DNA of 64,000 nt from OM43 beta proteobacterium (GTDB taxonomy: Bacteria > Pseudomonadota > Gammaproteobacteria > Burkholderiales > Methylophilaceae). The number at the start of each line of letters is the position of its first letter. Positions within the stretch are counted from its first letter, which is position 1. Shown here one piece after another: positions 1-64,000 of the stretch. The DNA is taken from the NCBI GenBank assembly GCA_042094875.1, contig JBELCI010000012.1, positions 30,104 to 94,103 on the forward strand, in the 5' to 3' direction. The translations under genes and the position numbers were made by a program. The notes beneath the pieces are model-generated. The model was not told where the DNA came from and made no database searches. It saw nothing but the letters and a program-made list of their open reading frames with translations.

Positions 1-99
1 ATAGTAATGAAACAGATAAACGTAAGTTACTGATAGAAGAATAAATTTATTAATACTATTAACAGCTTTATAATTCGTATGTATTTCTATAATTAATAT

Positions 100-855
100 A
101 TGCAGCCTATTTCAAAAAGTAATTGGGTTGAAGGTAAGGTTCTGGAACAAAAAAATTGGACTGACACATTAGCATCAATTAAAATTGCTGCTAAAGTAAA
201 TCCATATATCTCAGGTCAATTTACTAGAATAGCGCTAGAAATAAATAATGAAATTATTAGCAGGCCTTACTCTTATGTCAGTGCTCCTTCAGATAATTTC
301 CTAGAAATTGTTTACGTTAAAATACCTGATGGAACACTCACCCCAAAACTAAGCGAACTTAAATCTGGTGATAAAATATTAGTTAATAATAACGCTTTTG
401 GTTATTTTGTTATGAGCGAGGTTCCAAAAGGAGAAAACTTATGGTTATTGGCTACAGGAACTGGTTCAGGTGTATTTATTTCGTTATTAAAAACAGATGT
501 TCCTTGGAATAGATTTAAAAAAGTTATCTTAATTCATGGGGTGAGAAATAAAGAAGAATTAACCTATTTAGATCAAATAGCTAAATTTAAAAATAAATAT
601 CCACAAAAATTTAATTACATCAAATCTGTTACAAGAGAAAAAATTGATGGGTGTTTAAATACAAGAATACCAAATGCAATTGAAAATGGAATATTTGAAA
701 CTACTACTAAAATCAAAATATCTAAAACTTCTCAATTCATGATATGTGGTAATCCAGATATGATAAAAGAAACAATTAATAATTTAAAAAATAAAGGCCT
801 AGAAATTAATCGACGAAGCAAACCTGGAAATATCACAATAGAAAAATACTGGTAA
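100..855 (+). CDS. fpr: ferredoxin--NADP(+) reductase (Fpr/flavodoxin reductase family)
   Basis: 251-aa ORF with RPYSYVS (FAD-binding R-x-Y-S), LLATGTGSG nucleotide-binding motif and C-terminal EKYW resembling the Fpr C-terminus. Confidence 0.85.
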   Translation: MQPISKSNWVEGKVLEQKNWTDTLASIKIAAKVNPYISGQFTRIALEINNEIISRPYSYVSAPSDNFLEIVYVKIPDGTLTPKLSELKSGDKILVNNNAFGYFVMSEVPKGENLWLLATGTGSGVFISLLKTDVPWNRFKKVILIHGVRNKEELTYLDQIAKFKNKYPQKFNYIKSVTREKIDGCLNTRIPNAIENGIFETTTKIKISKTSQFMICGNPDMIKETINNLKNKGLEINRRSKPGNITIEKYW

Positions 856-860
856 ATTAA

Positions 861-2039
861 TTACACATTCCATAGTCTAGTTTTTCTTATTGTAAAGAAA
901 CCGAAACTAATCAATAAAAATAATCCTATTGATAACCCAAAAGTAGAAAACCAAAGAATCGGCACAAGAAGACCCGCTACAACTGAAGAAAATAACATCT
1001 GCATAAAAGCTTGACCTGATGCAGCTGTACCTCTAATTTTAGGAAAACAGTCTAAAGCTGCAATCGAGATAATTGGCATAGCGGAAGCCATACCAATATT
1101 ATATAAAGCAATAAAACCTATATTAATAGCGGCATTATTTGGCATAAAACAACAAAACAATAAGTTAGTTAAAGAAATAGCAAACATCCAATAATAACCA
1201 AATCTTAGAACTAATTTAGAATCAATAACACCTGCAGCTCTTTTTACTATAAATGATCCAAGCATCATTCCTGAAACAGTTGGTATGAATAAATACCCAA
1301 ACTGTTGCGGTGTAAATCCAAGATGGTCGATTAAAAATATAGGGCTAGCTAAAACATATATAAAAAAAGCTGCAAAATTTGATGAAACAGAAACAATTAA
1401 TAATATGAATTCTTTATTTAATAATAAAGTTTTATATCTACTAATAGCTCCTATAATTGAAAAAGGTACACGCATTGATTTTTTTACAGTTTCGGACAGG
1501 ATTGTAGAACCCATCAATATTGCTACTCCTGCATAAACAGCAAGAAAAATAAATATAGCTTGCCAGTGAAATCCTAAAAGAAGCCCACCAATCATCGGAG
1601 CAATAGCTGGTGCAATTCCAAATAATATTTGAACAGTAGCCATAACTCTCTGGGCCTCAGCTCCATGATATATATCTCTTACCATTGCCCTAGCAACAAC
1701 ACTTCCAGCGCCTCCCCCAATACCCTGCAGAGCTCTAAAAAACCATAATGATTCAATAGTTGTTGAAAATACACAACCTAAAGAAGCAATAAAAAATAAC
1801 ATTAATCCCCATTGAAGAGTCTTTATTCTACCAATAGCATCAGATATTGGCCCATGGAATAAAAGCATTACTGTATAAGGTAAAAGGTAAAAAGTTAAAC
1901 TTTGCTGAATACCTTGAGGAGTGGTAAATAAATCTTTACTAATAATATGAAATGCAGGAAGGTAAGTATCAATTGCGAAAGGAGCAAGTGATGATAATGC
2001 TGCTAAGGTTATTACCTTTGGGTTTAAAAAAAGACTCAT
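861..2039 (-). CDS. MFS transporter, Bcr/CflA-like drug/metabolite efflux family
   Basis: 392-aa ORF that is hydrophobic throughout (about 12 predicted TM segments). MFS motif A-like GPISDAIGRIKT. Starts 21 nt after the pqqE stop on the same strand. Confidence 0.8.
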   Translation of the reverse strand: MSLFLNPKVITLAALSSLAPFAIDTYLPAFHIISKDLFTTPQGIQQSLTFYLLPYTVMLLFHGPISDAIGRIKTLQWGLMLFFIASLGCVFSTTIESLWFFRALQGIGGGAGSVVARAMVRDIYHGAEAQRVMATVQILFGIAPAIAPMIGGLLLGFHWQAIFIFLAVYAGVAILMGSTILSETVKKSMRVPFSIIGAISRYKTLLLNKEFILLIVSVSSNFAAFFIYVLASPIFLIDHLGFTPQQFGYLFIPTVSGMMLGSFIVKRAAGVIDSKLVLRFGYYWMFAISLTNLLFCCFMPNNAAINIGFIALYNIGMASAMPIISIAALDCFPKIRGTAASGQAFMQMLFSSVVAGLLVPILWFSTFGLSIGLFLLISFGFFTIRKTRLWNV

Positions 2040-2060
2040 ATTAGCCTAATGTAAATGCAA

Positions 2061-3251
2061 CTAAGGAGTAGCGTGAAATTTTTCTAGTCTTTCTTTTTCA
2101 TCACCATCAGATATTTTTTTAGAATTTTTATTTGATCTAAACATAATAGGTTTGGCTTCGACACCTGGATTTTCAGTATCCTTTATTGCTTGATCAATTA
2201 AATGACGATTTGGAGATTTCGTACAAACAGGATCAGCGCTTTCTGCATCACCCGACAATAATAAAGCTTGACACCTACATCCACCTAAATCGTTTTCTTT
2301 CTCAGAACAGCTTCTACATGGCTCTTTCATCCAGTCATCACCGCGGAATTTATTAAAAGCTGGGGAATCATACCATGCACCTTTTAAACCTGTATCTTTA
2401 ACATTAGGAAATTCTAAGTTAGGAATAACTCTGGCAGAATGGCAAGGAAGTACGTCACCATTAGCAGTTACTATCATAAATACTTCACCCCAGCCGTTCA
2501 TACATTTTTTTGGTCTTTCATCATAATAATCTGGAACTACAAAAAATATCTTCATTTTATTACCAATACGCTCACGAAATTCATTTGTAACTTTTTCAGC
2601 ATGCAAAACTTGTTCTCTTTTTGGCATTAACTGATCTCTATTAACTAAAGACCATCCATAATATTGTGTATTTGCTAATTCAATATAGTCAGCTCCCAAA
2701 CCTTCTGCCATTTCAAGAATTTCTTTTATGTGATCAATATTATATCGATGTAATACAACATTAAGCACCATCGGGTAACCTCTATCTTTAATCATAGCCG
2801 CTATTTTTTGTTTTAATTTAAAGGTTTTAGTATTAGTTATAAAATTATTTATTTCTTCAGTTATGTCATGCATTGATAGTTGAATATGGTCAAGACCTCC
2901 ATCTTTCAATGCGTCAATTCTTTTTTCATTCATTCCTGCACCGGAGGTTATTAAATTACTGTAGTAACCTAAAGAACTTGCCTCAGTAACAATTTCTTCA
3001 ATATCCTTCCGGAGTAATGGCTCTCCTCCAGAAAGTCCAAGCTGGGCAGCTCCTAAATCTCTCGCTTGCCTTAAAACCTTTATCCAGGAATCAGTATCTA
3101 ATTCATTTTGAGTGTGTTTGTCAAAATCTGTTGGGTTATAACAGAAAGCACATTGAAGTGGGCATTGATACGTAATTTCAGCAAGTAACCACAATGGCTG
3201 TGTTGCTGTTGTTGATGCTGAAACACCATTATTTTTTTTATCTAATACCAT
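2061..3251 (-). CDS. pqqE: PQQ biosynthesis radical-SAM enzyme PqqE
   Basis: CPLQCAFCYN radical-SAM CxxxCxxC motif, C-terminal Cys-rich SPASM-like region (CRSCSEKENDLGGCRCQ) and position after pqqD. Confidence 0.93.
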   Translation of the reverse strand: MVLDKKNNGVSASTTATQPLWLLAEITYQCPLQCAFCYNPTDFDKHTQNELDTDSWIKVLRQARDLGAAQLGLSGGEPLLRKDIEEIVTEASSLGYYSNLITSGAGMNEKRIDALKDGGLDHIQLSMHDITEEINNFITNTKTFKLKQKIAAMIKDRGYPMVLNVVLHRYNIDHIKEILEMAEGLGADYIELANTQYYGWSLVNRDQLMPKREQVLHAEKVTNEFRERIGNKMKIFFVVPDYYDERPKKCMNGWGEVFMIVTANGDVLPCHSARVIPNLEFPNVKDTGLKGAWYDSPAFNKFRGDDWMKEPCRSCSEKENDLGGCRCQALLLSGDAESADPVCTKSPNRHLIDQAIKDTENPGVEAKPIMFRSNKNSKKISDGDEKERLEKFHATP

Positions 3252-3255
3252 TTTT

Positions 3256-3534
3256 TTAGTTTACCTTCTCAATCCATGCTTTATCTAAAGCTAACTCTAT
3301 CATTCCTTCAATATCTTTAGCAATATTTGGGACATCTGTAAATTTCTTACTTAATATCTCTGTTATAGATTCAACAGTTGATTCACCGTTAACTAAATTT
3401 AAAACCTCACCGGCGCTTCCATTTAATTTAACCATACCTTCTGGAAATAGAATTACATAACAGTCCTGTGCTTTTTCCCACTGAAATCGATGATGTGCTG
3501 CAATTTTATATATATCTTTAGTGTCAATGGCCAT
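3256..3534 (-). CDS. pqqD: PQQ biosynthesis peptide chaperone PqqD
   Basis: 92-aa ORF between pqqC and pqqE; size and order are typical of PqqD. Confidence 0.85.
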   Translation of the reverse strand: MAIDTKDIYKIAAHHRFQWEKAQDCYVILFPEGMVKLNGSAGEVLNLVNGESTVESITEILSKKFTDVPNIAKDIEGMIELALDKAWIEKVN

Positions 3535-3536
3535 AA

Positions 3537-4271
3537 TTAATTTATTGGTTGCCTTAAATAATCTCTATCTTCTACTTTTATATTTGATGATGCAAGCATA
3601 ATTGAATCAGCAATCACCCATAAAACATTTAATTTGAATTGTAGAATCTCTAAAGCTTGCTCTTGCATCTCTCTTGTTTGACTAAAATAATCTAAAGTAA
3701 CACCTAAACCATGCTCAACATCCCTTCTAGCTTCTGTTAAACGCTTTTTAAAATAACTAAGTCCTGATTCATCAATCCAAGGATACATTTTTGGCCAAGA
3801 ACTTATTCTCTGTTGGTGGATATGAGGAGCGAATAGCTCTGTTAATGAGGAACAGATTGACTCCTGCCATGAACGCTGTTTAGCAAAATTAATGTAAGCA
3901 TCAACAGCAAATTTAACTCCGGGACTAACGTGTTTTAAAGAAGTTACATCCTCTCTTGATAAACCAACAGCCTTACCAAGGTTTATCCAAGCCTCTATAC
4001 CGCCTTCAACTTCTCCCTCCCCATCATGATCAAGGATTCTTACAATCCATTCTTTTCTAATTTCTTGAATAGGACAATTAGATAAAATTGCAGCATCTTT
4101 TATTGGAATACTTATCTGATAATAAAATCTATTTAGGACCCAACTTTGAAGTTGCTCTTTAGATAATTTACCTTCATACATCATTACATGAAAAGGATGA
4201 TAAATATGATACCCCTTACCTTTTTCTCTTAATCTGTTCTCAAATTCTTCTCTTGTCCAAGGCTTTGTCAT
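3537..4271 (-). CDS. pqqC: pyrroloquinoline-quinone synthase PqqC
   Basis: 244-aa ORF; start of the protein ([32 protein letters not shown]) matches the conserved PqqC N-terminal region. Confidence 0.93.
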
Positions 4272-4280
4272 TTTTTTTCC

Positions 4281-5195
4281 TTAAATAATAATGTCCATAC
4301 CATCGTAGGACACTTCTATATTATTTGAATTCAAGAATTTTCTCTCTTCAGATTCTTCATTAAGGATTGGATTGGTATTATTAATATGAATAAGAATCTT
4401 ACGAGGTTTTTGGAGTGAGTTAAGGGTGTCAATTATGCCCCCTTTGCTCGACTGATCTAAGTGACCCATCTCACTAGCTAATTTATCATTAACTCCAGCT
4501 CTTGACATTTCATCGTTGGTCCATACTGTCCCATCGATTAAAACTACGTCTGCATTTTTCAGATACTCATATACATGATCTTCAATAACCCCTAGTCCTG
4601 GAGCATAAAAAAGATTTTTTCCTGTTTTTGTATCCTCCATTTTATAACCTACATTATCCCCAGGAACAGTATTATGCCTATGTGGAGAGTATGGTGGAGC
4701 TTCACTTTGAAGTGGGACAGCTGTAAAAATTATATTATCAGCTTTTGGAATTTCATATGAAATTTGCTCAGTTGATACTTCGTGCCAGTTAACCCCTCTA
4801 AAATGTTCCAAAATATTAAAAATAGGAAATCCTGTTGTCATATCCTCATATACAGATTTAGTGCAATATATATCCCAAGGCTTATCGTGTTCTCTTAAAC
4901 TTAATAAGCCTGTTGTATGATCTATTTGACTATCAGTAATAACAATAGATGAAATACCTGTATCTCTTATTTTTCTGGCTGGTTGAAGCGGTGGAAAAGA
5001 TTCAATTTGAGCTCTTATGTCTGGGGATGCATTAAATAAAATCCAATCCACACCATTTGAACTAACGGTTATTGAAGATTGGTTTCTTGCTTTAAAATTT
5101 GGATTTCCTGCCCTGACACCTCGACAATTTTCACCATTATCATTCCATTGGGGAAATCCGCCACCAGCACCAGAACCTAAAACACGAATATGCAT
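4281..5195 (-). CDS. pqqB: PQQ biosynthesis protein PqqB (metallo-beta-lactamase fold)
   Basis: MHIRVLGSGAGGGFPQWN N-terminus typical of PqqB. I prefer ATG at 5195 (AAGGG SD 6 nt upstream) over the TTG at 5201 used by the ORF track. Confidence 0.92.
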   Translation of the reverse strand: MHIRVLGSGAGGGFPQWNDNGENCRGVRAGNPNFKARNQSSITVSSNGVDWILFNASPDIRAQIESFPPLQPARKIRDTGISSIVITDSQIDHTTGLLSLREHDKPWDIYCTKSVYEDMTTGFPIFNILEHFRGVNWHEVSTEQISYEIPKADNIIFTAVPLQSEAPPYSPHRHNTVPGDNVGYKMEDTKTGKNLFYAPGLGVIEDHVYEYLKNADVVLIDGTVWTNDEMSRAGVNDKLASEMGHLDQSSKGGIIDTLNSLQKPRKILIHINNTNPILNEESEERKFLNSNNIEVSYDGMDIII

Positions 5196-5265
5196 TAACA
5201 ACCCTTAATCCAATTAAAACCGAATATTGACTGAGGATGTTAAATCAGAACAGGGGAAAATATCT

Positions 5266-5290
5266 AAAGCAAACTCATGAAATCCATGAG
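5266..5290 (-). terminator. weak candidate intrinsic terminator after the DAHP synthase gene
   Basis: Minus strand reads CUCAUG-GAUUU-CAUGAG followed by UUUGCUUU, starting immediately after the stop codon at 5291-5293. The stem is only 6 bp. Confidence 0.35.
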
Positions 5291-6313
5291 TTAATTCGAT
5301 ATATTACGACCTAATATCTTCGCGATAGCAGTCAAATCTTTCATTAAATCCTTTAATTCAGTTGGTGTTATAGCCTGATCTGCATCACACCATGCTTCAC
5401 ATGGGTTTGGATGCATTTCTACAAGTAATCCATCAGCACCGGCGGCGATACCCGCCCGAGATAGAGCTGCCACCATCCATGCTTTTCCTCCCGCATGAGA
5501 AGGATCAATAATTACAGGTAAATGTGTTTCTTTTTTTAAAACTGGAATCGCTGTAACGTCTAAAACATTTCTGTAGTAAGTTTCAAATGTTCTTATACCT
5601 CTTTCACAAAAGATAATGTTATGATTTCCTCCAGAAGCAATATACTCAGCGGCCATTAACCATTCAGAAATTGTTGCAGACATCCCTCTTTTCAAAATAA
5701 CTGGAATTTTGAGAGTTCCGACTTCCCTTAGTAATTCAAAATTTTGCATACTTCTTGTACCTATTTGGATCACATCAACTTTCTGTTCTAAAAACTTATC
5801 AAGATGTCTTACATCTAAAAGTTCGGTAACGATTGGTAATCCTTCATCATCAGCTGCTTTTCTGAACATCTCTAAGCCATCAAAACCTACTCCCTGAAAA
5901 GTATAAGGGCTAGTTCTTGGTTTAAAAGCCCCACCTCTCATTAACTTTACACCCGCTGCCTTAACAGCTTTAGCTGATTTTTGCATCTGTTCTGGTGTTT
6001 CAACTGAACATGGTCCTGAAACAATTTGGATATGTTTTCCACCAATTAAATGACCTTTTATGTCTAAAACCGTATCTTTAGGATGCCATTCACGCGCAAC
6101 AATTTTGTATGGCTTAACAATATGCATTGCTTGTTCTACGCCAGGCAAATTATCCAATAGTTTAGGATCAAGTAATCTCTCATCTCCAACAGCACCAATT
6201 ACAGTTTTTTCAGTACCTTTAGATATACTCGCCTCTAAACCCTTGTCCTTAATTCTAGAAACAACAAGTTCAATTTGCTCTTCTGTTGCTGTTTTATTCA
6301 TTACTATAATCAT
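5291..6313 (-). CDS. 3-deoxy-7-phosphoheptulonate (DAHP) synthase, type I-beta with N-terminal ferredoxin-like regulatory domain
   Basis: 340 aa. Collinear by eye with my recollection of Thermotoga maritima DAHPS (MIVVLKPG..., GPCSVE, KPRTSPY.FQG, ERGIRTFE, DPSH). Confidence 0.88.
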   Translation of the reverse strand: MIIVMNKTATEEQIELVVSRIKDKGLEASISKGTEKTVIGAVGDERLLDPKLLDNLPGVEQAMHIVKPYKIVAREWHPKDTVLDIKGHLIGGKHIQIVSGPCSVETPEQMQKSAKAVKAAGVKLMRGGAFKPRTSPYTFQGVGFDGLEMFRKAADDEGLPIVTELLDVRHLDKFLEQKVDVIQIGTRSMQNFELLREVGTLKIPVILKRGMSATISEWLMAAEYIASGGNHNIIFCERGIRTFETYYRNVLDVTAIPVLKKETHLPVIIDPSHAGGKAWMVAALSRAGIAAGADGLLVEMHPNPCEAWCDADQAITPTELKDLMKDLTAIAKILGRNISN

Positions 6314-6321
6314 AAAAAATC

Positions 6322-7422
6322 CTATATGTTGCAGTTACTTAGATACTTAATAAATATCTTATTTTCTTTTTTAAGTCCAATACTGACTCTTAAAAATTCT
6401 GGTAAATCATAATTTGAAATTGGCCTTACAATCACACCATTTTTTAATAAATGGTGATAATACAGCATTGTTGTCTTCTCGTCTTGTAATTTAAAGCTCA
6501 CAAAATTTCCATATGAAGGAATAAACTCTATATTTAATTCTTTAAATGCCTGAACTATTTGAAACATTCCCTCATTATTGAGCTTTCTGCTTTGTTCAAT
6601 AAAATCTTTATCATTTAGTGATGCTATTGCAGCTTCTTGTGCAAGATGATTTACATTAAAAGGTTGTCGTACTCTATTCATTAACTCTATTAAATTTGGA
6701 GAGCCAACACCATAACCTATCCTTAAACCGGCTAATCCATAAGCCTTTGAGAAACTTCTAGAAACAATTAGATTTCTATAAGTATCTATCCATTCAAATG
6801 AATTAGATTTCAAATCATCTAATAAATATTCATCATATGCTTCATCAAGAACTACTACAATGTGCTTGGGAATAGAATTCAAAAAAGATTTTAATGTCTT
6901 TTTGTCAATTAATGTTCCAGTAGGGTTATTTGGATTTGCTATAAAAATTAATTTAGTCTTTTTTGTAATCGAACTTGAGAATTTATTGAGATCATGACAA
7001 TATTTTGTAGCAGGAACCTCAACACCTTTAGCACCAATTGCTTTAGTTACAAGCTTATAAACAGCAAAAGCATGTTGAGAATATATTATTTCATCTTTTA
7101 AAGTTACAAAGGTTCTTGCGGCCAGCTCTAAAATATCGTTGGATCCATTACCCAAAATAATTTGATTAGGTGTTATAGAAAATTTTTCTGAAATTATTTT
7201 TTTGAGATGGAATCCATTTCCATCTGGATATCTTTCAACTTCTTTTAATGCGTTATTAATTGCTACCTTTGCAAACTGACTTATTCCGATTGGGTTTTCA
7301 TTCGAGGCTAATTTAATAATTTTATTTTCAGGAATTCCAAGCTCACGAGCAACTTCTGATATTGGCCTCCCTCCTTCATAAGGTTCTATATCAGAAATAT
7401 AATTTGCAACTTGAATAACCAT
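6322..7422 (-). CDS. hisC: histidinol-phosphate/aromatic aminotransferase (class II PLP)
   Basis: 366 aa with LASNENP, IANPNNPTG and SFSKAYGLAGLRIGY (PLP lysine) motifs. Sits in the conserved serC-pheA-hisC block. Confidence 0.9.
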   Translation of the reverse strand: MVIQVANYISDIEPYEGGRPISEVARELGIPENKIIKLASNENPIGISQFAKVAINNALKEVERYPDGNGFHLKKIISEKFSITPNQIILGNGSNDILELAARTFVTLKDEIIYSQHAFAVYKLVTKAIGAKGVEVPATKYCHDLNKFSSSITKKTKLIFIANPNNPTGTLIDKKTLKSFLNSIPKHIVVVLDEAYDEYLLDDLKSNSFEWIDTYRNLIVSRSFSKAYGLAGLRIGYGVGSPNLIELMNRVRQPFNVNHLAQEAAIASLNDKDFIEQSRKLNNEGMFQIVQAFKELNIEFIPSYGNFVSFKLQDEKTTMLYYHHLLKNGVIVRPISNYDLPEFLRVSIGLKKENKIFIKYLSNCNI

Positions 7423-7428
7423 CTGAAA

Positions 7429-8490
7429 TTAATTTTTAGGGTAAGAACCAAGAATCTTCATAAAAGATGCTTTGGACTCAATGACATTTAAAGCTGCTTT
7501 AACAGACTTTTTAGTTTGGTGTCCTTCAACATCTATAAAGAAAACATACTCCCACATACCAATCTTAGCTGGTCTAGATTCAAGTTTTGTCATACTCACT
7601 TTATTTTTTGCAAAAGGTGCCACTAACTCTGCAATAGCGCCAGGTTTATTCTTTGTTGCAACAACAATTGATGTTTTATCATTACTAGAAGGTTTAACAT
7701 CTTGCCTAGATAAAACTAAAAACCGAGTAGAGTTATTTTGTTCATCTTCAATATTTTGTTGTAAGACATTTAACTTAAATAAATCTGCAGCTCTATTGCT
7801 TGCAATTGCTGCAGTATTTTTTTCTTTGGAAGCAAGCCTTGCTCCTTCAGCATTACTCATTACCGCAACTTTTTTAATATCTGGTAAATTATTCATCAAC
7901 CAATCATGGCACTGTGCCAATGATTGTCCATGGGCATAAATAGTTTTAATCTTTGTTAAATTAGTATTTTTTGAAAGACAAAAATGATGAACAGGAAGTA
8001 TGATTTCTCCACAAATTTTTAAATCTTTTGTTAGTAATAAATCTAATGTTCGACTGATTGCGCCCTCTGTTGAATTTTCTACTGGCACTACTCCGTAATG
8101 AGCGATTCCAGATTGAACATCATTAAATACTTCATCAATACTATTTGTAGGAACACCATTAATATTTTCACCAAATTGACTAATTGTTGCCTCCTCACTA
8201 AATGTTCCCAGTGGGCCAAGGAAAGAAACGCTTAATTTTTTTTCTAATGCGCGACAATTAGAAATTATTGAATTAAAAATATTTTTAATACTTTCATTGG
8301 ATAGAGGTCCTTTATTATTTTTTAACAACTTTGAAAGAACCTGCGCCTCTCTTTCTGGTCGGTATATAATGCCATCATTTTTCAATTTTCCCACTTCTTG
8401 AGCAACAGCAGCCCTCTTAGATAGTAAATCTAATAATTTGTTATCAATATTATCGATATCAGTTCTTAATTTATTAAGATTTTTTTTCAT
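7429..8490 (-). CDS. pheA: bifunctional chorismate mutase / prephenate dehydratase (P-protein)
   Basis: 353 aa. N-terminal CM_2 helix (LRTDIDNIDNKLLDLLSKRA), PDT domain and C-terminal ACT with ESRP motif (TKLESRPAK). Confidence 0.92.
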   Translation of the reverse strand: MKKNLNKLRTDIDNIDNKLLDLLSKRAAVAQEVGKLKNDGIIYRPEREAQVLSKLLKNNKGPLSNESIKNIFNSIISNCRALEKKLSVSFLGPLGTFSEEATISQFGENINGVPTNSIDEVFNDVQSGIAHYGVVPVENSTEGAISRTLDLLLTKDLKICGEIILPVHHFCLSKNTNLTKIKTIYAHGQSLAQCHDWLMNNLPDIKKVAVMSNAEGARLASKEKNTAAIASNRAADLFKLNVLQQNIEDEQNNSTRFLVLSRQDVKPSSNDKTSIVVATKNKPGAIAELVAPFAKNKVSMTKLESRPAKIGMWEYVFFIDVEGHQTKKSVKAALNVIESKASFMKILGSYPKN

Positions 8491-9567
8491 TTAATACTTA
8501 TCTTTAAACTCTTTCATATAATCTACTAAAGCAACGACACCATCATATGGCATAGCATTGTATATTGATGCACGTAAACCACCTACTAATCTATGTCCTT
8601 TTAAACCACACAGACCATTTTTTTCAGCTCCAGTTAAAAAATCAGCTATTAATTCATTGTCATGAATTGTAAATGAAACATTCATTCGTGACCTATTTTG
8701 TTTATCTATATTATTAATGTAAAAATCAGTTGAATCAATAAAATCATATAAGTAATTTGCTTTTTGAATATTACTTTTTTCCATAGCTTGCAGTCCGCCA
8801 CTATCAAGTATCCAATCAAAAACTAATCCAGCCATATAAATACCAAACGAAGATGGGGTGTTAATCATAGAATTATTTTCTGATTGTGTCTTCCAATTAA
8901 ATGTTGATGGAGTTTTTTTGTCTGCAAAATCTAAAAGATCATCACGAACAATTAATATAGTTAATCCCGCAGGGCCAATATTTTTTTGAGCTCCAGCATA
9001 AATAACGCCATAGTTAGAGACGTCAATTGGTCTTGATAATATTGTTGAAGACATATCGCAAACAATAGGAATATTTTTAATGTTTGGATCATCAAAATAT
9101 TCAACCCCATGGATAGTTTCATTTAAACAAAAATGTATATAAGAGTCGTCTTTTTTATAATCCCAAGTTTTAACTATGGGTGCTTTTGTATAATTTATAC
9201 TTTCAGAAGAAGCAGCCAAATTAATCCCTGAAAAAGGTTGAGCATCATTAAAGGTTCTTTTGGACCAGTAACCTGATATTACATAGCTTGCAGTTTTACT
9301 ATTTAATAAATTCATTGGAACCATAAAGTTTTGAGTAACCGCTCCTCCCTGCAAAAAAAGTACTTTATAGTTATTTGGTAAATTTAATAGCTTTCTTAAA
9401 TTTAGTTCTGTATTTTCAATAATAGGAGCATATTCTTTTCCTCTATGAGACATTTCCATTACGGACATTCCAGAGTTCTGCCAGTTTAATAATTCAGACT
9501 GCGCTTTTAACAAAACTTTTTTTGGCAATATTGCTGGGCCAGCAGAAAAATTAAATTTGCAACTCAT
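8491..9567 (-). CDS. serC: phosphoserine aminotransferase
   Basis: [15 protein letters not shown] parallels E. coli SerC MAQIFNFSSGPAMLP. Start moved to the ATG at 9567, which still overlaps the gyrA 3' end by 17 nt. Confidence 0.9.
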
Positions 9568-12121
9568 CTTGACCATCATCATCAATACTATCTGTTTCTA
9601 CAATTTTTTCTAATCCAGATAGTTTTTCCTCTTCTCCTAGATTAATCAAAGTAACGCCTTGAGTAGCTCTTCCAAGCTCACGGATTTCACTCACACGAGT
9701 TCTAATTAAAACACCGCCAGTTGTAATTAACATAATTTCATCCTGATCCCCTACTAATCTTGCAGCAACCACGATGCCATTTCTATCACTGACTTGTATT
9801 GCTTTAACCCCCTGTGTTCCCCTTCCAGAACGTCTAAATTCAGAAAGTTGCGTCCTTTTTCCATAACCATTTTCTGTTGCCACCAAAACTGATTCGGATT
9901 CTGAAAAAGCAACTAAAAGAGATAAGACTTGTTGTTTTTCTGGTAACTTCATACCTCTTACTCCACGAGCATTTCTTCCCATACTTCTAACAGCTGTCTC
10001 ATCAAACCATACTGCCTTGCCCCCATTAGATACTAAAACAATATCATTTTTACCATTTGTTACTGAAGCTCCGATTAAAAAATCACCATTATCTAATTTA
10101 ATAGCAATAATTCCTGATTTTCTTGGATTAGAAAAGTCAGAAAGAGGGGTTTTTTTAACAGTTCCTTTTGAGGTTGCCATAAAAATGTATTGGTCTTCAA
10201 CAAAATCTTTGACGGCTAAGATAGCATTTATTTTTTCTCCAGGCATAATCGGAAATAAATTAACTATTGGCTTACCCTTGCTAACTCTACTTCCTTGAGG
10301 AACCTCATATACTTTTAGCCAATAAACTTGACCTCTGCTAGAAAAGCAAAGAATATTATCATGAGAATTTGCAACAAACATTTGCTCAATAAAATCATCA
10401 TCTTTAGTTGTCATTGCTTGCTTGCCCCTACCCCCTCTTTTTTGGGCTCTATAATCATCTAAAACTTGAGCTTTTATGTACCCCGAATTAGATAGAGTCA
10501 CAACCATTTCTTGAGGAGTAATTAGGTCTTCCATAGATAAATCTTCTGCATTTTCAACTATTTCACTTCTTCTTTTATCACCATATTCAGATTTTATTTC
10601 TTGAAGATCATCACCAATCATTTTTGTCACTCTCTCAGAGTTTGATAGAATATCTATTAAATCAACTATCGTATCCATAACTTCTTGATACTCATTTACA
10701 ATCTTTTCTTGTTCAAGACCTGTTAATCTTTGAAGCCTTAATTGAAGTATTTCTTGTGCTTGAATATCAGATAATTTGTACCCATTTTTTTTCAAACCAA
10801 ATTCTTTTGCTAGACCATCTGGTTTAGATAAATCTTCAGAGGTTTTTTTTAACATTCCCTCAACAACAGGTGACTTCCATTCTTTCTTCATCAAATCTTC
10901 TTTCGCCTCAGGAGGAGTTGGTGCAGCTTTAATAATTTTTATCATCTCATCAACATTTGCTAAAGCAACAGCCAATCCTTCTAAAATATGACCGCGACCT
11001 CTTGCTTTTTTTAGCTCAAAATTTGTTCTTCGAGTAATTACTTCTCTACGATGTTTTAAAAAGGCATCTAAAACTTCTTTAAGATTTAATAATTTTGGTT
11101 GTCCTCCACTCAAAGCAACCATGTTAATTCCAAAGCTGTCTTGTAATTGTGTTTGTTTGTATAGATTATTTAGAACAACATCAGGTATTTCACCTCTCTT
11201 AAGCTCAACAACAACTCTCATTCCAGATTTATCAGACTCATCCCTAAGGTCTGATATACCTTCTATTTTTTTGTCTGTTACTAATTCAGCAATTTTTTGA
11301 ATAAAGTTTTTCTTATTAACTTGATAGGGTAATTCATCAATTATGATTACTTCACGGTTACCTTTTTCGAGTGGTTCAATGTGAACTCTCCCCCTTATGA
11401 CAACGCGCCCTCTCCCCGTTTTATAACCTTCTTTAACACCACTTGTTCCATGAATAATACCTGCTGTTGGAAAATCTGGAGCAGGCATAAGTTTAATTAA
11501 TTCATCTAGAGATATTTCAGAATTTAATAACGAAGCATGGGCAGCATCTATAGTTTCAGCTAAATTATGAGGAGGTATATTTGTAGCCATACCAACAGCA
11601 ATTCCAGAACTACCATTAATTAATAAGTTTGGAATTCTTGTTGGCATAATTAAGGGTTCGAATTCCGATCCATCATAATTTGGACCAAAGTCAACAGTTT
11701 CTTTGTCGATATCAGCTAATAATTCATGTGAGATTTTTGACATCCTTATTTCTGTATATCTCATTGCTGCAGCATTATCACCATCAACAGAGCCAAAATT
11801 CCCCTGCCCATCAACTAACATATACCTCAAACTAAAATCTTGAGCCATACGAACGATAGTGTCGTAAGCGGCTGTATCGCCATGAGGATGATATTTACCA
11901 ATAACATCACCAACAATTCTTGCAGATTTTTTATAAGGTCTATTAAAGCCGTTACTTAATTCATGCATAGCATAAAGAACTCTTCGATGAACAGGTTTCA
12001 ATCCGTCTCTAACGTCAGGTAATGCTCTCCCAACAATTACGCTCATAGCGTAATCTAAATAGGAGGTTTTCATTTCATCTTCGAGGCTTACAGGGAGGGT
12101 TTCTTTTGCAAATTCATCCAT
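9551..12121 (-). CDS. gyrA: DNA gyrase subunit A
   Basis: 856 aa with [21 protein letters not shown] (QRDR) and AAMRYTE (active-site Tyr) motifs. Confidence 0.98.
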
Positions 12122-12213
12122 ATTTTTTAAACTTAACCATTAATTTTTAGGAGGTAATAATTTAATTATTTTAGCATGTATATAAGCCAAAATATCTTTG
12201 AAAACTGGTTAAT

Positions 12214-13377
12214 TTATAGTGCTGATAAGTCTTCTTTTATATCATTAATATCTTCCAAACCTACTGCAATTCTTATTAAATTATCACTAATACCCGATTC
12301 ATCTCGCTCCTTTTGCGAGATTCTAGAATGAGTTGTTGTTGCTGGGTGAGTTATAGTAGACCTTGTATCACCTAAATTTGCAGTAATTGACATCAATTTT
12401 GTTGAATTAATTATATTCCAAGCATTTTCTCTATTTCCTTTTACCTTAAATGACACTATACCTCCTCCAGAAGATTGTTGCCTCATTGCTAAATCGTATT
12501 GAGGATGTGAAGGTAGTCCGGGGTAATAAACTTGCATCACGTCTTGTTTTTTTTCTAACCATTTCGCCAATTCAGATGCTTTGGAAGCATGTGCATCCAT
12601 TCTAATTTTCAAAGTTTCTAATGCCTTAAAGAAAATCCATGCATTAAAGGGACTCATGGTAGTGCCTGCTGATCTTAAAAAACTTGCAACATCTTTCATA
12701 TGTTTATTTTTTCCAAGCACAGCTCCGCCTAAACATCTTCCCTGGCCATCTAGATATTTAGTTGCAGAATGAATTATTATATCCGCACCAAATTGAATTG
12801 GTAGCTGATGAGCCGGAGTGCAAAAACAATTATCAACAACTAATAAGCTGTTTGATTTATGAGCTAAATCAGCTAAAGCTGAAATATCACAAATTTCTGT
12901 CAATGGATTTGATGGTGTTTCAACAAAAAATAGCTTAGTATTTTTTTGGGTAGCATTTTCCCATTGAGTTATATCTGTTAACGAAACATAAGTAACTTTT
13001 AATCCCCAATTAATGAGAATATTTTCGAATAACTTAATTGTAGTTCCAAAAATACTTTTTGATACAACAATATGATCTCCAGTATTGCAAAGACTCATAA
13101 TACAGGCGAGTATGGCTGACATTCCAGTTGAAGTTGCCACACATTGCTCTGCTTGTTCTAGTTCAGCTAATCGATCTTCAAACATTTTTACTGATGGATT
13201 AGTAAAGCGAGAATAGACATTACCATCTTCTTTATAAGAAAACCTTGCAGCTGCCTGTTCTGCGTTTTTAAAAACAAAACTTGAGGTTAAATATAAGGCC
13301 TCAGAATGTTCACCTTGATCAGATCTGATTGATCCCGATCTTATAGAATTAGTTTCTAATTTTTTATTTTTTTTCAT
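12214..13377 (-). CDS. metZ: O-succinylhomoserine sulfhydrylase (Cys/Met-metabolism PLP enzyme)
   Basis: 387 aa. Near-collinear with recalled Pseudomonas MetZ (GNVYSRFTNP, VDNCFCTPA, HSATKYLDGQGR). purF-metZ adjacency is conserved in beta/gamma-proteobacteria. Confidence 0.88.
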   Translation of the reverse strand: MKKNKKLETNSIRSGSIRSDQGEHSEALYLTSSFVFKNAEQAAARFSYKEDGNVYSRFTNPSVKMFEDRLAELEQAEQCVATSTGMSAILACIMSLCNTGDHIVVSKSIFGTTIKLFENILINWGLKVTYVSLTDITQWENATQKNTKLFFVETPSNPLTEICDISALADLAHKSNSLLVVDNCFCTPAHQLPIQFGADIIIHSATKYLDGQGRCLGGAVLGKNKHMKDVASFLRSAGTTMSPFNAWIFFKALETLKIRMDAHASKASELAKWLEKKQDVMQVYYPGLPSHPQYDLAMRQQSSGGGIVSFKVKGNRENAWNIINSTKLMSITANLGDTRSTITHPATTTHSRISQKERDESGISDNLIRIAVGLEDINDIKEDLSAL

Positions 13378-13387
13378 TATATCTTTA

Positions 13388-13443
13388 TCCTATTTAGCTA
13401 CTTTAACAAATGTCTAGGTGTAGCAAGTTGTTATAAATCACCT
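13388..13443 (-). promoter_or_regulatory. candidate cis-regulatory RNA pseudoknot, copy B, abutting the metZ SD
   Basis: Minus strand: AGGUG-[AUUUAUAACAACUUGCUA]-CACCU, a 16-nt linker, then UAGCUAAA complementary to the loop 3' end (UUGCUA), followed directly by AGGA and the ATG at 13377. Confidence 0.45.
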
Positions 13444-13507
13444 TTTTTTATTATTACCTATGATGCTAACGTTTATGGATTCATAAAACACTTTTTAATT
13501 GTTGAAA

Positions 13508-13545
13508 TAAAAAAACCCGTTAAGCAACATTTTGCTAAAACGGGT
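13508..13545 (-). terminator. intrinsic terminator (attenuator of the metZ leader and/or purF terminator)
   Basis: Minus strand: ACCCGUUUUAGC-aaaauguu-GCUUAACGGGU followed by a U7 run. Confidence 0.7.
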
Positions 13546-13554
13546 ATTAATCGG

Positions 13555-13602
13555 TTTAGCAGTTATTTTTTTTACGCCCTGCAAGCTGAATCAAAACGGC
13601 GT
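13555..13602 (-). promoter_or_regulatory. candidate cis-regulatory RNA pseudoknot, copy A, upstream of the terminator
   Basis: Minus strand: ACGCC-[GUUUUGAUUCAGCUUGCAG]-GGCGU, then AAAAAAAAUAA, then CUGCUAAA complementary to the loop 3' end (UUGCAG). Confidence 0.45.
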
Positions 13603-13610
13603 ATAAATGT

Positions 13611-13638
13611 ATTATCCTCTTAAAATTAAAAAATACAA
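13611..13638 (-). promoter_or_regulatory. candidate sigma70 promoter for the metZ leader
   Basis: Minus strand TTGTAT-N16-GATAAT. The predicted transcription start falls about 7-9 nt downstream, at the 5' edge of element A. Confidence 0.4.
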
Positions 13639-13648
13639 GTAAGGTGAA

Positions 13649-15193
13649 TTAAGCTCGTTCTTCCTCCTCTTCATTCTCAGCAAGTGTAAAGCTGAAATCT
13701 AATTGTGATGTTGCTTTTGATAGATCTTTATTTTTAATGCCATCCGATCTTTTAGCTTCAAGACTATTTAAATAATTTTCATCAATCCCTCCAGTCACAT
13801 AGATACCATCAAAACAAGAACAATCAAAAAGTTTTAAATTATTATTCTCCTCAGTAATATTTTTTTTAAGCTCATCAAGATCCTGATAGATCAAACCATC
13901 AGCTCCAACTTCTTCACATATATCTTTATCATCTTTATTAAAAGCCAACAACTCGTTTCTTGAGGGCATGTCAATACCATAAACATTTGGATACTTAACC
14001 GGCGGAGCAGCTGATGCTAAGTATACATTTTTAGCTCCTGCGTCTCTCGCCATTTGAACAATTTCTTTTGCAGTAGTTCCTCTTACAATTGAGTCATCAA
14101 TTAACAGAACATTTTTACCTTTAAATTCTACTTTGATAGGATTTAATTTTTGACGAACAGATTTTTTTCTTAATGCTTGACCTGGCATTATAAAAGTTCG
14201 ACCAATATATCTATTCTTGATAAATCCCTCTCGAAAATCAGCATCTAACAAAAGAGATACTTCAAGAGCGCTTGGACGACTTGTATCTGGAATAGGAATC
14301 ACAACATCAATAGAAATATTGCTCCACTCTTTTTTTATTTTTTTAGCAAGTGATTTTCCCATATTCAATCTAGTTTGATAAACAGAAACTCCATCAATCA
14401 TTGAATCAGGCCGTGCTAAATAAACATATTCAAAAATACATGGTGATTGTTTAATTTTTGTTGTGCATTTTTTTGAATAAAAATTACCATCCATGTCGAT
14501 AAAAATAGCTTCTCCTGGATCAACATCTCTCAAAAGTTTAAATCCCAATACATCAAGCGCTACACTCTCAGATGCTACAATATATTCTGGTCCATCTGTT
14601 GTCTCTTTAATACCAATGACTAGTGGTCTTATTCCATTCGGGTCTCTAAAAGCTAGTAATCCAAAATTATTAATCATTGTAACTACAGCAAAAGCTCCTT
14701 CACACCTTTCATAAACTGACACTACAGCTTCGAAAATTATATCGGATGTCAAAACATTTTTTTGTGTTGCTTTTCCAATTGAATCAGCTAAAACATTCAG
14801 TAAAACTTCGGAATCAGAATTAGTATTAATATGTCTAAGATCTTCTTTAAACATATCATCTTTAAGACTATCTGAATTTGTAAGATTGCCATTATGACCA
14901 AGAACAATGCCATAAGGTGAATTTACATAAAATGGTTGGGCTTCTGCAGCTGAAGACGAGCCGGCTGTAGGATATCTAACATGGCCAATACCTATATTTC
15001 CAGTTAAATTACGCATATGTCTTGTATGAAATACATCTTTTACAAGACCATTATTTTTGTGCATCTTTATTCGGCCTGCGTTACATGTAGCAATCCCTGC
15101 TGCATCTTGTCCTCTATGTTGTAACACTAATAAACCATCATAGAGCATTTGATTTACTGGGCTATTAGCAACTATACCAATTATTCCGCACAT
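13649..15193 (-). CDS. purF: amidophosphoribosyltransferase
   Basis: MCGIIGIV N-terminal nucleophile Cys, GNLTN and PRTase motif VLLIDDSIVRGTT. Confidence 0.97.
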   Translation of the reverse strand: MCGIIGIVANSPVNQMLYDGLLVLQHRGQDAAGIATCNAGRIKMHKNNGLVKDVFHTRHMRNLTGNIGIGHVRYPTAGSSSAAEAQPFYVNSPYGIVLGHNGNLTNSDSLKDDMFKEDLRHINTNSDSEVLLNVLADSIGKATQKNVLTSDIIFEAVVSVYERCEGAFAVVTMINNFGLLAFRDPNGIRPLVIGIKETTDGPEYIVASESVALDVLGFKLLRDVDPGEAIFIDMDGNFYSKKCTTKIKQSPCIFEYVYLARPDSMIDGVSVYQTRLNMGKSLAKKIKKEWSNISIDVVIPIPDTSRPSALEVSLLLDADFREGFIKNRYIGRTFIMPGQALRKKSVRQKLNPIKVEFKGKNVLLIDDSIVRGTTAKEIVQMARDAGAKNVYLASAAPPVKYPNVYGIDMPSRNELLAFNKDDKDICEEVGADGLIYQDLDELKKNITEENNNLKLFDCSCFDGIYVTGGIDENYLNSLEAKRSDGIKNKDLSKATSQLDFSFTLAENEEEEERA

Positions 15194-15212
15194 AACGCTC
15201 TCTTAAAATAGA

Positions 15213-15707
15213 TCAGATATGCTCGTATTTTACCTTGTTACTCCAGTCATAGGGCAAATAAGATAAAGTTTTTTTAATTACAAGTTTTATGATTGGTAAT
15301 GTTTTTGATTCAACTAAAGAATCCTCACTTAGAAATGAAGTTTTCTCAATAAGAAATATTATTATAAAGGCAATTAAAATACCCCTCAAACAACCAAAAA
15401 GACTTCCTAAAATTAAATTTAAAGAACCTAAACCAATAGTATTTATGAATCTGTTGAGTAAATTTGATAAAAATGATGCAGTTAATAAAGTAATAATAAA
15501 TATCGAAATATAGATTATTATAAAATTTAATTGTTCACCAAATTCGAACGGTATAAATTTAACAAAACTATCACTAAAATAATTAGCAAAATAAAATGCA
15601 AGAATCCAACCAACTAAAGAAAATAATTCACGAGTAAAACCTCTATAGCACCCAATTATAAAAGATAAAAATATTATAAAAATAAAGAAATAATCAAGAA
15701 TAGTCAT
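15213..15707 (-). CDS. cvpA: CvpA family membrane protein (colicin V production protein)
   Basis: 164-aa, 4-TM protein in the conserved position upstream of purF. Confidence 0.8.
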   Translation of the reverse strand: MTILDYFFIFIIFLSFIIGCYRGFTRELFSLVGWILAFYFANYFSDSFVKFIPFEFGEQLNFIIIYISIFIITLLTASFLSNLLNRFINTIGLGSLNLILGSLFGCLRGILIAFIIIFLIEKTSFLSEDSLVESKTLPIIKLVIKKTLSYLPYDWSNKVKYEHI

Positions 15708-15710
15708 AAA

Positions 15711-16244
15711 TTAATTTGTTTTAATTAAACCAGGAAAATTAGCATTTTTTAATCTTCTTAACGCTTTTTTTGCTTCTTTTTCACTTAGAAAATCTTGGGT
15801 GGTAAGTTTAATTTTTTCTTTACCAGAAAGATTAATTTTTTTTATTTGAGTTTGAAATCCAATATTATTTATTTGTTGACTTAGTTTTTCTATTTTTTTT
15901 TCATCACTAAATATACCAATTTGGATAGTGAATAATTTAATATTATCATTTTCAAGATCCTCCAAATTAGTTTTATTTGGTAATTTAATTTGATTAGTTT
16001 TTTTAGTTTGTGATTTTTTTGATTCTTTTTGTGATTTTTCTGATCCGTTTAAATTACTAAAACTAGCTTGGCCCATTTCCAAAAAAGATACTTTTATCTC
16101 ACTGTTATTTATTTCACTAGTATTTTTAATAAAAAATAAAGAAAGAGTAAATAAAATAATTAAAATTGTAATTGCGCCAATCAATCTTCTTTTTGCTCTC
16201 TTTATTATTACACTCTCGTGAAAAGATTCTTTTGTATCAATCAT
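15711..16244 (-). CDS. SPOR-domain cell-division protein (DedD-like)
   Basis: One N-terminal TM segment, a Lys/Ser-rich linker and a C-terminal SPOR-like region (FTIQIGIFSDEKKIEKL...EAKKALRRLK). Conserved folC-dedD-cvpA-purF order. Start set at the internal ATG 16244 (MIDTK...). Confidence 0.7.
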   Translation of the reverse strand: MIDTKESFHESVIIKRAKRRLIGAITILIILFTLSLFFIKNTSEINNSEIKVSFLEMGQASFSNLNGSEKSQKESKKSQTKKTNQIKLPNKTNLEDLENDNIKLFTIQIGIFSDEKKIEKLSQQINNIGFQTQIKKINLSGKEKIKLTTQDFLSEKEAKKALRRLKNANFPGLIKTN

Positions 16245-17499
16245 TATTAAATGTTTCCATAATTGCACTCACCGTTAAAAAAGAACCAAAAATTATAATA
16301 TTATCATTAAGATCTGCTTTGTTGAGAGCATTTTCAAAAGCTTCAATAATATTATTGAATTTATTAATTATTATTTTATTTTTAGATTTTTTAAGTGAGG
16401 ATGTCATAAAATCAATTTTTTGTGATCTTATATCTTTTAATTCGCTTATATTCCATTCATCAACTAAGCTAGTAAAAGGAAATAATACTTTTTCAAGGTC
16501 TTTATTCTCTAAAATTGAAAATACTGCAAAAATCTTACCTTCCCTCTTTGTTAACCTTATAAAATTATACAAACTAATTGCAGCGCCTTCATTATGTGCT
16601 ACATCAGCTACTATATATGGTTTTTTTGATAAAATTTGAAGTCTTCCTTTTATAAATGAATCTTTAATTCCTTTTTTAATAGCTTCTAATCCAACTGGAA
16701 ATTTTTTATTATACAAATCTATTACTCGGAGACAGCCAGTAAGATTTACAAGTTGATTATGTCCTTTTAAATTAGGTAAAGGTAGTTCTTCCATAGAAAT
16801 ATTATGACTAGTATAGTTATAATATTTTGCATCATAACTAAACGAGTAATCATTATTTAATAATGATAATTTGGTCTTCAGCTTATTTAAAAAATTAATC
16901 ATTGAATTAGGAATGTTCTGAAAATTTAAAATTGTATGTTTATTTGGCCTACTAATTCCACTCTTTTCATATGCAATTTTATCAATACTATCACCTAAAT
17001 AATCTTGATGATCCATACTTAGCGAAGAAATAATTGAAATTTCTGGTTCAAAAATATTGACTGCATCTAATCTACCCCCAAGACCTACTTCCAAAATAGC
17101 TATATCAATTTTTTTTTCTATAAAAATTTTAATTGCAGCTAATGTTGTTATTTCAAAGTAAGTTAGCTCTATAAATTTTTTTTTTGTTTGAATAAAATCT
17201 AAAGTTTCGAGAATAGTATTATCATCAATCTCTTTTTTGTTTACTTTTATTCTTTCATTAAATTTAAAAAGATGAGGGGATGTGTAGCATCCAACAGAAT
17301 AACCAGATTCACTATAAATTGATTCAAGAAATGCACAAATTGAACCTTTTCCATTTGTACCTCCAACTGTAATGATAGGAAAGTTAGGATTAATATGTGC
17401 TTGATCTCTTACATTCTTTACACGATCAAGCCCCATTTTTATAACATTACTATCTCCATCGCTATAAAATTCATTTATATGATCATGAAGTTTTTTCAA
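16237..17499 (-). CDS. folC: bifunctional folylpolyglutamate synthase / dihydrofolate synthase
   Basis: 420 aa with P-loop VGGTNGKGS, Mur-ligase family layout and accD-folC synteny. Confidence 0.92.
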
Positions 17500-18350
17500 T
17501 TTGGGTTTAAGTGGGTAATAAGTTCTGCTATTGATTTTCTTAATTGCCTTCTATCAACAATCATATCAATAACGCCATGATCTAATAAAAATTCTGCTCT
17601 TTGAAAACCTTCCGGCAACTTCTCTCTTACAGTTGATTCAATTACTCTTGGACCAGCAAAACCAATCAAAGCTTTTGGCTCAGCAATAATTATATCTCCT
17701 AACATTGCAAAACTTGCTGAAACACCACCCATTGTAGGATCTGTGAGAATTGAAATAAATGGTAGTTTTTTACTGCTGAGTTTAGTTAATGCCGCACTAG
17801 TTTTAGCCATTTGCATTAAAGATATTAATCCTTCTTGCATTCTAGCCCCACCACTTGCAGATACACATATGAATGGGCATTTATTTCTAATAGCAGTATC
17901 TACAGCTAGAACAAACTTTTCTCCAACTACAGAACCCATCGAGCCACCCATAAATTTAAATTCGAATACTGCTAAAACAACTGGTATAGATTCTATTTTT
18001 CCCTCTACAACTATCAAAGCATCATTTTCATTTAATTCTTTCTGTGACGAATTTAATCTTTCTTTATATGGCTTTGTATCATTAAATCTTAAATGATCAA
18101 TTGGCTTTATTTCATCTCCATGCTCTATTTGGTTTGGAGTATCTAAAAGTATTTTAATTCTATCTCTTCCTGAAATCCTGTTATGAAAGCCACAATTTGA
18201 ACAAACCTCCAAATTTTTCTCTAAATCAGTTTTATATAAGACTGTTTGACAGGCTGGGCATTTATGCCACAAACCTTCTGGTATATTTTTCTTAACTTTA
18301 CCAACAATTCTTTTAATTTTTGGAGGTATTACGTTTTTTAACCAACTCAT
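17496..18350 (-). CDS. accD: acetyl-CoA carboxylase carboxyltransferase beta subunit
   Basis: N-terminal zinc ribbon CPACQTVLY...CSNCGFH plus a carboxyltransferase domain. Confidence 0.96.
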
Positions 18351-19162
18351 TAAGAATTTACCTTATTCTCATTTATAGCTTCTTTTATTTCAGTCATTAA
18401 TGTTTTTATATTTTTAATTAAATCATTAGAGTTTGAACTTTCAATCTCTTGAACAATTCTACTTCCAATTACAACAGCATCAGAAATTGAAGCAACTTCT
18501 TTAGCAGTTTTAGCATCTCTAACGCCAAATCCAACACCAATTGGTAAACTTGTAAATGATTTAATATTGCCAACTCTTTTTGCTACCTGATCAATATCTA
18601 TATTTGCTGAACCAGTTACACCTTTAAGAGAAACGTAATATAAAAAACCTGAAGCTTGGTTTATTATCAATTCAATTCTTTTATTATCTGTTGTTGGAGA
18701 TAAAAGAAAAATACTGTCAATATTATTTTCTTTTAGCTTATTAACAAATGTTTGTGATTCTTCAGGTGGATAATCAACTGTGATGATGCCATCAATATCA
18801 GCTTTTTTAATCAATGAAATAAAATTATCTACCCCTATAGCTTCAATTGGATTTGCATATCCCATTAAAATTAATGGGGTATCTTTATTGCTCTTTCTGA
18901 ATTCAGCAGCTAACTTTATAGTTGCAGTAATTCCAATATTGTTTTTCAGCGCCCTTTCACTTGCTCTTTGAATAATTGGGCCATCCGCCATTGGATCAGA
19001 AAAAGGAATTCCAAGCTCAATCATATCTGCGCCTGAATCCACCAAGGCATTCATTAAATTCACAGTTTCATTTGGGTGAGGATCACCTGCTGTAAAAAAG
19101 GGAATTAAAGCTTTTTTATTTTTTTCTTTTAGCGCTTGAAAAGTATTTTGAATTCTAGACAT
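18350..19162 (-). CDS. trpA: tryptophan synthase alpha chain
   Basis: 270 aa with [10 protein letters not shown] and [14 protein letters not shown] motifs. Confidence 0.96.
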
Positions 19163-19165
19163 AAA

Positions 19166-20371
19166 TTATAAAGAAATTCCTGAAATATCTGCCACTGTAT
19201 TAATATCTTTGTCTCCTCTGCCAGAAAGGTTTACTAAAATAACTTTATCAGATGACATTTTTTTGGCTATTTTTTCTGCATAAGCAAGTGCATGACTTGT
19301 TTCAAGTGCTGGGATAATGCCTTCTGTTAAGCACAAATTATGAAATGCAGCTAGTGCCTCATCATCTTTAATGCCGACATATTTCGCCCTTCCAGAGTCT
19401 TTTAACCATGCATGCTCAGGGCCTACACCAGGATAATCTAACCCAGCAGAAACTGAATGTGTTTCAATAATTTGACCTTCGTCATTTTGCATCAAATAAG
19501 TTCTATTTCCATGGAGAACTCCAATAGCGCTATTTGATGTTAAGGGAGCTGCATGCTTTCCTGTTTCAATTCCATCTCCAGCCGCTTCAACACCAATTAA
19601 TTCAACATTCTTATCATCAATATATGGATAAAAAATTCCCATGGCATTTGATCCACCACCAACGCATGCAATTATTGCATCGGGATGTTTATTTTCAAGT
19701 TCTGGCATTTGAATTTTGCACTCTTTACCAACAACTGAATTAAAATCTCTAACCATCATTGGGTATGGATGGGGGCCCGCAACTGTTCCAATTATATAAA
19801 ATGTACTAGATACATTTGTTACCCAATCTCTTAAAGCTTCATTTAATGCATCTTTAAGAGTTTTTGAACCACTTTCTACTGGAATTACAGTTGCTCCCAA
19901 TAATTTCATTCTATATACATTTGGTGATTGTCTTTTAACATCCTCAGAGCCCATATAAACTACACATTCCAAACCTAATCTAGCAGCAATTGTTGCAGTG
20001 GCAACGCCATGTTGACCCGCCCCTGTTTCCGCAATTACTCTTGGCTTACCCATTTTTTTTGCCAATAAAGCCTGGCCAACAGTATTATTAACCTTATGTG
20101 CTCCAGTATGATTTAAATCCTCCCTTTTTAAATAAATCTTTGCTCCACCAATTTTTTTTGTTAATCTCTCTGCGAAATAAATGGGACTGGGTCTACCAAC
20201 AAAATGTTTTAAATCATTATGAAACTCATTTAAAAATTCTGGATCATCTTTGTACTTGTCATACATATCTCTTAATTCATCAAGAGCCTCAATTAAAGTT
20301 TCAGCTACAAAGGTTCCTCCAAATTGACCAAAATGTCCAAAGTCATCAGGTAAATCATAAGGTTGCATCAT
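19166..20371 (-). CDS. trpB: tryptophan synthase beta chain
   Basis: 401 aa with the PLP lysine motif [11 protein letters not shown] and GGGSNA. Confidence 0.97.
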
Positions 20372-20978
20372 TAACTCCTAAAACAAAATTTTTCATCTTA
20401 TTGTAATCCTTTATTCCTTTTTTTTGCTCCACCCCACTGCTAACATCAACTCCATAAGGATTAATTATATTTATTAACGTTTGAACATTTGAACTATCCA
20501 AACCTCCAGCAATAATTACTGGTAAGGGCAATTTTTTGGGAAACAAATTCCAATTAAAAGTTTTTCCTGTTCCACCTCTCTTATGATTCGAAAAGGTATC
20601 GATTAAAATTGCAGCGCTTGAATCATATAATCTACAATATTCTAGCAAATTCAAACTATCTGTGAACGCAATAGCCTTTATATAGGGTAAATTAAATTGG
20701 TTGCAAAAATTTTCATCTTCATCGCCATGAAATTGAAGCATATTTACCTTAGAATCACTAATTGCAGATAAAACCTCTTCTTTAGAAGCATTTACAAATA
20801 AACCAACCCTCAAAACAAAAGCTGGGAGTTTACTAATAATCTTTCTTGCCTCTTTAGGCTCAATGTATCTTGGGCTATCTTTAAAAAAAACAAAACCTAA
20901 TGCATCAACTCCTATTTCTGTTGCCTCAAGAGCATTTTTTAGATTTGTAATACCACAAATTTTAACTTTTGTTTTCAA
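20355..20978 (-). CDS. trpF: N-(5'-phosphoribosyl)anthranilate isomerase
   Basis: 207 aa with KICGIT and GFVF motifs, in trpF-trpB-trpA order. The 3' end overlaps trpB by 17 nt. Confidence 0.92.
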
Positions 20979-20990
20979 ATTATAGACTAT

Positions 20991-21776
20991 TTATGCCTTG
21001 AAAATATTCAGTGTATTTTCCGTATCAGGAAAGCTATAAATTTTATCATACTTGATATTTGTTAAATATAAACCATTTGGTGAAAAAGTAGCTGGAGCAA
21101 GGCTTCGATCTTTCTTTTTAATCAACGTCTCAATATAATCTAACTCTATTTCCCTTCTTCCAACATTGATTATTGTTGCAATAATATTTCGAATTTGATG
21201 ATGTAAAAATCCATCTCCACTTATTGTAAATAAATAGAAATTTTTAAATTGCTCGAAATTAAAACTCTTAATAGTTCTTACAGCTGATTTTGCTTGACAT
21301 TCAGAAGATCGAAAAGTACTAAAATCATGTTGTCCTATAAATTTTCTACATGCTAATTTTATAAGTTCGGCATCTAAATCATAAAATGTCCAACCACAAT
21401 TATTTACCCAAATAGAAGAATTAATAGGATTATTATTTAATAAATATTGATATTCTCTAGATAATGCAGAAAAACGTGCATGAAAATCACTAGAAACTTC
21501 TTTTACCCATTTAATTCTTATTGAATCTGGAAGGAAAGAATTTGTACCCTTGATAATAGATTTAATAGGTCTTATAACATCAGTATCAAAATGAAATATT
21601 TGGCCTAAGGCATGGACTCCGGCATCAGTTCTTCCAGCTCCCTGAATTTCAATCGAAGTTTGTGTAATATTCGAAATAGCTTTTTCTATCTCTTCTTGAA
21701 CACTTAATACTGAGGATTGACGCTGCCAACCAGAAAAATTCGTTCCCTCATACTCAACAGATGCGGCATATCTCAT
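20991..21776 (-). CDS. truA: tRNA pseudouridine(38-40) synthase
   Basis: 261 aa with catalytic GAGRTDAGVHA motif. Confidence 0.95.
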   Translation of the reverse strand: MRYAASVEYEGTNFSGWQRQSSVLSVQEEIEKAISNITQTSIEIQGAGRTDAGVHALGQIFHFDTDVIRPIKSIIKGTNSFLPDSIRIKWVKEVSSDFHARFSALSREYQYLLNNNPINSSIWVNNCGWTFYDLDAELIKLACRKFIGQHDFSTFRSSECQAKSAVRTIKSFNFEQFKNFYLFTISGDGFLHHQIRNIIATIINVGRREIELDYIETLIKKKDRSLAPATFSPNGLYLTNIKYDKIYSFPDTENTLNIFKA

Positions 21777-21779
21777 AAT

Positions 21780-22391
21780 TTATAGAAATTGAATAATGAT
21801 AAAAATGGCACAAAATCCTAAAGCCCACAAAAAATCATTTATAGAAAGTTTAACTTGCTCAAATTTTTTTTCTTTAATAATAGGGGTATTTGTATTTATT
21901 TGATTATTAATTACAGTTGCTATGTTAGAAAATTTAAATGAATAATTTTTATAAAAATCAAGATAATCAAAAGTCAAAAAAATTCTTGATGTTAAACGAT
22001 CAATACTCAAACCAAATATTTTAAGTGGATAGCAAATTTTTATAATAAATTCAATAAAAAAATTCTTGGGTATTATTTTCATTAAAAACATAACAGTAAG
22101 GAATGTATTAATTATTCGTAATGTATTATTAATAGCTAAATCTACTCCCTCCTTCGTAACAGAAATAAATGAATAATAAAATAATATTTCTCCGGGGGTA
22201 GAAAAAGAATAAATTGTAATTAAAGCCAAAATAAAATATTTAATTTTATTAATAAACTTGAAAAATGAAACTTTTAAAAATAAAGATAAGATTAAAAAAA
22301 AGCTAAAAATAATTATATTAATTATTATATCGACACCGGCTAAAATTATTAGTAATAATAATCCTAAAAAAAAAATTACTGAATGAATCAT
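21780..22391 (-). CDS. hypothetical polytopic membrane protein, possibly CbiQ/EcfT-like
   Basis: Very hydrophobic ORF. The segment VTKEGVDLAINNTLRIINTFLTVMFL...PLKIFGLSIDRLTSRIFLTFDYL resembles the CbiQ/EcfT core by eye. Start is uncertain (22391, 22442 or 22460). Confidence 0.55.
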   Translation of the reverse strand: MIHSVIFFLGLLLLIILAGVDIIINIIIFSFFLILSLFLKVSFFKFINKIKYFILALITIYSFSTPGEILFYYSFISVTKEGVDLAINNTLRIINTFLTVMFLMKIIPKNFFIEFIIKICYPLKIFGLSIDRLTSRIFLTFDYLDFYKNYSFKFSNIATVINNQINTNTPIIKEKKFEQVKLSINDFLWALGFCAIFIIIQFL

Positions 22392-22398
22392 AATAAAT

Positions 22399-23943
22399 TT
22401 AAAACTTTTTATCGTCCTCGTCAGTTTTTTGAGTACTATCATTTTGATTTTTGATGTCATTCACATCAGTTTTTGTAGATGGATCCATGAAATTATTTTG
22501 TTTTAACTTGTCTGAATTAGTGGGATTAACTTGAGGTTCTTGAGGCTCATTATTGACTTGAGTATTATCAATTTCTTTTTGATTAGATGAGCCCCCAAAA
22601 GTCGCTCTAGTCGAATCTTGATTGAAGCTTTTAATTTTTTGAGATCTTTCAAATGATTTTCTTCTTGTAATTACAACAAATAAACCAAAAAGTAGTAGAA
22701 AAAATAATATAAGCAATAAAATATGTATTGTTTCTATGCCTTTTCTTGCTTGAATATCAATTTCTTCCTCCACAATTTTATTTTCATCTATATCCGATAT
22801 TGATGAAATAAAAACACCATCATCAGCTTTATCTAATTTTTCTTTTGTATTTATTTTCTCTTTCTCTATTTGTTTTTTTTCGATATCCTTATTTTCTAAA
22901 TTTTCTTTTTTAGGAGCACTATCATCAACTTTTGCTGATAAGTCTGTCTCTAAAATTTCATCGATAGATTTTTCTTTTTCATTTTTTAAACTAGTGGCAT
23001 CGTCTAATTTTCTTTTAGTTTCAATTAATTCTTTTTCAAGCTCTTTAATTTTAGCTTTATCTTCATTAACAACTTTTTTTTCATTTTTAGGCTTAATTAA
23101 TTTTTGTGTTTTGTTCCTCCATTCTATATTTTGTTCTCGTAAAATTTTTCTTGCTTCTATGTGTGTATGATTGTCAAAATAATCTAATGACGGCAACATT
23201 AATCTTTTATTTTTTATTAAGGTATTAACATTATTTTGTGAAAATGCTTTTGGATTAATATTATAAATTCCTAATACCATTTGCTCTGTTGTTACTCCAG
23301 ATGGTTTATTTTCTCTAGCAATTTGATAAAGTGTTTTTCCACTAACTGACTTTACAGATTTTCTCTTAGCTTTTACAGACTCACTCTTTGGCTCTTCTAT
23401 AATTATTTCTTTTTTTGCGACTACTTCTTTTGGAGGCTCAATTTCTTTTTCTGGTAGGCTAACTTCTTCTTTTTTAGAAACAGTCTCATCTATTTTATCT
23501 GATTTTTTATCAGCTGCATCTTTAGAAACGACTTTATCTTTTTGTATTACTTTTGGTGATGGAGGATCTAGGAGAATAGTATATTCTCTATAAACTCTTC
23601 CCTTTTCTGAATCAATTTGAATCAATAAATCTAAAAAAGGATCCTTAACAATTTCTTTACTTGTCAGATAAATCTTTGCTCCCTGTTGGCTTTCTTCTAG
23701 AGTTATCTGTATATCTGAATGAATTGGAAGGCGCGATATACCATTAGCATCATAATTTTCTTTAGATGCAATAGCTGGTTTCAAATTTTGAGCTTTGTCA
23801 TTTTTTGAAAAAATAACATCAATTACAGCTGATAATGGTTCGTCTTGTTTAGAACTTACATTAATCTTCCCTAACTGTAAGGCAAATAAATTTTGTGAAA
23901 TAAAAATGAAATAAAATAAAAATATAGTTAATTTAAATTTCAT
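22399..23943 (-). CDS. FimV-like protein (N-terminal FimV domain + LysM + TM), short form
   Basis: Signal peptide, then LQLGKINVSSKQDEPLSAVIDV...YTILLDPP (FimV N-domain), a LysM-like segment (TLYQIARENKP...MLPS), a Lys/Glu-rich coiled region and one TM near residue 415. asd-fimV-truA synteny. Confidence 0.8.
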   Translation of the reverse strand: MKFKLTIFLFYFIFISQNLFALQLGKINVSSKQDEPLSAVIDVIFSKNDKAQNLKPAIASKENYDANGISRLPIHSDIQITLEESQQGAKIYLTSKEIVKDPFLDLLIQIDSEKGRVYREYTILLDPPSPKVIQKDKVVSKDAADKKSDKIDETVSKKEEVSLPEKEIEPPKEVVAKKEIIIEEPKSESVKAKRKSVKSVSGKTLYQIARENKPSGVTTEQMVLGIYNINPKAFSQNNVNTLIKNKRLMLPSLDYFDNHTHIEARKILREQNIEWRNKTQKLIKPKNEKKVVNEDKAKIKELEKELIETKRKLDDATSLKNEKEKSIDEILETDLSAKVDDSAPKKENLENKDIEKKQIEKEKINTKEKLDKADDGVFISSISDIDENKIVEEEIDIQARKGIETIHILLLILFFLLLFGLFVVITRRKSFERSQKIKSFNQDSTRATFGGSSNQKEIDNTQVNNEPQEPQVNPTNSDKLKQNNFMDPSTKTDVNDIKNQNDSTQKTDEDDKKF

Positions 23944-23944
23944 C

Positions 23945-25072
23945 TTAATTTTTTCCTTTTTTAATAAGTATCTTTAACATTCGTCTAATTGGCTCTGCCG
24001 CTCCCCATAAAAGCTGGTCTCCTACTGTAAAAATAGAAATACAGTTTTCATCAATATTTAATTTTCTTACTCGTCCAACTGCTATATCAAGCTTTCCAGA
24101 AATTGCTGCTGGACTTAATAAATCCATTGAAGAATTTTTTTTATTTGGAATTAATTTTACCCATTCATTTCCATTAGCAATTAATTCATTTATTTTCTCA
24201 ATTGCAATATTTTTTTTAAGCTTAATTGTTAGCGCCTGACTATGAGACCTCATTGTACCAATCCGTATGCATAGTCCGTCAACTTTAATCAAATCAAAAG
24301 TTTTTTCTAAAATTTTATTTGTTTCGGATTGGCTTTTTAATTCCTCACGACTTTGTCCATTGTTTAAATCCTCATCTATCCATGGAATTAGATTTCCCGC
24401 TAAAGGAACTTTAAAAAATTCTTTTTGAAATTTGTTCGAATTCATCATTTTAAGAGCTTTATCATCTATATCAAGAATATTTAAGTTTTTACTGTCAAGG
24501 TCTTCTAAAACTGAAGAGTGAATTTGGCCCATCTGGTTAAGTAGCTCCCTCATGTTATTTGCTCCAGCACCACTTGCAGCCTGATAAGTCATTGAAGAAA
24601 CCCATTCAACTAGATTCTCTTTTAGTAATCCATGGATAGCAAGCAACATTAAAGATACAGTACAATTTCCACCAATCCAATTCTTGAACCCTTTCTTATA
24701 TGCATTGTCGATTGATAAATAATTTAATGGATCAAGAACAATTACTGATTCTTTTTCCATTCTTAATGTAGATGCCGCATCGACCCAATGACCTTTCCAT
24801 CCAAACTCTCTTAATTTATAGAAAACTTTTTTTGTATAGTCCCCGCCTTGACAGGTTACAATAATATCCATTTTAGAAAGTTGTTTAATGTCATATGCGT
24901 CAATTAATACTTGGTTTATAAAATTTATATTCCATTCAGGATTTTTTTGTCCAACTTGGGATGTAGAAAAAAAATATGATTCAAAATCATCGAAATCTGA
25001 TTCTTCAATCATTCTTTTGATTAAAACAGAACCAACCATTCCTCTCCAACCAATAAAAGCTACTTTTTTCAT
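23945..25072 (-). CDS. asd: aspartate-semialdehyde dehydrogenase
   Basis: 375 aa with N-terminal GWRGMVGSV and active-site GGNCTVSLML. Confidence 0.96.
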   Translation of the reverse strand: MKKVAFIGWRGMVGSVLIKRMIEESDFDDFESYFFSTSQVGQKNPEWNINFINQVLIDAYDIKQLSKMDIIVTCQGGDYTKKVFYKLREFGWKGHWVDAASTLRMEKESVIVLDPLNYLSIDNAYKKGFKNWIGGNCTVSLMLLAIHGLLKENLVEWVSSMTYQAASGAGANNMRELLNQMGQIHSSVLEDLDSKNLNILDIDDKALKMMNSNKFQKEFFKVPLAGNLIPWIDEDLNNGQSREELKSQSETNKILEKTFDLIKVDGLCIRIGTMRSHSQALTIKLKKNIAIEKINELIANGNEWVKLIPNKKNSSMDLLSPAAISGKLDIAVGRVRKLNIDENCISIFTVGDQLLWGAAEPIRRMLKILIKKGKN

Positions 25073-25073
25073 T

Positions 25074-26135
25074 TTAAATTTCTAACCTTTCTATAACTTT
25101 ATCTCCCATCTCCTCGCAACCTACTAAATGTAAACCATCTGAAAAAATATCTTCAGTTCGATATCCTTCCCTTAGTACTTTTCTAACTGCATTTTCAATT
25201 AAATTAAATTTATTTAAATCATTAAAAGTATACTTAAACATCATAGCCAAAGATAAAATAGTAGCTAATGGATTAGCTTTATCAAGTCCTGCAATGTCAG
25301 GAGCAGAACCATGAATAGGTTCATACATACCTTTATTATTTTCATCTAATGAAGCAGAGGGTAGCATACCAATTGAACCTGTAAGCATTGATGCTTGATC
25401 AGATAGTATATCTCCAAAGATATTTCCTGTAGCAATAACATCGAATTGTTTAGGATTTTTAACTAATTGCATAGAAGCATTATCAACATACATGTGAGAT
25501 AACTCTACTTCAGGATATTGTTTTCCAATCTGAATCATAATATCTCTCCATAATTCAGTAGCTTCTAAAACATTTGCCTTATCTACAGAACATAATTTTT
25601 TTGATCTTTTTAAAGCAGTTTTGAATGCAACATGAGCAATTCTTTTAATTTCGGATTCGGAGTACCGCATTGTATTTAGACCTTCACGTTCATTATTCTT
25701 ATTTGTCTCTATTCCTCTTGGCTCTCCAAAATAAATATCTCCTGTTAACTCTCTTATGATCATTATATCTAGGTCTTTTATAACTTCAGGCTTTAAACTT
25801 GAACTATGAATTAACTCAGGAAACATAATTGCAGGCCTTAAATTAGCAAACAAGTTTAAAGATTGGCGTATTCTTAGCAAACCTCTTTCAGGTCTTTTAT
25901 CTCTTGGTAATTGATCATATTTGGGATCTCCAACAGATCCCATAAGAATTGCGTCTGAAGCTTGAGCTAAATCGAGAGTCGATTTAGGAAGAGGATCTTT
26001 AAATTTATTATAACCATCTCCACCAATATGACCATATTCTATATTTTTTTCTAAGCCTAATGCTTTAATAACTTTTACTGCTTGTTTAATTATTTCTGGC
26101 CCTATTCCATCTCCTGGAAGAACTGCTATTTTCAT
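25074..26135 (-). CDS. leuB: 3-isopropylmalate dehydrogenase
   Basis: 353 aa with [13 protein letters not shown] and NLFGDILSD-like ([10 protein letters not shown]) motifs. Confidence 0.97.
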
Positions 26136-26136
26136 T

Positions 26137-26781
26137 TTAACTTTCCTTATCGCTTAACCAAGGAAAATTTTCCTCGTATTTTTTTTCAAATTTTTCAATG
26201 TCACTAATATTTTTTAATGTCAAACCAATGTCATCCAAACCCTCTATTAAGCATGATTTTTTAAAGCTATCAATCTCAAATGATGATATTTCTGAATCAT
26301 CATAGATTTTTTGTTCTTCTAAATTAATTAATAATTCATAACCGACTTTATTTTCTACATTAACAAAAATTTTATCTACGATATTTTTACTTAATATAAT
26401 TGGAAGAATGCCATTTTTAAAACAATTACTGTAAAATATATCAGCAAAGCTTGATGCTATAATAATTTTAATTCCAAAATCTAATAATGCCCAAGGGGCA
26501 TGCTCCCTGCTTGACCCACAACCAAAATTCTCTCTAGCAATCAAAATTGACCCATTTTTATATCTAGGTAAATTTAAAACAAAATTAGGATTAATTTTTC
26601 TTTTTATATTATCTTGATTAGGTTCACCATGATCTAGATATCTCCATTCGTCAAATAAATTTGGGCCAAAACCTGTTTTTTTTATAGACTTTAAAAATTG
26701 TTTAGGAATTATTGCATCAGTATCAACATTTGCCCTATCTAATGGAATCACAATTCCTTTATGTATTTTAAAAGGCTTCAT
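26137..26781 (-). CDS. leuD: 3-isopropylmalate dehydratase small subunit
   Basis: 214 aa with GCGSSREHA motif, adjacent to leuC. Confidence 0.96.
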
Positions 26782-28181
26782 TAAGCAAGATCTCTAATAT
26801 CAACAAATTTACCATAAATAGCAGCTGCAGCTGCCATTTGGGGACTAACCAAATGCGTTCTTCCACCCTGGCCTTGTCTTCCTTCAAAGTTTCTATTAGA
26901 AGTAGATGCACATCTTTCACCAGGACCTAATTTATCTGCATTCATTGCTAAACACATTGAACAACCAGGCTCTCGCCATTCAAAACCTGCGCCTATAAAA
27001 ACTTTATCTAAACCTTCAGATTCTGCCTGCAACTTTACTAAACCAGAACCAGGAACAACTAAGGCTAATTTAATATTTTTTGCAATCTTTTTGGTTCCTA
27101 TGATATTTGCTGCAGCTCTTAGATCTTCAATTCTTGAATTTGTACAAGAACCAATAAAAACTTTATCAATATTAATTGTGCTTATTGGTGTTTCAGGTTC
27201 TAAATCCATATATTTCAAAGCTGCTTTGTAACTTGAGCTCAGTGTCTTATCTTTGAAGTTTATTGGATTGGGAATTTTGCTAGTTATACTTACGACCATT
27301 TCAGGTGAAGTGCCCCATGTAACTTGAGGCTCAATTAAGCTACCATCAATTTCAACTTCAGAATCAAATTTTACATCCTTATCACTAACTAAATTTACCC
27401 AGTCTTTTTTTGCTTCTTCCCATAATTTACCTTTTGGAGCAAAAGGTTTACCCTTAATATATTGAATAGTTTTGTCATCAACCCCTATTAAGCCTACTCT
27501 TGAACCTGCTTCTATAGCCATATTACATAATGTCATTCTACCTTCCATAGACAAAGATTTTATTGAGGTTCCTGCAAACTCAATAGCATGGCCTGTTCCT
27601 CCTGCGGTACCAATTTTACCTATTATTGTTAAAGCAATATCTTTTGCAGTTACGCCACTCTGAAGCTTTCCGTTCACATTTACTCTCATAGTTTTAAATT
27701 TATTTACAATTAAACATTGAGTGGCTAGAACATGCTCCACTTCTGAAGTGCCAATACCCATAGCTATTGCTCCAAATGCTCCATGCGTACTTGTATGAGA
27801 GTCTCCACAAACTATTGTCATACCTGGTAAAGTAGAACCTTGCTCTGGCCCAATCACATGAACGATACCTTGACGACTATCATTCATCTTAAATTGAAGT
27901 AAATCGAATTCTTCACAATTTTTATCAAGAGTTTCAACTTGAATCTTTGAAATAGGATCTTTAATTTCGCTAGACCGATCAGTAGTTGGAACATTGTGAT
28001 CTGGCACTGCAATGATAGATTTTTTTTTCCAAATATCTCTTTTAGCAATTCGGAGACCTTCAAAAGCTTGAGGGCTCGTTACCTCATGTACTAAATGCCT
28101 ATCTATATAAAGTAAATACGTACCTTTATCTTTTCTAACAGCATGTCGATTAAAAATTTTTTCATATAAAGAGATACCCAT
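26781..28181 (-). CDS. leuC: 3-isopropylmalate dehydratase large subunit
   Basis: Aconitase-family Cys ligands ([15 protein letters not shown]). Start set at 28181 ([10 protein letters not shown]..., compare E. coli MAKTLYEKLF), which removes the overlap with yajQ. Confidence 0.96.
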
Positions 28182-28185
28182 ACAG

Positions 28186-28680
28186 TCAATCCCTAAAATT
28201 ACCAAAATTTAATGGAAAATCCTGATGCTTTAATTTTACTAAAGCAATACATTCTTGAAGTACATCCCTTTTTGAACCAGAAACTCTAATTTCACTTCCT
28301 TGAATACTTACTTGAGTTTTAATTTTAGAATTTTTTATTGTCTGAACTATTTTCTTTGCTAAATCTCCATCAATCCCACTCTTGATATTTAATACTTGCT
28401 TAGATTTATTCCCAGAAATTATCTCAATATTATTTGATACTATCCTTTTTGAGCTATCAGGTTCTTTCTTTTCCATCGATGGGAATAAAATATCTTTGAT
28501 TTGATTTATTTGAAACTCAGCGTCACCATATAAAGTGATACTCATTTCTTTTTCTTCGAATTCAACTGCAGCCGAAGTTCCCTTAAAATCATATCGATTA
28601 TTAATCATTTTCATTGACACATCAATTGCATTTTTTATGTTTACAATATTAGCTTCTGATGTAATATCAAATGAAGGCAT
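28186..28680 (-). CDS. yajQ: YajQ family cyclic-nucleotide/nucleotide-binding protein (UPF0234)
   Basis: 164 aa; the MPSFDITSE...NRYDFKG N-terminus is characteristic of YajQ. Confidence 0.88.
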
Positions 28681-28697
28681 ATTTTATTTCTCCTTAT

Positions 28698-29915
28698 CTA
28701 CTTCTTAATTTGTTTAGCAGCTATCCTCATTCTTAATGCATTAATTTTAATAAATCCCTCTGCATCCTTTTGGTCAAAAGCTCCTTTGTCATCCTCAAAA
28801 GTTGCTATATTTGAATCAAATAATGAATTATTACTATCTCTAGCTAATATAGTAACGTTTCCTTTGTATAATTTTATTTTCACCCATCCATTAACATTAT
28901 TTTGTGTATTATCAATTAAAGCTTGAAGCGCTAACCTTTCCGGTGACCACCAATAGCCGTTATAAATTAGTGATGCATATTTAGGCATCAACTCATCTTT
29001 TAGATGTGCCTCTTCTCTGTCTAAAGTTAGAGATTCAATTGCTCTATGGGCTTTAAGAAGAATAGTTCCGCCAGGAGCTTCATAACAACCTCTTGATTTC
29101 ATTCCTATATATCTATTCTCTACTAAATCTGATCTCCCTACGCCATGTTTTCCCCCAATTTGGTTAAGCTGATTTAAAATTTCATGTGACTTTAAATTTT
29201 TTCCATTCAAGCCTATAGGATCGCCTTTTTGAAATTCAATAATTATTTCTTCTGAATTATTTGGTGCTTCTTCCGGGCTAGAGGTCCATCTCCACATTTT
29301 TTCTTCTGGAGCAATAGATGGATCTTCTAAATTCTTTCCCTCATATGAGATATGAAGGAGATTTGCATCCATACTATATGGACTACTTCCATCTTTATGC
29401 TTCATTTCAACCGGTATATTATTTTTCTCTGCAAATTCAATCAATTTGTCCCTACTAAGTAAGTCCCAATTTCTCCAAGGTGAAATAATTTCTATATCTG
29501 GATTTAATGCGTAAGCACCTAATTCAAATCTAACTTGATCGTTTCCCTTTCCAGTAGATCCATGTGCAATAGCGTTACTGTTAGTTTCTTTAGCAATTTC
29601 AATTAATCTTTTTGAAATCAGCGGTCTTGCTATTGAAGTACCCAGTAAATATTCACCCTCATAAACTGTATTAGCTCTAAACATCGGGAAGACAAAATCT
29701 CTCACAAATTCTTCTCTTAAATCTTCGATAAAGATTTCATTAACTCCTGCAGATTTTGCTTTCTCTCTTGCTAATTCAATTTCTTCGCCTTGGCCTAAGT
29801 CGGCTGTAAAAGTAACTACCTCACATTTATATTCTTGTTGAAGCCACTTTAAAATTACCGATGTGTCTAATCCACCAGAATATGCAAGTACAATTTTTTT
29901 TATAGCTTTTGTCAT
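28698..29915 (-). CDS. argG: argininosuccinate synthase
   Basis: 405 aa with [10 protein letters not shown]-loop and [15 protein letters not shown]. Confidence 0.97.
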
Positions 29916-30832
29916 TTAATTTTTCCTAATATCAAATACTCCAAAAGTGCTTTTTGAACATGTAATCTATTTTCTGCTTCTTCCCATACAACACTTTGTG
30001 AACCATCAATTACATCTGCTGTAACTTCTTCTCCTCTATGTGCGGGCAAACAATGCATGAATAAAGCATCTTTTTTTGCTTGCTGCATCATCTCAATATC
30101 AACTTGCCAGTCAGTAAAGTCCTTTATTCTTTCATTTTTTTCTGATTCAAAACCCATACTAGTCCATACATCTGTTGTTACAATGTCAGCATTTTTCACA
30201 GCATCCATTGGATCTTCAAATTCTTCAAAATGCTTATCATTATATAAACCGGCTCTTTTAATCTCAACCTCGTATCCTTTTGGTGTTGATATATGAACAT
30301 TAAAATCTAGTAATTCTGCAGCTTGAAGCCAAGTATTACAAACGTTATTAGAATCTCCAATCCAAGCAACGGTTTTGCCTTTAATTGAACCTCTATTTTC
30401 AATAAAAGTATAAATATCAGCAAGAATTTGACATGGATGGTATTCATTTGTAAGACCATTTATCACTGGAACCCTTGAATTTTTTGCAAACCTATTAATA
30501 ATATCTTGTTCAAAAGTTCTTATAACTACTGCGTCACACATTCTTGATATAACCTGAGCAGCATCTTCAACTGGCTCACCTCTCCCTAATTGAGAATCTC
30601 TGGTGTTTAAATATATACTAGCTCCTCCCATTTGATGCATGCCTGCCTCAAAAGATAATCTAGTTCTAGTGCTAGCTTTTTCAAAAATCATTACAAGTGT
30701 TCTATCTTCTAATGGCCAATATTTTTTATAGGATTTATATTGATCCTTTATCCATTTCGTCCTATTAAATAAAAGCTCAATTTCTTCTTTTTCAAAATCA
30801 TTAAATTGTAAAAAATGTTTTATTTTATTCAT
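29912..30832 (-). CDS. argF: ornithine carbamoyltransferase
   Basis: 306 aa with [13 protein letters not shown] and [10 protein letters not shown] motifs. Confidence 0.96.
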
Positions 30833-32022
30833 AAGTTATCTAAAAAAGTCTCAATTACATCAATTAATCTGTCAGATAGAGTTCTAGATTCTTCATCATT
30901 AATAATTAATGGTGGAAGAAGCCTAATTACATTTTCTGAAGTTACATTAATTAAAAGTTTTTTTTCAAGAGCAATATTCACAACCTCATTACATGGCACA
31001 CTTAATTGGATTCCAATCATGAGTCCCAATGATCTAATTGAAATGATACTCTTATTATTTTTAAATTTTTTCTTAATAATGTTAGTTATTAGTAGCCCTT
31101 GCTTTAAGGCATTTCTAATTAAATAATTTTTTTCTATAGTATCTATTGTTACAATCCCTGCAGAACAAGCTAAGGGATTTCCTCCAAATGTTGAGCCATG
31201 CTTTCCAGGCTTCATGAGTTCAGTTGAAGTTTGATTGGCAATACATGCCCCAATTGGAACACCAGATCCAAGTCCTTTTGCTAAAGTTATAATGTCTGGC
31301 TTAACTGAGGAATGTTGGTGTGCAAACCATTTACCAGTTCTACCTATTCCACATTGAACTTCATCAAAAATTAATAACCATTTATTTTGGTCACAAATTT
31401 GTCTCAATTGCTTTAAATATTTTTTTAAATTTTTTGGAATATTTATTCCACCTTCACCCTGAATTGGCTCTACAAAAATTGCACAGACCTTGTTCTTTTT
31501 ACTTACAATTTTTTTTATAGCATCTATGTCATCAAAAGGGACTCTTATAAATCCTGACATCAGCGGCTCAAAACCTGCTTGGTAATTTCTTCCCCCTGAT
31601 GCTGACAAAGTGCCCATGGTTCTTCCGTGGAAGCCACCCTCCATTACAATAATATTTGGAATATCGATATTTAATTTATGTCCATGAAGTCTTGCTAATT
31701 TAATTGCTGCTTCATTTGCCTCACAACCAGAATTACAAAAAAACACTGAGGATAATTTTGAAAGCTTTACTAATTTTTCTGCAAGAAGAGATTGTTCCTC
31801 GATATAATAATAATTAGAAATATGAATTAGTTTTGAGGCTTGTTTTGATATACTTTTAATTAAGTCAGGATGATTATGTCCTAATGTATTAACAGCAATA
31901 CCAGATAAAGCATCTAAGTATTTATTTTTATTTTTATCAAACACCCACACGCCTTTCCCTTTTTCAAAGGAAATAGGAAGCCTATTATAACTAGGCATTA
32001 ATTTCTTATTCGTTAATTTCAT
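30829..32022 (-). CDS. argD: acetylornithine aminotransferase
   Basis: 397 aa class-III aminotransferase (DEVQCGIGRTGK, TLAKGLGSG PLP lysine) in argD-argF-argG order. The ATG at 31998 (MPSYNRLP...) is an alternative start. Confidence 0.93.
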   Translation of the reverse strand: MKLTNKKLMPSYNRLPISFEKGKGVWVFDKNKNKYLDALSGIAVNTLGHNHPDLIKSISKQASKLIHISNYYYIEEQSLLAEKLVKLSKLSSVFFCNSGCEANEAAIKLARLHGHKLNIDIPNIIVMEGGFHGRTMGTLSASGGRNYQAGFEPLMSGFIRVPFDDIDAIKKIVSKKNKVCAIFVEPIQGEGGINIPKNLKKYLKQLRQICDQNKWLLIFDEVQCGIGRTGKWFAHQHSSVKPDIITLAKGLGSGVPIGACIANQTSTELMKPGKHGSTFGGNPLACSAGIVTIDTIEKNYLIRNALKQGLLITNIIKKKFKNNKSIISIRSLGLMIGIQLSVPCNEVVNIALEKKLLINVTSENVIRLLPPLIINDEESRTLSDRLIDVIETFLDNL

Positions 32023-32030
32023 AGTACAAA

Positions 32031-32058
32031 CAAAAAAGGCGACTTAAAGTCGCCTTTG
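32031..32058 (-). terminator. strong intrinsic terminator hairpin
   Basis: Minus strand GGCGACU-UUA-AGUCGCC (extendable to 10 bp with A:U pairs) followed by a U6 run. Lies 17 nt after the stop of the 32075-32686 gene and 13 nt before the argD ATG. Confidence 0.8.
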
Positions 32059-32074
32059 CATCCTTTAAGATTTA

Positions 32075-32686
32075 TTATAAACCAAGCAAAGCTCGGTGAG
32101 AAAGACCATTGGTCATTAATAATAACATTGGTATTGAAAGCATAGTATTAGTTCTTGAAGCTAAAAGAGCTACTCTTCTTGCTTTTACTTTTTCATCATC
32201 ACTAGCTTTTTTCATACCAAGTATTTTCTGTTGATTAGGCCAAATTAAACCCCATACATTAAAAAGCATTATTGTTCCCATCCAAGATCCCAAACCAATG
32301 GCCTCATACCCTGGTCTTAGTAAAAAAGCATCAACAAAACTTGATCCTAACAATGCTGCGCCAGCAATCCAGGTTACTAATGCAGCCCATCTAAACCATA
32401 ATAGTGCAAGAGGAGCGACATGCTTTGTTATGCCAGAGCCAGTTCCATCAGCTGTTGCTTCTTTTAATGCAGGTACCTGAACAAAATTAAAGTAATATAA
32501 AAGTCCTATCCAAGCTATACCTGCAATTACATGGAAGAATCTCATAAATCCATTATAAATATCACTTGCGTCACCTAGAAGCCCTGTAGTACTCAGCTCA
32601 TTCCAATCTAAATATACTAAAGAAATTATTAACAGGACTATACCCGCAATAATTGTTCCTTTGATTGATTCTAATGGGTTTTTCAT
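32075..32686 (-). CDS. polytopic membrane protein resembling the N-terminal membrane domain of urate hydroxylase PuuD
   Basis: 203 aa. FFHVIAGIAWIGLLYYFNFVQ matches my recollection of the conserved His-containing helix of PuuD-like proteins. No cytochrome c (CxxCH) domain is present. Confidence 0.6.
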   Translation of the reverse strand: MKNPLESIKGTIIAGIVLLIISLVYLDWNELSTTGLLGDASDIYNGFMRFFHVIAGIAWIGLLYYFNFVQVPALKEATADGTGSGITKHVAPLALLWFRWAALVTWIAGAALLGSSFVDAFLLRPGYEAIGLGSWMGTIMLFNVWGLIWPNQQKILGMKKASDDEKVKARRVALLASRTNTMLSIPMLLLMTNGLSHRALLGL

Positions 32687-32811
32687 AAATCTACACTCCT
32701 AATGTAAAATATATATATGTATTAAAGCGTTATTTTACCTGAAATATTAGAAGTATTCACCTAAATTAATATCATATAATGACGCACTAAAAATTTTTTT
32801 GAGAATCTTAC

Positions 32812-33654
32812 ATGTATTTAATTCATAAAGGGGCTATATGGATGCTGATAGCAACCTTTTTCTTTGCATTAATGGGGACTTTTGTTAAATTAGGTGGTGA
32901 AAATTTTAATTCAACAGAATTAGTATTTTATCGCTCATTAATTAGCCTCTTAATTATTGTAGGTATTATGAGATTAAAAAAAATCTCATTTTCATCCAGC
33001 TATATAAAACTTCATATGGCGAGATCATCAATTGGCTTTATTTCATTATTATTCTTTTTTTATGCAATTAACAATTTACCATTAAGCACGGCAATATCAT
33101 TAAACTATACATCCCCACTTTTTTTAGGGCTTCTAATGCCTTTAATCTTAAAAAGAAAAGTTAAAAAATGGTTATTTATTACAGTCATTATAGGGTTTAT
33201 AGGGGTCTTCTTTATTCTCAGACCAACATTTGAAAACCAGAATTATATTGCGGGTGTAATTGGTCTTGTATCTGGATTTGGTGCAGCTATGGCATATTTA
33301 TTTGTTACACAATTAGGGCAATTAAAAGAGCCAGATTTAAGAACAATATTTTATTTCACATTAATATCTACAATATGTTCTGGCTTTATGATGATTTTCG
33401 ATGAAATTCACAAAATTCAATATAAATATATATTTATTCTTATTGGCTTAGGTATAAGCGCCACAATTGCTCAAATTGCAATTACAAAAGCTTATAGGGT
33501 CGGGAATACTTTAGGCAACGCTGGCTTATCCTATTTAACGATAATCTTTTCTACAATAATTGGAGCTGTATGGCTTGGTGAACTATTAGACAAACAAACT
33601 GCTTTTGGAATAATGCTTATTATCATCAGCGGTTTTTTTGCATCTAAAAAATAA
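32812..33654 (+). CDS. EamA/DMT-family transporter
   Basis: 280 aa with 10 predicted TM segments in two repeated halves, typical of EamA-domain permeases. Confidence 0.8.
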   Translation: MYLIHKGAIWMLIATFFFALMGTFVKLGGENFNSTELVFYRSLISLLIIVGIMRLKKISFSSSYIKLHMARSSIGFISLLFFFYAINNLPLSTAISLNYTSPLFLGLLMPLILKRKVKKWLFITVIIGFIGVFFILRPTFENQNYIAGVIGLVSGFGAAMAYLFVTQLGQLKEPDLRTIFYFTLISTICSGFMMIFDEIHKIQYKYIFILIGLGISATIAQIAITKAYRVGNTLGNAGLSYLTIIFSTIIGAVWLGELLDKQTAFGIMLIIISGFFASKK

Positions 33655-34293
33655 TTATGGGTCCAAAAGACCAGATCTAATTGCAATTAAAGCTATTTCA
33701 GCTGAATTATTTGCGTTTAGTTTTTGTTTAATATTATAAAGATGAGTTCCTACAGTTCTTGGACTTAAACACATTGTATCAGCGATCTCATTGGTGCTTT
33801 TACCTTTAGCTAAAGCTATGAAAACTTCAAACTCTCTATCTGACAGAATCTCAACAGGGTTGTTTTCCCCTGACAATTGCGTAATTGCCATTTGTTGGGC
33901 AACATCTGGTTCTAAATATTTTTTACCACTATTAACCGATCTAATAGCTTTGATTAATTCTTCTGCTGCACTTCTTTTTGTTAAATATCCTAATGCACCA
34001 GCACTTAAGGATCTTTTTGGGTGAACTGAATCTTCATGCGCTGATAGAACTAAAATTTTAGCCTTTTTATCAAATGCAATAATTCTTTCAATAGCATCTA
34101 AACCTCCCATTCCAGGCATTGTTATATCCATAATTACAACATTTGGTTTGTGCTCCTTAAATGAAGTAATACCTTGTTCGCCAGACTCTGCCTCACAAAT
34201 AACAGCCATATCTGATTCATTTTCAATAAGCATTTTAAAACCCATTCTGACGACTGAATGATCATCTACCAATAAAATATTTATTTTAGCCAT
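33655..34293 (-). CDS. two-component response regulator, NarL/FixJ (LuxR-type HTH) family
   Basis: Receiver domain (LLVDDH, phospho-acceptor in VVIMDITMPGMGG, LSAH) and a C-terminal LuxR HTH (LSDREFEVFIALAKGKSTNEIADTMCLSPRTVGTHLYNI). Confidence 0.92.
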   Translation of the reverse strand: MAKINILLVDDHSVVRMGFKMLIENESDMAVICEAESGEQGITSFKEHKPNVVIMDITMPGMGGLDAIERIIAFDKKAKILVLSAHEDSVHPKRSLSAGALGYLTKRSAAEELIKAIRSVNSGKKYLEPDVAQQMAITQLSGENNPVEILSDREFEVFIALAKGKSTNEIADTMCLSPRTVGTHLYNIKQKLNANNSAEIALIAIRSGLLDP

Positions 34294-34299
34294 ACTTTT

Positions 34300-36006
34300 T
34301 TACAACCTTCCTGGAATTATAATAGTCAATTTTGTACCATCTGATCGGCTACTTTTTATTTCAAAAGTACCCCTTAGAGACTGAACTCGTTCTTTAATTC
34401 CCACCAATCCAAATTGTTTAGAATTCTTAAGGGTATTTGTGTTAAATCCTACACCATTATCTGAAAACTCTAATACTAAATCTTTTTTTATGATGCTTAG
34501 ATTTATTTTAATTTTACTTGCTTTTGAATGCTTTAAAGCGTTATTCATACATTCTTGGATAATTCTATAAATATTTATGTTGATGACTTCTCCTAAATCA
34601 TCTATATCCCCTTTTATGCTTAAGATTAATTGTAAATTTGAATGTTGCTTTTGCCAATTGCTTACAGAATCCTTAATGGTCTCACTTAATCCTAAATTAT
34701 CTAGAGCACCAGGTCTAAGCTTACGTATAATGTTGTGCATGCCATCATATATTTGATTCGCTGCTGATGTCACAGAAGAGGCGCTTGTTTGAATAATTTT
34801 GTTTCCTTTAGATTTATTACTTATGTTTTGCGCAAAAATTTTAATCGCTGAAACATATTGACCTAATTCATCATGTAATTCTCTTGCTAAACTTCTTCTT
34901 TCATCTTCAATATGCTCCTGAATAATCGTTGTTAATTTTCTATTTTTTTCCAATTCGTCAAGTGATTTTTTTGCTAATATCCTCTCAGTAATATCCCTCA
35001 TACTTACAATATCTCCAATTAATTTTTTTGTTTTTGGATCTATTAAAGGTGAGGCTGAAATGGATACATCAATTAATTTGCCATTCTTAGCTATTCTTTT
35101 AGTTGTAAAATCATGTATAAATTTATTCTTCTGCATCAAGCTAAGATTTTTATCAAACTCTTTTTTTAAAGATTTAGGAACAATTAAATTCGCTGACTTT
35201 CCTAAAACTTCTTTTTTCTTGTAACCGAAAATTCTTTGAGCAGAATTATTCCAAAAAGAAATATTCATTTTCTCATCATGAATAATAACTGCATCAGCTG
35301 TTTGTTCAGCAATCAAACCTAACCTTTTATTCTCTATCATTGTTTTTTGAAGAGATGTTCCCATAGCATTAAAATTTAGTGCAATAGATCTAAATTCGGG
35401 AACATTAAAATGTGGAAGTCGAGTATCAAAGCCGCCCCTACCAATTTTTTCAATTGCCTCAAGCATTTTATTAATAGGTTTTAACCATTGACCCAATAAC
35501 CAATAAACAAATATATTAAATAACAAAAAGAAAATTAAAGTTGTTGAAAATAATGTTCTCAATTCTACCCATGCACCCCTAATAGTTCCTGATGCATTAG
35601 ATTGAACAATTAATCTTCCTGAATTAATGAATCTAGAATTAGTTACTTTTTTTGGACTAATGAAATCTATGTACCATTTAGGTGGCTCAATTTCTAATAA
35701 ATAAGATGACGGTGGCGACCTATAAGTAAGATCCCCTTGAGTATTGTAAAGAAAAATATCATTACTTCTAACATATCCAAGTTGTCTTAAAAATCTTCTA
35801 ATAACATCGTGCGTACTGCCCCACTCCGGGTTTTGAACTGATCTTACTATAATTGTTTCAAGCAACTGAAGAGTAACTTTATTTGCAGATTCAACACCTT
35901 CTTGAATTGTTGATTTAGACGAACTCATTGATACCATTGCTAAAGCTATTATTAAAAACAACATAATAAGTGTTATTAGTAAATTAAATCTTAATCTGAG
36001 TGTCAT
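34300..36006 (-). CDS. sensor histidine kinase (2 TM + periplasmic domain, HAMP, PAS, HisKA_3, HATPase)
   Basis: 568 aa. TM segments at about residues 8-27 and 152-172, a PAS-like segment (AVIIHDEKMNISFWNNSAQRIFGY), an H-box ARELHDELGQ (NarX-type HisKA_3), and N/G boxes (NALKHS, DNGVGF). Confidence 0.9.
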   Translation of the reverse strand: MTLRLRFNLLITLIMLFLIIALAMVSMSSSKSTIQEGVESANKVTLQLLETIIVRSVQNPEWGSTHDVIRRFLRQLGYVRSNDIFLYNTQGDLTYRSPPSSYLLEIEPPKWYIDFISPKKVTNSRFINSGRLIVQSNASGTIRGAWVELRTLFSTTLIFFLLFNIFVYWLLGQWLKPINKMLEAIEKIGRGGFDTRLPHFNVPEFRSIALNFNAMGTSLQKTMIENKRLGLIAEQTADAVIIHDEKMNISFWNNSAQRIFGYKKKEVLGKSANLIVPKSLKKEFDKNLSLMQKNKFIHDFTTKRIAKNGKLIDVSISASPLIDPKTKKLIGDIVSMRDITERILAKKSLDELEKNRKLTTIIQEHIEDERRSLARELHDELGQYVSAIKIFAQNISNKSKGNKIIQTSASSVTSAANQIYDGMHNIIRKLRPGALDNLGLSETIKDSVSNWQKQHSNLQLILSIKGDIDDLGEVININIYRIIQECMNNALKHSKASKIKINLSIIKKDLVLEFSDNGVGFNTNTLKNSKQFGLVGIKERVQSLRGTFEIKSSRSDGTKLTIIIPGRL

Positions 36007-36157
36007 AAAATAACTGCTATATTAAATTTAGTTAACCTTTTATATATATATTTTTACAAACAAAGGTCTTATCGAATATCTATATTATATAATTTTTTAA
36101 ATTTATTCATGTAAGATTTATATAATTAATTTACCGGTTTAATAGGAGATAGTTTTA

Positions 36158-38131
36158 ATGTCAATAGAGTCAATAAATACAGAAGATCGTATTTTTAATC
36201 CCAGCGAAGAAATAATAAAAAATGCAAACATATCAGGGATGGATAATTATAGATCTATATTAAAAAAATTTGAAAAAGATTACCAAGGGACATGGGCAGA
36301 ATTAGCTAAAGAGTTACTAATTTGGAATAAACCATTCACAAAAATCTTAAATGATAAAAATCCACCATTCTATAAGTGGTTTGAGGATGGAAAGTTAAAC
36401 GCCTCTTTTAATTGTCTTGATAGACATATACAAACACAGCCAAATAAAACGGCAATTATTTTTGAAGCTGATGATGGAAAAGTTACATCTATTTCATATT
36501 TAGAATTATATGAGAGAGTTTGCAAGTTTGCTAATGGACTGAAGACTTTTAATTTATCATTAGGAGACAGGGTAATAATTTATTTACCTATGGGTATTGA
36601 AGCAATTGTTGCAATGCAAGCTTGTGCAAGAATTGGACTTACTCATTCCGTAATATTTGGCGGTTTTTCTGCAAAAAGTATTCAAGAAAGAATAGAAGAT
36701 ACAAAAGCAAAATTAGTAATAACTGCAGATGGTCAATTTAGAGGCGGGAAATTTATTGAGCTTAAAGCTAAAGTTGATGAAGCTATAAAAATAGGAAAAT
36801 GTGAGTCTGTAGAAAAAATAATTATCTTCAATAGAGCTAATAAAAAAATAACTAAAAATAAAAATGATATCTTATGGGAAGACTTAATCCTAAACCAACC
36901 AGCCAAATGTGATCCAGTTTTTGTATCTGCAGAGCACCCTTTATTTATTCTTTACACATCAGGTTCAACAGGAAAACCTAAGGGAGTTCAGCATTCAACA
37001 GCTGGATATTTACTTCACGCAATCAACACTTGCAGATGGACCTTTGATATTCAAAAAAATGATATCTATTGGTGCACAGCTGATGTTGGATGGATTACTG
37101 GACATACATACGTCACATACGGACCTACAGCACTTGGGGTAACACAATTAATTTTTGAAGGAATACCCACTTATCCTGATGCAAGTCGGTTTTGGCAGCT
37201 TATTGAAAAACATAAGGTCAGCATTTTTTATACTGCGCCAACTGCTATAAGAGCATTAATAAAAGCTTCAGAAGTTTCCCCAAAAACTCATCCCAAAAAA
37301 TTTAACTTAAATTCACTTAGAATTTTAGGGACTGTAGGTGAACCAATAAACCCAGAAGCATGGATTTGGTATTACGAAAATATTGGAAATAAATGCTGTC
37401 CAGTGGTAGATACATTCTGGCAAACTGAAACTGGTGGTCACGTAATCACTCCACTTCCAGGAGCTACGCCATTAGTTCCAGGTTCATGTACTTTACCCTT
37501 CCCTGGAATTGAAGTCGATGTTGTTGATGAAGAAGGAAATGATCAAGATTGGGGAAATGGGGGGTTATTAGTTATTAAAAAACCTTGGCCCTCTATGATT
37601 AGAACAATTTGGAACGATCCTGAACGATTCAAGAATAGTTATTTTCCTAAAGAATTAGGAGGGGAAACATACTTAGCTGGAGATGGAGCAGTTCGCAACA
37701 AAGAAACGGGCTATTTTACTATTATGGGGCGTATTGACGATGTTTTAAATGTTTCAGGTCACAGATTAGGTACTATGGAGGTAGAATCAGCTCTCGTAGC
37801 TAATAAAATGGTCACTGAAGCAGCAGTAGTTGGAAGACCACACGATATAAAAGGAGAATCAATTGTGGCGTTTGTAGTTCTTAAAGGAAATAGGCCTACA
37901 AAACAAAATGCTAAAATTATTATTGACGATCTTAAGAATTGGGTAGCTAAAGAGATTGGTCCGATAGCAAAACCAGACGAAATAAGATTTGGGGATAATT
38001 TACCAAAAACACGATCAGGAAAGATAATGCGTCGCCTATTAAGAACAATGGCTAAGGGAGAAAAAATAAAATCTGATATATCTACTTTAGAGAATCCAGC
38101 AATATTAGACCAACTTAGTGAAACTCTATAA
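36158..38131 (+). CDS. acs: acetyl-CoA synthetase (AMP-forming)
   Basis: 657 aa with [14 protein letters not shown]-binding motif, WWQTETGG-like (FWQTETGG) and C-terminal [11 protein letters not shown]. Confidence 0.97.
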
Positions 38132-38166
38132 AATGAAAGTTAAAATATTTTTTTGGGTAACATAAA

Positions 38167-41100
38167 ATTCAATTTTCTCTAAAAAAAACACTTATATTCC
38201 TTGGAATAACTACAGTTACAATCCTAACGATCGGGTTCTTAACTTTTTATTTCTTTGTTCAATCCAACCTGGATGAATTCAAGGAGCATTTAACTTTTAA
38301 AATAAGTGAACAATTTGAAAAAAAAGTTGAGATTGAAAGTATTGAGGCTCAATGGAGAATAACAAATCCAAGTCTGACTCTCTATAATTTATCTATTTAC
38401 AATGAAAGCCTTGAGAAATCCTTTGATTTAAAAAAAATACGTATTGATATTTCATGGTTTTCTATTTTAAAATTCGAGCCAATACTAGATGAAATTGTTT
38501 TGTATGAGCCAAATTTAGATATAGAAAAAAATAAAGACGAACAATATAGTATCGGTGGTATCTCAATTCAAACTAAACAAAATCCATCCGCTTCAAATTG
38601 GATTTTAAATCAAGATGAAATAATTATAATAAACGGAAAAATAAAATGGCGTGATCATACAAGAAACGCGCCTCCACTTTTAATAGAAAATATAAATGCT
38701 TCTTATGAATCATCAATTGGCCTTGCAAAGTTAGGTCGGCATGAATTTAATATAAGCGGTCAATTAGTTAATTTAAATAATCAAGTTATGAATCTGAGTG
38801 GCCATTTTGACGGCTCTTCAATAGAAAATATTAAAAATAGTAATGGGCAATTAAATCTATCTATTGCAAAAGTTGACATAAATGAGTTTAGGCCCTGGAT
38901 AGATTATCCAATAGAAATATTGTCTGCAAATGGTGACATAAAACTGAGTGCAGACTTTGATGCTGGAAAATTAATTCGCGTTAATTCTGAATTAGATGTT
39001 AAAAATTTTGTAACAAAAATTAATGAAATAGATGGGCCTCTTACTCTTAAAAAATTCAAAGGTGAGATTTCGTATTTATTAAAAAAGAATATAACTTCAT
39101 TAAATATCTCCAAAATAAAAGTATTAACTGATAATGGTATCAACATTGAAGATGGAGAGTTTCTTCTATCAGTAAATACTTCTGAAAAAAAACTAGATGA
39201 AATTGGTATAAAATTAAACCGCATTAACCTTGAATCAGCGCATGAAATAATAAGACACATCCCTTACACAAAATCAGTTCAATCATTAGTCCAAGAAATT
39301 TCACCAAAAGGACAATTTAGAGATTTAACGTTGAACTGGAAACTTTCAGAGAAAGTAATTAAAGGTTTTTCTTTAAGTGACAAAAACTCATTTAGTTCAA
39401 CTAAGACAATTGGAGATTTAAATTTAGCTAATTTGTCAATAAAAGGCCAACTTTTAAATGTAAGTTTTAATTCCTATAAAAATTTTCCTGGAATTAAAAA
39501 CTTAACCGGCTTAGTAAACATAAAAAAAACTGGAGGTACAATCAAATCGGTCTCAAAAGATCTTACAATTATTAAAGAAGATATTTTTAGGCAGCCTTTG
39601 AAATTTTCCCAATTTTCAGGACTAATAGAATGGAAAAATAATTTATTTAATTTAAAAAATATAGTTATTCAAAATGAAGATATCAATTCAATTATCAATG
39701 GAAGCTATAAATATATAGATCAGCAAAATGACTTTATTGACCTGTCAATAAAATTACCATCACTCAATTTACCAAGTATGAAGAAATACTATCCAAAACA
39801 ACTTGGTGAAAAAACCTTACATTGGTTAGACACATCGCTTCTTAAGGGGCAAGCTGAAAATACATTTATAAGGTTAAAAGGTAAGAGACAAGAATTTCCT
39901 TTTGTTAATAATAAAAATGAAGCAGATACACAAAAAGGAATTTTTACGGTCGAATCTGATATAAAAAATAGCTTTATTGAATATGGTGTTGGTTGGCCTG
40001 AATTAAATAATTTCGATTTTCAAATTAATGTGAAAAATAATGTAGTTGAATTTATTAGTAATAAAGGAGATCTTCTACAAAATAATATACAAAAACTGAA
40101 TGCAACCATTTCACCCATGAATATTGAAAATCCAATTATGGAAATTGATCTTATTTTAGATAGTCCAATATCAAAAATTGTTAACGCAATAAATAAAAGC
40201 CCGATTAAAAAAGTTATGAAAGGTCTTTTTGATGAAATGAAAGGTGCGGGGCCTGGGCAACTAGCTGTACAACTTCAAATACCTCTCAAGGACGAGAATA
40301 ATATAACATTTAACGGAAACTATGAATTTCAAAATAGCCATCTAATTAATGATTCTTTAGGTATGCCAAAAATTGAAAATATTGTTGGTTATGTTGAATT
40401 TGATCAAAACAATATAGAAATAAAGGAAGCAAAAGCTAGCATATCTGATAGCCCAATAAAATTATCATTAGATAATTTAGGTGACATAACTCAAGTTAAT
40501 ATTGATGGTGTAATTAATCAGCAGTTTTTTCGATCAGCTTTTGGCGAAGATTGGACAAATAAATTAACTGGCGAAGCTTCTTGGTTTGCAGAAATAAAAA
40601 TAAAAGATAAAACAACTGATGTAATGATTTCGAGTGATTTAAAAGGGCTTGAATCTAACCTACCTCTTCCTTTTGATAAAGAAAAAGATGAAGTAAAAAC
40701 TTTTTTATTAACCAAGCAGGTATCCAAAATTAATCAAGAAATAATAAAAGCTGAACTTAGCACCATTGCATTTGCAAAATTAATAAAAGAAAAAGATTCA
40801 AATGGGAACATGCAATTTAAAAATGGATTAATTAACATTAACTCAACTCAAAAAGAATTACCTGAAGAAGGTATATTACTATTCGCTGAATTATCGGAAG
40901 TCAATTATGAGAATTTTAATTCTTTTTTAAATAAGCTTGGAACAAAATCATTTATAACCTCTGCAACTATTGATATTAATGAATTAGATATGTATGGATA
41001 CAAAATATTAAATTCCAACATAAAATATTTTCCAAATAATAATAAAACGAGTATTCAAATAACATCTGAAGATGTCATAGGTAATATTTTATGGGATAAA

Positions 41101-42063
41101 AATGAAAATTTAATTAAAGCAGGTTTTGAAAAACTTCATCTTAAAAAGAATAGTGCTTTAAGTGAAAATGACGAAGAAAAATTTATCTTTTCAGATCCTC
41201 CAATAGTAAATATTAAAGCAAAATCTTTAAAGGTCGATGATTACAATTACGGAGATTTGAGTCTAAATGCTTTTAAAGAAAATAAAGTATGGAATATTGA
41301 GAACTTTAAGCTTAATAACCCGAGTCATACAATTAGTGGTTCAGGTTTTTGGGATGATGAAGGCTTAAATCCAAATACATCAATCAACTTTACATGGAAT
41401 ATAGATAATATTCAAAAAACATTTGACCAACTCTCTTATCCAGAGCTTGTAAAAAATGGTAAAGCAAGTGTTATTGGTCTTCTTAGCTGGCCAAATAGTC
41501 CTTTTGATTTTGATAGCTCACAACTTCAAGGTAATTTCTCACTGACTGCAAAAGATGGCATAGTTTTAGAAGCTAAACCAGGAGTCGCAAGACTTTTTGG
41601 TCTATTAACACTTCAAAATCTTCCAAGAAGATTGTCCTTAGACTTTAGTGATATCTTCAGTAAAGGATTTATTTTTGACAGAATTAATGCAGGGGTGATA
41701 GTAAATAAAGGGATTTTAAAATCAAATAGATTCTCGATGGAAGGACCAGCAGCAGAAGTATCTATTAAAGGAGAGACAAATATTATAGAGGAAACTCAAA
41801 ATATTCACGTTGTAGTAAATCCAAGAATTAGTGATAGTCTGTCACTATTATCTTTAGCAGGAGGCCCTTTAGCTGGTGCAGCTGCTTTTGTAGCACAAAA
41901 AATACTAAAAGATCCTCTTAATAAAATTATGTCTGATGAGTATCAAATTATTGGGACTTGGGATGAGCCAGAAGAAATTAGTACTCCAAGAGGAGAAAGA
42001 TTTGGTAAAATGATTGATCAAGAAATCTTAGAGCCATCATCAGAATTTTTAAACATTAAATAA
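38167..42063 (+). CDS. yhdP: YhdP/AsmA-family large envelope protein (DUF3971 + AsmA_2 C-terminus)
   Basis: The C-terminus LLTLQNLPRRLSLDFSDIFSKGF...GPAAEVSIKGE...GGPLAGAAAFVAQK...YQIIGTWDEP matches recalled YhdP, and it has yhdP-tldD synteny. The frame is open from 38161 and encodes a TM anchor, but the first ATG/GTG/TTG is at 38500. The 5' end given here is a proposed ATT start (see findings). Confidence 0.8.
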   Translation: MQFSLKKTLIFLGITTVTILTIGFLTFYFFVQSNLDEFKEHLTFKISEQFEKKVEIESIEAQWRITNPSLTLYNLSIYNESLEKSFDLKKIRIDISWFSILKFEPILDEIVLYEPNLDIEKNKDEQYSIGGISIQTKQNPSASNWILNQDEIIIINGKIKWRDHTRNAPPLLIENINASYESSIGLAKLGRHEFNISGQLVNLNNQVMNLSGHFDGSSIENIKNSNGQLNLSIAKVDINEFRPWIDYPIEILSANGDIKLSADFDAGKLIRVNSELDVKNFVTKINEIDGPLTLKKFKGEISYLLKKNITSLNISKIKVLTDNGINIEDGEFLLSVNTSEKKLDEIGIKLNRINLESAHEIIRHIPYTKSVQSLVQEISPKGQFRDLTLNWKLSEKVIKGFSLSDKNSFSSTKTIGDLNLANLSIKGQLLNVSFNSYKNFPGIKNLTGLVNIKKTGGTIKSVSKDLTIIKEDIFRQPLKFSQFSGLIEWKNNLFNLKNIVIQNEDINSIINGSYKYIDQQNDFIDLSIKLPSLNLPSMKKYYPKQLGEKTLHWLDTSLLKGQAENTFIRLKGKRQEFPFVNNKNEADTQKGIFTVESDIKNSFIEYGVGWPELNNFDFQINVKNNVVEFISNKGDLLQNNIQKLNATISPMNIENPIMEIDLILDSPISKIVNAINKSPIKKVMKGLFDEMKGAGPGQLAVQLQIPLKDENNITFNGNYEFQNSHLINDSLGMPKIENIVGYVEFDQNNIEIKEAKASISDSPIKLSLDNLGDITQVNIDGVINQQFFRSAFGEDWTNKLTGEASWFAEIKIKDKTTDVMISSDLKGLESNLPLPFDKEKDEVKTFLLTKQVSKINQEIIKAELSTIAFAKLIKEKDSNGNMQFKNGLININSTQKELPEEGILLFAELSEVNYENFNSFLNKLGTKSFITSATIDINELDMYGYKILNSNIKYFPNNNKTSIQITSEDVIGNILWDKNENLIKAGFEKLHLKKNSALSENDEEKFIFSDPPIVNIKAKSLKVDDYNYGDLSLNAFKENKVWNIENFKLNNPSHTISGSGFWDDEGLNPNTSINFTWNIDNIQKTFDQLSYPELVKNGKASVIGLLSWPNSPFDFDSSQLQGNFSLTAKDGIVLEAKPGVARLFGLLTLQNLPRRLSLDFSDIFSKGFIFDRINAGVIVNKGILKSNRFSMEGPAAEVSIKGETNIIEETQNIHVVVNPRISDSLSLLSLAGGPLAGAAAFVAQKILKDPLNKIMSDEYQIIGTWDEPEEISTPRGERFGKMIDQEILEPSSEFLNIK

Positions 42064-42064
42064 A

Positions 42065-43498
42065 ATGTCCGCTTATAATTATTCAAATAAATTTCTTCTT
42101 AATCCAGCTGAAATTAGTCATGATAGTTTATCAATGATAATGGATAAAATTAAAAATAAAAATATAGACTATGCAGATTTATATTTTCAATACTCAAAGA
42201 ATGAATTTTGGTCTCTTGAAGATGGTCAAGTAAAAAATGGAAGTTTCTCTATAGACCAGGGTGTGGGTGTTAGAGCAGTTAGTGACGAAAAAACAGCATT
42301 TACTTTCTCAAATGACATATCATTAAATACGTTGAATGATTCATTAAAAATTATAAAATCAATCACAAACCAAGGGCAATCAGTTTCAATACCTATACCA
42401 AAAAAAAATTTAAATAAATCTATTTATACAAATAGTGATCCTATTACAAAATTTGATAATCAAAAAAAAATTAATTTACTTGAAAAAATTGAATCGATTG
42501 CAAAATCAATTGATAAAAGAGTTATAAAAGTATCAGCCTCTCTAGCAGCTCAATATGAAATAGTTTTGATTAAAAGTTTTGGAGGAAACTTAATAGAAGA
42601 TGTTAGACCATTAGTAAGGCTATCTGTTAGTGTGATATCAGAATTAAATGGTAAAAGAGAGCAAGGTTCATCTGGTGGTGGAGGTAGATATCTTCTTGAT
42701 TATTTTACCGATGAGATACTTGAAAGCTATGCTAAAAAGGCTGTTAAACAATCATTAATTAATCTAGATGCTCGTCCCGCTCCTGCCGGTTCAATGACAG
42801 TTGTTCTGGGATCTGGTTGGCCTGGAATATTACTTCATGAAGCAATAGGTCATGGATTAGAAGGAGATTTTAATAGGAAAGGTACTTCTGCTTTTAGTAA
42901 TATGATGGGTCAGCAAGTTGCATCAAAAGATATTACGGTTGTTGATGACGGCACCATTGCAAATAGACGTGGGTCTCTTAATGTTGATGATGAAGGAAAC
43001 TCAACAAACAAAACAGTCTTAATTGAAGATGGTATTTTAGTTGGATATCTTCAGGATAGCCTCAATGCTCGATTAATGAATATGCCACTAACAGGAAACG
43101 GTCGACGAGAATCTTATGCTTACGCACCAATGCCAAGAATGACAAATACTTATATGACAAATGGTAATAATTCTCCAGAAGAAATTATTAATTCAGTTAG
43201 TGATGGTTTATATGCTGAAAATTTTGGAGGTGGTCAAGTTGATATCACAAGCGGTAAATTTGTTTTTTCCGCATCAGAAGCGTGGGTTATAAAAGATGGT
43301 AAATTAGATTATCCAGTTAAGGGAGCAACAATTATTGGTAATGGGCCCGATATTCTTAAAGAAGTCAGTATGGTTGGTAATGATATGAATTTAGACTCAG
43401 GTGTTGGAACATGCGGTAAAGACGGTCAAAGCGTTCCTGTGGGGGTTGGTCAACCAACATTAAAAATTGATAATATTATTGTGGGCGGCACTGGATAA
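42065..43498 (+). CDS. tldD: metalloprotease TldD
   Basis: 477 aa with HEAIGHGLEGD zinc motif. Confidence 0.95.
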   Translation: MSAYNYSNKFLLNPAEISHDSLSMIMDKIKNKNIDYADLYFQYSKNEFWSLEDGQVKNGSFSIDQGVGVRAVSDEKTAFTFSNDISLNTLNDSLKIIKSITNQGQSVSIPIPKKNLNKSIYTNSDPITKFDNQKKINLLEKIESIAKSIDKRVIKVSASLAAQYEIVLIKSFGGNLIEDVRPLVRLSVSVISELNGKREQGSSGGGGRYLLDYFTDEILESYAKKAVKQSLINLDARPAPAGSMTVVLGSGWPGILLHEAIGHGLEGDFNRKGTSAFSNMMGQQVASKDITVVDDGTIANRRGSLNVDDEGNSTNKTVLIEDGILVGYLQDSLNARLMNMPLTGNGRRESYAYAPMPRMTNTYMTNGNNSPEEIINSVSDGLYAENFGGGQVDITSGKFVFSASEAWVIKDGKLDYPVKGATIIGNGPDILKEVSMVGNDMNLDSGVGTCGKDGQSVPVGVGQPTLKIDNIIVGGTG

Positions 43499-43510
43499 AA
43501 AAGATAGCTT

Positions 43511-44083
43511 TTATTTAATCCTATTTTTATACTCTAAAGTTCTTGTATCAATTTCTATCTTATCTCCATTTTCGCAGAACAAAGGGACCATTAATTCAAA
43601 ACCGGTACTTATTTTAGCAGGCTTCATGACTTTACCTGAGGCAGTATCGCCTTTTACTGCTGGCTCTGTATAAGTAATTTCTCTTACAATAGAATTAGGT
43701 AATTCAATTGAGATAGCTTTCTCATCATAAAAAACTACTTCACATGACATCCCATCCTCTAAAAATTTTAACGTTTCTTCCATGTTATCTTTATCTACTT
43801 CATACTGATTAAAATCAGAATCCATGAAAATATAATTTGGATCAGAAAAGTAAGAAAAAGATACTTCTTTTTTTTCAAGAATTACCACATCAAATTTATC
43901 AGTTGCTTGATAAATAGTTTCAGTTGAATTATTCGTAAGTAAGTTTTTCATTTTCATTTTAACTATTGCAGCATTTTGTCTCCTCCCTGATTTGGATACA
44001 TTATATTCTGCTTTATGAATGACCATTGGAGAGCCATCAACCATTATGACGTTACCTACCCTAACTTCTTGTGCTGTTTTCAT
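43511..44083 (-). CDS. efp: translation elongation factor P (Arg-tip, EarP-type lineage, with elongated hairpin)
   Basis: 190 aa. Collinear with recalled Pseudomonas EF-P (MKTAQE..., [34 protein letters not shown]). Confidence 0.95.
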
Positions 44084-44163
44084 TAAGATTACCTTAGAGA
44101 TTTACTAAAAAAACGTAGAAATTATACTTTATTTTTACCTTCTAAGATTACAATGTAATTATT

Positions 44164-46800
44164 ATGCTACCAAACACATCAAGCACAATTATCTGCATGG
44201 CCGAAAATCAAGTTCAAGATTTTCGGCTAATGTACAAAGAAAAACTTAAAAAAAACATCATACGATTACCAAGTATTTATTCAATAAACCGTTGGCTAAA
44301 TATTGAATACAATAAATTTTGTATGGTAGGGTCAATTAATGAAAGCTATAGCATTTTAAACGGTATTGAAGAGAAATTACTCTGGGAAAAAATTATTCAA
44401 AATGACCTTAAAAAAGACAAAATCGAAAAAAGACAGATTAATGACATAACTGAAAAAGTAATAAGTGCAGATAGGCTTATTAGAGAATATAAGATTAGTA
44501 ATAATGAATTAAAAAATAACGAAACATACGAAGAAATATATAAATTTAATAAATGGCGTGATGAATTTAATGGTTATTGTGCTCAGAGAAATCTATTAAG
44601 TAGACTTGGCTTCATTGAGTTTTTTCAAGAAAAACAAAGGGAGCATAAAATTATTAAAAATCAAGAGATATTTGTAGCAGGGTTTGATAATAAAATTCAT
44701 ATATATCAGGAACTTATTGATATTCTTAGTAAAGAAAATATAATAAAAGATTATAAAAATAAAGAAAATATAATAGAACGACGAGAAACAAAAATAGTAT
44801 GCAAAAATATTGAAGAAGAAATTACAGCAGTTACTCAATGGGTTAAAGAAAACCAGAACAAGAAACTACTTATCATAAGTCCAGAACTAAGTAGATTTCA
44901 AAAAAAAATACAAAATAAGCTTGATCGAGAAATACAACCTAATATTTTTAAAGAATATAATAAAAATAATATATATAGTTCAAATCTTCAACGACCTTTA
45001 TCAAATGAACCAATAATAAATGCCGCAATAAATCTACTAAAATTAAATTATAAAAATCAAAATAATATAAAACTAATTTATGAATCATTACTTTTTAATA
45101 ATTGGATTGATGAGAAGAATTATGAAGATAGAGAACAATTAGCTAACTATATTAACGATAAAAAATTTCCAAAAATATCTATTTATTCTTTAATTAGATT
45201 GATAAAAAATGACCCTAAAATAAACAAATTAAACCTTAACTCTTTAACTAAAATTCTTTCTTTAATCATAAAAAATCAAAAATTTTGTATAAAAAAGAAA
45301 GGCATTAATGAATGGGTTAATTTTACCGAGCAATATTGGAAAGAAATAAAAATTTTTAAAATAAATAATTTATTATCATTTGAAATCAATAATATAGAAA
45401 GTTTAATTAAATCATTATATAAAGTTAAAAATAATAAAATTATTGATAAAAATATTACATTTGAAGAATATTGGGAAATACTTTTTACCCAACTAGAAAA
45501 TACACCTGCTCAAGAAGAAAAAAATGAATCTTTTGTCGATATTAATGGTTTTGAAGAAAATCCAATAAAAAATTATGATGCTCTTTGGCTCATGAATATG
45601 AATACAGACTTCTGGCCCAGTAAAATCGAATTTAACCCATTTATCCCAAAGAAGCTTCAAAAAAAATATCACATTTATGATGAAATTTATGCCAAAAAAA
45701 TAAATGAAGTTCGTTTAAATAGGCTAAAAAATTTTAGTTCAGACATTACGATATCTTACTCAGAGAAAGATGGCGATAAGCTATTATTCCCAACGCCAGG
45801 ATATTTTGAGAAATTAAAACCTAATCAAGCTTCTTTAAAATTAATAAAAAATCAAAATCCTAATACTGAATTAATTGAAGATCACAAGGCTCCTGCAATG
45901 GCTAAATCTGAAATTACTGTTTCAGGTGGTATTCGCACTCTAGAGAACTATCAAAAATGTCCTGCATGGGCTTTTTATGAAAATAGACTACATGCAACTT
46001 CTTTTCAAGAAGATAATCAAGATGAGGTTTCTAAAAGGTCTAGAGGTAATCTTATCCATGAGCTTTTAGAAAATTTTTGGAGAAAGCATAAAAACTCTAT
46101 CAACTTAGCTAATATGTCTGATAAAGTACTCGTCCAAAATATAGAAAAATTAACATGTGAAGTTATAGCCAATTACAAAAAAAATAAACCACATCTGACT
46201 ACAAATCAAATTAAGCTTGAAGAGGAATTTTATAAAGATTTACTGTATCAATGGCTAACCTATGAAAAAACCAAAAGGCCAAAATTCACTGTTGTTGAGT
46301 GCGAAAAAAAGTACAAAATCAAGATTGATCGAATAACTTTTAATGTGATTATTGATCGAATTGATGAATATGAAGATGGCTCAAGGTTAATTATTGACTA
46401 TAAAACAGGGATACAAAAACCAATATCTCACTGGAGCAAAGATCCAATAACAAGCTTACAAATGCCTATTTATATTTCATACGCAAATATAAAAGATATC
46501 AGCGCGGCTGGAATTGGTTATATTCATAATAATAATATCAAACTAGTTGGATTATCCTCTTATCATCAAAACCCAATCGATGCAGAGCTAAAAGAATACT
46601 CTCCATCAAAAAAAGATGAAGATCATTGGCAACATCTTAACAATATTTGGGGAATTACTATTGGTAAACTTGCATCAGAATTTTTAAGTGGAGATGCAAG
46701 AATGATATTTGAGAAAAATAGTGATCTTGAGAATTGCAATGTAAGACCCCTCTTAAGATTAGCTGAAGCTAAATGGTTGTATGAGCAAGAAGATGCATAA
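44164..46800 (+). CDS. AddB-like PD-(D/E)XK nuclease-family DNA repair protein
   Basis: 878 aa. C-terminal RecB-type nuclease motifs (GNLIHELLE; IIDRIDEYEDGSRLIIDYKTG). Precedes and overlaps a UvrD-type helicase-nuclease gene, as in addB-addA pairs. Confidence 0.75.
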   Translation: MLPNTSSTIICMAENQVQDFRLMYKEKLKKNIIRLPSIYSINRWLNIEYNKFCMVGSINESYSILNGIEEKLLWEKIIQNDLKKDKIEKRQINDITEKVISADRLIREYKISNNELKNNETYEEIYKFNKWRDEFNGYCAQRNLLSRLGFIEFFQEKQREHKIIKNQEIFVAGFDNKIHIYQELIDILSKENIIKDYKNKENIIERRETKIVCKNIEEEITAVTQWVKENQNKKLLIISPELSRFQKKIQNKLDREIQPNIFKEYNKNNIYSSNLQRPLSNEPIINAAINLLKLNYKNQNNIKLIYESLLFNNWIDEKNYEDREQLANYINDKKFPKISIYSLIRLIKNDPKINKLNLNSLTKILSLIIKNQKFCIKKKGINEWVNFTEQYWKEIKIFKINNLLSFEINNIESLIKSLYKVKNNKIIDKNITFEEYWEILFTQLENTPAQEEKNESFVDINGFEENPIKNYDALWLMNMNTDFWPSKIEFNPFIPKKLQKKYHIYDEIYAKKINEVRLNRLKNFSSDITISYSEKDGDKLLFPTPGYFEKLKPNQASLKLIKNQNPNTELIEDHKAPAMAKSEITVSGGIRTLENYQKCPAWAFYENRLHATSFQEDNQDEVSKRSRGNLIHELLENFWRKHKNSINLANMSDKVLVQNIEKLTCEVIANYKKNKPHLTTNQIKLEEEFYKDLLYQWLTYEKTKRPKFTVVECEKKYKIKIDRITFNVIIDRIDEYEDGSRLIIDYKTGIQKPISHWSKDPITSLQMPIYISYANIKDISAAGIGYIHNNNIKLVGLSSYHQNPIDAELKEYSPSKKDEDHWQHLNNIWGITIGKLASEFLSGDARMIFEKNSDLENCNVRPLLRLAEAKWLYEQEDA

Positions 46801-49800
46801 ACCAATAGATCAATCAACTCGAGATGAGGTTATAGACCCGAAATTTTCTTTTTTAGTTCAGGCACCTGCTGGGTCAGGTAAAACAACTACTCTAGCCAAT
46901 AGAATACTGCAACTTTTAACAGTTGTTAATAGCCCAAAAGAAATTATTGCAATGAGCTTTACAAATAAAGCAGCTGCAGAAATGCATCACAAAGTTAAAG
47001 ACCAATATAAAAAACTGGAAAATAAAGAGATAGTTAAAAAAATTGAATTAAGAGCTAAGAAACTCAAATGGGATCGGAATTACCTAGAATTATTACAAAT
47101 AATGACAATTGATAGCCTCGCATCAAAAATTACTCGCCAAACCCCTATTCTCAGTAAATCACTATTTATGAACATAAGTGAAGACCCCCATTCAATTTAT
47201 GAATCTGCAGTTAAAGAAACTATGAAAGATAGCCAACAATTATCTGAATTATTTCCATTTTTGAATTATGACTATCAAAAAATAGAAAAACAATTAATTA
47301 AACAGCTTGAAACTAGAGACGAATGGTTAGATAAAGTAATTAATTATACTGATTTAGGTCCAAAATCTATCGAGAATGAAATAAAAGCTTATTGGTCAAA
47401 TGAAACAGGAAAATATGTTAGTGAACTCATAAAATTATTCAATAAAGATCAAATAGAAGACATCAAAAATATTTTATCTTACCTGGATTCCAACTTTGTT
47501 CATCAGGAAAATAAAATAGATTTTTGGCTTATATTTAGAGATTTAATAATGACTAAAGAGGGAGAATTTCGTAAGCAATTTAGTCTAAAAGAAGGATTTT
47601 CAAAGGATAAAGAAGGTGAGTTTCATAAAGAAAAATTATTAGAAATAATTAAATTTTTTAATATAAACAATAGTTTATCAAATTTTAATAATGTATTATA
47701 TGAGAATAAAATATTTGATATTATTCCAACAAAAATACACAGTGCATGTATTCTTCTCTCAGAGCTTTATAAAAATCTTCTAGTAGAATTTAAATTAAGA
47801 GGAGAAATAGATTATATCCAGGCAACTAATAATGCCAATTATGCTTTAGAAGATACAGATGTCGGCATACTATTTGATGAAAATATTTCCCATATTCTAA
47901 TCGATGAATTTCAAGATATAAATCAATCGCAAGAAAAATTTCTTGAAAAGCTTACTTATAATTTTTCAGGAAATCCCAACAAATCTTTTTTTGCTGTTGG
48001 AGACCCTATGCAATCTATATATCGCTTTAGGAAAGCTGATGTTGGTATTTTTCTTAATTTACAAGCTAAGGAAAAGTTTGGAGACATCAAACTTAAAGTA
48101 CGTAAATTAGAAGTAAATTTTCGATCAGACAAAAAGATTATTGATTGGTTAAATGGTACATATAAAAAAGTATTTGGGGAGATTAATGATATAGATAAAG
48201 GCTTAATCGAATACCATTCTTCATTTGAGGCACCAGAAACTGCAGACACCGAAGGTAGTGGTGTTCATTTTCATGTACTTGAAAACAAAACAAAAGATAT
48301 CTTTACCGCACAAAATGAAGAGGCTGAGTATATTTTACAAACGATTAAAGCTATAAAAGCTAGCAAAAAAAATATTGAAATTGCAGTCTTAACTCGCAAC
48401 CGATCACATTTAACAGGCTTGTTAACCAAGATGAGGCAAAAAGATATCCCAATTGAAGCAATCGAGATTGATTCAATAGAATACAACCAGGCATTCCAGG
48501 ATATTCTTTGCCTCACCAAAGCACTTTATAACCTAAATGATAGGGTTAGTTGGATTGGTATCTTAAGGGCTCCTTGGTGTGGTTTAAAGTTGGAAGATTT
48601 AACTTGTCTATTTGAAACAAATACAAAAGAAACGCCATGGAAAATTATTAATGATATTTCAGTAACAAAAAATTTAACCAGTGATGGAAAAAAAAGACTG
48701 GAATGTCTCAGAAAGATTATAAATAAAAATATACAATTTCGAGGTAGAGTTGCACACCGTTTTTTTATTGAAGCAATATGGAGACAGTTACTTGGAGAAG
48801 AAACAATAGGAAGCGACGATATAAAGCGAATTGATACATTTTTAGATCTTGTTGATCAATCAAGCTCACCCCTATCTATCGATTTTGATAAATTAAACCG
48901 ACTCGTCGAAGATTTACATACTGATCACCAATCAAATGAAAAACCAGTCCAATTTTTTACGATTCATAAAGCAAAAGGAATGGAATTTGAATGCGTCATT
49001 ATTCCTGGAATTGGACGCATTCCAAAATCAGAAGATAACACATTCATTGCACAAGATAAGACAGTATTATCCCTTAATAATAATAAAGAAAAGCAAGATA
49101 ATCTCTATAGTTACCAGCGAAGTAAAGAATTAATAAGACTGCAGAATGAAAAAATTAGACTGCTTTATGTAGCAATTACAAGAGCTAAAAAATACTGTCA
49201 TCTAATTGGAACAGTTGAAGAAAATTCAAAGGGTGAACTAAATCCACCTAAAAACAGCTTTCTAAAAATATTGTGGCCTCAATCTGTAACTAAAGACAAT
49301 AAAAATAGAATAGATAAAGATAAATTTGTACCTAAATTAAGGCGACTTAAAAGCAAAAGCTTTAATCGAAAAATAGCGATAAATACCAAAATTTCGTCAA
49401 ATAAAACAATAGAAAATAAGAAAATATCCTCAGAAAGTATTTATACATTTTCCGGTACTATTATTCATAATTACTATGAATTAATAATTAAAAATCAATT
49501 AGATATTGATGATTTATTAAGTAAAAAATTAAGTTATATTTCAGAGATATTTACTAAAAATCGCTATAAAGAGTCTGAAATAAACACTGCAATTTCAATC
49601 GTAAAAAAATCTTTGTTATCACTTCAAAAAAGTAAAGATGGGCAATGGATATATCAACTTCATGAAGACGAAGGTATGGAAATTAATTATTTACATACTG
49701 CAGATAATAAGACTGAAACACTTATTCCAGATCGAACTTTTATAGAAGATAGTACTAGATGGATAATTGACTATAAAACAGTATTTAATGATAAAGATGT

Positions 49801-49921
49801 AAAAATTACCAAGAAATTCATTGATCAATTAGATTTATATGAATCATTGTTTATCAACGATAATATTCCAATCCAAAAAGCTATTTATTTTGTTGCGCAA
49901 GGAAAGCTCAGTTTAATTTAA
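46793..49921 (+). CDS. AddA-like UvrD/REP-family helicase-nuclease
   Basis: Walker A QAPAGSGKTT, motif II LIDEFQD, FTIHKAKGMEF, VAITRAK and C-terminal nuclease WIIDYKT. Start could be 46781 or 46793; either overlaps the upstream gene. Confidence 0.8.
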   Translation: MHKPIDQSTRDEVIDPKFSFLVQAPAGSGKTTTLANRILQLLTVVNSPKEIIAMSFTNKAAAEMHHKVKDQYKKLENKEIVKKIELRAKKLKWDRNYLELLQIMTIDSLASKITRQTPILSKSLFMNISEDPHSIYESAVKETMKDSQQLSELFPFLNYDYQKIEKQLIKQLETRDEWLDKVINYTDLGPKSIENEIKAYWSNETGKYVSELIKLFNKDQIEDIKNILSYLDSNFVHQENKIDFWLIFRDLIMTKEGEFRKQFSLKEGFSKDKEGEFHKEKLLEIIKFFNINNSLSNFNNVLYENKIFDIIPTKIHSACILLSELYKNLLVEFKLRGEIDYIQATNNANYALEDTDVGILFDENISHILIDEFQDINQSQEKFLEKLTYNFSGNPNKSFFAVGDPMQSIYRFRKADVGIFLNLQAKEKFGDIKLKVRKLEVNFRSDKKIIDWLNGTYKKVFGEINDIDKGLIEYHSSFEAPETADTEGSGVHFHVLENKTKDIFTAQNEEAEYILQTIKAIKASKKNIEIAVLTRNRSHLTGLLTKMRQKDIPIEAIEIDSIEYNQAFQDILCLTKALYNLNDRVSWIGILRAPWCGLKLEDLTCLFETNTKETPWKIINDISVTKNLTSDGKKRLECLRKIINKNIQFRGRVAHRFFIEAIWRQLLGEETIGSDDIKRIDTFLDLVDQSSSPLSIDFDKLNRLVEDLHTDHQSNEKPVQFFTIHKAKGMEFECVIIPGIGRIPKSEDNTFIAQDKTVLSLNNNKEKQDNLYSYQRSKELIRLQNEKIRLLYVAITRAKKYCHLIGTVEENSKGELNPPKNSFLKILWPQSVTKDNKNRIDKDKFVPKLRRLKSKSFNRKIAINTKISSNKTIENKKISSESIYTFSGTIIHNYYELIIKNQLDIDDLLSKKLSYISEIFTKNRYKESEINTAISIVKKSLLSLQKSKDGQWIYQLHEDEGMEINYLHTADNKTETLIPDRTFIEDSTRWIIDYKTVFNDKDVKITKKFIDQLDLYESLFINDNIPIQKAIYFVAQGKLSLI

Positions 49922-52900
49922 ACCGTATCTTTTAATAATTTTTTTATATACGCTGATCGTTCTTTTAACTTTTCAATTGAAATCATTGCTTTTATCTTAT
50001 TAGGTCCATTCATTTTAATTGCTTTATTAGATTGAATCAGGTCAATTAATTTAACTGGGTCAATATTAGCATCACTTTGAAAAGTTATTTCAATAGATGA
50101 AGAGCTAGCGTCTACCTTTATTACATCATATTTATCAATATCGACTCTTAATTGATGAGTAATAATTAAGTTTTTTGCTTGGTCTGGCAAAACACCAAAT
50201 CTATCAATTAGTTCTTCTGTTAATTCATTTATTTTTTCAGTGTTTTCACAGTCTGATAAACGTTTATAGATAATCAATCGCTCATTTATATTGCGACAAT
50301 AACTTTCCGGCAAGATTGCTGGCGCATGTAAATTTATTTCTTTATTTTTACTTAAAGGTGTATCAATATCTAATTTTTTACCTAATTTAATCTGCTTAAC
50401 TGTTTTATTCAACATATCAATATACAAATTAAATCCAATTTCATGAATTTGACCACTTTGGTTATCCCCAAGAAGCTCGCCTGCACCTCTAATTTCTAAA
50501 TCATGAATAGCCAAATAATAGCCCGCGCCTAAATCTTCTAATAATTGTATTGCTTCTAGTCTTTTTTTAGCTTGAGATGAAATTTTTTTATCTTGATCTA
50601 AAAGAAGATAAGCATAAGCCTGATGATGCGAGCGACCTACGCGCCCCCTAAGCTGATGTAACTGACCCAAACCAAATTTATCTGCACGATTTATGATAAT
50701 TGTATTAGCAGTTGGTATATCTATTCCATTTTCTATAATAGTAGTGCACAACAAAATATTTATTCTTTGCTGATTAAAATCCTGCATTATATGTTCAAGC
50801 TCTTTTTCTCTTAATTGGCCATGAGCAATACCTATTTTTGCTTCAGGAATTAACTTCGAAAGTCTTTCGTGCATTGATTTAATGGTATTTACTTCATTAT
50901 GAAGAAAATATACCTGACCTCCTCTATTAAATTCTCTCAGAACTGCTTCACGAATGGTGCCAAGACTAAATTCATATACAAATGTTTTTATTGATAATCG
51001 TTTTTGTGGTGGAGTAGCTATAATTGAAAACTCTCTTAATCCCTCCATTGCCATCGACAATGTTCTTGGAATTGGCGTAGCTGTCAAAGTTAATACATCA
51101 ACATTTGCTCTAAATTCTTTTAAATTTTCTTTTTGTCTAACTCCAAATCGATGTTCCTCATCTATAATTACAAGTCCTAGATCTTTAAATTTCACATCAG
51201 ATTGTAAAAGTCTATGAGTGCCTATAATTACATCTACTTTTCCCTCTTCCAATCTAATTAATGATTCATTTTGCTGTTTCTTAGTTTTAAATCTTGAAAT
51301 TTCTTCAATCTTTATAGGCCATTTTGCAAATCTATCTATAAAAGTATTAAAATGCTGCTCAGCTAGCAAAGTTGTTGGCACCAAAACAACAACCTGCTTG
51401 GAATTCATCACAGATATAAAAGCAGCTCTTAGAGCAACTTCTGTCTTACCAAACCCAACATCACCACAAACTAATCTATCCATCGGTCTTGGTGCTTCTA
51501 AATCTTTTATTACACTTTCTATAGCCTCTAACTGATCAGCAGTTTCTTCAAATGGAAAGCCTTCGATAAATGATTCGTAATCATTTAATTTTATAGTTTG
51601 ACTATTTCCTTTTTGAAGAGCGCGCTTTGCGTAAAGACTCAAAAGTTCTGCTGCTGTATCATGAATTTGTTTAAGGGCTTTCCTTTTTGCCTTGTCCCAT
51701 GCTTTACTTCCAAGGCTATTGAGAGGAGCTGATTCAGATGGCCCGCCAGAATATCTTGATACTAGATGTAGTTGTGGGACAGGTACATATAATTTAGTAT
51801 TTCCATGATAATGAAGTAATAAGAATTCTGTTTGATTATTATCAAAATCTAAATTAGTTAAGCCATGATATCTTCCAACACCGTATTGTTCATGAACAAC
51901 TGGATCCCCTATTTTAAGCTCAGTTAAATCTTTAACAATACCTTCAGAATTAAAATTTTTATCTCGATTTTTTTTAGTTGATTGGGTTACATAATTTGGA
52001 AAAATTTCATTTTCGGTAATAACACAAAGATCCTTTGACAAAAAACCATTATGCAGGGGACTTGTTATAAGGTTTACTTTATCTTTAGACTCCTTAAATT
52101 TTTGCCAACTCTCTACTACAGAAAATTTAATTTTACTATCTCTTAGTAAATCAGCTAATATCTCCCTTCTTCCTAAACCTTCAGCACATATTAAAATTTT
52201 ATTTTTTTTGCTTTTAATAAAAATATGTAATTTTTTTAATGGATATTCATTACTTCTATCAATACTTAGATCACTCGGGAAGCTTGCTAAGACTTTATTT
52301 TTAGCTTTTATTTTTTGAAATTTATCTATATTTTTAAAAAAAATATCTGAACGCATTAAGAAATTATGAGGTTCTAAAATAGGTCTTTCTAAATCATACG
52401 CATATAAACTAAATCTTTTTTCAGCTTCAAGCCAATAGTTCTGAGATGCCTCAGCTAACGATTCATCTATAAAGATAGGATCATCTAAATCTAAATAATC
52501 AAATATCGTATTTGTTGATTCAAAAAACAAAGGTAAATACCATTCCATTCCAGCAAAAGGATTACCTTTGGTGATGCTTTGATAAATTTTTGATTTTGAT
52601 GGGTCTCCCTCAAATTTTTCTCTATAATTCTGACGAAAAATTTTTATACCTAATTCATCAAGGGGACATTCTCTCGCAGGCAATAATTCTATTTCATTGT
52701 TAGGGTATAAACTTCTTTGCGTATCAGGATCAAATGTTCTAATAGAATCAATTTGTGTGTCGAAAAAATCTATTCGGTATGGCACTATTGAGCCCATTGG
52801 AAATAAATCTATTAACCCACCTCTTACTGCATATTCTCCAGGTTGAATAACTTTTTCTACATTTAAGTAACCATTTTTAATTAATGTTTCTTTGAAACTT

Positions 52901-53316
52901 TCTAAATCTACATTTTGATTTTTTTTAAACTGAAAACTGTATCTTTCAATATAATCTCGAGGAGGAACTAAATGCAATGCTGTTGAAATCGGAATTAGAT
53001 TAATATCAAATTCTTTTTTAGTCATTTGATATAGAGTCAATAGCCTTTCTGAAGTTAAATCAGGATGAGGAGATATTTGATCATAAGGCAATGTTTCCCA
53101 GTCTGGGAGAAGATTTACTTTTAGTTTAGGGAAAAACCATGAAATTTCCTCTTTTATTCGAACAGCATCAAATACCGAGCAAGTAATAACATTTAGTGAT
53201 TTTGAATCTTTTTGTAAAAAGCCTTCAAAATACTCTCCAATCGAATGGCTAAGAGAAGTTCTAATCTCAAGAAAAAAATCTTTTTGTGATTTATTATTTA
53301 CTAATTTTGTAGGCAT
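49918..53316 (-). CDS. mfd: transcription-repair coupling factor
   Basis: 1132 aa with CarD/TRCF RNAP-interaction region (GDPVVHEQYGVGRY), helicase motifs GDVGFGKTEV and DEEHRFGV, and a TRG region. Confidence 0.97.
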   Translation of the reverse strand: MPTKLVNNKSQKDFFLEIRTSLSHSIGEYFEGFLQKDSKSLNVITCSVFDAVRIKEEISWFFPKLKVNLLPDWETLPYDQISPHPDLTSERLLTLYQMTKKEFDINLIPISTALHLVPPRDYIERYSFQFKKNQNVDLESFKETLIKNGYLNVEKVIQPGEYAVRGGLIDLFPMGSIVPYRIDFFDTQIDSIRTFDPDTQRSLYPNNEIELLPARECPLDELGIKIFRQNYREKFEGDPSKSKIYQSITKGNPFAGMEWYLPLFFESTNTIFDYLDLDDPIFIDESLAEASQNYWLEAEKRFSLYAYDLERPILEPHNFLMRSDIFFKNIDKFQKIKAKNKVLASFPSDLSIDRSNEYPLKKLHIFIKSKKNKILICAEGLGRREILADLLRDSKIKFSVVESWQKFKESKDKVNLITSPLHNGFLSKDLCVITENEIFPNYVTQSTKKNRDKNFNSEGIVKDLTELKIGDPVVHEQYGVGRYHGLTNLDFDNNQTEFLLLHYHGNTKLYVPVPQLHLVSRYSGGPSESAPLNSLGSKAWDKAKRKALKQIHDTAAELLSLYAKRALQKGNSQTIKLNDYESFIEGFPFEETADQLEAIESVIKDLEAPRPMDRLVCGDVGFGKTEVALRAAFISVMNSKQVVVLVPTTLLAEQHFNTFIDRFAKWPIKIEEISRFKTKKQQNESLIRLEEGKVDVIIGTHRLLQSDVKFKDLGLVIIDEEHRFGVRQKENLKEFRANVDVLTLTATPIPRTLSMAMEGLREFSIIATPPQKRLSIKTFVYEFSLGTIREAVLREFNRGGQVYFLHNEVNTIKSMHERLSKLIPEAKIGIAHGQLREKELEHIMQDFNQQRINILLCTTIIENGIDIPTANTIIINRADKFGLGQLHQLRGRVGRSHHQAYAYLLLDQDKKISSQAKKRLEAIQLLEDLGAGYYLAIHDLEIRGAGELLGDNQSGQIHEIGFNLYIDMLNKTVKQIKLGKKLDIDTPLSKNKEINLHAPAILPESYCRNINERLIIYKRLSDCENTEKINELTEELIDRFGVLPDQAKNLIITHQLRVDIDKYDVIKVDASSSSIEITFQSDANIDPVKLIDLIQSNKAIKMNGPNKIKAMISIEKLKERSAYIKKLLKDTV

Positions 53317-53381
53317 GCAATACTATCTTTATTAAACCGCACATTATAAACAATTATTGCTAATATAAATGGGAAATAGAC

Positions 53382-54065
53382 ATGGATGATAAAGAATTAG
53401 TTGCACAAACAGCATTAGATTATGTTAAAAATAATTCAATAGTTGGCCTTGGTACAGGCTCAACGGCAAACTATTTTATTGATGGATTAGCAAAAAAAAT
53501 AAAAAAAGAAAACCTTAATATACAAGTAGTTGCTAGCTCAACAATTAGTGGTATTAATGCAGCCAATGCAGGATTGCATTGTGTTTCTTTAGATCAAATT
53601 GAATCAATTGATTTATATGTTGATGGTGCTGACGAAATTTTATTAAATGAGTCAATAGAAGTTCTTAAAGGTCGAGGATATGATTTAATAAGAGAAAAAT
53701 TATTAGCGAGCTCTAGTAATGAATGCATTATTATTGGTGATAATTCAAAAATAGTAGATAAGATTGGTACTAATTTTCCAATTCCAGTTGAAGTTTCTCC
53801 TATTGGGTGGAAAATAACAAAAAAAATTATTGCGCAATTTGCAACAGAATGTAATCTGAGAAAAAATACTGCGGGTGATGGTTTTGCTATAACGTCTTAT
53901 GGTAATTTAGTTCTTGATTGTAAGTTTGAATCTAGCGATATCATAACCTTATCAACTCAATTATCAGATATACCGGGCGTTCTTGAACATGGTATCTTTT
54001 TAAATATTGTCCATATTGCCATAATAGCTAATAATGGTGATATAAAAAAATATCAATTTAATTGA
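53382..54065 (+). CDS. rpiA: ribose-5-phosphate isomerase A
   Basis: 227 aa with GLGTGST and DGADE motifs. Confidence 0.93.
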
Positions 54066-55338
54066 TTGTTAGAATTTTTTTTCCATCCATATAAGAAACT
54101 AATGCTTTAGGAATCGCAATATCACCATTCTCTTGTTGAAAATTTTCTAGAATTGCTACCAAAGTTCTCCCCACTGCCAAACCAGAGCCATTCAATGTAT
54201 GTAAATATTGATTTTTCCCATTAGCATCTTTGAATCTTGCTTTTAATCTTCTAGCTTGGAAATCTTCACAATTTGATATCGATGATATTTCTCGATATGT
54301 ATTCTGTGATGGAAGCCAAACTTCAATATCAAAAGTTTTAGCTGATCCAAAACCCATATCACCTTTGCATAATGTAACAACTCTATAGGGCAATTCTAAT
54401 TTTTGGAGAATATTTTCTGCATGCATAACCATTTCATCTAGTGCCTTATAGCTTGAATCAGGATGACTAATTTGAACCATCTCAACTTTATCAAACTGGT
54501 GCTGACGAATCATACCTCTTGTATCTTTACCGTACGAGCCTGCTTCAGATCTAAAGCATGGTGTAAGCGCAGTAAGCTTTAATGGTAAGTCACTTTCTTC
54601 AATTATGGTGTCTCTAACAAAATTTGTTAAAGTAACCTCACCAGTTGGAATAAGATAAAGTGAATCGTCATCACTTTTGCTTGTTTTAAATAAATCTTCA
54701 CCAAACTTTGGTAACTGCCCTGTACCAATCAAAGAGTCCTCATTAACTAAATATGGCGTATAACATTCTTCATATCCATGTTCTTGAGTTTGAATATCAA
54801 GCATCATTTGACCCAGTGCTCTATGTAATCGAGCCATATCACCTTTCATAGTTACAAACCTAGCCCCTGATAATTTAGTTCCTAATTCAAAATCTAATCC
54901 ATGTTTCAAACCTACATCAACATGATCTTTAATTTTATAATTGAAATTTTTTGGCTTTCCATATTCTTTTAAAGTTGTATTATCTTTTTCTGAATTACCA
55001 TTTGGGACTGACTCATGAGGAATATTAGGAATATTTAATAAAAAATCATTTAAAGATATTTGAATTACGGCTAATTGACTTTCTAATTCTTTTAATGTGT
55101 CAGAAACAATATTTACTTGTGACATTAAATCTGAAACATCGTTACCTTTCGTTTTTTCTAAACCAATATTTTTTGAAAATTGATTTCTTTGCTCTTGAAG
55201 CTCCTGAGCCTTTACTTGAATTATTTTTCTATCTTTTTCTAAAGAGTCATATTTTTTTATATCTAAATCGAAGCCTCTTTCTTTTAGAAGCTTTGAAATT
55301 GCCTTACTATCTTTTCTTAATAAATTTATATCAATCAT
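54058..55338 (-). CDS. serS: serine--tRNA ligase
   Basis: 426 aa with an N-terminal coiled coil and class-II motifs ([22 protein letters not shown]). Confidence 0.97.
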
Positions 55339-56639
55339 TTCTTATCCTGCTTTTTTTTATATGAATCATCTAATGATTTCAAATAATCTAATTTTTCTTT
55401 TATCCTAATTTCTAAACCTCGATTCGTAGGTTTATAAAATTTTAATGAATCTATTTCATCAGGAAAATATTTTACACCAGCAGCATAAGCATCTGGTTCA
55501 TTATGTGCATACCGATAATTTTTTCCATAATCTAAATTTTCCATCAATTTTGTTGGTGCATTTCTTAAATGCAAAGGTACGTCAAATTGTTGATGTTCTC
55601 TAATAAAAGCCTTAGCATCATTATAAGCTATATATGATGAATTACTTTTAGGAGCTGATGATAAATATAAAATGGCATTTACTAATGCTAATTCTCCTTC
55701 TGGATAACCCAATCTTTCAAAAATTTGGTAAGCCTCTAAAGCAATTGTTTGAGCTTTTAGGTCAGCTAGACCAATGTCTTCTATAGAAATTCTAATTATT
55801 CTTCTCGCTAAATAAAGCGGGTCAGCACCGCCATCAAGCATTCTTAGCAACCAGTATATCGATGCATCAGGATCTGAACCTCTAACTGATTTATGCATTG
55901 CTGATATTTGATCATAGAATTGTTCGCCACTTTTATCAAACCTTCTAGTTTTATCAGAAATTATTTTCTCAACTAGTTTATTGTTTATACTTCCCTCTGT
56001 TTTAGATTTAAAGTTATTAATAAGCATTTCAAGTAAATTTATTAGGCGTCTGGCATCTCCATTTGCATAAGTAAGAATTATATCTTTGGCTTTATTATCT
56101 ATTTTTATTTTGTCAAATTTATTTATGACCTTATCAATGATTGTATTTAGTTCATCTATAGATAATATTTTTAAAACATATATCTGACATCTACTTAATA
56201 GTGCGGTGTTAACTTCAAAAGAAGGATTTTCAGTTGTTGCGCCTATAAAGGTTATTAATCCTGATTCAATGTGCGGCAAAAAAGCATCTTGTTGCCCTTT
56301 ATTAAACCTATGCACTTCATCAATAAAAAGTATAGTTTTTTTATTTTGTTGTTCTAATGAAAACTTAGCTTTTTCTACTGACTCCCTAATTTCTTTAACC
56401 CCTGACAGAACAGCTGAAATAGAAATAAATTGAGCATCTGTACTATTTGCAATAACACGAGCTATTGTCGTTTTACCTACCCCTGGTGGTCCCCATAAAA
56501 TCATAGATGGTAGATTTCCAGAAGTTATTGCAACTTTCAGTGACTGCCCATCACCCAAAAGATGATCCTGTCCTATAATATCTCCAACATTTTTAGGTCT
56601 TAAAAATTCAGCTAGAGGAATTGATGGCTCAGTATTCAT
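55335..56639 (-). CDS. rarA: replication-associated recombination protein A (MgsA/RarA AAA+ ATPase)
   Basis: 434 aa with [19 protein letters not shown] and a C-terminal MgsA domain ([18 protein letters not shown]). Confidence 0.95.
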
Positions 56640-57239
56640 TTAATTTTTTATAACGTCAATATCATCGGGAGTATTGAATAAGAAGAATGCATCATTGATT
56701 TTAAGATTCTGATTAATATTAATAAACTGAATTTCAGTTTTATTGTCGAATCCGTCAATAATTGTCATAAACTTTAATTTATCTTGAGAAAAATGAATGA
56801 ATACTTCTTTGAAATTCGCCTTATCGGGTTCATGAGGCACAGCTTTAAACCAATCAATTTCTTTATCTCTAATTCTAGTTATTTTAAACAAACTTTCTAT
56901 ATCGTTAGTCACTAACAGCATTGCCGGACTAACTCCACCAATTTTTTTTAATTGACTAATAACAACCTGCTTTAAATCAGGGTCATAAAGATATAATAAT
57001 TCTCCGTCACTTATTAATTGACTTTTTAATGGTTTAAGATAATCCCACTTAAATAAATTAGGTTTTTTAAAAAAAAATTGGCCTGAAACTTCTTGAAGTA
57101 TTGCACCATTTTGATCGGTCACTTTTTGTTTGAAATCACCAGTAAGAGATTTCATTTTATTTAATTTTTCTGTTAATTCAAAATTTGAATTAGCTGATAC
57201 ATTTAAACAAAATAATAATAAAAGAAAAAGTCTAATCAT
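56640..57239 (-). CDS. lolA: outer-membrane lipoprotein carrier protein LolA
   Basis: Signal peptide [19 protein letters not shown] motif (LTGDFKQKV) and ftsK-lolA-rarA-serS synteny. Start set at the internal ATG 57239. Confidence 0.88.
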
Positions 57240-59529
57240 CTTTATTATTGGCAATAATTTCTCGATTTCCATTACTTTGCATTGGAGATACTAATCCAGC
57301 TTTTTCCATATCTTCAATAATTCTAGCTGCACGATTATAGCCAATTCTTAAATTTCTTTGAACGTATGAGATTGAGGCTTTTTTGGATTTAAGCACAATT
57401 TCAACAGCTTCATCATAAAGGGGATCTTTTTCCCCAGACGGACTAGACTCACCTAAAATATTATCAACGCCCTCATTAGGATTAAGTATCTCTTCTATAT
57501 ATTCAGGCTCACCTTTCGATTTAAGAAAATTAACTACTTTATGAACCTCTTGATCAGAAACAAAAGCCCCGTGTATTCGGTCTGGATAGCCTGTTCCAGG
57601 CGGCATATATAACATATCGCCTTTTCCTAATAGTGTTTCTGCCCCCATCTGATCAAGAATTGTTCTTGAATCTATTTTACTTGATACTTGAAATCCAATA
57701 CGAACTGGGATATTTGCTTTAATTAATCCAGTAATAACGTCAACAGATGGTCTTTGAGTTGCCAAAACTAAATGTATTCCAGATGCTCTTGCTTTTTGAG
57801 CCAGTCTTGCAATTAATGCCTCAATTTTTTTACCCATTGTCATCATTAAATCTGCTAATTCATCAATAACAATTACAATTAATGGTAACTCTTCTAAAAC
57901 TTCTGGATTATCAGGATCTAATGAAAATGGATTTGTTAAAGGAGTTCCTTTTTCACTAGATTCTTTAATTTTCTGATTAAATCCAGCTAGATTTCTAACG
58001 CCAAATTCAGACATTAATTTATACCTTCTTTCCATTTCTGAAACACACCAATTTAAAGCGTTACTTGCCTGTCTCATATCAGTCACTACAGGCGATAATA
58101 AATGTGGAATTCCCTCATAAACTGATAGCTCAAGCATTTTAGGATCGATTAAAATCATTTTAACTTTATCAGAAGTTGCTTTATAAAGAAGACTTAGAAC
58201 AAGCGCATTAATAGCGACAGATTTTCCTGAACCAGTTGTCCCAGCAATTAAAATATGTGGCATTCTAGAAATATCTGCAATTTCTGGTTTACCGGCAATA
58301 TCTTTTCCTAATGCAACTGATAATAAAGCTGATGTATCAGCAAAAGTTTTTGAACTAACAATTTCAGAAAGGTAAACAATCTGACGATCTGGATTTGGAA
58401 TCTCCAAGCCCATACAAGTTTTTCCAGGAATAGTTTCTACAACTCTGACGCTACTTACCGATAATGCTCTAGCTAAATCTTTTGCTAAATTTATCACTTG
58501 ACTTCCTTTTACACCTGCTGCGGGCTCAAATTCATATCGAGTGATCACCGGACCAGGTTGTGCTGATATAACCTTAGCCTCAATTCCAAAATCCAATAAT
58601 TTTTTTTCTATCAATCTAGAAATAAATTCAATAGTTTCTGGTGATTGAACTGAAGCTTCTTTTTTTGGCTGATCTAGGAGATGCAATGGAGGCAAGATTG
58701 AATCAGAATCACCAAATAGACTAGTTTGTTTTTCTTTCTTAACCCTAACACTTTCTTTATCTGGCAACTTGATATCTAAAATTTTTACAGGAGAGCGATT
58801 TTCAAGCTTTTTTCTTTCTGAGTCAACAAAAGAAGATCTTTCTTGCTCAAACTTTCTCCCTTCTCTTCGATCTTGCCAATTATCATATTTGTTAATAATG
58901 CTTGTACATAAATTACATATGAAGTTACCAATACTTTCTGAGATTGTTATCCACGACCAACCAGTAAATAAACTAAACCCAATAGCAAATGAAATTACTA
59001 AAAAAACTAATGTTCCGATATATCCCATTGCTTGAGCTAAAAACTGATAAATAATATTACCTATAATTCCTCCTTGTTCAGAAGGTAGTAAAACTGCAAA
59101 ATCAATCATATAACCAGCTTCAAATGTTGATGACGATAAAAGCAAAAGGAAAAAACCTAAATAATGAATAATTAACAAATGTTTTATTTGATAATTTTCA
59201 TTCTCAATTCTTGGGTAAATTAAAAAAATACTATAAATACTTAAAAAAACTAGCCACCAAGCTGATAAACCAAAAATATTTAAAAAGAAATCAGAGAAGT
59301 AAGCGCCAGTGATTCCAGCTAAATTATTTATATTCTCTCCAACATCAATACTATGAGAAAAAGAAGGATCACTACCTGAATAACTTACTAAAGCGAGAGT
59401 TATATATAAACCTATAAATAATAGAGTAAACCAAGAAGCTTCTCTAATGACCCTACTTGCTAAATCTTTAGTATTTTTCTTAGATGCAGCTAAAATTTTA
59501 TTATTTTTTGATTTTTTTCTTGAAAACAA
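57232..59529 (-). CDS. ftsK: DNA translocase FtsK
   Basis: 765 aa with N-terminal TM helices, Walker [10 protein letters not shown], a motor domain and a C-terminal gamma winged helix ([18 protein letters not shown]). It appears to start with TTG; there is no in-frame ATG near the 5' end. Confidence 0.96.
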
Positions 59530-59532
59530 TTA

Positions 59533-59545
59533 AAGATACTCAATG
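59533..59545. repeat. direct repeat copy 1 (AAGATACTCAATG)
   Basis: 12/13 identical to 59702-59714. Lies 4 nt upstream of the ftsK TTG start. Confidence 0.6.
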
Positions 59546-59689
59546 AAATATAATTGATTATATCAGGCTGAAATTAAAATTGAACTCAAAAAATTATTTT
59601 TAGTAATTAAAATTAATATTAAGTAATTTAAAATATAAGATTAATTAAATTAATTAAAATGATTTAAATAATTATCTTAAAAATCATTA

Positions 59690-59703
59690 TTATCAATTGA
59701 TAA
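59690..59703. promoter_or_regulatory. perfect 14-bp palindrome TTATCAATTGATAA (candidate operator)
   Basis: Read directly from the sequence. Lies about 56 nt upstream of the trxB ATG. The half-site ATTGAT also occurs at about 59556 (ATAATTGATTAT). Confidence 0.4.
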
Positions 59704-59714
59704 GATACTCAGTG
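59702..59714. repeat. direct repeat copy 2 (AAGATACTCAGTG)
   Basis: 12/13 identical to 59533-59545. Lies 45 nt upstream of the trxB ATG. Confidence 0.6.
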
Positions 59715-59755
59715 TAAACTAGAATTACGTTTTAATTAGACTCTGGAAATATTAA

Positions 59756-61238
<1,483 letters not shown>

Positions 61239-61715
61239 TTAGTCTTTATGAATCAAACATATTGCTTGCGCTGCAATTCCCTCTGACCTTCCAATGAAGC
61301 CAAGCTGTTCAGTTGTTGTGGCTTTTATATTTATATCATTTATATCACACATACAATCATCGGAAATATTTTCTTTCATCTGATGAATATATGACTGCAT
61401 CTTTGGGTGCTCACAAATAATAGTTGCATCAATATTGCCAACAATATAATTATTTGATTTTAATTTTTGGATTACCTCTTTTAGGAGCTCACGAGAATTA
61501 ATATCTTTAAATTTTTCTTCAGTATCTGGAAAATGTTTGCCAATATCGCCAAGAGATGATGCTCCTAATAATGCATCTATTATAGAATGTATTAAAACAT
61601 CAGCATCAGAATGACCTTCTAAGCCATAATCATAATCAATTAATACGCCTCCAATCTTTAAAGGCTTATCTTTTATAAATTTATGAACATCAAATCCTTG
61701 CCCTATTCGAGTCAT
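61239..61715 (-). CDS. ispF: 2-C-methyl-D-erythritol 2,4-cyclodiphosphate synthase
   Basis: 158 aa with IGQGFDVHKF and GHSDADV motifs. Confidence 0.96.
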   Translation of the reverse strand: MTRIGQGFDVHKFIKDKPLKIGGVLIDYDYGLEGHSDADVLIHSIIDALLGASSLGDIGKHFPDTEEKFKDINSRELLKEVIQKLKSNNYIVGNIDATIICEHPKMQSYIHQMKENISDDCMCDINDINIKATTTEQLGFIGRSEGIAAQAICLIHKD

Positions 61716-62413
61716 TTATTTCCTTTAATTATTGTATTAAAAATCTGGTTCATATTGATTAAATCTTCAGGGTATGTAATTTTAAAATTAGTAATCAATC
61801 CTTTGTAAACCATTGGCTTTAAACCAAGTGATTCTATTGCTTGTGCTTCGTCAGTTGGTATTCCATCATATTTTTCAAGAGCCTCTATTAATTGCTCGTA
61901 TTTAAACATTTGTGGGGTTTGTGCTAACCACAATTCATCACGATTTTCTGTTTTAGTAATTTTTTTAGATTTATCTAATCTCTTTATTGTATCAACTGAA
62001 GGAATTGCCACTATACCCCCTACTTTATCTTTAGTAACTTCTTTAATAAAAGAATTAATAAAAGATTCTGTAATTCCAACACGAGCAGCATCATGAATTA
62101 AGACCCAATCATCATTTAAAACATAATTTTTTATTAAATTAAGTGTATTGAGCACCGTATCCGATCTACTACTCCCTCCAGAATAATAGATTTTTGTTTT
62201 ATGAGAAAAGGAATAATTAGAGTTTTCAATATATTTTCTTTCACTATTATTGAAACCAATTGAAATTGTGTCAACTGCATTAACATTTGAAAATATAAAA
62301 TCAACCCATTCAATTAATGTTTTTCCATGAAAGGATGCAAATTGTTTAGGTATATCTTGCCCCATTCTAGAGCTAGAACCTGCTGCTGGAATAATTACAT
62401 GAATCTTTGACAT
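61712..62413 (-). CDS. ispD: 2-C-methyl-D-erythritol 4-phosphate cytidylyltransferase
   Basis: IIPAAGSSSRMG motif and ispD-ispF order with a 4-nt overlap. Start is 62413 or 62428. Confidence 0.93.
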   Translation of the reverse strand: MSKIHVIIPAAGSSSRMGQDIPKQFASFHGKTLIEWVDFIFSNVNAVDTISIGFNNSERKYIENSNYSFSHKTKIYYSGGSSRSDTVLNTLNLIKNYVLNDDWVLIHDAARVGITESFINSFIKEVTKDKVGGIVAIPSVDTIKRLDKSKKITKTENRDELWLAQTPQMFKYEQLIEALEKYDGIPTDEAQAIESLGLKPMVYKGLITNFKITYPEDLINMNQIFNTIIKGNK

Positions 62414-62446
62414 ACTAAATTTTAGCATGTCAAAGAATGAACTTAA

Positions 62447-63640
62447 TTACTTTTCACTAGAAACTGAATTGATTTTATGGATAGTTATATCAGCACCATT
62501 AAATTCTTCCTCTTCTGTTAATCTAATGCCCATAACATTTTTCACAATGGAATAGATGATATAACCTCCAAAAAATGCAACTGCAACACCTGAAACAGTA
62601 CCGACTAATTGAGATAAAAAGGTTACTCCCCCAAGCCCGCCAAATTGCGATAACCCGAAAATACCTGCAGCTATACCGCCCCATGCACCACAGATTCCAT
62701 GCAGTGGCCAAACACCAAGTACATCATCTATTTTCCATTTGTTCTGAGTTAATGCAAATGTCCAAACGAATAATCCACCAGCAATAGCTCCTGTAGCAAG
62801 AGCTCCTAATGGATGAAAAAGATTTGATCCGGCACATACAGCAACCAAACCTGCCAAAGGTCCGTTATATAGGAATCCAGGGTCATTTTTACCAACCACT
62901 AAAGCAGCAAGAGTTCCTCCTACCATTGCCATAAGAGAATTAACAGCGACTAAACCAGTTATACCGTCTAGGGTTTGTGCAGACATAACATTAAAACCAA
63001 ACCATCCAACAGTAAGTATCCATGAACCTAAAGCTAAGAAAGGAATACTTGAAGGTGGAAACGCATTTAATTTTCCATCTTTTGAATATCTTCCATGCCT
63101 AGCGCCTAATAATATAACTGCTGCTAATGCAATCCAGCCCCCCATTCCATGAACAACAACTGATCCTGCAAAATCATTAAAGGGAGCACCAAAATTATTA
63201 GTTAAAAATTCTTGATAGCCGTGATTTCCATTCCAAATAATCCCTTCAAAAAAAGGATATAGGAATCCAACTAAAAGAAATGATGCAACAATTTGAGGAT
63301 TAAATTTTGCTCTTTCTGCAATTCCACCTGAAATAATTGCAGGAATTGCTGCAGCAAAAGTTAATAAAAAGAAGAACTTAACAAGCTCATATGCACTTTT
63401 TTCACTAAGTGCTGAAGCAGCATCATAGAAATTAATTCCATATGCCAAACTATAACCTATAAAGAAATAAGCTATTGTTGACACTGAAAAATCTGCCATT
63501 ATTTTGGCTAAAGCATTCACTTGGTTTTTTTCTCTTACTGTACCTACCTCTAAAAACGCGAATCCAGCATGCATCGCAAGAACCATAATTGCACCTAAAA
63601 GAATAAAAAGAACGTTGCCTTGATCTGCTAAAGTTTCCAT
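62447..63640 (-). CDS. amt: ammonium transporter (Amt family)
   Basis: 397 aa with about 11 TM segments and Amt signature regions (DFAGSVVVHGMGGW, LGVWPLHGICGAWGG). Confidence 0.95.
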   Translation of the reverse strand: METLADQGNVLFILLGAIMVLAMHAGFAFLEVGTVREKNQVNALAKIMADFSVSTIAYFFIGYSLAYGINFYDAASALSEKSAYELVKFFFLLTFAAAIPAIISGGIAERAKFNPQIVASFLLVGFLYPFFEGIIWNGNHGYQEFLTNNFGAPFNDFAGSVVVHGMGGWIALAAVILLGARHGRYSKDGKLNAFPPSSIPFLALGSWILTVGWFGFNVMSAQTLDGITGLVAVNSLMAMVGGTLAALVVGKNDPGFLYNGPLAGLVAVCAGSNLFHPLGALATGAIAGGLFVWTFALTQNKWKIDDVLGVWPLHGICGAWGGIAAGIFGLSQFGGLGGVTFLSQLVGTVSGVAVAFFGGYIIYSIVKNVMGIRLTEEEEFNGADITIHKINSVSSEK

Positions 63641-63724
63641 TGTTAAATTCCTATTTTTTTAATTAATTAATTATCCATAAAATTAGTTCTGTTTCTAGGA
63701 TTTAGTAGTAAATTTTTCTAAATA

Positions 63725-63761
63725 TGCACTAAATATAATAAAATTGCATTATTTTAGTGCA
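63725..63761. promoter_or_regulatory. 37-bp imperfect palindrome upstream of amt (candidate operator or 5'-UTR hairpin)
   Basis: TGCACTAAA-T-ATAAT [AAAATTGC] ATTAT-TTTAGTGCA: 14 paired positions with one bulge. The right part, TGCATTATTTTAGTGCA (63745-63761), resembles the NtrC site TGCACC-N5-GGTGCA. Confidence 0.45.
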
Positions 63762-63812
63762 ATTTCTATGATTAAATGATTTATTAGCAAAAAGGTTTTA
63801 TGATTACTATCT

Positions 63813-64000
63813 ATGTTTGATTATTTTTTTGTCTTTATAATTTTAATAGTTGTTTATTTTTGGTATGAAACTTCCGCCAAGAGAGAAATAGCTGTATCGT
63901 ACGGTAAAAATATTGCTAAGCAGTTCAATTTACAACTACTTGATGACACAGTTTATTGTAATAAAATTTCAATCGTAAGAACCTCTGAGAACTGGCCTTT
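63813..64000 (+). CDS. DUF3301-like small membrane protein (5' partial, runs off the window)
   Basis: MFDYFFVFIILIVVYFWYETSAKREIAVSYGKNIAKQFNLQLLDDTV... A TM helix followed by A.RE.A and the LQLLDDTV motif, as I recall for DUF3301. Confidence 0.55.
   Translation, partial: MFDYFFVFIILIVVYFWYETSAKREIAVSYGKNIAKQFNLQLLDDTVYCNKISIVRTSENWP

Follow-up and report, generated by a model that had tools for sequence, protein, structure and literature searches.

The window analysed here, the whole 64,000-nucleotide stretch of DNA from an OM43-type betaproteobacterium, carries a metZ gene with a structured leader between its start codon and the upstream gene purF. All genes and leader features below lie on the minus strand and are written as they read on that strand. 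metZ (12214-13377; ATG 13377-13375) encodes O-succinylhomoserine sulfhydrylase, with scores exceeding the cut-offs of the profiles NF006003 (NCBIfam, 657 bits) and TIGR01325 (558 bits); it is the gene that would be regulated in our proposal. The upstream gene purF (13649-15193) encodes amidophosphoribosyltransferase (TIGR01134, 515.9 bits), and its stop codon (13651-13649) is located 10 nt before a proposed −35 box. Reading the sequence directly, we recovered in place on the minus strand every leader feature of the original prediction: a promoter, a pseudoknot with a linker and a terminator (element A), and a second element of the same pseudoknot architecture covering the SD (element B, 13443-13388). 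The two elements are separated by an AT-rich spacer of 65 nt (13444-13508), and neither the sequence nor the length of this spacer is conserved among orthologous leaders.

The putative sigma-70 promoter of the leader (13611-13638) is composed of a −35 box, TTGTAT (13638-13633), a 16-nt spacer and a −10 box, GATAAT (13616-13611), as predicted, and the putative transcription start would fall a few nucleotides upstream of element A. A comparison among 58 distinct metZ leaders revealed a TTGAC/TTGTA box beginning 34-41 nt upstream of the P1 stem of the aptamer in 55 of them, so that the position of the −35 box is fixed. Neither of the two signals, promoter and terminator, was picked up by a simple consensus scanner; TTGTAT agrees with the −35 consensus at only 3 of 6 positions, and the terminator stem is interrupted. 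Despite this, conservation in orthologs supports both as putative elements.

Element A (13551-13603), identified by its sequence anatomy and by the covariance model R1 described below, has the organization of a SAM-II-type aptamer folding into an H-type pseudoknot. Its P1 stem contains 6 bp (UACGCC 13603-13598 with GGCGUA 13578-13573) and extends the ACGCC/GGCGU helix described originally; a P1 of at least 6 bp is a criterion for SAM-II (Huang & Lilley 2018 supplement). The 19-nt loop enclosed by P1 begins with a U-rich third strand (L1, GUUUUGA 13597-13591) and ends in CUUGCAG, from which UUGCAG (13584-13579) provides the descending strand of P2. Beyond the A-rich linker L3 (13572-13563), the ascending strand of P2 is formed by CUGCUAAA (13562-13555) with a bulged U at 13558, and CCGA (13554-13551) contributes to a partial P2a. 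P1 of element A and the terminator downstream are both predicted by RNAfold. The minimum-energy fold of the whole leader was not more stable than those of shuffled sequences (z = 0.06), a comparison that is uninformative for pseudoknots.

The relationship of element A to known riboswitches was addressed with R1, a model built solely from 46 metZ leaders of betaproteobacteria other than OM43. Searching the 64-kb window with R1 gave a single match, at 13605-13546(-), with 41.7 bits and an E value of 1.8e-9. It spans the entire model, from position 1 to position 62 of 62, and no other match in the 64 kb has E < 0.1. P1 of the R1 family is 94.9% paired and covarying (CG 29, UG 10, UA 7, 0 mismatch). 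The columns of the P2 core (UUGC / GC-U-AA), the U-rich L1 and the 3′ GCUAAA are invariant in the 46 members, and all of them are present in element A. P2a in the family pairs CUC-A-GC with GCGAG (86.5% of cells paired) and comprises about 5 bp in most members. As read from the sequence, the corresponding UUCAGC and CCGAU of element A keep 3 of 5 canonical pairs.

The family modelled by R1 is the ‘metXZ element’, which occurs upstream of metZ in Methylophilales and also precedes metX in other genomes (Leyn 2014, PMC4239095), and it is a canonical SAM-II riboswitch according to McCown 2017 (PMC5473149). Element A occupies the same position as this metXZ SAM-II (Leyn et al. 2014; RF00521 SAM_alpha), in the order promoter-aptamer-terminator-metZ, and matches its blocks GCGCC-GAUUUGA...CAGCUUGC-GGCGC, the A-rich L3, GCUAAA and the terminator arm CCCGUUUUAGC. 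P1 is 6 bp long and P3 is absent in both. By contrast, element A has drifted toward A/U, with ACGCC/GGCGU for GCGCC/GGCGC and GUUUUGA for GAUUUGA; it has one extra nucleotide between P2 and P1, with which two additional P2 pairs (AG/CU) absent from the canonical set may form; and its P2a has 3 pairs instead of 5. Together with the R1 match, this resemblance supports the assignment of element A as an AT-drifted ortholog of the betaproteobacterial metZ SAM-II riboswitch.

When scored against Rfam, element A reached 18.2 bits with the SAM-II model RF00521 (E 0.069 in a 341-nt search; gathering cut-off 36) and 16.4 bits with RF01726. At the gathering threshold, a scan covering 20 loci scored L065 only, with no match across the whole window and none for OM43-type orthologs (nine OM43-type loci). 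Of 11 canonical metZ leaders from betaproteobacteria that were scored in this way, L065 alone reaches the RF00521 cut-off, and for this reason we regard the curated model as insensitive for the betaproteobacterial branch. In the Rfam comparison suggested with the original prediction, SAM-II and SAM-V (see below) were both matched, but below their cut-offs. SAM/SAH, SAM-VI and preQ1-II did not match the region even when E values as high as 10 were admitted, and these classes were rejected; low-scoring snoRNA, miRNA, rli60 and tmRNA-fragment models were dismissed as chance matches.

Nine nucleotides past CUGCUAAA starts the intrinsic terminator of element A (13509-13545), predicted by RNAfold as ACCCGUUUUAGC...GCUUAACGGGU followed by U7. 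Its interrupted stem of 12 bp (ACCCGUU..AGCAA / UUGCU.AACGGGU) has a predicted free energy of -14.1 kcal/mol. The aptamer tail UGCUAAA (13561-13555) is complementary to UUUAGCA (13539-13533) in the 5′ arm of this stem, and the minimum-energy fold of the nascent RNA without the terminator 3′ arm combines P1 with an antiterminator (UGCUAAA.CG / CG.UUUAGCA) at -7.5 kcal/mol. Most betaproteobacterial leaders retain CCCGUUUUAGC/GGC in this 5′ arm, where UUUAGC is conserved among orthologs. The predicted nascent fold and this conservation lend support to the antiterminator put forward originally, in which the tail would pair with the terminator 5′ arm. As the terminator is far more stable than the antiterminator in these predictions, read-through would have to be kinetic.

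Element B (13388-13443) reads AGGUG...CUUGCUA CACCU ... UAGCUAAA U AGGA and leads into the metZ ATG at 13377. P1 has 4 bp (AGGU 13443-13440 with ACCU 13419-13416) and is directly followed by the third strand G-AUUUAU (13439-13433). The descending strand of P2, UUGCUAC (13426-13420), and its ascending strand, GUAGC-U-AA (13401-13394), form 7 bp with a bulged U (13396), including one inserted C-G pair. Between the two strands lies a 3-bp P3 hairpin (GAC-AUUU-GUU 13414-13405) with an AAA run (13404-13402) directly after it. The adenine corresponding to A50 of SAM-V is at 13393; the SD AGGA (13391-13388) starts two nucleotides after it, and the ATG is 10 nt further. Published criteria for SAM-V include a 4-bp P1 followed by a third strand U8-U10, a 6-bp P2 with bulged U47 followed by A48-A50, a P3 (present in ‘the majority’ of SAM-V) followed by conserved A40-A42, and an SD about two nucleotides after A50 within a 2-bp P2a (Huang & Lilley 2018). 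Element B is like SAM-V (RF01826; metY/bhmT of Candidatus Pelagibacter ubique; PDB 6FZ0) in the 4-bp P1, the UUU third strand, the UUG...C-U-AAA strands with a bulged U, the 3-bp P3 hairpin followed by AAA, and the place of the SD, with predicted translational control. It differs in a P2 of 7 rather than 6 bp owing to the extra C-G pair and in a C for A18, the partner of A50. This C (in CUUGC) is the SAM-II consensus state, and the position is A in four orthologs.

Conservation of element B was followed in 14 orthologous versions, in which 90.6% of cells pair, versus 18-50% when the strands are slid. Counted in register, all four P1 pairs are kept in 14/14 orthologs, the first as AU in 9 and GC in 5. 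Five core pairs of P2 are invariant in 14/14; among its outer pairs, one is swapped from A-U to U-A and some are mismatched. P3 is kept in the 12 orthologs that have both elements, with G-C/G-U/A-U and C-G/U-A changes. UUU, UUGC, GC-U-AAA and AAA show little or no variation. The inner pair of P2a is found in 14/14 and the outer pair in 10/14, the window itself having 1 of 2, the inner C-G pair, in which C13429 of the 5′ strand A13430-C13429 pairs with the SD. Among these 14 closely related sequences, the two covariation measures that count pairs or pair types did not exceed shuffles. Against RF01826, element B aligned end to end with the consensus at 25.5 bits (E 0.011; gathering cut-off 41) in a 91-nt search, and the 341-nt search by E value missed it. 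Because scans of the L018 and L101 orthologs gave no match even in narrow searches, support from the SAM-V model is limited to the B element of the window. No significant further B-like element emerged when the window and 80 other loci were searched with the model R2. Cumulatively, the anatomy and the ortholog comparison support for element B a SAM-V architecture with a SAM-II/V ligand core.

The pairing of the two elements has a precedent. In the 149 known SAM-II/SAM-V tandems, SAM-II always comes first and with a terminator, and SAM-V comes second at the ribosome-binding site (Sherlock 2022, PMC9481103). The metZ leader shares with this bi-mechanism design the order of the elements, their expression platforms and a sulfur/methionine gene downstream. 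It is distinguished from the SAR11 tandems by its lineage (Methylophilaceae/OM43) and its gene (metZ); similarly, the genes behind reported SAM-V elements are metY, bhmT, mmuM and metH, for the most part from SAR11 and marine metagenomes, whereas element B belongs to a betaproteobacterial OM43-type methylotroph and precedes metZ. We regard the leader as a new member of this known kind of tandem, in a lineage and with a gene that are apparently new to it. The likeness to Pelagibacter tandems suggested originally holds for both halves, A by its R1 match and B by its architecture, and the alternative of a new class found no support, the evidence favouring A and B as divergent members of SAM-II and SAM-V. 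The compensatory change between A and B to which the original prediction drew attention is real, but it compares two known subtypes rather than two copies of one element. The chance expectation for CTTGC-N5-35-GCTAAA is 1.34 occurrences per 64 kb with both strands counted. By our own arithmetic, this corresponds to about 0.003 occurrences per 271 nt on one strand and to a probability of roughly 4e-6 for two copies in one leader.

We consider it very likely that the metZ leader consists of two SAM OFF-switches in series, a SAM-II and a SAM-V-like element of the bi-mechanism kind, one of which probably stops transcription and the other probably blocks translation. The course of events, in which we infer SAM binding, the direction of switching and SD occlusion, would be as follows. 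Transcription would start a few nucleotides upstream of element A. With SAM bound, the 3′ tail GCUAAA of element A and the U-rich L1 would be engaged together in the P2 triple helix, the terminator would form and transcription would end. Without SAM, UGCUAAA would be free to pair with UUUAGCA in the terminator 5′ arm, and RNA polymerase would continue. On transcripts that escape, the SAM-stabilised triplex of element B and its short P2a would hold the GG of the SD AGGA, so that metZ translation would be blocked. Counted against such a double SAM switch is the Pelagibacter bhmT tandem, in which the SAM-II domain is unresponsive to SAM in the full-length RNA in vitro (Feng 2024, PMC11508383).

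As the score of element B is far under the SAM-V cut-off and two orthologs lack a SAM-V match, we ask whether only element A works, B no longer sensing SAM and being either a duplicate that is decaying or plays no regulatory part, or a structure formed constitutively around the ribosome-binding site. The weak P2a of the window's B would fit this view, as would the GCCAAA variants L023, L025 and L112, in which C replaces the U that pairs with the adenine of SAM and, in two of the three, the SD is weakened as well; in real SAM-V, isocytidine in place of that U abolishes binding (Huang & Lilley 2018). However, 11/14 B versions retain every ligand-contact base, and the invariant columns of B correspond to the SAM-II/V binding core and not to the SD alone. 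Compensatory changes occur in its P1, P2 and P3, and a sister clade keeps B by itself next to the SD. We therefore judge the loss of SAM sensing by B to be unlikely. Divergence from the curated models, seen in both elements, could also reflect a change of ligand in one or both of them (for example to SAH, methionine or another adenosyl compound), in which case the leader would be a gate with two inputs instead of a SAM switch in duplicate. Variants of SAM-I with altered specificity are known, and B carries C at the SAM-V A18 position. That C is nevertheless what the SAM-II consensus has, and every position with a reported role in contacting SAM or framing its sulfonium (the bulged U, two U:A.U triples and A50) is present in A and B, within a homocysteine-synthesis gene context typical for SAM control; a ligand change thus appears very improbable.

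The hairpin and U-run at 13545-13509 could also be regarded simply as the purF terminator, with the aptamer likeness of element A incidental. No other purF terminator is found before metZ and the purF stop lies so close to the −35 box; therefore, read-through from purF would end at this hairpin. Yet the hairpin may end purF transcripts as well without this explaining the aptamer, and in about 50 betaproteobacterial leaders of metZ the aptamer and terminator are conserved as a unit, with the −35 box at its fixed distance from P1. The same element is found upstream of metX in other genomes, the terminator 5′ arm keeps its complementarity to the aptamer tail, and the R1 match is highly significant (E 1.8e-9). 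An incidental likeness is consequently given hardly any credence, and two SAM switches in series remain our preferred reading.

Leaders of relatives show three layouts: A only, A with B, and B only. Among the leaders compared, every one that precedes a MetZ 79-98% identical to that of the window keeps the A+B arrangement. A search with MetZ alone gave distant homologs (L001-L006, 28-38% identity) of no use for comparing leaders. In the sister clade A is lost and B alone adjoins the SD, from which we argue that B can carry regulation by itself; its two B versions differ from the SAM-V described above in the absence of P3. With the SAM-II half inherited vertically from the betaproteobacterial metZ leader, the tandem would have been assembled within the OM43-type lineage. 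Tentatively, and with somewhat less than even confidence, we suggest that OM43 built its own tandem by adding a SAM-V-like B to a vertically inherited SAM-II, either through SAM-II duplication and remodelling or through SAR11-like transfer, and that one clade later dropped A. If so, the duplication route would represent convergence with SAR11, the three layouts would record riboswitch turnover in a series of a kind rarely preserved, and they would suggest that ‘SAM-V’ is no single lineage but a translational version of SAM-II that recurs and is favoured where marine genomes are AT-rich and streamlined. The series is in any case useful for understanding how tandem riboswitches arise and disappear. 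A small ORF inserted after B in L021 matched no Pfam family.

OM43 methylotrophs are abundant in the sea, streamlined, and equipped with very few regulators, and a recent scan of one OM43 isolate reported a cobalamin riboswitch only (PMC9004378). Judging from this locus, SAM probably controls their methionine synthesis twice at the RNA level. The bi-mechanism SAM-II/SAM-V design, known from SAR11 (Alphaproteobacteria), would then also occur in another streamlined lineage that is unrelated to SAR11, and with a new gene, metZ. A third CTTGC...GCTAAA match, at 59456-59494(+), was hit by neither the R1 nor the R2 model and was treated as chance, and a paper on a spermidine SAM variant concerns SAM-I and is irrelevant to A and B. 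Because both elements have drifted toward A/U, the curated models miss them, and the Rfam SAM-II and SAM-V seed alignments merit betaproteobacterial and OM43 additions. Standard annotation likewise passes over both candidate switches of the metZ leader.

We re-read the 271-nt spacer between purF and metZ on the minus strand and found every feature that the original prediction had described there. The purF stop codon (13651-13649) is followed by a putative promoter (TTGTAT, a 16-nt spacer and GATAAT; 13638-13611) and by element A, the upstream pseudoknot aptamer (13603-13551). Element A comprises the stem ACGCC/GGCGU, extendable to 6 bp (UACGCC/GGCGUA), a 19-nt loop with CUUGCAG at its 3' end, an A-rich linker and CUGCUAAA. 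An interrupted 12-bp hairpin with a U7 run (13545-13509) starts nine nt past CUGCUAAA. Element B, the downstream aptamer (13443-13388), lies 65 nt past the hairpin and U7 run and consists of AGGUG, an 18-nt loop with CUUGCUA at its 3' end, CACCU, a linker and UAGCUAAA-U-AGGA; the ATG of metZ (O-succinylhomoserine sulfhydrylase; gyrA lies downstream) is 3' of it at 13377. By chance, 1.34 copies of CTTGC-N5-35-GCTAAA are expected in 64 kb, which makes a coincidental pair on one strand within 271 nt very improbable (about 4e-6, an arithmetic estimate). A third CTTGC-N-GCTAAA match in the window (59456-59494, plus strand) was taken as chance because neither R1 nor R2, our covariance models for SAM-II and element B, matches there. 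We conclude that the metZ-leader tandem is a real feature. The proposal of a tandem riboswitch was supported for element A by its R1 match and for element B by its SAM-V architecture and binding core.

Orthologous leaders were gathered via exact-protein look-ups, and 80 further loci of 58-87% identity came from a metagenome scan with MetZ alignment. About 50 of these 80 metagenomic leaders share one conserved unit, with GCGCC-GAUUUGA-(optional inserted hairpin)-CUCAGCUUGC-G-GGCGC as its 5' part and AUAAUAAAU, then aCAGCUAAAGCGAG, then a terminator with the 5' arm CCCGUUUUAGC as its 3' part. This unit was first described as a new 'metXZ' pseudoknot-plus-terminator element, located upstream of metX in most Betaproteobacteria and of metZ in three Methylophilales (Leyn et al. 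2014, PMC4239095), and metXZ elements were later recognized as canonical SAM-II riboswitches (McCown et al. 2017, PMC5473149). An alignment of 46 distinct canonical aptamers, from which OM43-type sequences were excluded, was used for R1. In this alignment P1 is paired in 94.9% (one position is CG in 29, UG in 10 and UA in 7, with 0 mismatches), the P2 core UUGC/GC-U-AA does not vary, and P2a is paired in 86.5%. R1 matched the whole of element A at 41.7 bits (E 1.8e-9); the next-best match in 64 kb had an E of 0.13. Element A scored 18.2 bits with RF00521 (cut-off 36) and 16.4 bits with RF01726. The R1 match together with the low Rfam scores marks element A as an ortholog of the known betaproteobacterial SAM-II riboswitch, drifted toward A/U and missed by curated thresholds. 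Among 11 canonical betaproteobacterial leaders tested, one (L065, 36.6 bits) passed the RF00521 cut-off of 36 bits and the ten others fell below it. On this count, the canonical SAM-II riboswitches of the metZ leaders (aligned loci L031-L094) are mostly under the cut-off, which leaves an annotation gap for an entire branch of the family. In roughly half of the betaproteobacterial SAM-II aptamers, L1 contains an insertion of 20-38 nt between GAUUUGAG and CUCAGCUUGC (alignment columns 17-47; for example L034:365-395 and L046:498-535), which resembles an extra hairpin such as UGGCC...GGCCU; OM43 copies are without it.

Element B was aligned end to end by RF01826 (SAM-V) in a narrow search, at 25.5 bits and an E of 0.011 (cut-off 41). 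SAM-V differs from SAM-II in a P1 of 4 bp versus at least 6, a P2 of 6 bp versus 4, the presence of P3, and an obvious 3' SD (Huang & Lilley 2018 and its supplement). On the minus strand, element B has a 4-bp P1 (AGGU/ACCU), a third strand G-AUUUAU, a 7-bp P2 (UUGCUAC/GUAGC-U-AA) that matches the SAM-V helix apart from one extra C-G pair, and P3 (GAC-AUUU-GUU) followed by AAA. Its bulged U is at 13396 with AAA next, and the SD AGGA begins two nt past A50 (SAM-V numbering). The crystallised SAM-V metY RNA, AGGC-GCAUUUG-AAC-UGUA-UUGUAC-GCCU-UGCAUAAAGCA-AAA-GUAC-U-AAA-AAAGG, aligns well with it. At the SAM-V A18 position element B has C, the SAM-II consensus state, and four of its orthologs have A. 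On its architecture and binding core, we place element B among the SAM-V-type members of the SAM-II/V superfamily rather than among sequences that pass the RF01826 threshold.

Among the 14 distinct versions of element B collected, the invariant or near-invariant columns are the third-strand UUU(A), UUGCU, ACC, AAA, AGC and AAA; the equivalent positions of SAM-II and SAM-V build the triplex and contact SAM (Huang & Lilley 2018). When the pseudoknot was written out, 90.6% of cells paired, versus 18-50% after the partners had been shifted by one to three columns. Covariation scored 0.141 versus 0.095, and this score and the number of doubly changed cells beat all but 2 of 500 shuffles; pair counts and pair-type counts over the 14 versions did not exceed shuffles. 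An in-register recount found all four P1 pairs in 14/14 versions (the first being AU in 9 and GC in 5), an A-U to U-A swap in one P2 pair (L101) besides some mismatches, and the inner P2a pair (C with the first SD G) in 14/14 and the outer in 10/14. Conservation and pairing lend real but modest support to element B, as the sequences are closely related. The SAM-V model, narrow searches included, did not match the orthologs of element B in L101 and L018, and R2 detected no other B-type element, either elsewhere in the window or among 80 other loci, indicating that element B is confined to an OM43-related clade. Three orthologs (L023:609-680, L025:609-680 and L112:18-90) read GCCAAA for GCUAAA, placing C at U47, the pairing partner of the SAM adenine. 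L023 and L025 have a weakened SD (AAGAAA) and an intact element A; L112 has a degenerate P3, and its contig stops short of the element A region. The change could mean that the second switch is decaying, that its helix has become constitutive in a new register, or that the ligand pocket has been altered. In L021:457-666 (also L014:55-276), from a close relative with 87% identical MetZ, a 69-73-aa ORF without a Pfam match lies between element B and metZ and is served by the SD of element B; the insertion is absent from L013, another contig encoding the same MetZ.

RNAfold of the full leader gave P1 and the terminator (-14.1 kcal/mol for the terminator alone). For nascent RNA without the terminator 3' arm it gave P1 and a helix (-7.5 kcal/mol) pairing UGCUAAA.CG of the aptamer tail with CG.UUUAGCA of the terminator 5' arm. 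In nearly all orthologous terminators GCUAAA again has a complement, either UUUAGC or, through a G-U pair, UUUGGC. The tail mimics the terminator 3' arm. Both results match the antiterminator logic originally proposed. Given the large energy gap, the choice between the two structures would have to be kinetic, during transcription. SAM binding to element A would lock the tail in the P2 triplex and let the terminator form. Transcripts escaping termination would carry element B, where SAM would stabilise the triplex and P2a and hide the GG of the SD, a step that follows the model from the SAM-V crystal structure (Huang & Lilley 2018). This order and these platforms are those of the 'bi-mechanism' design known from 120, now 149, SAM-II/SAM-V tandems, in all of which a terminator follows SAM-II and the RBS is under the control of SAM-V (Sherlock 2022, PMC9481103). 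As a caveat to this mechanism, the SAM-II domain of the Pelagibacter bhmT tandem was unresponsive to SAM in full-length RNA in vitro (Feng 2024).

Alternatively, the hairpin at 13545-13509 might merely be the purF terminator. Of 58 distinct leaders, 55 have a TTGAC or TTGTA box that begins 34-41 nt 5' of P1, and the remaining 3 have TTGTT or TTGAT at the equivalent place. This fixed spacing suggests that transcription starts just upstream of the element A aptamer and argues against a hairpin serving purF only, although purF read-through may end at this hairpin as well. A simple promoter/terminator scanner called neither the metZ-leader promoter nor the element A terminator. The purF stop is only 10 nt 5' of the -35 box (13639-13651), and purF is without a terminator of its own. 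Read-through from purF would enter the SAM-II aptamer and terminator, and could tie the 3' end of purF mRNA to SAM levels.

Three leader layouts were found. Element A alone occurs in other Betaproteobacteria and in L106 and L117 (72-73% MetZ identity), both elements occur in the window and all relatives of 79-98% identity, and element B alone, with an A-rich L3 and without P3, occurs in L018-20 and L026-28 (74%). In this last clade (L018:1133-1204, L027:237-306) the spacer is 161 nt long and contains neither SAM-II nor a terminator; its element B gave no SAM-V match and only 8.7 bits with SAM_alpha. In a rough neighbour-joining tree of MetZ, the B-only and A+B groups are sisters, with A-only lineages outside. 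The simplest reading has element A as ancestral, with element B acquired by the shared ancestor of the B-only and A+B groups and element A subsequently lost from one of the two. The source of element B would be either a duplicated element A or a SAM-V transferred from SAR11-like bacteria.

Tandems of this kind are already known, and element A had in effect been described for Methylophilales. Earlier reports placed SAM-V upstream of metY, bhmT, mmuM and metH, for the most part in SAR11-like sequences (Meyer 2009), and when an OM43 isolate was scanned for riboswitches, only a cobalamin switch was reported (PMC9004378). The novelty here is confined to the occurrence of a SAM-V-type partner and of the tandem layout in an OM43-type lineage of Betaproteobacteria (OM43 examples may have been listed earlier), metZ as the regulated gene, the position of both halves under curated thresholds, and the series of three layouts. 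Marine metagenomes and a Methylophilaceae MAG (GCA_045568515.1) contain the identical MetZ protein, and close homologs are labelled Methylophilaceae or Nitrosomonadales. In two metagenome assemblies with identical MetZ (L009:1-1230 and L011:3-716), purF was called as two ORFs of 251 and 237 aa versus one of 514 aa, probably because of a frameshift or an assembly error.
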